A stretch of 64,000 bases of DNA from Ophelia neglecta (taxonomy: Eukaryota), in contig OZ260662.1 in the NCBI GenBank assembly GCA_965285935.1, forward strand, positions 88,970,001-89,034,000. The letters run 5' to 3'. The notes below the pieces were generated by a model. The model was not told the origin of the DNA and did not search any database. It saw only the letters and a list, made by a program, of their open reading frames with translations. The position numbers and the translations under genes were made by a program. Each line of letters begins with the position of its first letter. Within the stretch, counting starts at the first letter, position 1. Positions 1 through 64,000 of this stretch are shown piece after piece.

Positions 1-2402
1 ACCAGCTACAGTGTATCCAGCTCATGACGATTGGCACATATTCCAATCTAGAAATAAGATTCTCTTCTATTATCGCTCATCTAAAACGAGTGGTTTGTTT
101 ATAGCATTGCAGAATACTTGTCAAAAGACTTCAACACAGCGGATGTTCGCCAAAAGTCCACCCAGACCCTAATACCCTTTCAACACAGATTCCCACTAAT
201 TTTTCTTTTTTTAATTAGTAGAAACAAAAATACATATTTATATATTGAAAGTCGTTTTTTGGATTATTTACCAAACAGTGTTCTAAGGATTGTGACAAGC
301 AGTTAGACTTTAGAGCAGTTAGCCACAGTGCAGGTGTCCCGTGCGCTGGTCGTTGCCCCTATCACTCTATATTCTCACGTTTTGTAATTTGGATACGTTT
401 TTCTTCGCTGCTGATGCCAAGTCGACATATAATGGGCAATGCCGGAAGTGAACACAATGCCTTGCGCCTTTTGTTAGAACTGCTGAGAGTCACAGTCTGT
501 GAATATTGAATGAGACACCAATTGACCGGGTATCGGACTATCTCGCCGTTTATTGATAAGCATTGCATTGATGCGACAGATTCATTATTATCTCCACAGT
601 CTTTAATCAGCACAGTGAACAAGATGATTAAATGGTGACTGCTCTCTTAGAGGTTTTCATTATCTTAGGCATTGCCCGTTCTTTGGCCTCTTCTCCAACT
701 TCCCCCACAGATGACATGGTCCTTGTCGTTTCGATTTTTCAATACCAATGGAATGTACGTGGCGAGGGTGCTTCTTTGCATCATTCGCAGCGGCGATTTT
801 CCTATACACCAAAAATAAGATTGGATACATCGAGGAACCATTGCTCGGACGATTGTACAGGACCAGCAATAAAGAGAGAGCTTTCAATGGCGGATTGGCA
901 TTCTGGCCACGGGAGCAAGCAGTCTCATGAATCATTCATTGTATCCATGTCAATAAAGCGAGGATCACACATGGGCCAGTGAAAAACACAGACAGAAACT
1001 ATAGCGAACATTGAGACTGACTGCCTTCCAAACCAATGAGAGTATTTATAAGATGACATTTGGTACTGCAGGAGGTGAGAAGAACGAATTTATAGTCAGC
1101 TCCTTCGCACTTCTCTTGCTACAACTTGAGGCTGATAACTATATCACGCCTTCGTCGCACAGTTAATTAAATCTAAATCATGCTGATTTGGTGCCCGGCT
1201 TTTTCCGCGGGGAGACGGGGCCAAAATTGGTTTTCGGGCGTCAACGCTCAGCCTTGGGCTTTATTTGGCCAATTTGGTACTTTGAAGCTGTGGTATGCAC
1301 GAGTTGCTAGACTGACACGGCGGTTTGACCTAAAGGCCTGGGTTTTAACCCCTTAAACAGGACCCATTTGCCGTTAAACATGGCGTACCTATTCAGGTTT
1401 CCAACGCACAAGGCTAATGGATGGGCTTGTATTAAGCTATGTCGATGTTTTGTCTAGTGAAATATGGGTTTAACATTGACTCACTTAATGGACATATGTC
1501 TAAAAGAATGTCATCAATTTGTGTTTGGGATTAAATGGCCAAATACCCTTACAATACTGAATAATTTACATTTGAATTCGCCGTAAAGATATCTCATAAT
1601 TAAACTGGTTAGAGACAAGGTTGAAAACTTTCTGTGTGTGGCTTGTTGTGTTTGAAAGACTCCTATCTAGAGCTATCATCTCGGCTTAACGATCACACAC
1701 ACGAAACCACGTCCCAACTATAAGGTTCCGACGGAAGCACACACCCCAACGCCGCCATCAAGCCGTCAGCTTTCGTGAGAAGCAAATGATAACCGTATTC
1801 TCTCACGAAAATAGGACATCAATTGCTTCATTCAGGAGAAGAGAGTGAGGGCAGTACAGTGACAACTCTCCAGGCAGCTGGCGACCCGCTTTTACATAAT
1901 GGCTTCATTTAGATAACGGTCAATGAAATGTCCCAGACGGTTTTCTAGTTTCCGATTGAAAAATGGCTGAGGCAATAGCTTGCTGTCGAAAGTAAGCTAT
2001 GAAATATGTATGGGCCTAAAGTATTCACTGCGAGCTACAACTGGCAGCGTCCACTTTGGCTGATCTGTCAAATGCGGCCGATCAAAATCTCAATGAAGCC
2101 TGCGCCTTTGTGATATTTCGCTGGGGAACAGAAAGTGTATCGTCCCTTTTTTCTGGGCCCGTCCGCTGATAACCGAACCTTTGAAATCATATTCTGACGT
2201 TGAAGCTCAGTCGTCTGCTTCTCAAGCAGTTCGCCTCTCGGCTGTCGTCTGCTTGTTTTGCTGTCCCACAACGACGTGCAAAGAAAAAAAACGTATTACA
2301 CTTTGCATACTAATACATCAGATCATGGTGCGTACAAAGAAGACTGTAGCACGCGCATTGACAAATAAGCGTGAGCAATATGATGAGTGTATCCAGGTAA
2401 CT

Positions 2403-2450
<48 letters not shown>
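2403..2450. repeat. (TA)n microsatellite
   Basis: About 24 TA units with one interruption. Confidence 0.95.
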
Positions 2451-2451
<1 letters not shown>

Positions 2452-3261
2452 CGTGTGCCTATGAAATGTTACCCCTAATCCTCTCCAATGTCGACGATTT
2501 TTTTTCTCTTTTTTCTCAATTGTAAGATAAAATGATTAATGTGAATGCCAAGATAAAAGTAATCCAGTTGGGGTTTGGATCATATGACGCGTGGGTCATT
2601 TATAACACGCGCTATGCATATATAAGCATACATTTTTAATTTCATCTACAGGGGGAGCCAACCCCAGAGACATCGCTTTAAATTGGCAGTCTTAAAGGTA
2701 CTAAGTGAAAAGAAAAGCCTTTACAATGAAAAAAAAATAGCAATAGCAATATCAAACTTCTAGAATCTGTTAATCCTTAAAAGATCTGAAAATAAAAGAA
2801 TGATGATTACATAATAAGTAAAAGATATTTGCGCGGAAAGTCTAAATCAAGAAGTCAGAAGTTAGTCCTAAACAAACACAGGAATAACCTATACTTTTAA
2901 ACAAAAATCGAGTGCAACATATTTGTTTTAACGACTATAGATCACGAATTTAACGATACTAAAGAGTATTTCAGTTACGACTGGGGCAGAGAGGGAAGCA
3001 CTGGCTAATAGAAAGAAGTGACATTGAATAAGTAATGTTTTCTTAATCATGTGTGATTGATAATTTCTCCCCTTGTGCTATTTTCGGAAATATCTGTAAT
3101 TTTGATAAACAAATGTTTAGTCTAATAAACATACACATTACTTATGAATCAAGGGAAAACATGTTTTCAAACAACTATCCAAAGATGCACCATTTTTACA
3201 CAAAGCTTTAGCTATATGTGATTTTATAATACTTGGACTCAAAATATAGAATCTCCCATAT

Positions 3262-3420
3262 ACTTACGAGGAGCAACCGCAGACGTCTGATTTTTCAATC
3301 AAAAATGGCGCCTAGTAAACCTTGAAACCGGAACCGAGTAACATAAAATGATGCGGAGATGAAACGCGGATTGGCCAATTGCCCGTCCTGCCCCGTGGTC
3401 CGTCTTGCCACGCTCTCCCT
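3262..3420 (-). promoter_or_regulatory. Candidate intronic promoter plus first exon, antisense to neuroligin
   Basis: Clustered YY1-like AAAATGGCGCC (3302-3312), ETS-like CCGGAA (3328-3333), palindromic double CCAAT ATTGGCCAAT (3370-3379), a GC-rich box, and a perfect - strand donor GTAAGT at 3267-3262. Confidence 0.4.
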
Positions 3421-6400
3421 TAACAAAATAGGTAAATTGATAGAATCCTATAGAAAGCCTTACATACGCTGTCATCCTTAGCAACCTGCTCCAGCACCCT
3501 CGATTCCTCTACCCGCCATGTCCACGGAGACAAAGCTACTCAACTAAATGATTAGTAACTGTTTTAAACCCCACCCCCAGGAGCCCGACAGACTCCCAGA
3601 CAAACTAAGTGTACTTGTGAAGTTTACCTCCGATGTCGCCAAGAATGTCTCATTGGCTGGACAGATAATATATCTTCTACTAGAGGTTCTCGTTGGAAGT
3701 TTTCTCCGCCTCTTAAAAGCTTATCAGTGTTGCAGTTGTCGTTCATACGATCACCAGGACTTCATAGCCTAGACGCTATAGGGTCGATGACCCGGGACCT
3801 AGCTTAGTTTTTGTGGCTGTGCCCGAATCCTGCTGAGTCCTACATATTTTGCATTAAGAAATTCATATTGCGTTTTGCCGTGACAGATTTGTCAATGGCA
3901 CTTTTTTGTTTTATTACACAGGGCTTTAAATTTGACGAACTAAAAGTAATGATGGTGCGCATTCAGCTTCACATGTCCTGCGACTGCCGGCTTTTGACAG
4001 ACGACATTATGGGCTCACGACTATCTGTACAAACATTTATAATTTCTTTGAATGGTGTAAAATTAGTGTACACTTTCCCTTCTCTAAGCTCAACCTGCCC
4101 GACACTATAATACTAGGTTATCACCCCAAACCCTGAGCCTTTCCCCCCACCTTTAATCAGTGGGTCGAGATCGTTGTAAGCAGAGTTTACTGTACACGAA
4201 TTGCGATGCTGAACGTCAGGATTTAACGACTGAAAAATAATGTGTAATCCATTGATTGTATCGACTAGGTAAAACATCACAGACACACAAAACAGGGGGA
4301 AAAACTCCTACCGTCGAGGGGTAGGCCCATGAGCCTTATAGCTATTCAAGAAATGGCCGTATTTCGAGACGACTAAAATCGGCTTTTAGAAATAATGATA
4401 GAGATAGATGCCTATAATTGCTAGAGCCAGCTTAACAGACATATTGAAACTCTAACACTGAGCTCCTTATTTGTTCATCATGTGACAATGGCATGAAGTG
4501 GACAATTTAATAAAGGCCTACATTTACTGATGTTTTAGCAAGTACTAGCTAGATCTTAGCAATGCCTATACGTACAACCTTATCATGGTTAAGATGTGTC
4601 TAGTTTATAATGGAGTTTTATGTGTTTTTTAATGTTTAAACAGCGCTTTCTCCGAGCTAATGTGTAAAAATCCTCAAAGATTTATTCGACGGAGGCTCAA
4701 TTTCCATCGGATAAACACTGTATCAACCTCTAATTGTCAGCGCTCTGCCAAACTGTCGCCGAGACAAATGGCCGCCCAATCGTCTTTCGCTTTATCAGAC
4801 CAACACCAGAGGGATCTGCCAGTGTGATTTATTCCCGGCATCCCGCGGGAAATAATGCGGATATAAAAGGATAAAAATATAATTTCCAGGCGATCCCAGA
4901 TAAACCTAGTTATTAAGTAACACACAGGCAAACTTTCAAAATTACATAAATAAATCCATAATAGACGGGGGCAGTGTGTTATGTGAAAGCACGGCTTCAA
5001 TCGCGACCTATCTCCGGCACAGTTGCCGATAACCAATGCCTGTACATAGACGTCAGATGTTGTCGATTTTACGACAACAATGCCGATAGGCCTATATAGT
5101 TATGAGGTCGTGTGCCTATACCAACAGGTTTTTGGTGGGTTTTACTCTGTGCAGTCTTTCCCGCAAAACCCAGATCTCGTATACATATGACTTTCACTGT
5201 CACTGCTCCAATATGTCACACACGGTCAGTCGCAGTGAGTTTTTTTTCCTTATAACTCACCCTCTTGCTGGAACCCATATTATTAACAACAGTCAACAAT
5301 GCGTTCAGTTATATTTGGAGCGTTTTTGGACTTTGTACGCTTCCAGTTATTTAAGGCTTATATACTTCTGCTGCTGACCTTTTTCACCGGATGCCAGGCA
5401 CGAAGGACGCTGGGATTGTTGACCTTGGTTTGCCAATATTGTAAACTTTGCCGTTGGTTACCTTGATCAGTGATTGTTTACACTACTAATCTGTCTGTGT
5501 GTGAAGCCAAAAACTGTCGTCGAACGACCTTGACAAGAAATTGAAGGTTATGGTGTTTTCTTGGAAGTTCGGTTTTTAAATCTGCCTGCTTCGCGAATAT
5601 TTTATGAGCTTTACATGCAGAAAGGTGGCAATGATCACTTCAGTCGCGGCCAGACATTTAATGGGCGCAATGGATAAGCCAAGCAAGTCGGTAGCCATAC
5701 ATTGATCAAGCTGTCTCCTGAATCTCAGTTTAAGCTAATGGCCAATGATGGAAAACGCCACCCTTTGCTGACAAAACTCGCAAAACGGCTCGGCTAAAAT
5801 TTACCGAAACGTCAAGCAATCAATTCGGGTTTGTCGGCACGCACAACAACAATTTAAATAATTTGATTGTTCTGCTTAGTTTACGAGAATAAGCAGCATT
5901 CCAGCTCGTTTGTCTATTCACTTGTGTAATTTTTGCCCAAAACCGTACTGCCTCTGTCAAGATCGCCAATAGGTCGAGGCTGCAAATTGCCCATCACTAT
6001 ATGGCTGCCGGCCTGTGGCTGGAGATGGGTCGCTTTATCATAATATACCTAATATTTGTGGCACCTCCTGACATGGAATATGTAAGGTGTCACGCTATAT
6101 ATGCAAAGGTCTGAAGAGTTTTTTAAGCGAAACATCAAACGACACTATTTCATAGTCTTGGATAAATAACGGGCAATCATTTTCAGTCAACGACAGTAAG
6201 CATAGAAGACTTCTTGAGATGGAAAGTGCCTGGCTTTTTTATCCTCTATATAGGTTTTGTCGGGTTGCTTTCCCATATAGTTATGTTTTTGGGTATGCCC
6301 TGGAACATATGTGTATCGATTCTCATAAAAACAAAACTTGGTTGGAACCAATAGAAAACTAAGGACACTACTTCATTGGAAGTTTTCATTCGTTCAAAAC

Positions 6401-7173
6401 CGTTATGGGTGGAAATTGGTGGCCACATTAATCAGTTAAGTGTTGGGTTGCTTTACTCTGGTAGGTTTATTCTATTATTAGTTAATTTATGAATAGCAAA
6501 GTTTGACTCAAGATTTTTTTAAACATTAAATACATACAGTAGAGATGACAATAAGTACGTTATCGAAGATTAAAAGCTAACTTATTTAAAGAAAAATAAG
6601 TTAATATCCCTAGGATGCGTTCGTTAAGTATGGCGTCTCAAATTCTGGGAGCAGTCACGTGCTCAGTTCCAGTTGAATCTCTTGTCTATAGCACCAGTAA
6701 CCTTCACTTGTCTTCTATTTTTGCCATTTTTAATTACTCGTTTTTTATTTTATCTTTACATTTGCGACATTACATTTCGTCGCTGCTGACCGCAAGTAGT
6801 AGGCGAGCTGTCAAGGAAAGTTTGAAACACAAACAATTTACCCGTTCGCAAAAAAAACCTTTAATGTTGATGCCTCGTGATGGGTTGTACGTCGCAAACT
6901 CGATTACCTAATCTTACGTCGGGAAAAGTTACAGTCGTCCTGTATACGTTAATAGAAAAATTGAATATGTTTAATTGAAGTATAAGTAGTTATTTGTGTA
7001 TGTTCTGAAAGGAACTTAGAAAAGCTATAGAATATTATCTGTTCTTGGCCCACTCCAGCGTAAGATGTTTAAGTCGAATTCAATCATCAGACGGTATTTA
7101 TACAAAACAAATCGTTTTATTCGTTTATGCCATCTAACTGATAATTTATACTTTGAGTCCTACGGTTGGAACA

Positions 7174-7504
7174 ACCAAAGCGTGGCCGAGTGGTTTGAGG
7201 GTCCAGCTCGCAAGTGGTAGATCGGGATTCAAACCTCGATCGCATCAAACCCAAAACATGAAAAATAGGTACTGATGATAGCTTCCCTGCCAGGCGGCCG
7301 GCATTGTGGGGGTATTATTAGGACTGGTCAACCCGGTGTCAGTATAATGTGACTGGGTGGGGTTCCCTGTGTCTACCGCAGGTACTCAATAGATATAGCA
7401 GTACTATAACGAGGGCATTGAGCCCACTGTCACAAGTATAGGCGCCATGACGATATGACCATTTAAGTGTTGAAAGCCACGTAAAAAACCCAAACAATCC
7501 TATC
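7174..7504 (+). mobile_element. tRNA-derived SINE, Meta/MESC-core type, approximately full length
   Basis: A box TGGCCGAGTGG and B box GATTCAAACC. Core aaaataggtact..gcttccctgccaggcg..gcatt..ggactggtcaacccggtgtcagtataatgtgactgggtgg. 3' tail gatatgacc..gttgaaagccacgtaaaaaacccaaac. Family assignment is from recall of Meta-SINE consensus features, not a database search. Confidence 0.8.
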
Positions 7505-10500
7505 TATATAGGGCTGTGCGCATTAATAAAGAAATTGCTTTTTTTGGCAGTACGTTTTATCAGTTCCATGACGAACAGTTCACGAGCAAATAAAAACCTT
7601 AGCAATAGCATTCTCCGTCTCGTTTCAGGATGAACATGGATATTGTCAGATATATACATGGTGACCGTTGTTTTGTAGACGTGTTCTCGCCTTTCAAAGG
7701 TTTTAGTCGATGTGGGCAATATGAGATGAAAGCCACTCGCGTCAAATAGTAACTCCATTTAAATGACACGTTTTATTTATTTTTTACTACATCTTAAAAG
7801 TTATTATCAATATTAACTTAATAGACTAATTCACCGTGCATCTCTGATGGTTAAAGTACAAAACAAACCATAACTTTCCCCTGAAAAGATAACAGACGTT
7901 ACAAATTACCCTTCATACGTTTTGCCTCACTCATAAGCTCTGCATGTGTGTGTGAGAGAAATTGCTAGAGTTAATGAGCAACACCACTTCATGTCTGTAT
8001 ATTTTAACTGTTGAATATTTACAGTTAGACGTTTAAACACGTACGTCCTATAATTGGGAGAATTTCGTCACTAATATCGGAAACATATTTTCTTAAATGC
8101 AATCATAAAAACACAGTGCTATCAACGGACGTGTTGCTCGGTAATTGTTTTCTCACCAAAAAACGTAAAAATGGGAAATTGAATATTCTAACATGGCAGC
8201 AAAATTATGATGAATGAGAGCAACTTGTGAAAATGTCTGGTTTTATGTACATCTGACGATGACAGGACAATGACAAATTATAATGGCAAACATTCACAAT
8301 GAATATTTTATGGTAAATATGTATACAATCATGGAACAATATTACATTGAATTGATATAAACTAGAATTCAAATGTAGGCCTACCAACTCAGAAAATATA
8401 TGTTTGCCCTAGTAACTTTCGTTTCACTTTCACCGTATACTTTCGCTCAGCCTGCTGAATGAACCCATCGCAAATCTTTTCTGCTCTTCATGCTAATTTA
8501 GGCACAATTTAATGCAGGCATAATGTAGGTACCTATCCTTATTAAAGCGTTTTTTTGTGAATCAAAGAAAGCCAACCCTGAAAATCAAAATGAGCACTCC
8601 TTAGGTCATTATTTAACCGTTAGCTCCAGGTCAGCCACATTCGGATTAGTTGAACGGCAATTTAATCGAAGGAGTGTTCACTTGACTAAGCGTAACTGGC
8701 TTTAAGGAAAGTCATTCTTGGCAGTACCACCTTGACAGACTTAAATCATTAGCTGCCCCGCTGTGTAACGGACCTGCGTTCCGATAAACTGCGGCCCCCT
8801 ATAGTAATATACATATATCAGTGCAACATTCCCTTCAGTTTGGTTGCAAAAGACGTCTGCTTCACAGCGCAATGTTACGATTAATTATTTAGCCCTTTAC
8901 AGCACTTGAAAGTGAAGAAAGCGCTGTCTCTTAGGAGCGATGAATTTGATACAGCTCCCATGTTTAAAAAGTCATAAAAAGTCGTCAATTTAATTGGTTT
9001 CTTCACATTTTACTGAGTCAGTGAATCTGCTGATCAGGTTCGTTGGTAATATGTCTTCCTAGTTTGAGGAACGAAGACGAAGCAACGCGCGCAATAGCAA
9101 TAATTTAGGCAAATTGAATTAGTTGATCAGTCATTTAGGCGAGTTTAGTGGCACAATTTCGGACAACCTCTCAGCAACAGCCAAGGTCGAGACAAGTAAT
9201 TTTGCCTATTAAAGATTCTGGGCTGGCCGTTTTAATAGACCACAGACCCACATACCATTAACCCTATAGGCCCATATAAAAGACCTTCAAACAAAGTACC
9301 CAATTAGTAAGTATAGATCCTCCATGGTGTGTCTCATTATGTTATATAAAAAATCGAAATAGTTAACTAGTGTTGTGGATTCATATGACATTCAATTGAG
9401 CTTGGGGCATATAGTTTCACACGGGGCCACGCCAGTCGCGTCCTTAGAAGATTGAGGGGCCTATCATGGCCCTCTCCGGCCAGCGGACATTCCTACTGCC
9501 AGCCTCTCCCTATGATAAATTACACCTCCGAACTGTAAAGCGTCTGTCATCCTCCCATCCTGAATATATTCATTGTGGAGGCTCAGCTCAGAAACAAAAG
9601 CCATTCTCTCAAATGAGTAGGAAGGCGGCATGTTATGAAAATACTGTTATACTGCTTAATTAATATTTAGGCGTGCGTGTAGGATGCACATTTCCTCCGT
9701 CTATTTAAAACGTTTAAATATATAAAGCTCGTTGAAGAATAAGCCCGTAACACATTAGTTAATACATTAAATTTATAAGCGAAAACCGTACTATTTGAAG
9801 ACACATCTTTTGTACTATCAATATTATTAGCTCCCTAATTTTTACATCTAGGCATTCAAACTTCTTCATATTCTGTTACGTAGATTGTTATATATTATAT
9901 ACTACTTTCCAACATATTTTGGTAACCACTTCCATTCCACAACAGACGGCCGTTCTACATAAAGCCCATATTCATTTTGAATCAACTAGTTTATTAAAGG
10001 ATGGAATGTATTAGGGCGTAATATGGCAAATGGCATTTATATGTACTAGTAGGGAAATTATTAGACCAAATATCTTATTCGGCCTAGGAATAAAATATGT
10101 TCTGTGTATATTTGGACCGCCGACCTATTTGACGACTAAACATAATTATGTGAGTGCCGGATATGTCATCCATTTTACCTGTTAATAACAGTTAGAAAAA
10201 GCCACAGAAATGGAAATGGCGGCATGGCTGAATACCAAGAAAACACACGACCTCTAGTGTGGTACGTTTCCTTGTTATTACAGTCACAAACAAAGATCTC
10301 GCTCTCTTTCTCTTCTGCCAAGCTTCCTGTTCTCTGCAAGTTATCGTAGGTCTTAAGACATAACTAAGTTAACATGCACTCTCACTATGGTTACGTTGGG
10401 AAGTGAGTATAAATGAGAAAAAATCAGGTGTATTAACCAAATCCCTCTGTCGTTGAGAGGGAAGTTGAATTCACAAAACAGATTATTATTTTACCTTTTT

Positions 10501-13500
10501 GTAATACAAAGAAACCTGTAATGAGCTGTGATGTTTTCCTGCTTTGTATCCAAGGCAGCCGACATCGTTTCCAGTCATTACGATTATGTTTCTCGGTCGG
10601 CTGCTGAAGAAACCTCTGTGGTATGCCTTTTATTTGCTCTTTCAATTACCGTTTTCTAGCTATATCAGGGTACCTAGACTCGGAAATGGCTTGACGAATT
10701 TTCACACGTCGCCAGAGCGATAAAAGGGAAACGAACGCCAGACAAGCAGGTTGGAGCCATTTGGTAATTGCGTGAAAGTACGATAATCCCGACGGTATGG
10801 GTCTGTTCAGGGCAGACGGCAACTGAATTCGAAAATCGTCTTATGTACATTCCAGTTTAAAGAAATTTATTTTCACACAGCTAAGAGGCCAGATCATTTG
10901 TGCCTCATCGTTAATTGCTTGTTTCTCAACCGACGTACGTGGGATTGGGTTTCCTCTTGTGACATGGTGTCGCACCAGTACCATTGAAGTTCACGGTTGG
11001 TTGAGCTACAAACTACATGTATTCATATTTTAGTGAAAATGACAAATGGAAATGAACGAGTTTAAAACTGGTCTTTTTTTTCCAAAAAACTGCCAAGGCC
11101 GCTGATAAGGTTATATGCCGCCATGCTATGGAGCATACGGACAAGCCAGCCGACAATTGACTAGATTCGTATAGTGTAGTGCGCATGTCTGCTGCCTGGG
11201 TACAAACCTACTTCCGCTTCATCAAATTACAATCAAATCATGTCCTTTGCTTTTATCCTCTGGCATGCTTATTGCTAGTCCCATTAACGTGAAATATCAG
11301 TGCCAAAGACATTTGTGACAACCAGTACAAAGCTATTGATAACGCGGATTTGTGAAGTCTATTCAGCTAATGTGCATTTGTGAACGCTTGATCTGGTCAA
11401 TACCAAATGGAGATCTAACATGCATGGTAGAGTTGTAATTAATTAAGCTTTTATTGCTTCCTACAGCCCTAGAATTCTACAGAGTGGTTGTACCACCCAA
11501 CCAGAATCCCAGTCAAAATTAGTCATGCGGCTTGCATGTCAGCATATTCAATCAGGGTATTTACCAGCGAAGATGCATAACCCTCTCCTATGCCACTTTC
11601 CAGGCCCTACAGACTGCAGATTTATGTTGGAGTGGTGAATCGTCAATGGAGGGCTCTTACAAGGCCTGTGCTGGTAATTTACAGGTCTATCTAGCTGATA
11701 TGAGTAATAATGGTTCTCGTGTCTCCTAAGTCTATCTTCAGTCCTCGTCTAGTTGAGTTTGATTGAGCAATAGTAGCTGTACAAATGGTCGAGAACATTG
11801 TTGGGTCTTGAGCACAAAGCTTATCGGACAGGACAGACCTGTGTGAACAAAGACTGTCCTTGCTTGGTTCCATAAACCCCAGTGCAGCTAACATTTTTTT
11901 ATTGATGTCAATTGCCTTGCTCAGTTAGAAAGTAGCTTATAATTCGTGTAATGCCCACTCGTGTTAATCGATTTGCATGATTTAAATAGACGGGGCATCT
12001 TTTATCGAGCCTCTTTAGAGCTTATTGATACAGACATGTGTGCATTTTAAGTAAAAAAAAACTGTCTTCTCTGGTATCAGCTAACAATGCATTAAGTGTG
12101 CTGTCTTGTTCTTGTCAATAGCTGCCCCAGGGCACCAGGATTCGCGGCATGTATCAGCGAGGAATTTGCCTCATCTCGAACTGATTTTAGCTATAAAATG
12201 ACTATAGAAATGTTGTTTATATCGAAATCTACACCTGCCTTGAGGGATAATGGTCGTAATAAAGAGCCTGATACTACTTTACTTAAACAAAGGCGATTTA
12301 ACTTGAGCAGTTTGCTCTTTAAGAAGCAATGCAGCATTGGATTCTTAATATCCTTTTACCAATTAGTATTTGCACATATAATAAATGTTCATCTTCATTT
12401 AACCTTAAAAATATTAATATCTCTACATTAAGTGGAATAATGTCTAATATCATTAGCCACACATTTAATGAGCAGCCATGTTTATGTCAACTAACATGAA
12501 CATTCTTGAATTGTCTCAAAATGGAGAGCTTGCCAAACACGAGTGGTTCCTGCCGAATTCAGGCATTTGAGCCATTCATCACATACGTCATTCAAACTGA
12601 GTTATTTCATCATTTAAATCATCATAATTTCACAGATCGAAGCACATGACAGGGCGGGTAAGGCCCACCACCCCCGGGGTCATTCCCCCTCAATCACCCA
12701 CGGGCCGGCCGAGTACTACTCCACCAATCAATCTTAACTATACTGTTGTCTACTTCCGCGTAGCAGAACATAATAAGCCAGACGATTTATTCCATTTTCT
12801 GCGTCTCCTTTATTGAGACACATAATGCTAAACATTGTTTGTATTCAATGAACCAGACACGATGTTTTCTTAGCTAAACCGAACACCAGCTGATACCGAA
12901 ACCCCTGAAAACAGACATCTTTGTCTAAATCTTAGTTCCTGTCAAATGCTTGAACCCTTTGCACAAAAGTAATGTTCCCTTGAGGGGATATTTACCCTTT
13001 TGACCGTTGGTTTTGGTTTACGCTTCCTAAAAGCTATCGCCTTAGGTTAACTCTCCAAATATAGATTGTTGACTAGTATGGGCCGATAGGTTTTTCGCGG
13101 TCTAATATTGGCATTCTTATTTGTGCCCGTCCGGACTAGTACACTGGCTGCCTACATGGATGTAACAAGACATGGAATCCGTACATTTAGCCGAGCGAAA
13201 ATTCTATTACCTGTTGTAGCAACTGGACGTTGATCGGCTTATTGTATAGGGGTCAATATTTTACTCCGACCCGCACATAATACTAATTGGATGTTAGCAA
13301 TCTACTGTTTGAGCAATTTTTTTTAGAACTAAGCGTTTTTACGTGCAATATAAGACTAAGTCTTGTAGATTTCATAAAGTCCACTGCTGCTACGGAAGCA
13401 AAGAAGCAGGAAGGTTATTCAACCGGAACGAACCGTACTGCTAGTAAAGCATTAGAGAGAGTTAAAACCGAGCTCCTGGACAAACAACATGTCGACATTC

Positions 13501-16012
13501 TCCATCAGTGTGGACACGTGACCTAGGCCTATATCAGACGTGCGTCTACAGATGGCTATTGGCGAGATTGTCATCTATAAAAAATCATGCCTGTCGGAAC
13601 TCATTGGCCTATACCGATACAACGTAGAGAGGAACGATGCAGCAATACAGATACATGTATGTTGCAGACATTAATGTGTGCTCGATGTAGAAATTTAAAG
13701 AAAAAATCATGATGGTTACTTGGCATAAATAAAGGAAATACCACTTCGCATTTGCATTAAACCATAATATTCTTGCCATTAGACAAAATAATGTATGTTA
13801 TTCGTGGGTCGCTGGCATTAAGCAATGTGCTATAACTGTTATACTAGAGCAGATACGCCAAGATTTCCCGATCCTCTGTACACATATAGTTATATGTACA
13901 ACTCGTGTGTCCATCATATGGTGAGCTTTCTCTTGTCTCAATCGGTCTACTGTCTCGTCTGCTGGAGATAGCGTCGGGATGAGAATCTCTTTCTCGCCTC
14001 TCGTGTCATTGATATGTGCGCCAAGCGGTGTAGGATGGTTATTATACACATTATAGTGATTTATTTCCCGGCCACCCCAATATTAAGTGGAAAATTGTCC
14101 TTTGTCAGTTCCTGGAATCTTGTTTAGTATTAACGCCTCAACCCAATTACTCATCACGTTCTTCTCTCCAGGTTACATGCAAATATTCTTTTGGCTTTTG
14201 GCCTTTTCAAACGACTGGTCGTAGCTTTCAGCAGTGCATTTTAGGAAATAGCTTCCACGCGACACGTATACGAATGAAACCCCTATGTGACGCTGTTTCG
14301 TGCCAAATGACATTTGAGGCCGGTACCTAGTGCAATAGATACAAACAGTAGCTAGTTTTCAGGATGCAAGGAAATAGCAGCATGCATGGAAACGACTAAT
14401 TTCTGCCGATGCATTATACTCGCCGGCGCCGCCTTTTTATAAGGTGCAGAACAAAACACGGCGATTCGTTAGTACCCGGAAGACCATCAGCAGTTCATTT
14501 CAGACACCCAACCTGACTGTTAGTCATAGGTCGCGAAGAGATCTAAATATCTTATTCAGTATTGTTTGCTAATGCGAGAGAGATTATGTTGTTCCTAAAG
14601 CCCACCCTTTTCGCTAACAGGCTAAATTGAGCGATATCTTACAGGGGAAAGCTGGTTTCGGAGATGAAAGTACTCGGTTTATCCGTGACTTGGTACAAGG
14701 GAGCTGTTTCTGCCTTGATATGTCCCCCGGGAGGAAGTAGTTAATCTTCTGGTGGGGAACTCGGCTGGAAAATGGAGAATGGAGTTCTTTTTAAAAGCCG
14801 CAACCATGTTAAGCCTCCTGACTTACTCCAAGACTGATGTATACAGATGGCTTTAGCGTCATAATATACTGTAGACTACTGTGTTGTTACCCGTTTATGT
14901 CCCCGTTTAGGGCTAAGTTTAAGAATGTCCAATAATTATTCCAGCAAATATGTACACTTGTGAATAAACATACAAGGAGGCGTGTATGCATGGAATTCAT
15001 GTAATATTCCTAAAGGGAATACGCTGTCCCATGTTAATCATATCGCTGGCCTGTTCCCTAGTTTAAGCCTTATACTTTGTAAGCCTCGTTTTGGCCAATG
15101 TGTGAGAAATAGAAAGAATCAGCAAGAGCTTTGACGATAAACAAGAATATGACTGTCCCACTGATTTACATGTGTTTACTTTTTGTGCTAGGATGTAGTT
15201 CTCACACGGACTATAGATTTTATAATATTTTAGGTACCATTTATTGAAATGATCGCCCTGCGATTTTAAAGCAGTTGTCGTGTAGGTTGAACTCGATAAA
15301 CAAACGCATACTGGAGAGGCCTTCTCATGACGGGTTATTGTCATGGAGATGACCGATTTTCCAATTCATCTATTTAACATACAAATTCTGCCGGGAAAAT
15401 GAACCCGCACAATCATGCTGTACAAAAGAAAGACGAAAGAAGAATAAAGTTTATGAATCAACCAATTCGGGATTTTGTCAGGGTTATTCATTGTATATAT
15501 GAATGGTATTACCAGGGTTCCAGCATAATATAATAGGCGATAAAATTGTATAAGCAAGTGTAGGCTATGTATAGGCCATAGAGTGAACCATATTCGGTGG
15601 TTGGCCCAGCGGGCTTGTAGCTTTTCATAAGTCAAGGCCTATGGCTGTTCTCATTAGTTCCCATGTGTACGAGTAACGGTATCGCCTTGCAATGATAGCC
15701 TCTAGCAGAGTAAAAATATATGTTAAACACGCTTTAGGATAGCTCAATAAAATGAATTTGTAGCTAATTATATTAACAATTGGGTAACAATTATTTAAAC
15801 ACGCCTTCACCAGCTCGATTTTTCAGCATATGCAATTGAAAGTGTTTACCCCTTTAAACACTGTACATTCCATTTCCTTTTTTTTTCAGCAAGTAGTACC
15901 TCAAAATGAAATTTTACTAATTTAATTTAAAAATACCATATAATATTACATCAATTACAAAATAAGATAAACTATTCCACGATCAACTGCTATGATAATT
16001 ACTGAAAAAAAT

Positions 16013-16160
16013 AAATGATTATTAACACAGGAATTGCCCGGACAGTGTATATTTATCTCAGAAAAAACACAATGTATGATAGCTCATTAATATCAATTTG
16101 AAGCTAATTTTATTAAAATGAATGATTATTAACACAGGAATTGCTGTGACAGTGTATATA
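16013..16160. repeat. Imperfect direct duplication (about 38 bp, about 108 bp apart)
   Basis: aatgattat(t)taacacaggaattgc..gacagtgtatat occurs at about 16014 and 16121. Confidence 0.7.
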
Positions 16161-18610
16161 CTCCATGATTGGCCATATGCAAACTCTGTTGTAGGCTTAA
16201 CCAGTTGTGCTTTTCGGATTGTTATCAGTGTGCTGCAAGTTTATACTGCACACGTGGGCTTTTCCTACTCACTGGGCCACGTGACAGGCTCGACGAATCA
16301 GGGCGCTTTGAGAATTCGCCTTACGCGATCGATGGCGGGAAAGACCCATTCGAGTTGTAAACACGCCAAAGCTAGGGCAACTAGGTAACTTATAAGTCAA
16401 GTACTGATTTCAAACATTAAAAATCAATATAGTGTTAAGTTTTATTTTATATGAAAATGACATTCAAGCGCCTCGGAGTATAATGAGATCTTGTGATTTT
16501 TTAGACAGATACAATGTTGAATCTATGGTACTTATTTTGTAATTTGTTTTAGTCTGATTCCATTAAGTCTTCTCTGACACCAGAAATTGTATTTGTAGGG
16601 TAAGGCCTAGGGATCGTCATGGAAGTAGGTTTTCATAAAGCTTCTGACCTCATGTGCATATATGCATACATTTTACAACTCAGTGTTATAGTTGTGAAAC
16701 AAGGGGTTGCAGGTGCTATATTGTGTGTAATCTATAACTCAATCAAGATAGGCTGATAGTTAACTTTTACCGATAACCGGAAACAGGTCAAATATCTTGT
16801 TTTAATCTGAAAAAACAGACGAGTCATTCTTCAATCATCTTCAGTGACATGATAGAAATATTGATAGGATACGGTAGGTATTAAAGACATGATAAACTGG
16901 TATTTAAAGAAATCATTGTTACTGCAAAAGAAACACACTGCCCTGTTTTTCAGATAAAAGTCCCTCTGCAGGAGGAATTCCATCATTTTGGACAGGTTGA
17001 CTTTAAGGCCAGCCTAGCATGGGATGTAGGTGCCTTCAGTCACCAGTAATCGTTACCGCTCGGGTCGCCGACAACACATACTGAAGGGTTATCCTTTTAT
17101 CCACCTAATAATGGTTTCTGGCCTCGCTGCTCGTACATCTTGAGGGATTCCCTAGCATTGCAATTTAATGCCAAGCAATTTGTCACTGCTAGTGTTCTAT
17201 GTCAACACAGTTTCTATAATATTGTCCCCAGAAGGTCGAGCTTATAAGAGCAAAACTTGGTTAATTTCCGGTTTAAATTCATAAACTAAACAGGAATTGT
17301 TAGTGTAATGTGTTTAATGCTAGGTAAATGGGCAATTCCTTGTGCGTGTTGACTTGCCTTTGGAGCATATTTCACACATAGCTTTCATATTGCATATTAA
17401 AAGCTTGTAAACAAACGCTATATACAGACCTATATGGCTTACAAATGCATTATTAAATGATGCTGCCACACACGCTTTGAAAGACATCTTCATTAAACCT
17501 CGAACATTAACATGACAGAAAACTCCCAGTTTATAGCCTGATGCCGAGCCTGTAGTCTTATCAAACTATGATACACCATGGTTTGGCTCCCATTAATATT
17601 CTGTCAAACAAAGAGGCAGCTGGCTCTGACCAGGAAGCAGTTACATCGAGCAATCGATAATATTTACCTTAGGGAGCGAGGCGTCGAAAATCTCATCTTC
17701 TTCAATTACATCACCAAGATCACAAGCGGCCCTTAGCGGCCACCAACCAACAAATAAAAATAAATCTTGTGAATTCCAGCGGTACTGTCACTACAAAGTC
17801 TGTCGAAATAAAGTAACATTGTAAAACTAGATTTCATTGGATAATAATTGATGAACACTTTATATATACTAAGTATTGTTCTCTAAACAAAAATACTAAT
17901 ATTAGACATGGCTTAGAGGGGAGGGGAGAAGAGACAGTCTGCAACCGTATTTAGCGAAAAGCGCATGATATCATGAAAGGACGGTGCTTATATTTCCAAT
18001 GCCTTAGGCAAATAAAGTTGGCATTTACTCCGAAACACAGAGTAATATGCCTGTATGTGTTGTTTGCCATCTTTAATAAATTAAACCATTGATGTTTTTT
18101 TCTATGCCAGCCAACTGTCTACTTATAAGAAAGTTTAAAATTACATTGTTGCTACCTTACTACGGAAAAAAAGCCAAGTGTATTAAATATGCATAGCGCC
18201 CGAATTGACCATGATATTTCTCAGGTAAACGCCAGCTGTGTCCACCTTGTCAAGATGTAGAGTGTTATCAAATTTGCTCCCCCCCCCCTACTCTCGCACT
18301 TGCCCCTATATGACCAAATATGTTTGTTGAGCTAAGGAAGCACCAGGGGGGGGGGGGGCTGTTTATGCCGCAGATATAACTTCGGACTCGGACACTTGCT
18401 GCTAGCGAAAGTTGGGCCATGACAACGACACAATATTGTCACATTGCGTTATTAATTATAACAAGTTGTTAGAATCTGTAATTGCCAAACATTGGAAGAA
18501 TCTTGTAATCAATGTATAATTTGTAATATAATCTATATATCGATAATGCCCATTTATGTTATTGTTTCGATATATGTCTTAAACTATTAATGGTCCATTT
18601 TCAATTTCAG

Positions 18611-18760
18611 AAAAAAATGAGACCGATTTACTTCCGGTGGTCATGTTTATCCACGGAGAGACCTATGAGTTAGGGACGGGAAATGCATACGACGGGAGCG
18701 TTTTAGCCTCGTACGGTCAAGTTCTCGTGGTCACTATTAATTACCGATTAGGGGTTTTAG
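18611..18760 (+). CDS. NLGN: Neuroligin coding exon (internal; first one visible), cholinesterase-like domain
   Basis: Acceptor tttcAG| and donor G|GTAAGT; 150 nt, phase 1-1. Translates to [49 protein letters not shown](G), matching the neuroligin [34 protein letters not shown] block. Not in the ORF track. Confidence 0.96.
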
Positions 18761-20655
18761 GTAAGTATATAGTATTATATTAGAAGTACAAGACATATGT
18801 GTTTAGTTATCTCCCAATCGCGCATTGAATGCTTTTGGCAATCAAGAATATCGAACCGCAGATGTGAATTATTGTCCAAAGTCTAATACAATTAAGGTGA
18901 AAAATATACACTTAACCGACCGTTGGAAAATGTTATAGTGAAAACAGGAATATAATTCAATAAGAAAGTGGGCAAGCCGGCAGTGAATTCCTAACTGCCG
19001 AAGTGCACCCTTAAGTCCTTAAACGCCCAGCGGGTAAAATATTGGCATAAAAGCATTGTAATTTATTACTCGCCCAGACAGCTACATCAGTTTTCCCCTC
19101 GGTAGATTTGCACTTGGAAGGTACTATACACAAGAGAAACGCCGAGGAAAGCGGTTAGAAATCCTGAGGGCATCAGCCGATATATAGGATTGTAGGTGGG
19201 CCTGTGGTTGATTGGAAACATTATCTTTCTTCGACGTTAATCATCTAGGCTAACAATATTCCATAAAAGATAAAGAAACGTTAAAAGGTAATTTTAGATT
19301 GGAGCTAGAATAGAGCCTATATACCCACGGATTGCAGGAAATGACGAAGAAAGATTTTTTTCGCTAATGGGAATTAACCGTAAAAGACTGAGTACGGTGC
19401 GAAATGATTGTTAATAAGTAATTTGAGACAAAATGACATATGTTTTTTACCTCATAGTTCAAAAATAGTCAACATTCTTGTAGTTCTATTCAGAAAAAGC
19501 AATCGTTCATGTTAAGATGCTTGTTGCAGTCTACTTGTTATTGAGGGAAGTCAAGTGAATTACAATAATGTTGTGTATTATGATCCTAATGGTTCTGATT
19601 CTGATGTTTCCAATTAGTCCCGCATTACGCATACAGTCGGAATGTTGATTAATTCCTTACATTTTACAGCCTCACTTTGATCACCGAGCTACCATGTGTC
19701 AGCAGAGCAGTAATCAAAATCCATATCTCCTTAGTTTCCGGAGATTTCAAACCAGGCCATGTATTTTAAAAAAGACATTTCTGGCCAAATGCTTGTTAAA
19801 TAACATACTGGGATTTCCAACAGTTACCGAGACTAGTGACTACTGTATTTTACGAATTGGCTAACAATTGACTGCATCAATTGTACCCCGGTTTCACCTC
19901 TAGCCGATAAAATCTATTACATTGACCAATGACATTGAATTCCCTGGCGCACACGCATAAGAGGCTTGTTGATTTATAAGCCCAAAAGGAATTATCCGGT
20001 AAACATTTGACTACGAAGCTGCTCATTTATGGGGTACAATACCCGGTGACACGTGATTAGCCTGGTCAAGTAACAGCTGACCTAATAATTATATTGACTT
20101 CCTGTATAGAAAATAGTGTAGTCGACCATTAGAACAACATTTTTCATAAGTTGTGAAGTTTACTCCTATGAGACCTATGTGTTAAGGGTTAAGGAAACAA
20201 TGATAATATTGTACTGAAATATTGCAAATGCTGAACATAGCTGGATATACCTGCGTTTTAAAGATGCTGGGGGGGGGGGATTTCCCAGTTTGTAGATAGT
20301 CATTGAATAGGTGAGATTGTAAAAGATCTAAAATCACTTTTGTCACACGAGAGCAGATGGCGTCTAATTTTTACCCGAGACCCCCGAGAACAGTCTAGCC
20401 GTACCCTGAATTCCGATGGAACCCCTCATTTGCGACAGTCAGCGTCGGATCGGTCGAGCAGAGCCTTATTAAAAGCTGTATACATAATGTGTGTCACTGC
20501 TATGGACAATTTAACCAAAAAATTCCACACATAATTATTCACACATTTATGGATTCTTCCACATCATCCAACTTGAGTGTTGATTATTAATATTTCCATT
20601 GGCAAGACTAATAGACCTATAACAAACCGAATATTATTATAAGGATTTATAATCT

Positions 20656-20830
20656 ATTCAATTCAATTCAATTTTTATTCGAGTTTCATATTATATACAA
20701 TGTACATTGATAAAAAACCTCATATGATTACAATAAATAAAAACAATGAAAAAGAAAAAAAAGTGAAAACAGCAATTAATCAATGGGACTGGAAGTCTAG
20801 GGCTTGTGTGTCCCTTCCATATAACTAAAA
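20656..20830 (-). mobile_element. 3' end remnant of a non-LTR retrotransposon (CR1/L2-group-like)
   Basis: The - strand reads ..acaagccctagacttcc.., then a T-rich UTR, then AATAAA followed directly by a (TTGAA)3 tail, a typical LINE 3' terminus. The 5' boundary is uncertain. Confidence 0.5.
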
Positions 20831-21688
20831 CCTATTATTTTGGAAAGAGCATGGCAGAATTGCGAAATAAGTAATATAAAAAGCAGTGTGTAAAAAAGAA
20901 TGGGTATTAACCCTAAAATATTATATGTAATATATGTCAATTTTAGCAGAATGGGAGGACAATAAACAATGAATGAAAAACTATGAGGTCAATTTAGGCA
21001 AAAGTGAAGTTATTGTACATTTTAAAATACTACAGACACGTTTACAAACATGCACGCATGCGCACATATTGCAGCATTCATGCACAAAAATTACCCCGTA
21101 CGAATAGGTCGATATGTATACGGACGTCCAGACAACATATATTTAACTTGTAGCCGGCGAATAACAGTGACATAATAAACTATAGCTGAACCGACTTAAA
21201 TAAGATTACTCAACACTTCTCGTTCTTTTAACAACTTTTCTGTTATGATATATAGGCTATATCCATTTCTGTCAGAATATACATTTGCGTGTAAAGGTGT
21301 CGAACTGACACGTCCTATTAGGGAGTTCTAATCTCAGGGAGACTTTTCCACCCGTCGACAGTGTTTACGGTTTTTCCCAAGGAGCACACTCACTAAATCT
21401 TCATAATGGCTCCGCCACTAGCTCCTCACGGCTAATTACTTACCATTTGAATTGTCAGTTGGACGTGGGACACATTCTCCCTTTCAGCGGATACCATGCA
21501 CATCATTTAGTCACGGTGTTAATGGTGTTTGGTTCCCCTGAGTGGAAGGGCGCCCCGACTACATTTACTACCCCTAACCATACCCGAGAGTCCCCCGGTC
21601 TTGAAAAGCCTAGTATTTTAAGCCGGGCGGTCTAAAGATATGTATATTTTATATAGGCCTAAGTATATTTTGGATCTGGTTTCGAAAT

Positions 21689-21811
21689 CCAGGTGTATTA
21701 CGTTTGCCGGTCCCTAAATCCTGGTAAATTTCGTCCCCGGGGTCTTATTTCCCTCGGGGCATAAGTCAGGGGGACTTAAAAGCCGGGGGACCAAATAATC
21801 TTATACACCGG
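21689..21811. mobile_element. Degenerate MITE with CC(A)GGTGTAT...ATACACCGG termini
   Basis: Imperfect TIRs (GGTGTAT..GGTCCC on both arms) and internal ccccgg/ccgggg sub-repeats; related sequence at 21591-21650. Confidence 0.45.
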
Positions 21812-22130
21812 CTATCACTTTTACGTTTTTTTGCTGCTGGAGAAGCTGACTTTTTTTTTATTCCTTATGGGGTTATGTATTTACCTGTATGAGAGTGGGC
21901 CTGATGTGGGAGAGGAATTATCTTTTTCGCTGAATATGTTAGTCTCCCCCTTCTCCTTCCAATCAGTAACTGCGCTAAATCTTCCCCCTCTATAACAGGG
22001 ACGCCTTTGTATGATTATTTACCCCCCCCCCCCCCGGCCTCCCTACCTTCCTTCCACCCTTCTTCTATACGCGATACATTTAAAACGCCCGCCAACAACC
22101 AACTTTGTTAATTGTTGATACGTCATACCA

Positions 22131-22700
22131 AATGTGGTGCATTTATTATCCGGGGTAGATGGCGGGTGGGGGTGTTTGCAGGTTTACATATCTTTTTTCA
22201 TACCTCACCCACTTTTGTTTCTCGAGATACGTTTGTTCTTCATATGTTGGCGAGGTGAGGTGCCGATTTTAGTTTATTCCGCTAACAAGTTTAGGCTAAA
22301 TTATTTTCGAGTCCTTCGCAGAAATTGCAAAAAAGTCTCCACCCCCCCCCCCCCCCCCCGCCCTTCCCCGAACATTCCCAGCCCAAATTCCCCCCTCGCC
22401 CTATAGAATCAAATAAATTTCCCACATAGATGCTACCAATGAAGTTGGAATAACATATTTAACGAACAACTTCATAATTACTAAGATCGTCGTTTTAACA
22501 GGTTCATGAAAGGAACATTACCTTTTAATTTTAAATTATTGACCCCTTCCCCCACCCACACCTCATCATTAAGTTCTTCCTGTCTTCACCATTTCGAGAC
22601 CAGGCCCCTATTATTATTATGTTAGTCTCACAACGCATCACCCTCCCCCGCCCCCGGCCAAGGATAAGCGCCCCCGGCCCATCAATAATGAGCACCCCTC
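22131..22700. mobile_element. Degenerate poly-G/poly-C MITE-like region
   Basis: Left end gtggtgcatttattatccgggg is loosely complementary to right end cccccggcccatcaataatgagcacccct; long C runs inside. A similar terminus (cccccggacataaataatgaacac) is at about 42310-42335. Confidence 0.35.
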
Positions 22701-22864
22701 TGGGCAATAGACGCTGTATCGTGTATTATGTCCCAACAGACACATCTTATCCGTTACCAGCTAGAGCCTTTCACCAGTAGACTAGCGAGACTGTAACACA
22801 TTGTATGGCCTCTGCTAATTATTTCTTCTCATCTTATAATTGCTGTCTTAAATTTCATTTTCAG

Positions 22865-23050
22865 GTTTTCTTAGTACAGGAGATAGTAACGCCCCGGGAA
22901 ACTACGCTCTTCTGGATCAGGTAGCAGCACTGCATTGGCTAAAAGAGAACATAGAGGTGTTTGGAGGAGATCCGAATGAAGTGACCCTTCTGGGCCAGGG
23001 CTATGGCGCGGCCATGGTCAACCTTCTTCTCATCTCGCCAGTCACCAAAG
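22865..23050 (+). CDS. NLGN: Neuroligin coding exon containing the degenerate nucleophile elbow
   Basis: ttttcAG| ... AAAG|GTAAAC; 186 nt, phase 1-1. Translates to [62 protein letters not shown](G). GQGYG replaces the catalytic GxSxG, as expected of a non-catalytic neuroligin. Confidence 0.96.
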
Positions 23051-23486
23051 GTAAACCCGCTCCCCTCCATTTTTGATCATAATTATGTCTTTCGACTGCA
23101 GCTGTTGTCAGTTGGAGCAATATGACATTTGTACGAAATGCCATTACTCAGCACTTTAACATCGCACTGCTAAACCGAGAAGCCCACATGTACATACGAA
23201 GGCCGCGGCTTCATTAATAAAATATAGTTATCGATGGAAACTATCGGTGCCGACTAGGGTTAGGCCTTCGATTTTAATTAGTGGGTTTACAAATGAGACA
23301 GTAAACATACAATTAAAGTTGAATTAAAACTGTTACAATGATACTGGGTTGGCATAATGTAAACAGTATTGAGTTAAATAGGAATTATACAATCTGAAAT
23401 TACAGAAATAAATATGTGATAACATCTCAATTTGAATTTAATATACTCCTTATCTGTCAAGAATGTGTCTTGAATCTGTTAAAATA

Positions 23487-23662
23487 TATTGAAACCTGTG
23501 AATTGAGAGCATCAAAAGGACTCGGTAATAGTGGTCTGAATATTGAGATGGTCGGTTTAGACAGTTATTTTACATTAAAAATGTGCATTATGGTAGTCAT
23601 ATAGATGGTTTGAATTGACAGGTGGTCGGAATATAGAGGTGGTTGTTAACGAAGGTTTGAAG
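23487..23662. mobile_element. Tc1/mariner (pogo-like) MITE, diverged copy
   Basis: TA-flanked; tattgaaacctgtgaattgaga...gaaggtttgaag. Colinear with the copy at 47266-47443 (shared ggtctgaat and gaattgaca motifs). Confidence 0.7.
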
Positions 23663-25266
23663 TAATTTAAGTAATGCAGTCATCTTCACAAGATGGGAAC
23701 CATACAAGTTAATGTTTTTTCATTTATTTTCATTCCATTTTTCCTAAAACAAATTACGATCTGTATTTTAAACCAACAAAAAATGTAACAGGGCATTATA
23801 TTATGCAATTCTCATATTCTAATTTCCAGATGGAAATATGTTTTCAAATGGCATCTTAGACTTTTACTATTTTTGTCAAATAACGTGCTCACATCAGTTG
23901 CTCTTTTCTAAAAACCCTTATTGATAAATGATTTTAAAGTTTAATGTATATGTTTAGCGTCTATCCCAAAGGGCGTATTACTTATGGCATCTGATTCCCT
24001 TTAGACAGATATGTGATTTATAACTAAATGCAGCCGCTGTACCCATTTATCACAGAAAATAATATTGCTTTTAAAACATCACAATAGAAAAGATTTCGGC
24101 GCAGCAGTGTCTCATTTTCTACAAATGCTGAACTGATATCAAATAAGCCAGCCCATGTCTGGAACAATCCATTGCAGGTTCATTCGTTTTTTTACTCGCC
24201 AATTCCAAGCGTTATATCCAGGGCTGTACAACACACTTAATACATTGGGCTATTTTGGAGACCGGCTATCTTTGCTCAATCGAGCAGTTTCCATATTCAT
24301 CCTATCTTGTAAATGCTGCATTAGTTGGCAGGGAGAAAGGCCTTCATGTAAAGGTCAGAGAAGATGTCTTCTTCCATGGAAGTGGGATTAGTTTCGATAA
24401 ACCGCTGTGGCTCTAGGAGGTTGTCGCCGTGTTCTTCAATCAAAGAGGGGACAAGACAGCCATAAAAAGCTACAATAAAATTAAAATAGCTTCTGATAAC
24501 CTCAGTGCTCGCCTACTCTATAATTGATTTATTTGATTTAAATGTATTTGAGCACAGTATATTGAAGCATGGCAGAAGACAGTCCGAAGACGATAATTTG
24601 ATATGTAAGTATCCTTAAAGAAAAGGATGTTGCCAATGTTTCACTCTTCCCGCTGCATAGTAACGGTTATTTCGGCTATGTGGTCTAGTAAAGCTTTGGA
24701 GAGATTTTTACTCAATTTCTCATTTATGACCTTAGCCTTTACAAACACAATGGATAGCTTTTTATAGCATCAGGTGTTGTTGATGATTCACGAGGGACTG
24801 TGTGGGTCAAGCAGGCGACAAGGTCGCATCCAAGGTCAAAGTGTACGTTCGAGAGATGCTAATGAAATGTGAGGCACGTCGGGTAGATCAGCCTCGCCAG
24901 TCTGTTATTCGGCAGCTGGGCAGCCCGAGGGTGGTGCTGTTTGTGGTCTCCGCTTTCTCCCTGATACATCACCTGACGGAAACAAATCGGCGAAGATAGC
25001 AAGCACATCAAATATACATTGGAAGAACATCCGCCATAGCGCCATTGTTAGGCTTTACCACGTGATTGATGTGGAAAGGGCTGGCAATTTTGGGCAAACA
25101 AGCTTGTGACATTCAGGTTTTCTCTGACTGCTCGCCACAAAGTCTCTCTCTATTTATATCAAGCCTGTCATGGGTCAATGTATGGCTCTTGTTGCAATGC
25201 CACTAGCTACTAGTTTTGTCTGAATGTTCATTTTCCTCCTCACCATGTCTTCTTATTTCTTTGCAG

Positions 25267-26071
25267 GTAAAGGTTTATTTAAAAGAGCAATAATTCAGAG
25301 TGGGTCTGCTCTCAGTTCGTGGGCTGTGGCGAACGACCACTTAAAATATACTAGAGAACTGGCTGATCATGTCAACTGTTCGCAGTACTGGGGACAGAGC
25401 GCCCAACTTTTATATTGCTTCAAACAAAAACCATACGAGGAGTTAATTAATGTAGATATCAACCCGCCTAAATATTTCTCCGCCTTTGGGCCTGTGATAG
25501 ACAGACGGAGTGTTCTACCGACGGACGTACGAACTCTGATGGAACAGTCACAGTCCGTGTTTGGCGACACTAACGTACTACTTGGAATAATGAAAAACGA
25601 GGGATTCCTATACTTTAATCAACAAGAAATAACCGACGAGGGGGTGTCCGAGACTAAAATGCATAAAATGATACGGACATATGTGCGAAATCTGTATATG
25701 TATCACCGTCAGAAAATCTACGAGATTCTGCTGCATCACTATAGTGACTGGGAGCAGCCAAAAGACCCTGAAATAATCCGTGACAACCTGATGGAGCTTT
25801 TAGGGGATGGTCAGTTCATCGCGCCCATGATCGAGCTCACCCAGTTCCATGCTGAGTACGCCGCCGATACGTTCATGTATAGTTTTAGCTACCCGTCTCG
25901 GCTGGACACTTACCCGCGGTGGGCGGGGGGTGTGCACGGCGACGACATGACCTACGTGTTCGGCGCCCCGCTCACCGACGGCATCGACCCATTCACCTCT
26001 ACCTTCACCCGCTCGGAGAAGATGTTGACTGAGGCGGTGATGAGGTACTGGACAAACTTCATGAAAAGCGG
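25267..26071 (+). CDS. NLGN: Neuroligin large central exon
   Basis: ttgcAG| acceptor (possible alternative AG 6 nt downstream) and GG|GTGAGT donor; 805 nt, frame consistent with neighbours. Contains LFKRAIIQSGSALSSWA, AFGPVID, KNEG, HGDD.TYVFGAP and VMRYWTNFMKSG. Confidence 0.97.
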
Positions 26072-29000
26072 GTGAGTACGGTAACTGGTATAATATTACC
26101 AATCAACGTAAGCATAAAGACTATATTTTTAATCATTAATAATAGAATAAATCTATATAACGCTTGCTATCGAGTGAAACATAGCATATGGTCGGCATAT
26201 TGTGTCCAATTGCTATGACCCCTCGGCCTGTCAACCATAACAATTGAGTTGATAGACTGTCACTATAGTGTACTCTTCATACCGTTTACCTAACATGCTC
26301 GTTAGAAGGAAAAAGATAGGCTTCCTGGCCTTCGGTACTTGTACCTCTCACCTAACCATCCACCCCGTTCCTCCATCCTTCCTCCCTCGAGACCCTTTCC
26401 TGTTCCCTATCACGACCTCACACTATTTTGTTGTCTATTAAAGCATGTATAGCAATAGGGCTTTTTTAAAGTGAAACAATCATTGACTCTCATTGAGTCT
26501 CACAGAGTTTCAAACAATCGTACGAAACCCCCATGTAAAATTATTATAATGTGTATATAGTAGTATATGTTATTACCCTTGACACTATTTAGAAGGGTGA
26601 CGCTAGGAGCGCTTGGCATATTAGATAAGACCCCATCAATCTGTTTGGCCCGAGTGTATGGCTAAGATATAGGCCATTTAATACCCGGTTCAGTACATTA
26701 TTGGCCTGGTTCTTTATATTAATAATAAATGTGCCAAATATGTAGTTTCAGAGCCAAGAGTAATTCAATGACTTAAGGCAATTCATATTTTGATTTATAT
26801 TATTGGCAATGATTTGTAGTCTTTATGGGGTAGTGCGAAGAAACTAAACACAATGAATTGCTGAAACAAATATAGGTCACTCTTTATTGTTTAATTTACT
26901 ATAAGCTATGTGTTAGTATGTCTTCTTCGTTCAGTATGACCTGCTGATTTGCATGGGGGTATGTACTGATAAGTCAATTAAAGTTAGACGAATGCAATGT
27001 AGGCCTATATAATTTAGGTTCAGATACAAGTTTGTCCCGGAAAATGAATAACTTATATCATCGATAAGTGGTTTTCTGTAAGAATGCTTTTTGGGAACAC
27101 TCATAAAAGAGAAATGTAATGTTCTATGTTAGTCGAGTCATTTCTCTAATTTTTTTTTCATTTGTATGTTTAAAGTAGGACATCATTTAAATTATGCGAG
27201 TTTTTGTGGATATTTTGAATATATAAGTGAGACCATTTTAATAATTTCGTTTGTTACAGTTTGTTTCTTTTTTTTTATATATCAACAAATATTGATTGAT
27301 TTGTGAAATTAGGCACTACTCGGCATTAAGAGACCTTCAGAAAAGTCCCACAAATCCACTCTCCGACAAATGAATTATTCATTTTCTACGTTCGAAGCCT
27401 TAAAGCTCTTTTCGATATAGAAAACATGCGTTTTATCTTCTTAGTCTTAAAATAAGGAAAATGCGGATCGTTGTATTTTGAAGACGGTCCTTTCAATATA
27501 GGAAATATGACAAGTTCATACATTTCAAGCTGAGTTCAATTCAGTCAGAACATTTTGCTTTCAAATTAGTCAGGAGTGCACAGATGATATGTATTAAGTA
27601 TAATGTTTATAGCCGATTATTTTTTTCTACCTGGCTTATTTATCCCATATCCTCTGCCATATAGCCGAGGCTCCATATTCTCTTTTTTCCAAGTATTCTT
27701 GACTAATCTTGATCATCCCACGAGGGCAGATTCGTCACATCCTTCTATAAATACACATCAGTGAGTGTCGGTTTAACCTAAGCAGCTTGCAGCCAGGTAT
27801 TAACTGGCTAATATCTTCCCGTGTTGGTACACAATAGGTGCGCATTTCCTGTTAACGAAGTTTGTAAAAGCCTGCAGGATTAGCCGTATAAAGCCTATAT
27901 ACATTTCGCTTGAAAAAGCTTTCTTGTCGTCGATTTCATTCTCTGGTCGAACTACTTACCTATATACGTGGTAGGCAAGCTATAGAATATGTATGGCTAT
28001 AAATGAACAGAAAGAGGAAGTACTATAGTCCTTTCATGAAGACACCACTGTTCAGTGCCTCTTAATTATAAGTCTCATTTATTCATACCTTGTCTTGTGC
28101 AGAGGAAACATCTATTATGAAGGATATTACGGTCACATTCATAAGCTGAGATTTTGCCTAGAGTAGAAAGGCTGCAAAAGTAACCATTGTACGTAATGAT
28201 GACTATATAGGGTTAAATTATGCCGCCGATATTACTCAGAAATCAAACAAATATTAATATTTATAATTACAATTATATATTATCTCTAAGACATCGATGC
28301 AAAATGTTCGTGTGTGCCAAATCATTTAGTAAAGAGGTTGCCAATTGAAATTGGTCTGTTTCTTCTTGGGAACATGGTTTCCTGCAGTCCCATGACCGAT
28401 TAAGCGGGCAACTCTCCATATCGTGGTTTATTCACAATGCTTAAATCAATAATGGTCGGCCTGGGGAAGTACAGGCTATTGAATAATTCATTGGTAATCA
28501 AAGCTGCAAGCAAAGATGCCTGTTATGATCAGCTGAATATGAGTTGACATCCACTTAGCAAAGACCCGGAAATCACAAATGTTGCTGGTTACATTGTCTT
28601 TTTAACTAGCTCTGTTCTATAGCAGCCGCTACGGACATAAATATGGAATCGAGAGACTTGCCGAAAGGTTATTTCAAACGAAATCTTCTCTATAAGTTAT
28701 GTGTCAGTCCCTGTAGGGAGTGTACGTATGAAAGTTTAAAACAGATCCAACACTATCACAGCCTTTTTTAAATAAAAACAGGTGCTATCTTGACTAGAGT
28801 AGGCCTTATACAATTCTCAGCACAACTTACAAGTATACCGGTGCAGCAGACGACATGGTTGCCTTGGCAATCTGACGGGAAGTCAGAGGATTTTTGTCGT
28901 GGAAGTAATTGAATTATAGACAAGTGATAACCTCGCCGGGATGGGATGTCTCTAGGGGAGAGTGTATCGGTAGTAGTCTCAATTAGACTTGTATAGACGC

Positions 29001-29785
29001 TATCTACAAGCGACATGTCATTGTCGTGCTATCGGACCACGATTCCCTCGTATCAGGGGACTGAATAAACGTCTATTGCTCTGATAGTCGAGTGAAACAG
29101 GGGCGGTCCAGATCAATACATGTACACTGTAAACACAATTTAGTCAACTCAACTATTAAAAATAAAGACAATTATTATGAGTCAAGTCAACAAATATATT
29201 AATAGTTAGATGAACCATTCTATTTAGTTGAATTAACTATAGGTTTTCTAGTTAACCACATTTAAAACTAGTTGTGTCCACTTGAAAAACTGGACAGTTT
29301 GTTGAGTTGGAGTGACTATATAAAATAAAGACAATTATTATGAGTCCAGTCAACTGTATATTCCTCGGTTATCCCAACTAACTGGGCTTTATTAATACTG
29401 AAAGGAAGACAGCTAATCACAAATAAGCACAACAATGGCAAACACTTCAATTTTTTAATGTCAGAACGAACAATATAACACATAAACGGATCAAATCTCT
29501 CTTGGGTATAAGATCGCCAATGCTTAATAATATCAAAATCTATAACTTTCTTTGTTCTTACACAAACCACTTTTAACTTTTCATAGACTAACACGACATA
29601 GCTTCACAAATTATATAGAAAGGTTATGGGTAAACTACACAAGCAATCTAACATAAAACCGATGATTATTACTTCCTTAAATACCGATGATTATTACTTT
29701 TTTAAGCCTAATCAAATACTGCGTGACAAATTTATAGTATTTAAATTTCACAAATAAGCACAGCAATGGCAAACTGTTAATTTTT

Positions 29786-31021
29786 TTAATGAACAAGATA
29801 ACACATAACACACATGTCTAGCAGGTGCATCTGAATGAATTCCATGGTCCTCTTACAGTCCTTAGAATATTCTAGGTTGACTGCATAGTGGAGAGAGAAG
29901 AAATAAGCATTGGCATCATCTATAGCATCCACTTCATCTATGATAATTTCTTTCTCCGCCACGATCACAAACAATACCTCCCCAACCTGGGCAAGGTAAG
30001 CTCCATCCTGTACCATGATGGACTCCTCACTCCACTCTGTAATGGGACAATAGTGAGAGGCGGCTACTTTGTGCACTGCCACAGAGCTTGCAGGACAAGG
30101 TTGGTCCAGCCTGAAAAATTGACAAAATGATTAGTAACAAATAATTCAAATTACAAAATGAGCTTCATTCACAATTAGTAAACTTACATGTTGTTTGAGC
30201 GTTGAATTGAGGAGGATACCTAGTTACCCAACCATAAATAAAACTTTAGTGTATTAATATCTCTAGTACTGGGGCATAAAGTACCCGTTTAGCACATACA
30301 ATGATATTATGGGCAATATGGCCAAAATAATAGGCGCACTTTCAAAGAAAATCTCTTTGAAATTTCTTTTTTTTCTGGAGTCTCTTTGCCTGTGGAAGTG
30401 ACCCCCCCCCCCCCCCCCAACAACAAAAAATTCCCAGGGCTCAGCTCCAGATCTATGTGCAAATGTTAAAGGCTAGGCGCCCCTGAGCTGTTGAAAACTC
30501 AAAAAAAGTTCATTAAATTTATCTTGCGTGCTTATAAAACAGATTAACTGGAAGCACTTGCCTTCCCAGGGGCTCGATCTAGGTAACAGAAGGGTGGGGG
30601 CATTTTGACAGACATGTAATTTACAATTTATCCTTTAGGAGCACTGAAACTGAAAGTTATAGCTGATAGGCCTAGAGATTTCCAACTAAAACACCAAACA
30701 AATACAAGGAATTTTCGGAGCACACAATAAAATACCCGAGCCCTCTAAAGCTTAACAAGACCAGTCTACACAATTAAATGGTACCCCAGTCACACTGTCT
30801 TCAAGTGTGCCAGCACGCCCGCCCGGCGGCATGGCAGCTGAAGGCAGGGCATGACCATAGCCTGGGCCTAGCCTACATCGGAGCTCATCACGAAAATATG
30901 TCATATGCGATCACAAGAAGTTAATAAACAAAACTGAATAGTTACTTTAAACATAAACTTTGATTTGGGGGCACAAATGATGGAAATGTTCGGAGAAATT
31001 TGCTTCACTTACCTCCGCCAT
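29786..31021 (-). CDS. Putative 3-exon transposon-borne mini-gene (31021-31013, 30219-30188, 30110-29786), about 121 aa; C-terminus resembles animal EnSpm accessory / SAMD3-like proteins
   Basis: ATG GCG GAG|GTAAGT; ctAG|32-nt exon|GTAAGT; ttttcAG|exon 3. All junctions are in frame: MAE-VSSSIQRSNNM-LDQPCPASSVAVHK...VIVAEKEIIIDEVDAIDDANAYFFSLHYAVNLEYSKDCKRTMEFIQMHLL. The F.L.Y..NL.Y.K...T.EFIQ..L motif is recalled from SAMD3-like C-termini. Confidence 0.65.
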
Positions 31022-31040
31022 TTGCATTTGAAGCCGTTAC

Positions 31041-31070
31041 TGACGTCAGCTAAAGTCCCGGATGACGTCA
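31041..31070. promoter_or_regulatory. Tandem full CRE sites upstream of the transposon mini-gene
   Basis: TGACGTCA at 31041-31048 and 31063-31070, 22 bp apart, 20-50 bp upstream of a YY1-like AAATGGCGG start on the - strand. Confidence 0.6.
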
Positions 31071-32649
31071 GGTTCACTTGACTCATCTTGGATGGTTCAG
31101 TTAACTTGAATGGATGTTAGTTGAGTTGACATGGCGAAATTATCCACTTAACTTATTATCGGATAGTTGAGTTAACGTGAATGAAAAATTAGTTGAGTTG
31201 ACCTGTAATCATGCAGTTGAATCGCCAATTTTAGTTTTGCCAGTTAGCACAACTTAATAAAAGATAGTAAGGCTAACATTTGTGTTTACAGTGATATATA
31301 GATGTCATGTGATGTCGCGTTTATGTGTGGTGTTATAAGAGAACACGCCAGAAATTGTCCATTGCTAATAAGTACTTGCAATAACGTTCCATATGAAGGC
31401 AGCGTGACGGCTAAAAAAGTGTTTTCCTCTCATGGACAAACCGACTCACAATGGGTATTTCTTCCTCTTAAATCAAACGCAATTTAGATTACCCCATTAT
31501 GTTTTCATTGTACTGGAGGCAGAGTTTATCCCCATTGCAAAGTTCAGTTGTTTTAATCAGTATATATTCGCTCAGTATATGTGAGCAGGGTGTGTATTTA
31601 TCACTGAAATGTACTCTATTAGTGGTGGAATATGATATAAAACTAGAGATAGTCGGGTTTAGGGCTGTGGCCGTGTCGCCAGGGGCCCATTGCCATTCCA
31701 CTCGTCTCCTCGGTGTCAGAGGGCCGCGACTCACTCTCAATACATTCCGGTTATAGCCGAGATACCATCTAGTCGTCTACCATCTGACAGCCAGCCCAAT
31801 TCCGCAGTATTCAGCTTCATTTGGTGATGATTCTAGGTACAATTTTAATCAATTGAAGCACAGTAGAAGAGTAAAGCACTTTGAAGTGTTCCATTTTCAT
31901 TCAAAGGTCTAACTTGCTTATTTGCTTAAATGAAATTCACCCACCCTCATCCCCTCCCCCCCCCCCCCCCCCCGCTGCTTTTACGAACTCAAATAGGAAA
32001 TAAGCAGAGAGTGCAGGATCGGAAAGTTTAAGTTCCTATTTGTTCACAATGATTGCGTTTATGGTGTTCAATAAGAGAGCATGACTGCTGAAAGGAGAGG
32101 AAAATCGGGTCTTATTTCGATTCCTTAAGCCACGCATAACTTCGTCGTTTCAAGAATAAGATAGTAGGCGCAAAATGAAAGGAGCTTTCCTCTCTTTTTT
32201 ATAGCAGAATCCGTGGTCAATACATAACTGCTGTGAATGGCACTGCCTGAAATGGTAGGCTTTAATCTGTGTTCACTCTGTACTGTCTATCTGCAAAAGT
32301 TCCCTTGCATTGATGTAAATACACAGCCAATATCGTCATACTGCTGTGACGGATGTGTATATAAGGATGTAATAAGGTGACGGGAGTGCCCTCTTGGTGA
32401 GCTGAAGCCTCTTAATCCTAAGACTTGTGTTTGACGGTTCCTTGTCCAATGAGAGCATCGAACATCGAATCACATACAGGCCTTCAAATTTCATATATGA
32501 CAAATATTAAGAAAATGTTTGTTATGATTATTTTTTTTCTTAAGAAGCGGTATTTGATTTAATCTGATCATTGTGAGAAAAATGACAAACTTATTCTAAA
32601 AGACCCTTTTTTAAGCTGTTTAGCACGGCATTAAATCATTCATTTTTTA

Positions 32650-32700
32650 GGTTCATTGCTGACATGGACCGCGCGTTACCATGATAAAAATGGCCGTCGC
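32650..32700. mobile_element. Half-copy remnant of the Transib-like MITE family
   Basis: 32670-32700 is 27/31 identical to the reverse complement of 35052-35082. Confidence 0.65.
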
Positions 32701-33280
32701 GACCCTTTAGCTCAGAATTCCAATTTTCTACTATAATTTCACAAGTGTAATCACAATTAAGGTGCACCATGTCTCAATAAAACTTTTTTATTGACACACC
32801 ACATGATTGTATTAAAATCAGGTCAGTAGCAGAACATAAGGCACAGAATATCAAATGCGATTATTGAAACACGGAGACGGATACGATGTAGTGGCTACTT
32901 TCGACTTATCGTGATGCCATGATATTTTTTTTACTGCTCGACTGCTGCATTATGTGATTTAACTTCCTTCTAAAATTGGACATTGGCGTCGGTATGTGCT
33001 TGGCCAGCTTTTATTTCTGTAGCTAGCAAAATAATACAAGTGTCATTTTTCTGTGTCCAACTTGTTGGCTGCTATTTTTTTTCCTGGTAACCCGCGTTGC
33101 CTTTACTAAATAAGCATTCTGAAATAGATCTATACGAAGATATCCATAACATCCAAGAAATTAACATAAATGTCTTCTTATGCCGGAATAATACTCTATG
33201 TTAAAGACTTATTGATATTCTTTTTCTGTTAATAATTCTATTATGTTGGCAAGTCTTTCATTTTTGCTTCTTGGTTGCAG

Positions 33281-33396
33281 CGACCCAAATAAGCCCCTAC
33301 CTCAGGAATCAATTCACGGTGGCCGTGTCAAGAACCGCTTCTCCGAGTTGTCTTGGCCAGTGTTCAACAACGAGAAGCAGGAATATCTTCATATCG
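33281..33396 (+). CDS. NLGN: Neuroligin coding exon (DPN...YLHIG)
   Basis: ttgcAG| ... ATCG|GTGAGA; 116 nt, phase 2-1. Translates to (G)DPNKPLPQESIHGGRVKNRFSELSWPVFNNEKQEYLHI(G), homologous to vertebrate GDPNQPVPQD...NRFEEVAW..Y....QLYLHIG. Confidence 0.95.
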
Positions 33397-34973
33397 GTGA
33401 GAAACTATACTGTTTTAGTGTAGTAGATTAATTTTGTTGAAATAAGGCCCCTCCCCTGGGTATTTTCCAATCTGGAATATGTAAGCTGCCATTGTTGTAT
33501 ACACAAAACACTATATATTAGGATACATTTTCTCAATAGATTGTTATTTAAAATGATCTGCAGTTCTTATTGTATTTGTAACCGTTCCTGTACTTATTTT
33601 TTTCAACTTCACAAACAGGTTACGTCTCTCTTTCAGGGAAAGGTATAAATACTCATTGTCAAGCGACCATGACTTTGTTAGAATAAGTATACTCAGAGCA
33701 TGCTGGCATGGCCTCAATGTATTGCTATACATACTAAATTTAGAATAGGACAGTTGCACTAAGACCCTACTAATCTGCTCCTTGGAATTGAGTCCTGGTC
33801 AGACAAATCGAGCGGTTAGGCTGCGGAGCAAACGCGGTTTTTTTACGGGCGGGCATGGCTTCCCGGGAGAACCCTCGGTATCGCCGCAATTTAATTGCTC
33901 GTCTCCCTTGGCTAGTACTGTATAAAGTCCATTTCGTCATGCTTATTAAAAGTCTTATTATAAGAAAATTAGCCCCACGATAATTTTGTGATAAATCAGT
34001 TGATTTCGTCTCAATTGCAATGAATTAAGTGAAATTTAGTGGCGAACATTCAAAGTTGCCATCGTGAATAAATACCATGGTGAAACATGCACTAGAGTGT
34101 ACCTAAGGGATTGTCATAGTGTGCTCTTCACAGCAAAACCGTGGCGTTCATTTGGTTTTACTCTAGTTGAACCGTTTTTAATGTTCTTATCACACCGACT
34201 TGTCGGATTGAGTGTTGGTAGTATTTGATGGGAGGATTGATGACAACTTGACTGTGAGAACTTCATCTAATTCGGCCCTCGCGCGTCAAAGCACACCACG
34301 CAAAGTTATAGTTTACACCGGAATAAAGTACTGAAGTCAACGGAACATCGCATGCCGGCACCGCAAAATGGCGCTCAGCTTGAGTAGAGGCAGCTCAGCT
34401 TTATCACTCAAATCAGTCCTAAATGGTTTATTTCAAAATGATAAGATTTTTGTTAGAATAGCTTTGCATAAATAAGATATTAATTATGTTTGAAAAAATA
34501 AAATTGCAATTGGCTTTACCCTAATGATTAATCAATATAGTTAATGCCGATGCCTGATACAAATGTGTTTGGATGTTTGAACCTTCATCATAAATGCATG
34601 AGCACAGAAAATTACATTGCAGTTCCATTAATCGACTGATAAAGCAATGAATAAATACTACATGTGTAATTGCAAAGCTATTGCTTTGTAACATAAGTAC
34701 CTCGATCAATCCCTAGGTGTTGGCCTGTGGAAAAAAAATTCTAGTGAGAGAGAACTCTTTAAAACTGGGTAAATTGTCAGCAGGATTGCCAGGGGAACTT
34801 GGCAAGCAATACAGCGTGCTCCTAAAAACATGTCTATCCGTTTGTGTAGGTAATATTGTTTATTATCTAAAGTCAAATTGTTATCAAATGCTCAGTAACG
34901 CCGATACAATAAGTGGTCAATAATTAAAAAAAATATTTCCTAGATAGTCTGATTTAATTAGGTCGGTCAACTG

Positions 34974-35108
34974 CACAGTGCTTCATCGGCTGTTTGTAAC
35001 GCGCGTTACCATCAAGGAAAATGGCGGCGTTGGTACGCCGCCATCATATGTGCGACGGCCATTTACCTCTTGGTAACGCGCGTTACCAATAGCCGATAAT
35101 GCACTGTG
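34974..35108. mobile_element. Transib/RAG-like non-autonomous element (MITE), 135 bp
   Basis: Termini CACAGTG...CACTGTG, imperfect TIRs of about 55 bp, and an exact 5-bp TSD AACTG (34969-34973 and 35109-35113). CAC[AT][AG]TG ends with a 5-bp TSD are the Transib/ProtoRAG signature. Confidence 0.82.
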
Positions 35109-37247
35109 AACTGGGTACTGATACCTGAAATTCTCTATTTTATCTTTTACCTGGCCCAGTGTCCCGTCAGGAATTAGATAGAGCAATGGCTTGGTTGGCA
35201 CAATAGGCGAAAAGCGTCTGTCCTTAAAGTAACCGTGGACATCCTGAGGCGCCTAGCAACCATCGCAGACGACAACACGAACGCTGGAATCATAACTGGG
35301 TTCGGGGTTTTTGCCGTCGGAAAACTAGTGCATAATAGAATAACGGATGCTTATTTTTAACGAGCCGAAACTGTTTAATAGCACAGTAATAATCTGTTTA
35401 TTTCCAATGCTTACATAGACCATGAATATATCTCACAATACAATTTAGTATCGAAGCTTAAATATAGAGGCGGGCAGGTATTCTGGAACGCTCTGTGCAT
35501 AGAGTACCAGAAGTAACTATATACTGTTCATTGGTAAAAAGAAAATTATATATTTGATCGTCATATTAATACGTCCTTGTATAGAATTACTGTTTGTTTG
35601 TAATGTAAGATGAGCAAATGTGTGAAAACGTCAATATACACAGAAATATCCATTCTATCCCCTAAACCCAAGCATACACATTCAACCTTTTTAGCAATAT
35701 TAGACTGTGTCAAAAATGACAATAAGGACAATTTAGGTTTTCAGTAGCGTCCTTTAAAACATTGTTGATTTGCGGTAAATTGAACAAAAGGCAGTTCATT
35801 GTCAAAAGTTAAGTCCTTTTGTGCAGACTATAACTTGATCGTATATTAATTAATTATCCAAAATGACAATGCAAAATGAGCAGAGGACGTTAAAATTGTT
35901 CAGATGACCCATGCTTTTCACATATAACCTGCGTTGTCACAGCAATCTGTACTTATTTGTTCCTTTATTGGTGGCTCTCCGTTGGGGTGGTCTAACAGGC
36001 CCCGGTCCATTTCTGCCCCAACTTTCACCCTACAGTCTCGCGATGGCGGTTAAACCAAGCCTGCATGACGTTTTGAATGATTACGATTTACTTGGGCGGT
36101 TTCCCACTGTACTATAATTATTATTACAGCTAATTTGACTCTGCAATGCATCGCTCTTAGAACCAATGAACAACATGGCCCCCGTGAACCACATTAATAT
36201 CGCTTTACCTAAAAAGTATAACCTTGTTTACAAATAAATAAACGTGCAATAAGATTTGAACTTCCTTAAAACTTTGTCCACAGGGCGTACGTTGTACTAA
36301 GATAACTTGGTGGTTTTTTGTATCCTGATTATGACAAAGCTTACTAGTTTCAATCTGCAGGGCTCAGAACTCTAGGCCAGTGATTAACACACCAAGGTGC
36401 CTTCTGTTAAAATTAGACAGAAACTCAGTCATGCATTAACAAACGCCAAAAGTCTTGAAGTATAAACTCCGAATGTGGGTTTTATCGGAATATTGCTCAA
36501 CAGGGTTGGGAAGTTTACTGTTAGAAACTCTAAATCATATCTTTTACAAATTAACAGAGATGACGTAAAGCCCTTCCATCTAATCAATTATATATTTAAT
36601 ATAGGTAAATCGGAAAACATTTAACGAAACATTTACTGAAATCATTATAAATACAACTTTTTGGGTGGTCCCAAGATGCATTGATTTCAAAACTTGCTCA
36701 GCAGTGTTTTTTGCGTTGAACTGCTTCAAGTGAGTGATGATGCATGCTTTAGATGGCGGCAAGACGGGAAATTATTGTGAAGGCTTCTTTTACAATTATT
36801 GCACACTAATCTCACTAACTTTGATAAAAAATTATAATAAATTTAACGTTACCATTATGTACCTAAAGTTATTCTCATCAATTCATCTATAACAATTTGA
36901 TCCTTAGGATAATTAAAAGGAAAAACGTTCAATAATATGCCTTGGTTTTTGAACATGCCAAAATCTAAATTAAATGCTCAAATGGTAAATGCATGACAGG
37001 CTTTGATTTGAGACCACCTAGAAGATTGACCTAGATGGTGTCCTTTATAATGTGGTTTTAATGTCATTGGTTAACGCAAATCGTAACTTGGATGACGTCA
37101 CATGGTACACTGCCTGCCGCCATAGTATAGTTAGCCGTCTAGGTCCACCCTCTAGGTCCCTAATCCGAGTCTTACATGCATTCAGTACTATTTGTTTTTG
37201 ATTTTTATCGGGAGATGTTGGCCTTATCATGTTTTCGCCTGTTTCAG

Positions 37248-38161
37248 GTATGAGACCCATCATACGACACCATTACAGGGGAACCAAAATGGCTCTATGG
37301 CTGGATCTGATACCGAAACTACACAAATCGGACGACCTCTCGCCAAGATATCACCTTCTGGATAACTACGATAATAAAACTACATTCGAGGAGAAGGGGA
37401 CCAAACCTCTCAACTTGAAGGAGCTATTTCCCCACCCTCCAATCCCCCCGAATTCTCCACCCCCACGTTCAACTAGCCCCACTATACCCCCGAGCACCAC
37501 CGCTCTCCCCACTACCACAACGACATTACCTACTACCACCACCACCCGCAGACCCAACCCAAGTACCCACTGGCCCCATTCGCGGTCACGCCGCACCACA
37601 ACATTACCTGGCTGGCCTCCAAAAACTACTATCGGACCAACAGCCGCCGGTATGACCGCTAAAGACTCTACATTATCGCTCAGTGTTACTATAGCAGTAG
37701 GCTGCTCTTTATTGTTTCTCAACATTCTCATTTTCGCTGGCGTTTACTACCAAAAAGACCGAATGCGCATGGAGATGAAGATGCGCAAGCGTGAACTAGA
37801 GAAGGAACAACAGGAGGCGGCGCAGGGGGCGGATAGTGACCACCTGAAAAGTAGTACGGGTCCGGAGACGGACACCAACAGTTCCTCGATGGCCACACCG
37901 CCTATCCCACCCTCGATATCGCGGCACCAGATACAGCCGCAAATGACTACGCTACCGTACCCTAATAAGGGGCCGATACCCGTCATGCCTCCTCAGGCAC
38001 CCTACCATACCACCCCCTCGCGGCGTTCTCCCCGCCACCTTCGCCACATGGACCACCACACTCACGTGCTCGACCATGATGGCATGCTCAAACATTCTTC
38101 TTCCGCAGATTCCGGAACTGACGTCAATAATCACCATGGTAACCCATCGACAGTAGTATAG
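37248..38161 (+). CDS. NLGN: Neuroligin terminal coding exon: dimerisation helix, O-glycosylated stalk, TM helix, cytoplasmic tail, PDZ ligand
   Basis: tttcAG| acceptor. Encodes GMRPIIRHHYRGTKMALWLDLIPKLH, a P/T-rich stalk, LSVTIAVGCSLLFLNILIFAGVYYQKD (neuroligin TM signature) and ends HGNPSTVV* (class I PDZ motif T-x-V). Confidence 0.97.
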
Positions 38162-38507
38162 CGTAGGTGGATACTTCGCCTCTAGGATGTTGTGTTGTAT
38201 AGTGATGTATAGCTTTTGTACAAAAAAACGGGAGTTTTCAATTACTAAGAAAACCTCTCGATGATTTGACAATGTGTGTAGATGCATATCATGGATGCAC
38301 TGTCTATGCAGGATACTTGTGACGGAATTTATTATCTCCACATTTCCCGACGGAAACGTTTCCTTTTATTTATCGTAGGAAAATCCTTAGACAACAGGCG
38401 ACTAGTTGTTTTGCTATTCCATTTCTTCTGTCCAAAAATACAAGTCTTACAATACCTCATCTAGCCAGTCATTGTTACATATTGAGTATAATTATTTGTA
38501 TCAGATG

Positions 38508-38513
38508 AATAAA
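38508..38513 (+). promoter_or_regulatory. Candidate proximal poly(A) signal of neuroligin
   Basis: First AATAAA I found after the stop codon (about 350 nt downstream), followed by T/GT-rich sequence (tatgttgttttg). Another AATAAA is at 38841. The true 3' end cannot be fixed from sequence. Confidence 0.45.
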
Positions 38514-41500
38514 TTATCACTTTTAATGGAATCTATGTTGTTTTGATCATTGGAGAACTCGGTAGGATTACTAAGCATATACTAGGATCAACTTATATTC
38601 TGTCCCAATTTTTTATTGATTTACCAAGTTAGACATCCCCTCTAGAAGCTTATATGCCCTAGAAAGATACCAGGCCCATTGTTTGGTTAATATATTTTCG
38701 GCTTTCTCTATATTATACGTATTCAAATATAGGCCCTATATATAAGGCAGCAGATAAAACGTCTCTATTCGTTCCAGTCCAAATGGTAGGCCTATCCTTT
38801 GGAAAGATGAAATACTTTTCAGGTCAAAGCAAAGGACAATAATAAATATAATATTTTCATAAACTAGATAGTAGATAACTGATAGAAGATGGCTACATGT
38901 CTATAAAGATAGGTTTCTAAATGTCCTCAATGGTCGAATGTAGTATTGTCTATATCAACGAGGAGAGTGTGGTAAAACAAATGGATGCCACCTGATAATG
39001 TTCACTTCTTCTGTCATATATTCTTGTCACGAAAACATTACAAACCTGACCTTAGTTTAAAGTCACTAACCGGGGTCTTGGCTGGACTATTTGTCTTTCA
39101 TTTTGTCGGAAGCAGACGAAAGTTGCCAGGGATGTGCCTTTGGCTTAACGACATCGGATGACCTTTGGCATTTGTCAAGTTGGGGAAGTGTTCACCATCG
39201 TATTTCATGAGCAGAATGTGTTAATGCGACCTTCTATGCTCTTGGAAAAAAGTTTTTACAAGTCCCTTAGTTGTTACGATACACATTCACCAAGGACAGT
39301 TATGTAAGGGATAATTGCAAGATGGAGGTGGGTCTTAAATATAATATAAATGCCAGAGCCAAGTTCCAGGACCCGTGTTAAAGAAAAGCGTAGCCAATTT
39401 TTTACTTGGAACATAGCATGCTCAAGTCCTGCATTAATGGTCAACATTCAGCCTAGATTTTTTTCAGCAACTTAACTATAAAAACGCTAAGAAAATTCTT
39501 AATTCATACTTATATTTAAATCTTGTTTTTCTTGCACACGAGGCTTTATGGCATTATTTTTAAGGCACAGCGACACCTAGGCGATTATCACACTTATTAT
39601 AGGTGTATGGGGCCAGCTACTATTTGTCGACTACTAGACACTTCTCCCTATGTAAAACAATCTACCAGACAATTTCTCCTCATTCACAATGCGACCAGCC
39701 TTGCATACAAAATCTCCAGATGACCAATTCCACCGGCAAATGGTCAAAACTTGCCGCGGCTACAAGTCCTGAATTATCATGCTGTAAGCTGACAGGTAGT
39801 GCGCTTCTATAACTCCCTGCCCTTTCCCTCTAATATACTGTGCCTAAATATGTATATATATCAAAGATTTGGAAATTTTGATAGGCCTATTTGGACACTG
39901 ATGGGTGACTGGCTGAAATAATTTGATAGAATTAATAAATGTAGGCCCCTAGACAGAAGTCACTATATGCGTTAACTGAATAATGATACTAAATTAAGCG
40001 CATAACTATATATATTTCTTATCTGGATTTAACCATTGAATATTACAAAAATTGGCAGACGATCATATTTGGCTGTCGAGACGCGTCCGCTAAAATAATA
40101 GTCAAATTCTAACAATATAGGCATAGGAATAAATAATTAGAATCCAATATGTAAAACTGAAACAAAATGTTATTTTGGCTGGAACACGATTGTGACATGT
40201 AGGGTGATATGGGGTACATATTTTACTGCAACGAATTTACAAAGCTCAACCAATATCACACTTAACAAAATAAGTATGTGATATTTTCTTGCAAATTTGA
40301 GTTATCGATCATGGAGCCCAGATGAGACATGTGTGCCGTGCCACAAGGCGGCTAACTGAAAGTTGAAATTTGCTACGCGACTGGATGCCGTCCTCACGTT
40401 TGAAAGGCCATTGGTTTGTAGGGGGAAGGGAGATCATTCATTGTACTTCCGGTGGTTGACCTGGGAACTATACAGTAAAGTTAGCAATGCGATTTGTTTT
40501 TCGTATGGGGCAAGGTTAGGTAACTTTCAACAACATTTCATTGAAAATATATTTTCTTTTAAACCCACTCCGTTGCACTGCATGCATTGTTTCTTTGATT
40601 TTAAGACAGGGTTAGTCATATCAACATTAATAATGCTTATTTAAAGGCGTTTTCGTATAAGATGGTTTCCTTCGAGAGCAAATATATGCAATTAATAATG
40701 TGCTGGAAGAAGTTTATAGAAATTTGACCAGTTCCTAGATCCGTTTTGCCTTATTACCTCTTTAATGAAGAAAACTTCCGCCCTATCAAGTGGCACTGTC
40801 ACTAGGAATGGTCAATTATCCTACATATTTCATAGACTTTTGATATTCGGTAACATTATATCGGAAACTCAATGTATAATTAGTCTTTAGGCTATCACAA
40901 TTGAATGGATTTCTCGTTGGATTTACCTCAAAGAGGCAGTCTGGTTCAATGATAATATCGTTACGGTGTTAGTATGGTATGAAGTATCGAATTCATATTC
41001 AGACTAGGACTTATATCGCATATTACGATACAAAAATGGTGTCTTCCCGAACTGAATCTAATTATCAAATACAGGTGAGGTCCATTTTATTTTCCTTTCC
41101 GTTAAAAAGTAATGAAAATTTAGCGAATGGCCAGAGAATACTTTTTCAACCTGGATACGACTTATAAATACCCAGCGAAAAAAATGAACAGAAATAAAGG
41201 CATTTCCATAAAAAAAAAAACACGATAAGCAATATATTAATTGTCATATTGATAAAAATTTATAATGATGTAATTTCCTTTTTGAGTTCTTGGGCTGTTC
41301 AACGCCCGCTCGAGGAGGAAAAATATAGTCATTGACACTAACACTAACACTAGCGCTAATAGCTTGAAAAATAGTGCATAGTTTTTGCGGTAAACTATTA
41401 AAGATTCAACTCCAGAAGACAGTTGACACCAAGGGGGTTTAACGTTATAGTTAGTCAATGTTCTCGAAGTACCAAATTATCAGAAAACAATGTGCCTTCG

Positions 41501-44500
41501 TGGCTAACGCTCCTCGGAAGACATTTTGGGTAGGATAATTAATGAGCTGTAATTCTCCATTGAAAATAACGGACTCGAAATTAAGTAAAGACTGCCCTTA
41601 AGGGCACGAGTTACATAATTTCCAGTACATTCATTCCAAAGAGAAACTACACTGAATGAACTGACCACCATTTTACACATTTATTCAGAGGTTAGTTCAA
41701 TGCCTGAAATACTCCTGCGCCCACGCCGATTAATCTTATTCTCAATGGTTCAGTCATTGGCCACTGGTTAAGCTTCTCTCACCTGTGTTGTGCCAAGAAT
41801 TTGAATACCTAATATAGTTAATCCACCTCCAATATTAGGGCTATATCGTTATTCGTGTATGTATTGGCGAACATAAAGGTAGGTAAAATTTGCAAATATT
41901 CAGCGGAAGCAGGAGATAGGGCTCTGCTGTTGATAGGCCTAGTATATCTAAATAATAGCAGGCACTTTTCTTTTTTGAAAAAGTTAGGATCACACAATAG
42001 TAACGTTAGCGATATGCTGATATATCTCGATATTAGTCTTTATTGTCATCCGAAAAGCATGTTAATGTGTTTAGGAAGGATTTCTATCATTTGTGTACAC
42101 AACTTTATATATGATTTCTCTTTCAGTCTACGTGTAGAGTGATCCTGGTGGTTTTTAGTGACATTAAATACTATGTAATATTCTTATTTAGTATTTTATG
42201 GAAAATATGGATTCTTGGGGAAATAAACGGCAAAACAATTATGATCCCCTTCCTTCTTGGATGGTTTTAAAAATGTTGACCCCTGTTCGAGGTGCCATAA
42301 GTATCCCCCTCCCCCGGACATAAATAATGAACACTTTCAGATCATTTGGAAGAATTAACTATAAGGACAATATAGATGTTAACTAAGACTGTGTTTCGTC
42401 CATAGACCTTGAGGGCCAAACACTATAAAATTATTATTAACAGTAATCATAATAATTGACGCTCGTCATACAAATGATTACTTTTCTATCTAAACACGCT
42501 TATGCATGTATAATAGTGTGAAATTGTTTTGCCTTTGTATTTGAATCAAATGTTAATTTTTAGTTCAATTATTTATAAGAGTGTCACTTACCAAAAGCTG
42601 CAGTTCCCTTTTGGTAAGCTTGGGTGGCCCAGTTCCTTATTAGCACGCTAGGGTGCATAAAAAAGGCCTGGAGCACTCCAGGGTGTAACATGGTAGTTCC
42701 ATTTTAAAACCAGGGGACTACCAGAAACAATAGAACCATATACTATGTTCTTACGAATCTGAATAACCAAACAGCTCGTGAGTTTCGTAGTTTGTCTTCA
42801 ACTATCAACCGGGGCTCTAAAATTCTTTGGTGCCGAAATATTATAAAAGAGCAATAGAAAGAGTGTACTTATTTGTAGTATTGTAGCTGTTCCTCAGACA
42901 ATAACTCTTACATCAACCTCTGCCCACACTGGGTCCCTGGTTAAAAGCCACCTTAGCTCAAATAATCACCTTGAATAAAGAATAAAGAATTGCCCAGTTT
43001 TGCCCTTAGATAAATCTCTTAAGTCCTTGGCACTAAAATATAAAAAAATAATCGATTAGAACTCTTGTTAATTAACCTTTGTTCTTTACTTTCTTTTTTA
43101 AACATTCCCTTTCCGTTTATATAGGGTTTCTATGACATGGATTCCTGCAGCTTGCACTTTTCCAGGATTGTTGTGCTAATACTTGCTGGTAGAGAGCCAG
43201 TCTGCCATGTGATACGATTCAGTTTATTGCCCGACCAGTGCACCATTACTGTGGTAATCCAATATGGCCGTATAGCAGCAAGATTAAATATACCGCCTGG
43301 CAGGCTACAGTGGCCTTGTCTTCTCAATAAAATGGTTAAGGATCAGTTAATTCCACAGTGAATAAATCCTGTTGTCCTATGTCAATATCGCTCCGAACTA
43401 CTCGTTTGTGGGCGGTGCACCCAGAAAAGTGTCACCATAAACGACACAAACAAATAGCACTTGCCTACAGTACAGTCTCGCTGCTAGTTTATTCAAGTCC
43501 AATACTTCTTTTGTCGAACATTTTCATGGCAAGTACAAAATATATTTTTTGATATTGTTCATCAGGTTGACATTATTAAATTCTATTGTTGTAATCATAC
43601 TTAAAAATAATTTCCCCTAAGACTAAAGATCTATAGTTTTTATAGTAGAACATTGTAATGGTAAGGTTGCTCTAATGCCATTTGACTACAGATAGTATTC
43701 AGTTCAATGCCAAAATGTATACATTCGCGCATAGTTTATTTCCGGGAAGTACTGTACATACCCTTTATACCCACACAACCTGCTTGGAATAATGCTGCTC
43801 ACCCTACACTTAATTTATTCGCTTGGTTTCATTAAATCGATTCTTCTCTCATGGGGCAAGTTAGGAAAATCCTACATAGTTTATTTGTGTCGTCTGCAAG
43901 ATCACAGTTATGCCTATTACACTGTAGGAAGTAAGCGTCCTCATTTAGGCATGTTTTGCTGAAGCTATGCGGAGTGAACTCGAGATTCAGCAATGTCCCC
44001 AGCCGCACGCCAAGATATGTATTTCTGACGCTTATTCTAATAATAGATGCCAGGGGGACGTCAAGGTCATTTGAGGGATTATTTCAACCTTGAATTGTGT
44101 TAGAAGCCAGTGGAGCCTACCATTTCTGACAGTTTAAATGATCAAATTGGGCAAAATTGAGACTCGGTTATTTGGTATGCAAGTGGCTTGCTGGGGGCAA
44201 CATCTACTTTGATCTATTCTAGCTTGTCTGCCCCTGTGTCGAACCATATGCTGGCGTGTAAGATAATTGCTCTAGATGACCAGAATATAAATCAGGAAAA
44301 TTCAATATTTCGCAAAAGACATGGCAATGCAATACATCAGATCATTGGAGCAATTTGTATGAGAACAGTGGCGTAGCATTGGAATTGGAGGTCTGGTTTT
44401 AAATTTGATTTGTCCGCGTACAGACTTGGGAGTTTTTGTCTTTATTTTCAGCATTTACCAATGATTAAATACATGGTGCCAGCACAGGTTTTTATGTTGA

Positions 44501-45858
44501 GATCTATATCATAGAAACCTTACCATTTTCATAAATCTATAACCCGAAATGTTGTGAGGGGCATGCACTAGTGATTTGATTCAAGTATAGGCTTGTTTTT
44601 ATGCTATTCATCCATAAATTACTGTACCTTTCCGAAAATGGAAGTATGGTCTCATTGAAAAGCCATTACACGCGTCTATATAGAATAGAGCCACTGGCAC
44701 CCATTAACTAAGTCCAAAATGGATTTGTATTACTTTGGCCGTATGTGACTCCCCTGAGTAATTGTCCGTTATTGAGGTCTCATTGTTGAGAGGATTAGCT
44801 GGCCAAGACATCCCCACAGCTTGAGCTCGTACCGGCGTACCTCGTCAACATATGTCGCTCTGGGGTTAACTGGTGTTTATTTGCCATTTGACCACTTACG
44901 GTAATCAGATCACAACCAGACGACAGCCTTGGGGTCATTAGCTCAAATCAGTGTGTACCGACTAACAAGGACCAGAGAACAATGTCTCTATTTGCGCAAT
45001 TTTTATATTCATGGGGTGTTAACAATGGATTATACTTGCACCGATGTGTTAGTGAGGTACCAGAGAGATGCTTTGGTGACCTGTCCGCGAGCCAACTATA
45101 CGGCTAGCTCATTTCGGAGTCAATCATTGTGTTTTGACCTTTCTTTGACCTTTCCAAAGCACATACTGAATTATAGGCTGACCCGTGTGACGGAAAGTTG
45201 GTTCGTGAATAAGATTTATTCATGGAAGGCAAGGAAAATACGCGCGAATACTCAATCCTGAGGAAATTAGTTGACCTGTTAGTCACCCGCCGTCTTTAGA
45301 CTGATCCCCAAAGGAAGCAGAAGTGACAGTGTATTGTTACAGCCGCTATCTACACGGACCTCTAGTGACTACATTTTGCGGGGGAATCTTTCATCAGTTC
45401 AAAGGATGTGAAAGTGCTGGAGGACGTATGAGCGTGATTTTTAAGGTGATGGAAAGGCAAGAGATAATTACCAAGTTGAATTGTGGTATTTTTAATAAGA
45501 CAACCACTTATCATATCAATCCATAAAAACAGTAACTAGTTTCTAGCAGTTTATTTTAACTGATTTGTACATAAAATGAACATAAATTTCATTGGTCAAC
45601 GTTTGAGACCATGAGCGGCGTAATTTTGCAGGGGTTTCGCTTGAACAAATTGGGGTCAGAATTCAGATATAAACATTTTATTCAAAGCCCTGTAATCACT
45701 TAATCATAGTCATGATATTTTAAGCGGTTAGCATGTCAGATGTGTATATTTGTGAGGTAATTTTTTGTAATTGGTGCCATCATTCGAAAATGGAACTGTT
45801 GATAGATATCAAAAAACCCATTCTTCCATCACAAAATGGGCTATAAGGAATATAGAAT

Positions 45859-46030
45859 AAACGGCCATCCAGATATGGGAAATACGGAGCCGCAGGTGAT
45901 GTATGCCCTTTTCCGAGTTGACGAAAAGGCCATCATCCTTCTGTTTTAACCCCGCTTGGCGGCTTCCGCCTCTCGGTGGCTAGCGCCCTCCGGTGATAAC
46001 GGCTATTCAGAGAAACTCACGATACCGTTT
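45859..46030. mobile_element. Palindromic non-autonomous repeat, unclassified
   Basis: Inverted ends AAACGGCCATC...GATACCGTTT and an internal hairpin ggcgg-ctt-ccgcc. Similar ends (agaataaa...ataccgttta) occur at about 26144-26289. Confidence 0.35.
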
Positions 46031-46389
46031 AAATGAAAATACACCTTGGAAACTACCAGATGAATTCTTTAATAGTGCCCGTCAAACCCTCTGAGACCCA
46101 GAAGAGTGCCAGCCTTGGTTTATATATATACAAAGTGCCTGCCTCTTTTTTAACACATACAAAGTCATATGTTTATATTTAATGCAAAGTCCCATTACAA
46201 GGAAAAGAACCAGTTTCCCATTGACATTCTGACGCACATGAAACAGGTGTTGCCCAGATGGGAAGGGAGATTGGGTCATTTAACCCCGTTTCCACCAGAC
46301 CAGACCTATTTCCGGACCTACGCAAGGTGGTTTCAGAGGGTTGGTACCGGGGACAATCCAGACATTGGCCTTGTCATTTTTGGAAAATT

Positions 46390-46432
46390 TGCCCCCCTGC
46401 CCCCCCTTCCCGAAATCCTGGATCCGCCACTG
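46390..46432. mobile_element. Solo MITE terminus (..CCCCC..CCTGGATCCGCCACTG)
   Basis: Common invertebrate MITE end (CAGTGGCGGATCCAGG on the - strand) preceded by C runs; partner end not found. Confidence 0.5.
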
Positions 46433-46433
46433 A

Positions 46434-46779
46434 ATAATGTTCAAAGTATCCAAAGAGCTATCATCGAATTGTCGTTACTGACATTACATAATGTCAACAG
46501 TATCTATAGGGCTATCATCGAATACTACTTACTGACATGACATAACATTGACGTTATCTATAAGGCTATCATCGAATTCTACTTACTGACATGACATAAC
46601 ATTGACGTTATCTATAGGGTTATCATCGAATTCTACTTACTTATATGACATAACATTGACGTTATCTATTGGGCTATCATCGAATTCTACTTACTTACAT
46701 GACATAACATTGACGTTATCTATAGGGCTATCATCGAATACTACCTACTGACATGGCATAATATCAACAGTATCTATAT
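46434..46779. repeat. 54-bp minisatellite, about 6.4 copies
   Basis: g(c/t)tatcatcgaat starts at 46457, 46511, 46565, 46619, 46673 and 46727 (exact 54-nt period). Confidence 0.95.
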
Positions 46780-47265
46780 AATTTATAGGTTTGTCCGGAC
46801 CACATTAGGTGGTGGGTATGTTCATTAACTCCTTAAAGGCAGGTGTCAAATCTGACACCGGCAAAAGTCTGTGTCAGACAATCTCTACACCATGGTCCTA
46901 CCTGATAGAATAGTATTCTTAGAAACCCCACAAAAGTCTTGAAAACGTCAAAAGTCTTCGGAGTGTCTACCCGTTGGACTTGTCTTTGAAGAGACGCCGG
47001 GTGTTATCATCCGATCATCCGGTCAAACCATACATTATGCATCCTTTCGACCACCTCGATTTCTACCACCCTGCCCTAACATAATTTACTATTTACGAAT
47101 AAAGGAAATTTCATATCAAACGAATACAGTAACAAAGAGAGCACATTAATATTAGGTGATATTCACTTGACCATTGTACCATAGTTTTACAAATGCATAC
47201 ACGTGCTAATGTAATTAGCATATTCTGCATGTGCAAATTGATTTTAAAAAAACCACTATCATGTA

Positions 47266-47443
47266 CAGTGAAACCCGTGAATTAAGATCACCCAAGTGAC
47301 TGGACAATTGTGGCCTGATTATAGGGGTGCTTTTTTTGTACAGGTTACTTTACTTTGATATTGTACATGACGGTCTTCATATTAATGGTCTGAATTGACA
47401 CGTGGTCTGAATACAGAAGTGGTCTTTAAGGCAGGTTTCCCTG
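47266..47443. mobile_element. Tc1/mariner (pogo-like) MITE, 178 bp
   Basis: TA|CAGTGAAACCCG...CAGGTTTCCCTG|TA: TIRs plus TA target duplication, with internal GTGGTC sub-repeats. Confidence 0.85.
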
Positions 47444-50400
47444 TATTCTAACAACTTATCATTGTCTATTTAGTAGGTCTACAGACAATAGTCTTACTGA
47501 AAATGGCCCTAGATATCTTGCTTTTTATAACACAACAACTAAATGCTTTATTCATTGGGATATATATTCCCTTTTCATCCGCTGGGTTCGCATACCGTTG
47601 AAACTATTGATGGTGAACTATACATATGTAATCAATTTCCTCCGGAATGTGCATTATAAATCCCCGCATTCCTAAAAGGTTTCTATGGCGGCCCAGCCAT
47701 GGCATTGTTTAGCCCGTTTGAAGCCCAATAATATAGTGCCCCTTACTCCAAGGCATACCATGATTTCCCAACAGAATATAACAGCTCAAGTCTAATGTCT
47801 CAATATTGCTTTGATATTTTATTAAGAATAACGTTACACACGATACGTTGCAGGACGAGCTAAATCCGAACCTTCTGGGCATTGGCCGTCCTCCTGTTTC
47901 CCTTAAACCAGTGCAAAATCATTTCACCCGATAGTGTATATCACTTTATGAACTATGAAGAATAACTTGGCATTTCATTTGAGGATAATGAACCAATCAG
48001 GCTGTTTATGGCCAATAATATTCATGAGGCTTGATGGCAAAAGACACTGGCAATGACCACTAAAGGAAACGAGAGAAGCGCCTCACTGACAAGCCTGGCT
48101 AAAGGCCAGCTGCAGGCCCTATCATTGTAGGCGATTTGCACCAATATGGCTCATTTAAAGACAGCTCCATAGTGTCACTGATGCCAGTTTCGAAGGGCCT
48201 TATCGCATCTTCTCGAAAGTCGAGTTATGCTTGATATTCTAATGCCAAGACTTCGAAGCCCATTTTCCTTGGATTTTCTTTAGAATCAACAATTAAGACA
48301 AATCACTTATTTAAAGGTATCAGTCCAAATCTCAATACGCTTCTAAGCACTTACATTTCGTCTAGTCGGCCATTTCACAAAAAAATGATCTCCTACCCTT
48401 AGTTACGGCGGCTACTGAGCAAAACCTCTCCCGTTTTACTTTTATCATGGGCGCATTGTCTAGCGAACCTCCTTTTGGAAACTGTTTACTGCGCACATGT
48501 TTGATCGTATGCATAGTGTACTTGGCCAATTACATTCAGGCTAATAAAATGTATAAGCTCCGCTCTCAAGAATCCGAATGGCACACGTAACCCAACGTAA
48601 AAGGCTTGTGTGCTGAATGACCTAAAATACTCTGTCCTCCTGAATCAAAAGGTCCTCATGAAGAAATAGAATAGGGCGGATAAAAGATAGGCCACTGTGT
48701 GCTTGGGTGGAATTAAGACTGATATCATTATATAGAAATATTCATCACTTCTTTTTTTTCACATTACTCAGTGTTTGAGTGTGTCGCCATGGCGATGAAA
48801 ATATAAGAGTCCGACGCATTTACTCTGTTTAAAACTAAGAGCTGTTGAATATGCCCAAGGTCGAACCAATTTATATATTCGGTTATTTCACTAGATTGGT
48901 GTCATCATATGTGTAACAATACCCAAATATACAAAAATGAAGTAGAAGCAAATACATTAAAGTGTACAAGCAGTAAAATATTTTGATCCATTCAAATGTT
49001 AAAAGCTTTCAGCTATCTATCAGGCCTGTCGTATATGTGACCCCTTGATTCCTTAACCACTGTTGTTGAAAGTTAAATTGCCAGTCTGTGCATCTAATAC
49101 AATATTCATATTCCCTTTACCCTCATTCTAAGCTAACCGTGTCCAGTCTTTCAGAAGTCATACTTTTCAACAACTTCCAATTTCATATTACAAGGCGAGC
49201 GGCCAAGTTGCAGATTTTCAATGATTTAATGCTCAACTCTACACAAAGTAACACATACATCAATTGAGAGCTTATTAATTCTATTTTCAGAAAAAGCCTG
49301 TTGTTTAGCATCCAGATAGCGTAGCTTTCTGAAAAACCGAATTTTATGAGGGTACCACCAGGTTACAATGTAAATTTCGTATAGGGTCAGTATCAGGCAA
49401 TTTGGCTTAACCATTGCTGTTTTCTTAGCAATACATAGCTCTGTGAATGACATGTCTTAGATCATAGGACTTGGTGTCATATGCATCTACGTCATACTGA
49501 TATTAGTGATTATGTTGCAGATGCACGTGTTGAGTCACAATAAAAGGGCGACTGGTTCACTTTACACAAGTAACATTATATAGCACTATCTACTATATTA
49601 GGAGGTTTACTAATGAATGACTGAACGTATTACCCTGATATGATAGCTGCTAAAGTTCCACTGTCCACGCGTTTTTATGCCACATCTGACGGGAGAGCAA
49701 TCGTATCATGCAGATTCATGCAGGTCCAAAATCCCATAAGAACCAGTTGTGCTTTGCAGTAAGAGTAGAATTTTTAATACTTATGTGACGGATGCTTCGA
49801 GATTACCTTCAAACAACATTCATTCTAATATCATCGTATACGCGCATTTTGTCCCTTTTTTATTTTTAAAAATCCCTATTTATCACTTAATTTGGCCGAA
49901 ACAAGTGTCTTCGAATATGGCTAGAAGATTTGTTCACATACAACATAGTATGAGAGATTTAGACCTGATAATAATGATCATGCTTCTGGCAACCTAGCCC
50001 CATCTTCTCGAAAGAGTTATGAATTTCTTTCCTATTTGATTGGAATGAACAGTTGCAATCAGAATACGGTGCCTACCATGTTCTGGCTCTAATGTGCCTC
50101 ACCTCTGTTCTATGTTATAACAGATGAAGTTATGCACTATGGTATACGTAGTCGCAAGTGTAAAAAAGTTAACAGCGGAAAAAATTACGAGGTTGTTCTC
50201 TCTCGACTGATCCCTGCCTTTGGTTAATAAACCAAGCACTTGAGCCTGAGTCACAGCACACAAAAAAGGAACAATTCAGTAGAAGAGCCATTAAAATAAA
50301 TTGAGGCAAAGGGCCAGCGCACATTACAAAGAATTATGGAAGTGACTTTCATCAAATCATAAAGGTTTGTATTTTGAATTAAGTCGTTTATCAGAGTTGA

Positions 50401-53296
50401 TTAGGCATTTTGGGCAGATCGAGGCAAAATATAAATAATTGACTATAATGTTGCTATCAGCCCCGGACTGTGTTAGAATATGCTCGGTATCCCTGTTAAA
50501 ACGGTTTGTGTTCATTTATATATTGTCATAATGTTGATGCCTTTGACATTGCTGCTAATGATTACACTTCCTTTGAATTATAAATTCCGCTCACTCTAAA
50601 GAAAAAAAAAGAAATGTATACATTAACACCCGGGCATTTAACGTTGGTTTTTAATGGTTTAATGCAATAAAAAAACTCATTACTTGGCATCAGTAAACCT
50701 TTCTCTAGAGAAGAGAAAGTGGTCATGTGGTTTATGGCTTTGACCACATTGACCCACAGGGGTGGCAATGAAATGGTTTGAGTAGAGATCCCTTTTCGGT
50801 CCGGTGCAACCAGCTCTCATCTGGCCAAAAAGTATCCGCCCTGGAATTACTTAAATTAAATTAAAAATACTTAGACTAGTTTGAACACTTCCTGTCTCTT
50901 TGGAACACGCAGTTTAAACGATATGTTACTATTAGAAATGACGGGTGCTTAGCGACAAATTCATCCAGTCGGTAAAGGTTTCGAAAAAATACTAAATTTG
51001 GTCCGGCCAAGTACTGCTAATAGGTAGTCTGCTGTTCATCATGCCTGGTCCTCTGATGTTTCATCCTTTAAACGACTGTTTTAGGGAAAATTTGGGAACG
51101 GAGTTAGATAGTGGAGGAATTAAACCTTATCTTATGAAATTAACCAACTCGTGATGCCACTCCATATATATGTTTCAATTTTCCCCGATGGTTTGCCATT
51201 GATTTTTGGGGACATGCTTACATTGAAATGTTATGTAAATAATACAATAAAATACCGTATATTTTTAACCTCTTTATGATCTATATCACATTCAACTAGG
51301 AAAGAACATGCTTTTTCTGGCAGACAACAAGGGACAGATTTCACCTATTTTGATTTAAATCTCAGAAAATGAAATTCATAAAGAAGTGTGTAGAAATATG
51401 ACTATACAATAAGTTTTGCCTTGGGGTTTATCAGCCTTAGGGACATGAGCGATCATTGACAGGCCTAATGCTTAAAAGCTTTCCTGATATACGGGATCGA
51501 TATATATATACTTTTTTCGTTCCCTAAATATACTTTTTTCTTCTCTTTATTTTAAAAGAAGTAGGGAGCCATGAATAAGTTTTCACCATTCCAATACAAT
51601 TTAGGGACGAGTGGCAATACATTAAATAAGTTCTGTTCATTGCAATGTTGTCTTGGAATTACTATCCCAAACCATGCAGTTGTATAGTAGCATGTTTTAA
51701 ATCGATGCATATATAGCCTTACAATATATTGTATCCGTGTGGTAGATGTGAAAATAAAAGTGCTATACGAGTGGATTAGCAACCCGACCTGGTGTAAAAG
51801 AAGTTTCGTCGTGAATGTGTGCGTGCATGGCACATTCTGACTCACGCCTTTTCACATTCCTACCAAGCTCCAGAAAGACAAAAATTAACTCAATCGATTA
51901 TAAAATGGTGAAACCCGAACACAGAAGCAATTTTGAGAAATAATCTGATATGATCAAATTATTTGATCATCATACCAAATCTTAATGTTTTCAGTCTTCA
52001 CTAAAACTGCTTTTGCATTTCGCTTGATAAGGACTGCCTGCCATTACGAATTTTAATTGTGCCTCTTCACCATAAAGACAGTGTCAAAGTCCTAGCTGCG
52101 GTACTAAGGTGTTATTGGTGACATATGTTGTGAATGGGTAGTTTAGAGATTGTTTACAATGGATAGAAATCTACGGAACCAGATTGAACAATAGATTATT
52201 TGACATCAAATTTCCCTTATTTCCTGGTCCAGAGAAAACATTCACAAAACATGCGATACAGCCATGTGTCCAGCTGGTAATCAGATAAGAGGAAATTTTG
52301 TCCGAGTCGTTGGTTCCCATGTTAAACCCATCGCTCTGAATATTCCATATATGTGACCTAATAAAGCTGCATCCATCGTTAATCATTGATTGGTTTGTTT
52401 TTGCGGTGTGGCTCTCATTATGTTGGCAACGGTGGTACACTTCTCATTTTCGTCGATTGAGGAATGAATGAATTAGTTATAGTACATTTCGCTTAATCAC
52501 ATAGATATAAAACTGGGAATGTTGTATTTCTGCGCCTGCAGCTGACGGTTCGAGTTTATTCCGGACTGATTGAATTAAAAGTTCCTGGTCTATGTAGTTC
52601 CCTTGTCGTCCGGGTGTCCATTCCTATTGTTTGCGGCGGTGGTGATGGGGAGGAGTGGGTGCATTTGTTATTTAATTTTCTTTTCTCTACATATAATGCT
52701 TTTTATTAATTCTTTTAATAGTTTTATCCACAAAGAAACTAAGATACAAGAAAAGTCTACAAAAATGTCATTGGGTCTCTCTTTGCACAAACAGCCGTGA
52801 AGAATTTCAAAATCCCTTATATTCATCACACAGAAGAACATTATATTTGTCTGGTATTGTCTCGAGGCTGAATGCAGTAAAATGCCGATTAAAAAAGAAA
52901 CAAGTCTGACTGCATGCCATTGTGAATAGGTCAAAATGCCTAATCGAATATTGAATAAAGCTTTCCTAATAATGTACTTTTTTTTAGTACAATATTAGTT
53001 GCTCGGTCTGGCACTTAGCCATTACATCATTACAAATACAGGCCAACAGACCACGCCAGGCTGGCTTCCGATGTAATGTAGTAAATGTTGTCAACCACAT
53101 GTTCTCAATATAGACACACATTACATGAGATAATTATGTATATAACATCATTTTGAGGGAAATGTTGTAGTCTTGAAAAACATGTAACAATTATCGCTAA
53201 CTTGAGGAACAAACTATACTTTGAAAGATTAACTAAGATTATAGGAGGATTGCAGTTTATCAGATATGTGTCTGATCCTGAACAGTTTTATTATTA

Positions 53297-53645
53297 AACT
53301 GGTTTATTCCATTTGCTCGGTTTTGTCCTGTCTGTTTGGTTTGTCCTGCCTGTTTGGTTTGTCCTGTCTACTTGGAGAATACTGTGCCCATTGATTGTCC
53401 TGTCTACTTGGATTGTCCTGTCTGCTTGATTTGTCCTGTCTGCTAGGATTGTCCTGTCTGCTTGGTTAGTCCTGTCTGCTTGATGTGTCATGTATTCTTG
53501 TTTTTTGTCCGCTGTGTTTTATCTTGTCGACTCGGATTGCCCTGGAGGCTAAGGTTCTCCTGTCATTTTGGTTTGTCTTGTCGGACTGGTTGGTTCGTCA
53601 TGTGAGGTGTGTTTTATCTTGCGGACTTGGTTTATCTTGTTCGCT
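53297..53645. repeat. 18-bp degenerate minisatellite (ttgtcctgtctgcttggt)
   Basis: About 8 clear units at 53320-53490, decaying to about 53645; explains the QADRTN-repeat ORF on the - strand. Confidence 0.85.
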
Positions 53646-54303
53646 TCGTTTTTTTTCTTTTGGTTTGTCATATCGGTTTTGTGTTTTTTTTCAGCTGGTA
53701 TAGCTTATAATGTCGTCTGTCTCGCGACCATGCACTTTGCCATTTCATGTATAAATTCCCTTGTCATACCTGAAACGCCTTCAGTAATAAACTACAATTA
53801 TAATATGTTTTCAGGGTCAGCGAAGAATAATTATGACAAAGCCTAAAGACATATTCCATTGCTGTCCTTTCTACGACTAAAAACTACTACTATAAGTATA
53901 ATTGCATGTTTCATTAGATTTTACTCTGGATTTGTATTTTTTAGCACGTAAAAATATGCATATCTAAATTGTGAAATAATATATTTGAGAGCCTTTTGTG
54001 TTTGTACCTTCCTCTGGGGCAGATTGTCATCCGAGATGCAAAGTTTAGGCGAGAAAAGGTCTGCCAATCGCCACGTTATGTGTGGATGTTTTATACGTAG
54101 CCATGTGGGACAATTACCTTAGCAGTCAGACCTCCGGATAAACATGTCCCTCAAGAGGATTTGAAACCGAGCCAACAAAAAAAGATTTCTCATCTGCAGT
54201 TTAGGTTTACGGGTTACATTAGCTGAATATGGAAGGCTTGTTGATGTTCAGCTTGCATGTTGAGCGTGACACCTTGGCCTGATCAACACGCCTGATAATA
54301 CAT

Positions 54304-55760
54304 GCTTACCTGCCAATGACTCAGCAACACGTTTCCATCATGGCCCAGGGCATGCCAAATTCACCTCTTGGGAACTTTAGCCTGGTGCACTTGGCTGATT
54401 AAATAGTCAGTATTTTCTTCCCAATGTTCTGGAAACACCAGATGCTTACAAAAGCCAGCCCCTCTGGCAAAGGCTATTGAACCGTCATCAAACGGGAAAT
54501 AAGTATGCCAATAAATACGTGATTCGGAGGGTATAATTTGAAACAAAATGCTCTCTACATTAGTTTTGTGAGTTATGCCAACTTATCAAGCACAGATTAC
54601 CAATCTGGTCATTCATACATACTCTACGTACTTAAGCTGCTAATTCAAAGGCTACTTATTTTTCAGTGTACTGCTTAGAAGAAGAGACAGGAAGCTGTCT
54701 CACAATTTTCCACCTTTCCACTCTGCCTTTGCATGGCTTGCCCTCGTAAATCACGCACCTCATGTTCCCCTTTGAGTAACTGATGGAGTAGCATTGCCTG
54801 AAATGGAGTTCAGTGTATTGGGCAAACATTTCTCCAACATCACCTTGTCCACGGTAAAGGTCTTTCAGGAATTGATCTACCTGCAACCATTTCATGGATG
54901 CGATGGCGAAAAGAATAAGAGCACTTAGAATATTGGTGTATATATATGGCCATGTTTCATTTTTATGCCCTGGTTGGTGTTGTAATAGACAACAAGCTAG
55001 TTAATATGGCTCTTTTAAATGGATGGTGTGAATGTTGCTTGGCTCTCAAAATGACCTATCGATTCCATAAATGTTGGAAGCTAGATCTACGGGACCTTTT
55101 TCATAAGATCAACAGCTCTAAGGATTAATTGACCAACATCCGCTGTGCTGTGAACAAATCAGGTCCATCAATACAAGTAATATCTCCGTAATATATCGAG
55201 GATTATCCGCCGCGCATATTTCGGTGTCCTAAATCACATCGGAATAGCATCACATCTATCCGAGTAATAGGCGGCAGACAGCAGACGATATTTCTCTTTG
55301 TCAGCAAGTGGTCTTTCCGGGATAAATGGACAAACGGCAGCATCCTGCTGTCAGAAATGTGCTTGGCTTTGGATTTTGCTTCGTACAGATAATGATATCG
55401 CCAAATACAGGAGTTATAGGTGACCTGCACAGAACATCACTCTCTTTTTCTGTTTGCCATCTGTCTATATACTCCATAAAACATATGCACGCCTTGCCTT
55501 TTACGCATGTGTATATATTCGAATACAAAATGTGTTATATGTCTTGGTGTTAAGGCGGGGAAGCTACCAGCAGAGACTGACATAAACGGTCATAAAAAGC
55601 ATTACCTTCAGGGTACTACGGAAGCAAAGGATGCCTCTTTCATTTCCACAATAAACTGTCGGTAGTTTTCTGTGAAATCAGCACTTGTTCAGTTGGCAAC
55701 TGTGGCGGATATGCTCAGCTCAAGTCTACTAAATTAGCTGCCATTCAGGGCTGAGAATAA
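54304..55760 (-). pseudogene. Possible decayed multi-exon coding relic of unknown family
   Basis: Several GC-richer segments bounded by - strand splice-like signals (gcAG|GTAGAT at about 54880, CAG|GTAAGC at 54309, gcAG|GTCACC at about 55424, AAG|GTAATG at about 55605) with protein-like frames interrupted by stops. No recognised domain. Confidence 0.3.
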
Positions 55761-56546
55761 CTAGAACTCCAATAAGAGATTCTGCCCCCGTATCATAAAT
55801 TGCCATAAATGTCTAAGGAGGCTGGGTCCCGCATCAGAAATCATGAAGTGACCCGTCAGAGAGGCGCCCGGGGTAGGAAACTAAGGATTTCCGAATGGAG
55901 CAAGTTTGATCTAGTTTCAACACATTCCCTTAAAGAATTGAGGAAACCACTATTTTGTTTGCAGGTATCGGCAAAAGAAGTAACAGGTATAGTTTTTGAT
56001 GCCTTCGGGATAGATGTGTCATTTTCAATGTACATAATAAGCATGTTGCATTGGAATTGTTAAGACATCTTTTATCGGCAAATAAAGTGTATGCAACTAT
56101 AAGTCATGTCTAGAGAAACCCTCAAGCAAGAGAACAATGTTCAAGGTATATTTATTCTAACACTTTTGTTATATAGGATATGATACTATGTAAATAGTGT
56201 AAGCCGTACTTACTCTCTTTATATGGGAGTGAAAACATCACTGCTTGTCTATAGAACCGCCATTCATAGATATAAAGAGGCGGTGGAGTCCATGTTGAGA
56301 GTGGAGGGATTTGGAGAATCAGGGCACCTGCTCTAAATAAACCTCAAACCACGCTTAAATCATTGTTTTATCATAATTTTACCCACCGACCCTACTTCAC
56401 GCTTTCCTCTCAACCAATTTTCCACCATGCCTGTACTATTCGTTTAGAGCAAACTGTTTGCCATTGATGTGACGTCAATACATAACAGGAGCGAAAGTCA
56501 CCCAGATAATGTGACTTGTATACCTTGTGAATTATTGATTTTCGTT

Positions 56547-56605
56547 TTCTGTCATATGAAATGAATAGTGACAGAATTCTGTCATATTAAATGAATAGTG
56601 ACAAA
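56547..56605. repeat. 30-bp tandem duplication
   Basis: ttctgtcatat(g/t)aaatgaatagtgaca occurs twice; each unit has TGTCA/TGACA inverted ends. Confidence 0.8.
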
Positions 56606-57859
56606 TTTACATTCACAAAATACGTAAGCAAATGTACAAAAATATACAAATGTCTCTCATTATTTATATATATACATACATAAACTCTGCATTATAAAAT
56701 ATCGTTGATTAAGATAATTACTCCAATCTGTCCCAGGCAGACAATATATGAAATTTGGATTTTTTTTGCAATAAAGAATAGAATCGTATTCAATTCGTGA
56801 AACATTGTACTGTATAAGCCATTACACCAGAATAATAATATATGGTGTCTACAATTTAAATAAAACAATAAATCCTCCACTAGTGTCATCTTTGTAGTTA
56901 AGCTGAGCAGCTTGACAATGAACTGGCTGTTTAATTGACACGTCCTAGTGAACGATGACACGAACACACTCACTTTGACCTGCATCACGCGTGTTTCCAC
57001 CTGTTGATAGAAAAGTGATCCTGTATATTATTTTTGTTAAAAGTCTAAAATAAAATAAAAACAATTGTGAAAATCTGAATCTGAAAAGTATGGATATGAT
57101 TATAATCACGGCCATCACATCCGCTTTCTAGTCGCATTTCTTTTTAAGGCCGATCCCCTCGAAATAAGATAAAATAGCCTCGTTCACATGCAGTACCGAT
57201 TCTTATTCATGACCGGCCTCTTTTAAAGGTGGCAGAGAGGTCTCAAATAGGAAACCAAGCGTAAGAAACTTCTCGACGGGTATAAACTTCCTGATATCCA
57301 TTTGTCCATTATCATTCGTCATGCCAAGACATTATTTTCTGTTGCCCTCAGGAATTTGTAATATGAGGTAATAAGTTGCTAAGTGTGTTGCTTTCCAGTG
57401 GAGGCCTGTCGTAATGAGCTCCTCAGAGGTAATTTATCGGAGCTATGCCAAAGGACGGTTATCTATGATGACCGTCTGTCCATTCTGCAATAGGTATGGC
57501 ATCATAATATAGGTACTTTTAGGGGTACAGCGGGGTTTCCTTAGAACGTCAAAAGTCAAGTAATATATAGACACCCTGACGCCTTGCCCACTTGAGAGTA
57601 AGAAGAGTTGAGAGAGGGGGTGGATGGGAAAGCCAGGAAAGCCCGTGTAGGGGGTGTGGGTGTGGCTGGGGGTGGGGGATGGGGGATCGTACTGCAGTAT
57701 AAATATACAACTAGCGATACCTATTCCCGCGCCTGCCTGGTCCGCCATTAATTAAGGCATTTCATTATTCAGAGTTGGGGAGCGTTTATATTCATCAGTA
57801 GCTATTGGTGGCTATGAGAGCCAGATGTGTGGGCAAAGCCGAGGGCAGTGTGTGATCGG

Positions 57860-57919
57860 TGGTGGAGGTGGCGGTTGTGGGTGGGGGTGGGTGGGGGTGG
57901 GTGGGTGTGGGGGGGGGGG
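57860..57919 (+). repeat. G-rich (GGGT)n-like tract, potential G-quadruplex
   Basis: gtgggtgggggtgggtgggggtgggtgggtgtggggggggggg: more than 7 G runs of 3 or more with 1-3 nt loops. Confidence 0.8.
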
Positions 57920-58789
57920 CACTTATATAACTTAGAGCTCTTAAAGAGTGCTAGGTGTTGACAGATATACAAAATACAAGGATTGCAAATATACTTCAGG
58001 CCGCGCCCGTCTGTTCTTAATAAGGAATTTGATCAGTCAGTGTTTGCCCTAGAGTATTAATATTCACTGGTCGTTTTCTGAACAGTGAACGTCACTCACT
58101 GAAGGGTATTTTGTGTTTATTTAGCGGACAGTGCTAAGCTTTGCAAGTATTTATATGCCTGATCAGTTTGCACCGGCATGACTGTGGTATTGTAATCGTC
58201 TGTGATATTACCAATAGCCTGATTTGTCGATTTGTGGGCTGAGGTTAGCCGAGCTACAAGGGCGGCTCCTGCCTCGGCTAATCCGGAGAATGTGTGATAA
58301 ATTGGTACTTATCAGCTCGTGTACCAGGTCTATATTTTCGTCACAACCCTCGGGACTAGCTAAATTGGCATCAATCTTTGCACGTGTCAATAGTCATCGT
58401 TGATGCCACCTACTGTTTTTTCTTCATAGTACCTTCAACATCAAGTTCTATGTACCTGCTGCAGTTTGGCACCAGCAGTGCTATTGTCTTTTTGGGGCAT
58501 ACCGGATGGGGCTTAAGCCTGCTTTAGTACTTCCGACTGCCGCACGTTCTGTCATTTCGGTAACTTAACGTGATTCATCTTAATGTCACAAACCTCCACC
58601 TGAGTGCAAGCAAAGGCAAGACGACCACACAACATGCTCTGAAGGCTCCCAGGATATCACCTGTATTTGTATAGCTACAAGAAGGCAATAAGCATGAATA
58701 TGGTTTGTCGACATCCCCTCCGCTTAGTCCGGGTGCTTTTATGCGTCATGTCGCCACAATAAGTCCCTTCTATTTTTTGCATACTGGAT

Positions 58790-59125
58790 ACATCATACCT
58801 CAGACCAGTCTGTACCACCACGAGACAGCATATTATTAAATCCAAACAATGTTTGTGCATGCATTGTATGTAAATATGTTTACACTCCAGCCCCACTCTG
58901 CGAGTCGATATGTTGGGCACATTTGCCCGGATGTTGAAACATTAGCTCTCATCTACATGTTAGAAGCCAGCGTCTCGGCGAAACGAGGCCACTTCCGGTG
59001 TCTCACTTTCAATACGTGCTCATTTGGCGTCCCGCAAGGAATGATCTTGCTGTTATACACATGTCCATTAGCTGAGCAAATGTTGACTAGTCACGAATCC
59101 ATTTTCTTGATGACCCAGATGAAAA
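58790..59125 (+). mobile_element. Highly decayed LINE (L2/CR1-group) reverse-transcriptase fragment
   Basis: Frameshifted motifs in the correct order: RP....ETA..KIQ (cf. FRP.HSTETALLK), SSHL..RSQR (cf. SYL..R.Q.V), FGVPQG.IL..LYTCPL (59023 onward; cf. GVPQGSVLGPLLF.LY..PL), HFLDD (cf. HFYADD). Confidence 0.72.
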
Positions 59126-62100
59126 CAAAAACCTTTTACAAGCGCTGGTCTTTCCACAAAGGACTGGCATTAAACTAATAAAGGGAACAGACCAGGCAGT
59201 TAGGGGTGGTTTGTTATGGGATCCGAGAGTTGAGGATAAAAGTAAAGTAAATGACATACTGACATCGGTCACACTATGCTTCGCCTGGTACGAAAGTGGA
59301 CAGAAAGGCAAGCTGATGTCAACAAGATAACTCTCTACTGCTTGTGTAATCAAACGAGCATCCAATTACAATCGACTCGCTTGTAGTGATCAAAGGGAAT
59401 TGATAATAGAGTATGTAGTTGAAGCCCAAGTCGCACCTAAGGCTCATCTTAGTCCCGTTCGTACCGCTCGGACCCACTCCGGTCCCATGGAAATCCACTG
59501 GGACCCGCCAGTCACTTACGAGATTATTTCGTTCTCTTATGGCTGGGCTGGCAGTATGCGAATGAGGTTTGGGGATTAGTTTTAAGCCGATGCTTAGGAC
59601 TGACCAGACAGTGGAGTTTCGGCACTTAAATGTGATGGCTTTCCAATGAGATTGGCTTCCTTGGGTGTACAGGAGGTCTGCGGGGTCAATGATGTCGAGA
59701 CTTACACAGTATCATGTAATCTGGCGCATTCATCACAAAAGCAAGGAAAACCAGGAAAGCCGGCATGTAATTAGCCAAACCACATAAATTCATGATGCCT
59801 ATTGACCGATTATTGAAGGACTCTATAGTACGCTCTTTATAGTTGTTAAAAAGAATAAAACACAAACTCTGTTGTTTATTATTTGACTGTTCACTTCGGG
59901 GCGACCCCTGGTAAATGTTTTCATGTATTCTGTCAACCAATAAAAGGTCAGATAAATATGAACTGTTGAAATATGTTGCCAATATATATTGAAATAATTG
60001 TAATCTTCTTCCTTAAATGTTGCTATATAGGCTAATGTACATGATGGCTTTGGTTATGATTGTAGCACACGACCGGTATATTGTATGGGCAGGAGTCTGT
60101 TTCAATATGAATGCCAGTATAAACATCATAAAAAAATTCCAAACGGTAATGGCCGGAGGGTAACGACCTAGTATAAACAGTTCAAATCAATTTGTTAAAT
60201 CGAGCAGGGGCTCTGGGCTCCTTAGAACATCAATACAAGACGTGTAAATGAGCTACATTCACGGAATCGCCATAAGCCTGAAGTGAGACGGAGCCTTCTT
60301 TGGTCTAGGTAACTGTAAGATCCCATGTTCATATCATGTTACGAGGCCTACTTCGATCATGATTGATCGGTGCCCTGTAGCGTTAAGACAGACACCCAGG
60401 ATGCCAGGCGTCATTACTTGATTACTGATCTGTTTAACTGATCATATCAGTCGTAGACAAACAAATGAGTACAATTTAGATGCTTCAATATTACAAGTCC
60501 GCCAAACGGAAAAAAAGTTAAACACCAATTTGATCCTGAGAGATACAATTCGGATTTCTAATGACTTTGTTGTGGACTAAGCTTAAATCTGACAGTAACT
60601 GCTGCATGACCACATTCTTGCACACTGCAAAAATCTTTTTTCATGTTTGATTGCGTTCAACACATAGTTATATAGTGTTTTCTCAGCATTTTGTCATCTT
60701 TGTCTTTAAGTAATACATATTTCTTGTTTTGACATAAAAAAAAGGCTGCAAACGTCGAATTGATTTTCATCCATTTGTTCGACCAACAACTTTATTGTGT
60801 CGAATTGGCCATTATAAATACGACTTCCGGTTAACAAATGGCTAACGGCCCTCCCGTCTTTATCAGTTAATTCCAGGGGGATTTCAACTATTTTCACCTT
60901 ATAAATATAACTCCTTAACTTCATTCAAAATATCAATGTAAATTATATGGCATTCAAGACATTAGAACGATATTTGCTGATATGTCCCCTTTCTTCATAT
61001 GTTTATTCACTCGTGGATTTGCTCAAAAATAATCTAGCAATATTTAGATCCTGCACTTTTGTACTTCTGCTTAGGGAGGGTATTGATATTAGGTATTAAA
61101 GTTGGACAATTAAATCAGTAGATTCATTTTGAAATGATAAAACCGTAGACATCATACGTCCCCTGAAAACAAATGTTGAATTTGGACCTGGATATTCAGA
61201 CTGGCATATAGGAGTGACACGGACTACTGTTCAGTCTGACGTACGACAGCCCTTTTTGGTCTCCCGTCGTGTATGTGTGTACGTTGCAGTACATTGCTTA
61301 TAACAGTTATGCACTACGTCAGTGCCTGAGATCAGTTCGAAGACGGGTGCCCTCGCCCTATTTTTCAAGATTACACACAATAAGAGCCGGTAAACACTGT
61401 ACTCACAACATGTCATAGTAAATTATGTCAGTTAATCACCAGCTCAAGTCCTTGGATACATTCAAATATGGGGGCCCTTGGTTAATTTCCAGTAGCCCCG
61501 ATACTCTATGTCTACAATTTGTCTTAAAATATAACGATACTAGTAGCGAAAGCGCTTTCCAATTGTACAAAACAACAACTTTATTGATAAATCAACATTA
61601 TAGTTGCTTTTAACACGGATGGAACCAAAGGAGCCACAGTTAAAAAGGCTATATTATTATTTTTGTTCAACTATTATACCTCGAATATATCATGACATCT
61701 GCGCCTAAGACCCACTCCTCCGCCCGCTGAGGAGTCAAAAGACATACATATATGGATAAATATAACTGTGTGTGTCTCGTTGATTCTAAGTGGTGTATGT
61801 TAACAAAGGCAACTTCGACATATATCTCAAAATCAAATCGAACGTCACAGATTAAGCAAGTGCACTAGTAGGTACTAAAATTAAAACTTACTTGTTTCTT
61901 AGAGTGGACTGTGTTATGTCGACATGTTTTTGCATTGATATTCACAGACATTATGTTATATTGCCTGTTTCCCTCGGTGGTTGTAACTAGAGATGAAACG
62001 ACAATGAGCTAAGCATCTCATATATCCTCAGTATAAAAAAAAAACCATATTACAACAATTTTTAACCAATCCCTTGAAATTGAGCTTAGCGGTTTCTGAT

Positions 62101-62360
62101 AAACTGCAGCAAAAGGTATTCATTTAGTAATGAGTGTTGCTGTTCCTTATAAATTTGTAATAAACTATGAAAAAAAATAAATGTACATGTATTTGTACAT
62201 GTGGCATCGTTATTCTTTATTTGTACAATTTTTCATATTACATCGATGTGTTGACGCAATACTATCGGTTGAAAGATTCCTACAACATGTAATATTGCCC
62301 CAGACAAGAAAATGCGGGTTCACTTGATACCTCCCTTTATTATATGCATTGTTGATTCAG

Positions 62361-62420
62361 CCACATTGCTGAGTTGATAATAATAATTGACAGATCTAAA
62401 ACGGGTTCGATACCCGGTAA
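62361..62420 (+). mobile_element. Possible degenerate tRNA-SINE head
   Basis: Good B box GGTTCGATACCC with a weak A-box-like TTGCTGAGTTGA about 35 nt upstream; no cloverleaf. Confidence 0.3.
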
Positions 62421-64000
62421 ACACATCGAAAACACTGATCAAAATAATCCATTTAATCGGTGTACGTTGTCTCAATTACATAAACTGGGTTAAAAGGATG
62501 AAAACGCCAGCTCACCAGGTTACGCTAAGTGGACCCCAACCACCAAACTATCAAATGTGGCCCATAAGTGTAACAAAAATGAAAATTCTATATATTTAAT
62601 TTTAAAGCTAAAAAAGATAAGTAAAAACATGTATATCTGTTTTTAGTTGCAAGCCAGCTGGCTGGTCTAAGAGCAGCAAGCAACATATTTCTCTGGTCCC
62701 GACCAGCACGCAAAGTACATTTACTGTTTCACTGGGTCAGTACAATGATGTCCACCACATACAGATCCATCTAGTGGTCTCTAGATGATCTGATGGCAAC
62801 CAGCTAAGAAATTTATTGGCTGATCTGTTGCTATAAGGTTATTTTGTAACCTATTCTGTTCTTAAAGGGTTATTTTGTCAGCCAGCTGAAACTTCTCATG
62901 AGGTCTCTGTCTCTAGGATAACCTCTAGTCCCTGCTACAGCGGCCGCAGCACATTTCAGCACTTTTGGCAGAACCGAATGGGCTCAAAACAGGTATACAT
63001 CAGGACATATAGTTGGGGACCCACGTATGCTGATTCAATTAAAATTATCATATATGATGTTATCAGTGTTGACCTTTTCATCTAGAAATATTAAGCATTT
63101 CTTCATTATGCACTAGTAAACAATGTTATCATGTTTATAAACTGTGTACGAAACGGGCAAACAGTTTTTTTTTTTTTGGTAAATGAGGATTTTATTCTCG
63201 GGTGCCTTTTTTGTTGATCGTTTACTAATTGTGGACGTTGGGCTACGGTTTTCAGTAAGCCATCGTTCAAGAGACATTGACAAGTCGACGCCCCATTGAC
63301 CCAGTTTGGATACTGAAAGTCAAACCTGAGTGACGGCGGTCATGAAGCTAAAATGGAGACCAGATAGTCATGAATAATTTTGTCGGTGAACTGGGGCTGC
63401 ATATCTCAATTAAAACGACATCGTTATCAATCAGATTGGTGAAATGATTGCGGGAAAACTCGGATGCCCTAAACTCAAGGACTTGGTCTTCTTAGCTCGT
63501 AAATATTTCAGTTTCAATCTACCATGCAATATTTCATTCCCGCTCTACCAATGTGCTGATCGAACTAATGATATTATCTTCCCAGTGTTTTGTCAGATTT
63601 CATCTCGCGTTGAGGAGGAAAGTTTTGATGATTTACTGGGGGTCAGCCTCGTGCTGGCTTGGAGCGATTAGCCTACAGATATTGACCCATGTTATAACGC
63701 TCCGAGCCCCGGGGCCGTCTGCTAGAGATATCATCGTAAACTTTGGGAACTGCGAACAGGTAGCCTTAAGCAAAACATCGTATCTCACCAAAACGGCAAA
63801 AGGTCAAAAGCCAAAGGTTAAGGTCAAGGCTGTAGAATGAACCAAAACTTGCATGTAAAATCTACGAAGTAGTGAGCCGGCAGAAAGGCAAAAGCCTCAT
63901 ATTTTTTTTATGTGCTGAAAACGGTATCCGCTCTCTCTTTCCGTTAAATCTCTCTAGTGGCAAGTATAATCTTTGGTTGGCTCGTTTCAACCCCACACAT

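What the first reader, a model, noticed from the sequence alone, without database searches (positions are those of the whole stretch)
29125..31293. CACTA-type element carrying an intact, spliceable antisense mini-gene nested in a neuroligin intron
Seen between perfect 14-bp CACTG TIRs with subterminal repeat arrays, on the - strand: a start exon ATGGCGGAG|GTAAGT, a 32-nt micro-exon with GTAAGT donor, and a 325-nt terminal exon. All join in frame to about 121 aa with no stops, and an AATAAA (29393-29388) lies just inside the left subterminal repeats. The ORF track shows only part of the last exon. Known (from recall): the C-terminal motif resembles the SAMD3-like accessory ORF of animal EnSpm elements. 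Inference: an internally deleted element with no transposase that still keeps a complete expression unit, possibly making a truncated accessory or repressor protein, or undergoing domestication.
Basis: partly seen in the sequence, partly recalled or inferred. Interest (0 to 1): 0.8.

Follow-up and report, generated by a model that had tools for sequence, protein, structure and literature searches.

The report
Deletion remnant of a two-gene CACTA-like transposon
This is an ordinary cut-down copy of a CACTA-like jumping gene sitting in a neuroligin intron; its "mini-gene" is the leftover start of the transposase gene fused out of frame to the leftover end of the transposon's second gene.

Summary
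It is a real mobile insertion. Contigs of two runs also carry the empty site, at about half depth, so the insertion is polymorphic and not fixed.

The "mini-gene" is a deletion scar, not an intact gene.
- The leader ATGGCGGAG|GTAAGT and the acceptor at 30110 are the normal 5' end of the transposase message. 30110-30032 encodes the transposase's first C2H2 finger, in frame with the leader.
- At about 30032|30031 this is fused, out of frame, to the last exon of the transposon's second gene, which is SAMD3-like.
- The natural splice therefore gives 30 codons and a stop.

Longer relatives in this genome, and loci in a teleost and in one unidentified contig, carry transposase then SAMD3-like gene on one strand. 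The transposase is a distant relative of Transposase_21. Short relatives carry decayed mini-ORFs. No RNA run was on record.

The scan has noted a similar leader-exon CACTA derivative elsewhere in this genome (s1-748384).

Verdict: new member of a known kind, low interest.

The parts
29120..29124 (.). Left flank pentamer ATGTA, holding the target-site copy (TA or ATGTA)
   Evidence: The empty allele reads ...ATACATG|TATAGATG..., and the filled allele has 2174 extra nt, which is the 2169-nt element plus 5.
29125..29138 (.). Left terminal inverted repeat CACTGTAAACACAA (the 3' end relative to the element's genes)
   Evidence: 14/14 complementary to 31280-31293; contigs break here.
29143..29354 (.). 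Left subterminal repeats: the 13-nt motif in inverted orientation and a 40-nt direct repeat
   Evidence: Homologous to the left ends of relatives L036, L037, L039, L044 and L042 at about 67-71% identity.
29388..29393 (-). AATAAA poly(A) signal; ATTAAA also at 29454-29459 and 29785-29790
   Evidence: read from the sequence. Use not tested.
29417..29485 (.). First copy of a roughly 70-90-nt segment repeated 331 nt away at 29748-29808. The second copy covers the ORF's last codons and its stop.
   Evidence: families D2 and D5 (89-90% identity).
29786..30031 (-). Remnant of the last exon of the transposon's second gene (SAMD3-like). It has 81 codons plus the stop. About 73 codons (SEES...LLDM) are homologous; the last 8 codons and the stop are not the family's tail.
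   Evidence: E 6e-10 to P0001 aa 448-498; at least 35 paralogous copies in the genome. DNA alignment to L042, L036, L047 and L017; differences to L042 by codon position are 22/8/43.
30032..30110 (-). Remnant of the start of the transposase coding exon (first C2H2 finger, CKLC...HYRVE), in frame with the leader ATG. The deletion junction lies at its 3' end, about 30032|30031.
   Evidence: BLASTP E 2e-6 to L039's transposase start at the same positions; hhalign 82.6%, E 1e-5 to transposase profile positions 8-30; tblastn E 3e-6 to P0131 aa 5-52; the acceptor and exon start align to L039.
30111..31012 (-). Intron 1 of the element's transcription unit.
   Evidence: Only the last 40 nt or so before the acceptor align to L039, and the micro-exon region does not. 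No match to any fetched locus.
31013..31021 (-). Coding end of the leader exon, ATGGCGGAG, followed by the gtaagt donor. It holds the start codon of the transposase message. The transcription start is unknown.
   Evidence: the block AAATGGCNNNG|GTAAG is conserved at 15 loci in about 6 subfamilies; in L039 it is in frame with the transposase N-terminus.
31041..31070 (-). Promoter-like block with two TGACGTCA (CRE) palindromes, at 31041-31048 and 31063-31070
   Evidence: 'ACGTCATCCGG' is conserved upstream of the leader in relatives. Function is inferred.
31072..31205 (.). Right subterminal repeats (three copies of the 13-nt motif and one inverted 15-mer)
31280..31293 (.). Right terminal inverted repeat TTGTGTTTACAGTG
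31294..31298 (.). Right flank pentamer ATATA

Best explanation
The stretch 29125-31293 is a non-autonomous, internally deleted copy of a two-gene CMC (CACTA/EnSpm-like) DNA transposon. It sits antisense in a neuroligin intron and is still polymorphic (filled and empty alleles) in the sequenced sample.

The parent type has this layout:
- a promoter-like block with CRE sites next to one set of subterminal repeats;
- a short leader exon ending ATGGCNNNG|GTAAG;
- a transposase of about 880 aa with N-terminal C2H2 fingers, whose start codon lies in the leader;
- a PHD/RING-like segment plus a SAMD3-like second gene;
- that second gene's last exon lying next to the other subterminal repeats.

One deletion removed everything from about codon 30 of the transposase to about nucleotide 10 of the second gene's last exon. 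It joined the two out of frame at about 30032|30031.

What is left is a promoter, the leader, intron 1 with its acceptor, a chimeric last exon and poly(A) signals. It looks like a mini-gene only because a deletion derivative must keep both ends to stay mobile. If it is transcribed, the inherited splice (31013^30110) gives a 30-aa peptide ending at TGA 30029-30027, not a SAMD3-like protein.

The element can move only if a related transposase recognises its ends in trans.

Shown: the ends, the empty allele, the homologies, the junction and the gene order in relatives. Inferred: promoter activity, splicing, and mobilisation in trans.
For: - Mobile insertion: perfect inverted ends, end-restricted 13-mers, and an empty-site joint at half depth in two runs.
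- Family: relatives L036, L037, L039 and L044 share the same layout. Three of them have 2-bp target duplications (TA, CA, TA) and the four are 95-98% identical to each other.
- Leader and promoter block conserved at 15 loci.
- Long relative on C1: leader at 17626228-17626286, transposase at 17627177-17629672 (profile E 2.8e-251), PHD-like and SAMD3-like exons, and the last exon at 17632629-17632868.
- The same gene order is seen at C3:2.02-2.035 Mb and at three further loci, judged from coordinates. It is also seen in Astyanax mexicanus (L065) and in a Logan contig (L064).
- Transposase family against this genome's Transposase_21 ORFs: hhalign 95.7%, E 9.4e-9 over 414 columns. One member has a sub-threshold DUF4218 match.
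- Chimeric exon and junction.
- L039 is an independent deletion derivative that keeps the transposase start but lacks the last exon.
- Animal CACTA elements with 2-bp duplications and one alternatively spliced transcription unit are described in PMC1636069.
Against: - No other copy of this exact subfamily, and no autonomous partner with the same ends, was found in the assembly.
- The flanks do not show the clean 2-bp duplication seen in relatives. The filled allele has 5 extra nt (ATGTA|...|ATATA).
- The link to Transposase_21 rests on profile comparison only; Pfam itself gives no hit for the transposase pieces.
- No RNA data exist to show which splice is used.
- The last-exon remnant is still open over 81 codons, which a very old dead copy would not be expected to keep.
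Confidence: 0.85

Rival explanations
1. The element expresses a three-exon, 121-aa protein (leader, 32-nt micro-exon, 325-nt exon) that carries the C-terminal domain of the accessory protein and acts as a truncated regulator or repressor of the transposon family.
For: The three segments join in frame with consensus splice signals. The 30187 donor is the only GTRAGT inside the intron and falls in the needed phase. The homologous 73-codon block is still open and differs from L042 mostly at third codon positions.
Against: - The micro-exon and its flanks are not conserved in the relative's intron or in any fetched locus.
- Its acceptor has a purine-rich tract.
- 29 AG..GT segments in the intron would give the same phase without a stop, so one fitting candidate is not surprising.
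- One run carries a C>T change at donor position +5, at 30183.
- 25 of the 121 residues are out-of-frame zinc-finger DNA, and the conserved tail is missing.
- Related short elements carry truncated or frameshifted mini-ORFs.
- The third-position bias reflects divergence between autonomous lineages, not this copy.
Confidence: 0.05
2. Gene capture. A CACTA-type element picked up a fragment of a host SAMD3-like gene, as Pack-type elements do.
For: The SAMD3-like family is annotated as ordinary genes in teleosts.
Against: The SAMD3-like gene lies directly downstream of the transposase on the same strand at five loci of this genome and in two other organisms. In L042 its last exon is followed by a terminus homologous to the window's left end. 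The fragment is therefore native to the transposon.
Confidence: 0.03
3. A domesticated or exapted unit serving the host, for example an antisense promoter or regulator of the neuroligin gene.
For: It lies antisense in a neuroligin intron and has CRE sites.
Against: The insertion is polymorphic, with an empty allele at about equal depth in the same sample. There is no evidence of conservation or expression.
Confidence: 0.02
4. A Transib-type element, suggested by a CAC-start heptamer and five extra flanking nucleotides.
For: The filled allele is 2169+5 nt longer than the empty one, and the flanking pentamers match at 4 of 5 positions.
Against: Relatives with homologous ends have 2-bp duplications. 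The family's transposase aligns to Transposase_21-type ORFs, not to a RAG1-like core. A TA duplication plus a 3-nt difference in a TA-rich flank explains the same data.
Confidence: 0.02

Closest known systems
dSpm / I elements: internally deleted derivatives of maize En/Spm (CACTA)
   Same: CACT-type inverted ends and subterminal repeat motifs. The promoter and first exon sit at one end and the 3' exon at the other. An internal deletion removes the coding middle but keeps both ends, so a truncated transcription unit remains. Movement depends on proteins supplied in trans. (Established knowledge; background in PMC1636069.)
   Different: This is an animal element. Relatives show 2-bp rather than 3-bp duplications. 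The second protein is SAMD3-like and unrelated to TnpA. No expression or suppressor effect has been shown.
Animal CACTA/TRC elements such as SmTRC1 of Schistosoma mansoni (PMC1636069)
   Same: They are metazoan, have short inverted ends and 2-bp target duplications, and have one transcription unit that is alternatively spliced into a transposase message and a shorter message without the transposase domain.
   Different: The transposase here is only a distant relative of Transposase_21 (profile level), and Pfam does not hit it. The accessory gene belongs to a large conserved family, whereas the SmTRC accessory proteins had no detectable relatives.
Teleost 'sterile alpha motif domain-containing protein 3(-like)' / 'PB1 domain-containing' proteins (P0001 family)
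   Same: Window residues 49-99 of the last-exon frame align to P0001 aa 448-498 at 39% identity, E 6e-10. Full-length relatives in this genome align over aa 6-328.
   Different: Only about 73 of about 516 residues are present. The N-terminal PB1-like part, the middle part and the last 18 residues or so are absent.

Membership tests
CMC (CACTA/EnSpm-Mirage-Chapaev) DNA transposons | Terminal inverted repeats starting CACT(A/G) | tested here: met
   CACTGTAAACACAA, 14/14 complementary. Relatives have CACTGTAAAAAA.
CMC (CACTA/EnSpm-Mirage-Chapaev) DNA transposons | Short target-site duplication: 2-4 bp in the superfamily (from recall); 2 bp in animal CACTA elements according to PMC1636069 | tested here: inconclusive
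   Relatives L036, L039 and L044 show TA, CA and TA. In the window the filled allele exceeds the empty one by the element plus 5 nt, with flanks ATGTA/ATATA. This is either TA plus 3 extra nt or a 5-bp duplication with one change.
CMC (CACTA/EnSpm-Mirage-Chapaev) DNA transposons | Arrays of subterminal repeat motifs in both ends | tested here: met
   Six copies of the 13-mer, all in the two ends; none of 100 shuffles reaches 6.
CMC (CACTA/EnSpm-Mirage-Chapaev) DNA transposons | Family encodes a DDE transposase of the Transposase_21 type | tested here: met
   The window's element has none apart from a 27-codon remnant. Long relatives encode one. Profile A2 against Transposase_21-bearing ORFs A3 gives hhalign 95.7%, E 9.4e-9 over 414 columns. 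There is no direct Pfam hit, and DUF4218 is sub-threshold in P0135.
CMC (CACTA/EnSpm-Mirage-Chapaev) DNA transposons | A single transcription unit with a shared leader exon, alternatively spliced | not testable with these tools
   The leader is in frame with the transposase start in L039 and in the window. No RNA run was on record.
SAMD3-like / P0001 family (second gene of these transposons) | C-terminal block ...G(L/M)(H/A)Y.(L/V)NL.Y...K.T..F(I/V)Q..(L/M)L(D/E)(L/I/M) | tested here: met
   BLASTP E 6e-10; at least 35 paralogous copies.
SAMD3-like / P0001 family (second gene of these transposons) | Full architecture: N-terminal PB1-like part, middle part with the RWPxLF motif, and a C-terminal tail | tested here: not met
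   tblastn of P0001 and of the L042 and L049 exons against the element finds only the C-terminal block. The tail is not in frame.

The most novel reading that the evidence does not exclude
The element is transcribed from its own CRE-bearing promoter. Through inclusion of the 32-nt exon, or through re-initiation, it makes a small protein carrying only the C-terminal block of the SAMD3-like accessory protein. That protein interferes with the full-length accessory protein of autonomous relatives, acting as a deletion-derived repressor like the KP protein of P elements, and its gene segregates in the population.
Probability: 0.04. Interest if true: 0.55.

Novelty: new member of a known kind. Interest (0 to 1): 0.25.

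Why it matters
For this locus it matters little. It is a standard non-autonomous transposon copy, and the apparent gene is a by-product of where the deletion fell.

Three points give it modest value:
- The empty allele shows that this family has moved recently in this species, or that the insertion is still segregating, inside a neuroligin gene.
- The junction gives a clean example of how leader-exon transposons produce gene-like remnants that annotation pipelines, and readers, can mistake for orphan genes.
- The comparison shows that the large 'SAMD3-like' protein family of teleosts is, in at least some loci, the second gene of a CACTG-ended two-gene transposon that also occurs in this distant animal. 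That bears on how those genes should be annotated.

Tried and rejected
- Word search with the last-exon peptide found no candidate, and Pfam gave no family.
- The protein atlas returned only unnamed eukaryotic clusters.
- The PDB searched by sequence gave nothing significant.
- A DNA search of the genome with the whole element found only four matches, at about 68% identity to the left end. A 29-nt end pattern with up to 3 mismatches found the window alone, so there are no close copies for a within-subfamily ORF or dN/dS test.
- dN/dS against L042: dS is saturated. Only the codon-position pattern 22/8/43 is usable, and it speaks about the autonomous ancestors.
- Direct BLAST of this genome's Transposase_21 ORFs against L042, L043 and L049 found nothing. 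The relation appears only at profile level.
- My first idea was that cag|30036 is the conserved acceptor of the last exon (alignment A1). I dropped it after one search showed that 'TCCCATTACAG' is transposase coding sequence (S-H-Y-R). A direct leader-to-30034 splice (85 aa, in frame) would need a GAG acceptor inside that coding remnant and has no support.
- An RNA test was impossible: no RNA run was on record, and the three runs laid are contigs of one sample.
- Rfam gave no match. The bacterial promoter and terminator scan does not apply.
- The joined 121-aa peptide was not sent to any search.
Full report
**1. What is in the sequence.**

The window is G000:C2:88970001-89034000 of a 762-Mb animal assembly.

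- Positions 29125-29138 and 31280-31293 form a perfect 14-bp inverted pair, CACTGTAAACACAA.
- Both ends carry a 13-nt motif, TAGTTGAGTTGAC. With up to two mismatches it occurs six times in the 64-kb window, always inside 29143-29237 or 31118-31202. No shuffle of 100 reaches six.
They are ATGGCGGAG|gtaagt (31021-31013), a 32-nt piece (30219-30188) and cag|G (30110) down to TAA (29788-29786).
- AATAAA lies at 29393-29388, and there are two ATTAAA signals as well.
- Two TGACGTCA palindromes lie just upstream of the ATG, at 31041 and 31063.
- The host gene is a neuroligin on the + strand. A carboxylesterase-fold exon lies at 25224-26075 (E 1.7e-52). A last exon from about 37230 has the typical transmembrane segment and a TVV end. 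The element is therefore intronic and antisense.

**2. It is a real and still polymorphic insertion.**

No RNA run was on record. The three runs that hold the stretch are contigs of one sample.

Laid on 28200-32200, runs X1 and X2 each contain a contig that joins 29122 to 31297, skipping 2174 nt. Other contigs break exactly at 29124 and 31297. Depth is about 27 in the flanks, 13-20 inside, and 14-15 for the empty form. This is the pattern of a heterozygous insertion.

The filled allele exceeds the empty one by the 2169-nt element plus 5 nt. The flanks read ATGTA|element|ATATA and the empty site reads ...ATACATGTATAGATG... . Two readings fit: a 5-bp duplication with one change, or a TA duplication plus three extra nucleotides in a TA-rich flank. 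Relatives favour 2 bp (see section 3). I leave this open.

**3. Relatives.**

The element has no close copy, but it has a related family at about 68% identity.

- L036, L037, L039 and L044 are 1.5-2.5 kb long and 95-98% identical to each other. Their ends are CACTGTAAAAAA, and three of them have matched 2-bp flanks (TA, CA, TA).
- They share the window's layout: left end, last exon, leader block, right end.
- The leader block is conserved. 'ACGTCATCCGG', a spacer, then AAATGGCNNNG|GTAAG occurs at 15 loci that fall into about six subfamilies.

**4. The parent type is a two-gene transposon.**

The last-exon peptide has at least 35 paralogous copies in the genome. One of them (L042) lies next to a left end homologous to the window's and downstream of a 348-aa exon.

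A word search with that exon found P0001 (516 aa). Close relatives of P0001 are teleost proteins that sources name 'sterile alpha motif domain-containing protein 3(-like)' or 'PB1 domain-containing'. The window's peptide aligns directly to P0001 aa 448-498 (39% identity, E 6e-10).

Upstream of the SAMD3-like gene, on the same strand, lie ORFs with the marks of a DDE transposase: C2H2 fingers and the motifs ...DDFE.CNPL......ADNLGAH..., CRFC and HDLLEGV.

- A full scan of 1.84 billion representatives with one piece found 5869 related clusters. Full-length members are about 880-900 aa.
- A profile of 25 of them (A2) aligns to this genome's Transposase_21-bearing ORFs (A3) over 414 columns, with probability 95.7% and E 9.4e-9. 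One member has a sub-threshold DUF4218 match. Pfam itself does not cover the family.
- Searching the genome with A2 gives the best match at C1:17627177-17629672 (E 2.8e-251). This lies exactly between a leader block at C1:17626228-17626286 and the PHD-like and SAMD3-like exons at C1:17630114 onward, with the last exon at 17632629-17632868.
- The same order is seen at C3:2.024-2.035 Mb, where the copy is decayed and carries other insertions. From coordinates it is also seen at C7:96.96 Mb, C7:34.80 Mb and C3:1.93 Mb.
- The order holds in other animals. In Astyanax mexicanus (L065) and in a Logan contig (L064), the 878-885-aa transposase is followed on the same strand by a gene that matches P0001 (E 9e-55 and 4e-27). 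In L065 a candidate pair of CACTG ends with TA|TA flanks encloses both genes. That evidence is weak, at 12 of 14 matches.

**5. Anatomy of the 'mini-gene'.**

The acceptor at 30111/30110 and the sequence after it align to L039, a family member that kept the start of the transposase exon (alignment A5). In L039 the leader ATGGCGGAG runs in frame into ...WSCKFC...LLSHYRLAHF...SLPCLYPNC..., which matches transposase N-termini (E 5.5e-14 to P0131).

In the window the same frame reads MAE|AGPTLSCKLCGSAQSSRLSLLSHYRVE. This matches three references:
- L039 at the same positions (BLASTP E 2e-6);
- profile A2 positions 8-30 (hhalign 82.6%, E 1e-5);
- P0131 aa 5-52 (tblastn E 3e-6).

After ...CATTACAGAGTGG (to 30032) the sequence switches to AGTGAGGAGTCC..., which aligns to ACTGAAGAATCA... 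of the SAMD3-like last exon in L042. That is nine nucleotides into the exon.

So one deletion fused transposase codon ~30 to the start of the second gene's last exon, with a frame shift. The inherited splice, leader to 30110, gives 30 codons and stops at TGA 30029-30027.

The first 25 residues of its peptide are finger-coding DNA read in another frame that happens to be open.

The 32-nt micro-exon is what shifts the frame back.
- It is the only candidate with a GTRAGT donor, but 29 AG..GT segments in the intron would give the same phase without a stop.
- Its acceptor tract is purine-rich.
- The region has no counterpart in L039's intron or in any fetched locus.
- One run carries a change at donor position +5.

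The ORF also ends early. L042 and L017 continue for about 18 conserved residues that align to P0001's tail. The window stops after eight unrelated residues, inside a segment that is duplicated 331 nt away.

**6. No sign of selection on such mini-ORFs.**

In the L036 family a direct leader-to-last-exon join would be in frame. The ORF is nonetheless truncated in L036 and L037, frameshifted in L044 and absent from L039. Other subfamilies carry stops and frameshifts.

The window's homologous block differs from L042 at 22/8/43 first/second/third codon positions, with saturated dS. This reflects constraint in autonomous ancestors and a fairly young deletion, not a function of this copy.

**7. Verdict.**

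This is a non-autonomous deletion derivative of a two-gene CMC transposon. It is analogous to dSpm elements of maize and consistent with what is described for animal CACTA elements: 2-bp duplications and one alternatively spliced unit (PMC1636069).

The reading as an intact or domesticating gene is not supported.

The joined three-exon peptide was not searched. The scan holds unchecked notes of a complete two-gene EnSpm/CACTA element and of another transposase-less CACTA derivative with a leader exon elsewhere in this genome.

Noticed in passing
G000:C1:17626228-17632868 (L049, L017); L065:5967-14210; L064: The teleost 'SAMD3(-like)' / 'PB1 domain-containing' protein family (P0001) is the second gene of a two-gene CACTG-ended transposon. 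It lies downstream of a C2H2-finger DDE transposase of about 880 aa, in this genome, in Astyanax mexicanus and in one unidentified contig. No paper linking SAMD3 to transposons was found in the library searched.
   Followed up: partly
G000:C2:62517251-62519686: A transposase of the same family with an 812-aa open frame and no stop inside the match. It is a candidate active copy. Its ends and neighbours were not read.
   Followed up: no
window 30032-30805: In run X3 the contigs over the element's intron differ from the reference: 10 letters and an 11-nt gap in 359 nt, and 12 letters in 234 nt. X3 shows no empty-site joint, although it is listed as the same sample as X1 and X2. This may be a second filled haplotype or a different library type.
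   Followed up: no
window 25224-26075 and 37230-38161: Neuroligin exons on the + strand. The last exon encodes a Ser/Thr/Pro-rich stalk, a transmembrane segment and a C-terminal TVV.
   Followed up: partly
L042:2060-2290 and 3607-3852; L043:5781-6025: Copies of a MITE-like repeat of about 245 bp (90-93% identical), with 29-31-nt inverted arms, inserted in and around the decayed autonomous element.
   Followed up: no
alignment A4, profile positions 176-212: The middle part of the SAMD3-like family (...GWKNSLKFKMGNYR...) gives weak, non-significant matches to forkhead (FOXO) DNA-binding domains (E 0.4-1). This is a hint that the accessory protein's DNA-binding part lies there, in a region absent from the window's remnant.
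   Followed up: no
L042:5238-5597 (-); L049:1073-1411 (+): A PHD/RING-like cysteine-rich ORF sits between the transposase and the SAMD3-like exon in both long relatives. Pfam matches are sub-threshold only (zf-RING_5 at E 3e-4).
   Followed up: no
window 30401-30418 and 31940-31975: Homopolymer C/G tracts attract hundreds-fold depth and spurious joints between each other in the laid contigs. These are not biological junctions.
   Followed up: no

What the first reader, a model, noticed from the sequence alone, without database searches (positions are those of the whole stretch)
34969..35113. Transib/RAG-like MITE with exact RSS-heptamer ends and 5-bp TSD
Seen: AACTG|CACAGTG...CACTGTG|AACTG, 135 bp, with arms CACAGTGC(TTC/ATT)ATCGGCT(G/A)TT(T/G)GTAACGCGCGTTACCA. 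Known: CACAGTG is the V(D)J recombination-signal heptamer, and CAC-heptamer TIRs with 5-bp TSDs define Transib and ProtoRAG/RAG-like transposons, the ancestors of RAG1/2. There is no ACAAAAACC nonamer at 12 or 23 spacing. GCCAT-containing motifs are present internally but not in the orientation I recall for ProtoRAG TR5. Inference: this genome hosts or hosted a Transib or RAG-like transposase, and these TIRs can be used as bait to find it. The intact TSD and a second remnant at 32650-32700 indicate a family.
Basis: partly seen in the sequence, partly recalled or inferred. Interest (0 to 1): 0.8.

Follow-up and report, generated by a model that had tools for sequence, protein, structure and literature searches.

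The report
Old Transib-type MITE in neuroligin intron
This is a 135-bp dead miniature DNA transposon, one copy of an old family with several hundred ends, whose ends and 5-bp target duplication match the Transib/RAG group of jumping genes; that is a known kind of element, and I could not tie it to the RAG1-like genes that this genome also carries.

Summary
Window 34974-35108 is a 135-bp hairpin-forming element. It starts CACAGTG, ends CACTGTG, and is flanked by AACTG on both sides.

It belongs to a real, old family:
- A 19-base end probe finds 233 sites in the 762-Mb genome, against 0 for the control.
- The arms are about 185 bp and average 83% identity to their consensus.
- Better-preserved paired copies are mostly about 620-660 bp.

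Two independent tests support a 5-bp duplication:
- In 9 paired copies, flank bases agree only at length 5 (29/45, against 14.4 ± 3 when permuted).
- 30 distinct ends share a palindromic target, c|AWNWT|g, confined to those positions.

The genome does hold RAG1-family sequences (17 Pfam hits, best E 1e-76). Two of these sit in convergent RAG1-like/RAG2-like pairs.

The link to a transposase is not shown. The end sequence differs from published RAG-like (RAGL-B) ends after CAC, so a Transib-type partner, possibly extinct, is the likelier mobiliser.

No empty-site allele was seen. First readers of this scan flagged look-alike mini-elements elsewhere in this genome (s1-739956, s1-733691); whether they are the same family is unchecked.

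Verdict: an ordinary new member of a known kind.

The parts
34969..34973 (.). Left copy of the 5-bp target-site duplication, AACTG
   Evidence: Read directly; identical to 35109-35113.
34974..35108 (.). The 135-bp MITE: an internally deleted copy made of two arm tips fused head to head
   Evidence: The left arm aligns to family consensus positions 1 to about 55 and the right arm to 1 to about 68. It folds as a strong hairpin. No Rfam family reaches its threshold.
34974..35029 (+). Left inverted arm, starting with the heptamer CACAGTG (34974-34980)
   Evidence: pair I1; profile match E = 8.7e-16.
34995..35010 (.). Left copy of the family's 16-bp CpG palindrome (one mismatch), 14 bp inside the heptamer
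   Evidence: The palindrome GGTAACGCGCGTTACC occupies arm positions 22-37 in the consensus.
35021..35044 (.). Central short hairpin formed where the two arm tips were joined
   Evidence: I6: 10 nt, 100% complementary.
35053..35108 (-). Right inverted arm, ending with CACTGTG (35102-35108)
   Evidence: profile match E = 5.1e-17.
35072..35087 (.). Right copy of the 16-bp palindrome, exact
   Evidence: Listed as an exact genome hit at C2:89005072-89005087.
35109..35113 (.). Right copy of the 5-bp target-site duplication, AACTG
32670..32724 (+). Weak fragment of a second arm of the same family (arm positions 27-82, no terminus)
   Evidence: nhmmer E = 6.4e-5; sequence.

Best explanation
The element is a fixed, long-dead, non-autonomous cut-and-paste DNA transposon (MITE) in an intron of a neuroligin gene. 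It is a deletion derivative that keeps only the outer 55-68 bp of each arm. Better-preserved paired copies of the family are mostly about 620-660 bp, with arms of about 185 bp.

Shown: sharp CACAGTG termini; several hundred ends in the genome; a 5-bp target duplication; insertion into a palindromic AT-rich target, c|AWNWT|g; and a 16-bp CpG palindrome at a fixed 14-bp distance from the heptamer in both arms, with the same GGTAACG motif recurring deeper in the arms.

Inferred: it was moved in trans by a Transib-superfamily (RAG1-core-type DDE) transposase. Such an enzyme would bind the heptamer and the subterminal motifs, cut at the flank/heptamer border, and insert with a 5-bp stagger. That partner was probably a plain Transib rather than the RAG1-like/RAG2-like (RAGL-B) elements of this genome. 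It is probably now extinct or decayed, given that the arms average 83% identity to their consensus.
For: - Termini and duplication read directly.
- Family size: 233 end-probe hits against 0 control, 248 against 42 for a 12-mer, and 234 first-look candidates for one full arm.
- Homology begins exactly at CACAGTG in 25 or more copies; 21 of 30 distinct ends carry the exact heptamer.
- Duplication length: in 9 paired copies the flank bases match 29/45 at length 5, against 14.4 ± 3.0 when partners are permuted (0 of the permutations reach it). Lengths 2-4 and 6-9 stay near the permuted background; the nearest is length 7, at 19/63 with 5% of permutations reaching it.
- Target logo: A at -5 (18/30, p = 7e-4), T at -1 (19/30, p = 2e-4), C at -6 (14/30, p = 7e-4), and nothing further out. 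This is a self-complementary pattern, as expected for a 5-bp staggered cut.
- Literature: Transib is described as the only eukaryotic superfamily with 5-bp duplications, with CACAATG-type ends, and some Transib families have targets of the same style, such as cCASTGg (PMC1131882).
- The genome encodes RAG1-family sequences: 17 PF12940 hits, best 265 bits.
- Age: arms average 83% identity to consensus, and contigs of three runs of one sample span the insertion with no joint.
Against: - No autonomous copy was found. No end-probe, palindrome or arm hit lay near the RAG1-like loci on contigs C1, C2, C7 or C8 in the listed results.
- I could not read the RAG1-like loci, so their ends are unknown to me.
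- No A-rich nonamer-like block sits at a 12- or 23-bp spacing.
- The target is AT-rich, whereas Transib and RAG targets are usually reported as GC-rich (PMC1131882).
- Arms of 185 bp are much longer than the roughly 38-bp termini described for Transib.
- 13 of 20 arms read had no partner arm within 10 kb. I attribute this to decay, but that is not proven.
Confidence: 0.75

Rival explanations
1. The family is a non-autonomous derivative of the RAG-like (RAGL-B, RAG1-like plus RAG2-like) transposons of the same genome and was moved by that two-protein transposase.
For: The genome has RAG1-like and RAG2-like hits side by side, convergent on C1 (15.62 Mb) and C12 (73.09 Mb). RAGL elements also make 5-bp duplications and start with CAC, and non-autonomous RAGL elements have been reported (PMC7204232).
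Against: The published protostome RAGL end consensus, CACTWMCAAACKTYKBB, has conserved A's at positions 8-10 (PMC7204232). It matches this family (CACAGTGCTTCATCGG) only in CAC. No family end was listed near either convergent pair on C1, and none of the exact hits lay near the C12 pair.
Confidence: 0.12
2. The family belongs to another DDE superfamily with CAC-type ends (CACTA/Chapaev/Mirage group), or to an undescribed one that also makes 5-bp duplications.
For: The ends start with CAC, as in CACTA-type elements. No RAG1-type partner has been shown. Scan notes suggest Chapaev-like zinc-domain genes in this genome (s1-748385, unchecked).
Against: Duplications of 2, 3 or 4 bp, which define the CACTA, Chapaev and Mirage groups by established classification, are at background in the 9 pairs; only 5 bp stands out. 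The full heptamer is CACAGTG, not CACTA. Transib is described as the only superfamily with 5-bp duplications (PMC1131882).
Confidence: 0.1
3. It is a chance inverted repeat, or a hairpin RNA gene, and not a transposon.
For: It folds as a strong hairpin and gives a weak sub-threshold match to a microRNA precursor model (24 bits against a cut-off of 56).
Against: Hundreds of copies with unrelated flanks and a sharp common boundary; flanking duplications; no Rfam family reaches its threshold.
Confidence: 0.01

Closest known systems
Non-autonomous Transib elements (Transib-N families; Kapitonov and Jurka 2005, PMC1131882)
   Same: CAC-heptamer termini close to the RSS heptamer, a 5-bp target duplication, a family-specific palindromic target flanked by c...g (compare cCASTGg), many short copies, and few or no coding copies.
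   Different: The arms are about 185 bp rather than about 38 bp. There is no A-rich nonamer-like block at a 12- or 23-bp spacing; instead a 16-bp CpG palindrome sits 14 bp from the heptamer. The target is AT-rich. No Transib transposase has been tied to these ends.
RAGL-B / ProtoRAG transposons and their non-autonomous derivatives (PMC7204232, PMC10462144)
   Same: A 5-bp duplication, ends starting with CAC, and RAG1-like/RAG2-like convergent pairs present in the same genome.
   Different: Heptamer CACAGTG followed by CTTCATCGG, instead of CACTATG/CACTWMC followed by the A-rich TR2 block. No family end was found beside the RAG1-like/RAG2-like pairs.
V(D)J recombination signal sequence
   Same: The first seven bases are the consensus RSS heptamer CACAGTG.
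   Different: No nonamer and no 12/23 asymmetry (both arms carry the palindrome at the same offset). It is a mobile repeat in an invertebrate intron, not a signal beside a receptor gene segment.

Membership tests
Transib superfamily (non-autonomous member) | 5-bp target-site duplication | tested here: met
   The window copy has AACTG on both sides. Another copy has AACAT on both sides and a third has AACAT/GACAT. Across 9 pairs, 29/45 bases match at length 5 only, which no permutation reaches. The palindromic target logo is limited to -6..-1.
Transib superfamily (non-autonomous member) | Termini beginning CAC with an RSS-like heptamer (CACAATG / CACAGTG type) | tested here: met
   21 of 30 distinct ends are exactly CACAGTG and the rest are single-base variants. 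The homology boundary is sharp.
Transib superfamily (non-autonomous member) | A-rich nonamer-like block about 12 or 23 bp from the heptamer (seen in the consensus of many but not all families) | tested here: not met
   In the consensus arm, positions 20-28 and 31-39 are not A-rich. The nearest A-run starts at position 45.
Transib superfamily (non-autonomous member) | Autonomous partner with the same ends encoding a RAG1-core-type DDE transposase | tested here: inconclusive
   RAG1-family sequences exist in the genome. However, no family end was listed near them, and their DNA could not be fetched.
RAGL-B / ProtoRAG-type transposon (non-autonomous member) | End of the form CACTATG / CACTWMC followed by a conserved A-rich TR2 block | tested here: not met
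   The family end is CACAGTGCTTCATCGG, against the consensus CACTWMCAAACKTYKBB quoted in PMC7204232.
RAGL-B / ProtoRAG-type transposon (non-autonomous member) | Convergent RAG1-like/RAG2-like gene pair bounded by the same ends | tested here: inconclusive
   Pairs exist on C1 and C12. No family end is listed beside them, and their ends were not read.
CACTA / Chapaev / Mirage group | Target duplication of 2, 3 or 4 bp | tested here: not met
   Matches at lengths 2, 3 and 4 are 4/18, 10/27 and 8/36, all at or below the permuted level.
MITE (structural class) | Short, non-coding, inverted arms, flanking duplication, many copies | tested here: met
   Copy sizes of 135-1324 bp; no reading frame of 110 aa or more overlaps the 135-bp element; hundreds of ends.

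The most novel reading that the evidence does not exclude
The family marks a Transib-clade lineage whose transposase recognises a different bipartite signal: the exact RSS heptamer plus a 16-bp CpG palindrome at a 14-bp spacing, symmetric on both ends. On this reading the palindrome replaces the heptamer-spacer-nonamer signal, and the enzyme integrates into an AT-rich palindrome, c|AWNWT|g. If the partner enzyme could be found, it would be a natural variant for studying how the second DNA-binding module of RAG1-type enzymes evolved.
Probability: 0.15. Interest if true: 0.45.

Novelty: new member of a known kind. Interest (0 to 1): 0.3.

Why it matters
The finding adds a well-characterised, probably Transib-type MITE family to an invertebrate genome that also carries RAG-like transposons. 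I established its end consensus, arm length, duplication length and target preference.

It shows that two kinds of CAC-ended, 5-bp-duplicating elements probably coexisted here with different end sequences. That is useful for annotating this genome and for anyone cataloguing the end signals read by RAG1-type enzymes.

It does not change the picture of RAG evolution. Transib MITEs and invertebrate RAG-like transposons are already described, and this copy is old and inert.

Tried and rejected
- **Bait search for a coding copy.** I fetched 10 kb inward from 20 arms. Only 7 had a partner arm. The long reading frames in these 10-kb stretches, 8 of the 10 scanned from one-ended loci, were host genes (tubulin cofactor C, a hexose-6-phosphate-dehydrogenase-like gene, a receptor, a tetraspanin) or reverse transcriptases. 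None was a transposase.
- **Coordinate test against the RAG1-like loci.** I used the 19-mer with up to 2 mismatches, the exact 16-bp palindrome, a full arm as a BLAST query and the exact 12-mer. The nearest listed hit to any RAG1-like locus covered by those lists was about 0.7 Mb away. The lists are capped at 100 rows or 40 scored candidates, so C9 and C12 are only partly covered and diverged ends would be missed.
- **Fetching the RAG1-like loci.** I did not try to read them another way.
- **Interior of the 1324-bp copy as a lead to the parent element.** It turned out to be a nested young repeat of about 677 bp from another family.
- **Empty-site allele.** None was found in the contigs of three runs, all from one sample that may be the assembly's own.
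- **SINE or RNA-gene reading.** No Rfam family reaches its threshold.
- **The neighbouring 2.2-kb element as a RAGL relative.** Its 14-base end is not enriched in the genome (44 hits against 28 control).
- **Large protein searches.** Not used, because the finding encodes no protein.

Full report
**Observation.** The sequence is as described. AACTG lies at 34969-34973. A 135-bp element at 34974-35108 begins CACAGTG and ends CACTGTG. AACTG recurs at 35109-35113. The repeat finder gives inverted arms of 56 nt, 79% complementary, separated by 23 nt. As single-stranded DNA the element folds at -51 kcal/mol, with z = -12.4 against shuffles. No Rfam family reaches its threshold; the best is a hairpin-like 24 bits against a cut-off of 56.

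**Setting.** The window is C2:88970001-89034000 of a 762-Mb animal genome. The element lies between a carboxylesterase-type exon at 25224-26075 and a frame at 37229-38161 that reads as a last exon, with a proline/threonine-rich stalk, a hydrophobic stretch that looks like a membrane span, and a tail. I read this as an intron of a neuroligin gene on the + strand.

**It is a family.**
- The 135 bp used as a query found arm-length matches at dozens of places with unrelated flanks.
- Aligned on their ends, 25 or more copies share sequence from exactly CACAGTG inward and nothing outward.
- The 19-base end with up to 2 mismatches occurs 233 times against 0 for the reversed control. The first 12 bases occur 248 times against 42.
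- With one full arm as query, 234 candidates were seen. Nearly all of the arm matches among the 40 scored candidates stop between query positions 155 and 188, most of them at 182-188, so the arm is a module of about 185 bp.
- Twenty arms average 83% identity to their consensus, range 80-88%. The family is old.
- Paired copies seen by coordinates or in hand span 135-1324 bp, and many cluster at about 620-660 bp.
- The 1324-bp copy owes its length to a nested young repeat of about 677 bp from another family.
- The window copy is a deletion derivative. Its left arm covers consensus positions 1 to about 55 and its right arm 1 to about 68.

**Duplication length.** Three copies show a 5-bp duplication plainly: AACTG/AACTG, AACAT/AACAT and AACAT/GACAT. 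Because the family is old, I tested all nine paired copies in hand together. I compared the last k bases of the left flank with the first k of the right.
- At k = 5, 29 of 45 positions agree. Re-pairing flanks between copies gives 14.4 ± 3.0, and none of the permutations reach 29.
- At k = 2-4 and 6-9 the agreement stays near the permuted level; the nearest is k = 7, at 19/63 with 5% of permutations reaching it.

A second, independent line uses all 30 distinct ends, including one-ended copies. Reading toward the heptamer, position -5 is A in 18/30 (p = 7e-4), -1 is T in 19/30 (p = 2e-4), -6 is C in 14/30 (p = 7e-4), and -4 and -2 are mostly A or T. Positions -7 to -10 are unremarkable. The pattern c|AWNWT|g is self-complementary and exactly five bases wide, as expected for a 5-bp staggered insertion.

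**Other anatomy.**
- The exact heptamer CACAGTG is present at 21 of 30 ends.
- A 16-bp CpG palindrome, GGTAACGCGCGTTACC, occupies arm positions 22-37 in both arms, so there is no 12/23-type asymmetry. It occurs 37 times exactly in the genome against 0 control.
- The GGTAACG motif recurs deeper in several copies, at about 200-270.
- There is no A-rich nonamer-like block at a 12- or 23-bp spacing.

**Does the genome host the enzyme?** A six-frame search with Pfam RAG1 (PF12940) gave 17 matches. The best is 265 bits, covering model positions 23-636, at C8:1035740-1037647. Several others are broken by stops or split. Pfam RAG2 (PF03089) gave three weak matches, each beside a RAG1 hit. They are convergent and about 2.5 kb apart on C1 (15.62 Mb) and C12 (73.09 Mb), and 10 kb apart and divergent on C8. 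So RAG-like two-gene elements are present. Other RAG1-like hits have no RAG2-like neighbour and may be plain Transib. An earlier follow-up of this scan reached the same reading for the two-gene elements (s1-732026), and another mentions a young RAG1/Transib-related transposon (s1-746309). I did not check either beyond the coordinates above.

**The link is not shown.** I did not try to obtain them by another route.
- By coordinates, none of the listed hits of four probes lies near a RAG1-like locus on the contigs those lists covered. The nearest is about 0.7 Mb away.
- These lists are capped and miss diverged ends, so this is a weak negative.
- The long reading frames in the 10-kb stretches inward from the arms, mostly at one-ended copies, are host genes and retroelements only.
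- No joint that would indicate an empty allele appears in the contigs of three runs of a single sample, and long contigs run through the insertion.

**Comparison with what is known.** Kapitonov and Jurka describe Transib as the only eukaryotic DNA-transposon superfamily with 5-bp duplications. They give it a CACAATG-type heptamer end, many non-autonomous families, and family-specific targets such as cCASTGg (PMC1131882). Autonomous copies are typically one or a few per genome (PMC4411706). Protostome RAG-like elements have the end consensus CACTWMCAAACKTYKBB with conserved A's at positions 8-10, and 5-bp duplications (PMC7204232). The family here shares only CAC with that consensus, while six of its seven heptamer bases match the Transib consensus and all seven match the RSS. 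The CACTA/Chapaev/Mirage group is set apart by duplications of 2-4 bp (established classification), which the data reject.

**Verdict.** The most likely reading (about 0.75) is an old Transib-type MITE family moved in trans by a RAG1-core-type transposase that is now decayed or lost. The window copy is a fixed deletion derivative in a neuroligin intron.
- A derivative of the resident RAGL-B elements is possible, about 0.12.
- Another superfamily is possible, about 0.1.

Three features are unusual for Transib: the 185-bp arms, the heptamer-plus-palindrome layout and the AT-rich target. They justify calling this a new member of a known kind, not a new kind.

One thing remains unexplained. 13 of 20 arms have no partner within 10 kb. 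Three of these break off within a few bases of each other at about 290-310 bp.

Noticed in passing
It has 14-bp inverted ends, CACTGTAAACACAA, and its flanks ATGTA/ATATA agree at 4 of 5 positions. It could therefore be another 5-bp-duplicating CAC-ended element. Its A-run sits roughly where RAG-like ends carry theirs. The 14-mer is not enriched in the genome (44 hits against 28 control).
   Followed up: partly
genome C1:15622061-15626774, C12:73089754-73094403, C8:1025723-1037647 (not in the window): RAG1-family and RAG2-family Pfam hits lie side by side. They are convergent and about 2.5 kb apart on C1 and C12, and divergent and 10 kb apart on C8. Further RAG1-like hits without a RAG2-like neighbour are at C8:1113310, C12:73602421, C2:83633431 and C1:17712929.
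   Followed up: partly
L048:422-1098 (C1:112605534-112606210): A young, high-copy repeat of about 677 bp is nested inside an old copy of the MITE. It has 452 first-look candidates, and the 40 scored copies are 90-99% identical. Its kind was not determined.
   Followed up: no
L030, L034, L044 (positions about 290-330 of each, oriented from the arm): Three independent one-ended copies of one subfamily lose homology within a few bases of each other, just after CCTTGATAT. A fourth member (L032) continues to a partner arm. This could be a recurrent breakpoint or a second kind of end.
   Followed up: no
genome C1:26515543-26694435: The 14-mer probe hit ten times on one strand. From the fourth hit on, the spacings repeat (14575, 31077, 17289 bp), which points to a tandem segmental array with a unit of about 63 kb.
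   Followed up: no
genome C7:10864344, 10881861, 10900177: Three family ends lie in the same orientation about 17.5-18.3 kb apart, suggesting that a MITE copy was carried along in a tandem duplication.
   Followed up: no
window 25224-26075 and 37229-38161: A neuroligin-type gene on the + strand: a carboxylesterase-fold exon and a last exon that reads as a stalk, a membrane span and a cytoplasmic tail ending in STVV. The intron between them, about 11 kb long, holds both CAC-ended elements and the arm remnant.
   Followed up: partly
L040:7476-9164 (-) and L036:4318-5346 (+): Long uninterrupted frames for a G6PD-C plus 6-phosphogluconolactonase fusion (hexose-6-phosphate-dehydrogenase type) and for tubulin cofactor C. 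These are host genes lying within 10 kb of one-ended MITE arms.
   Followed up: no
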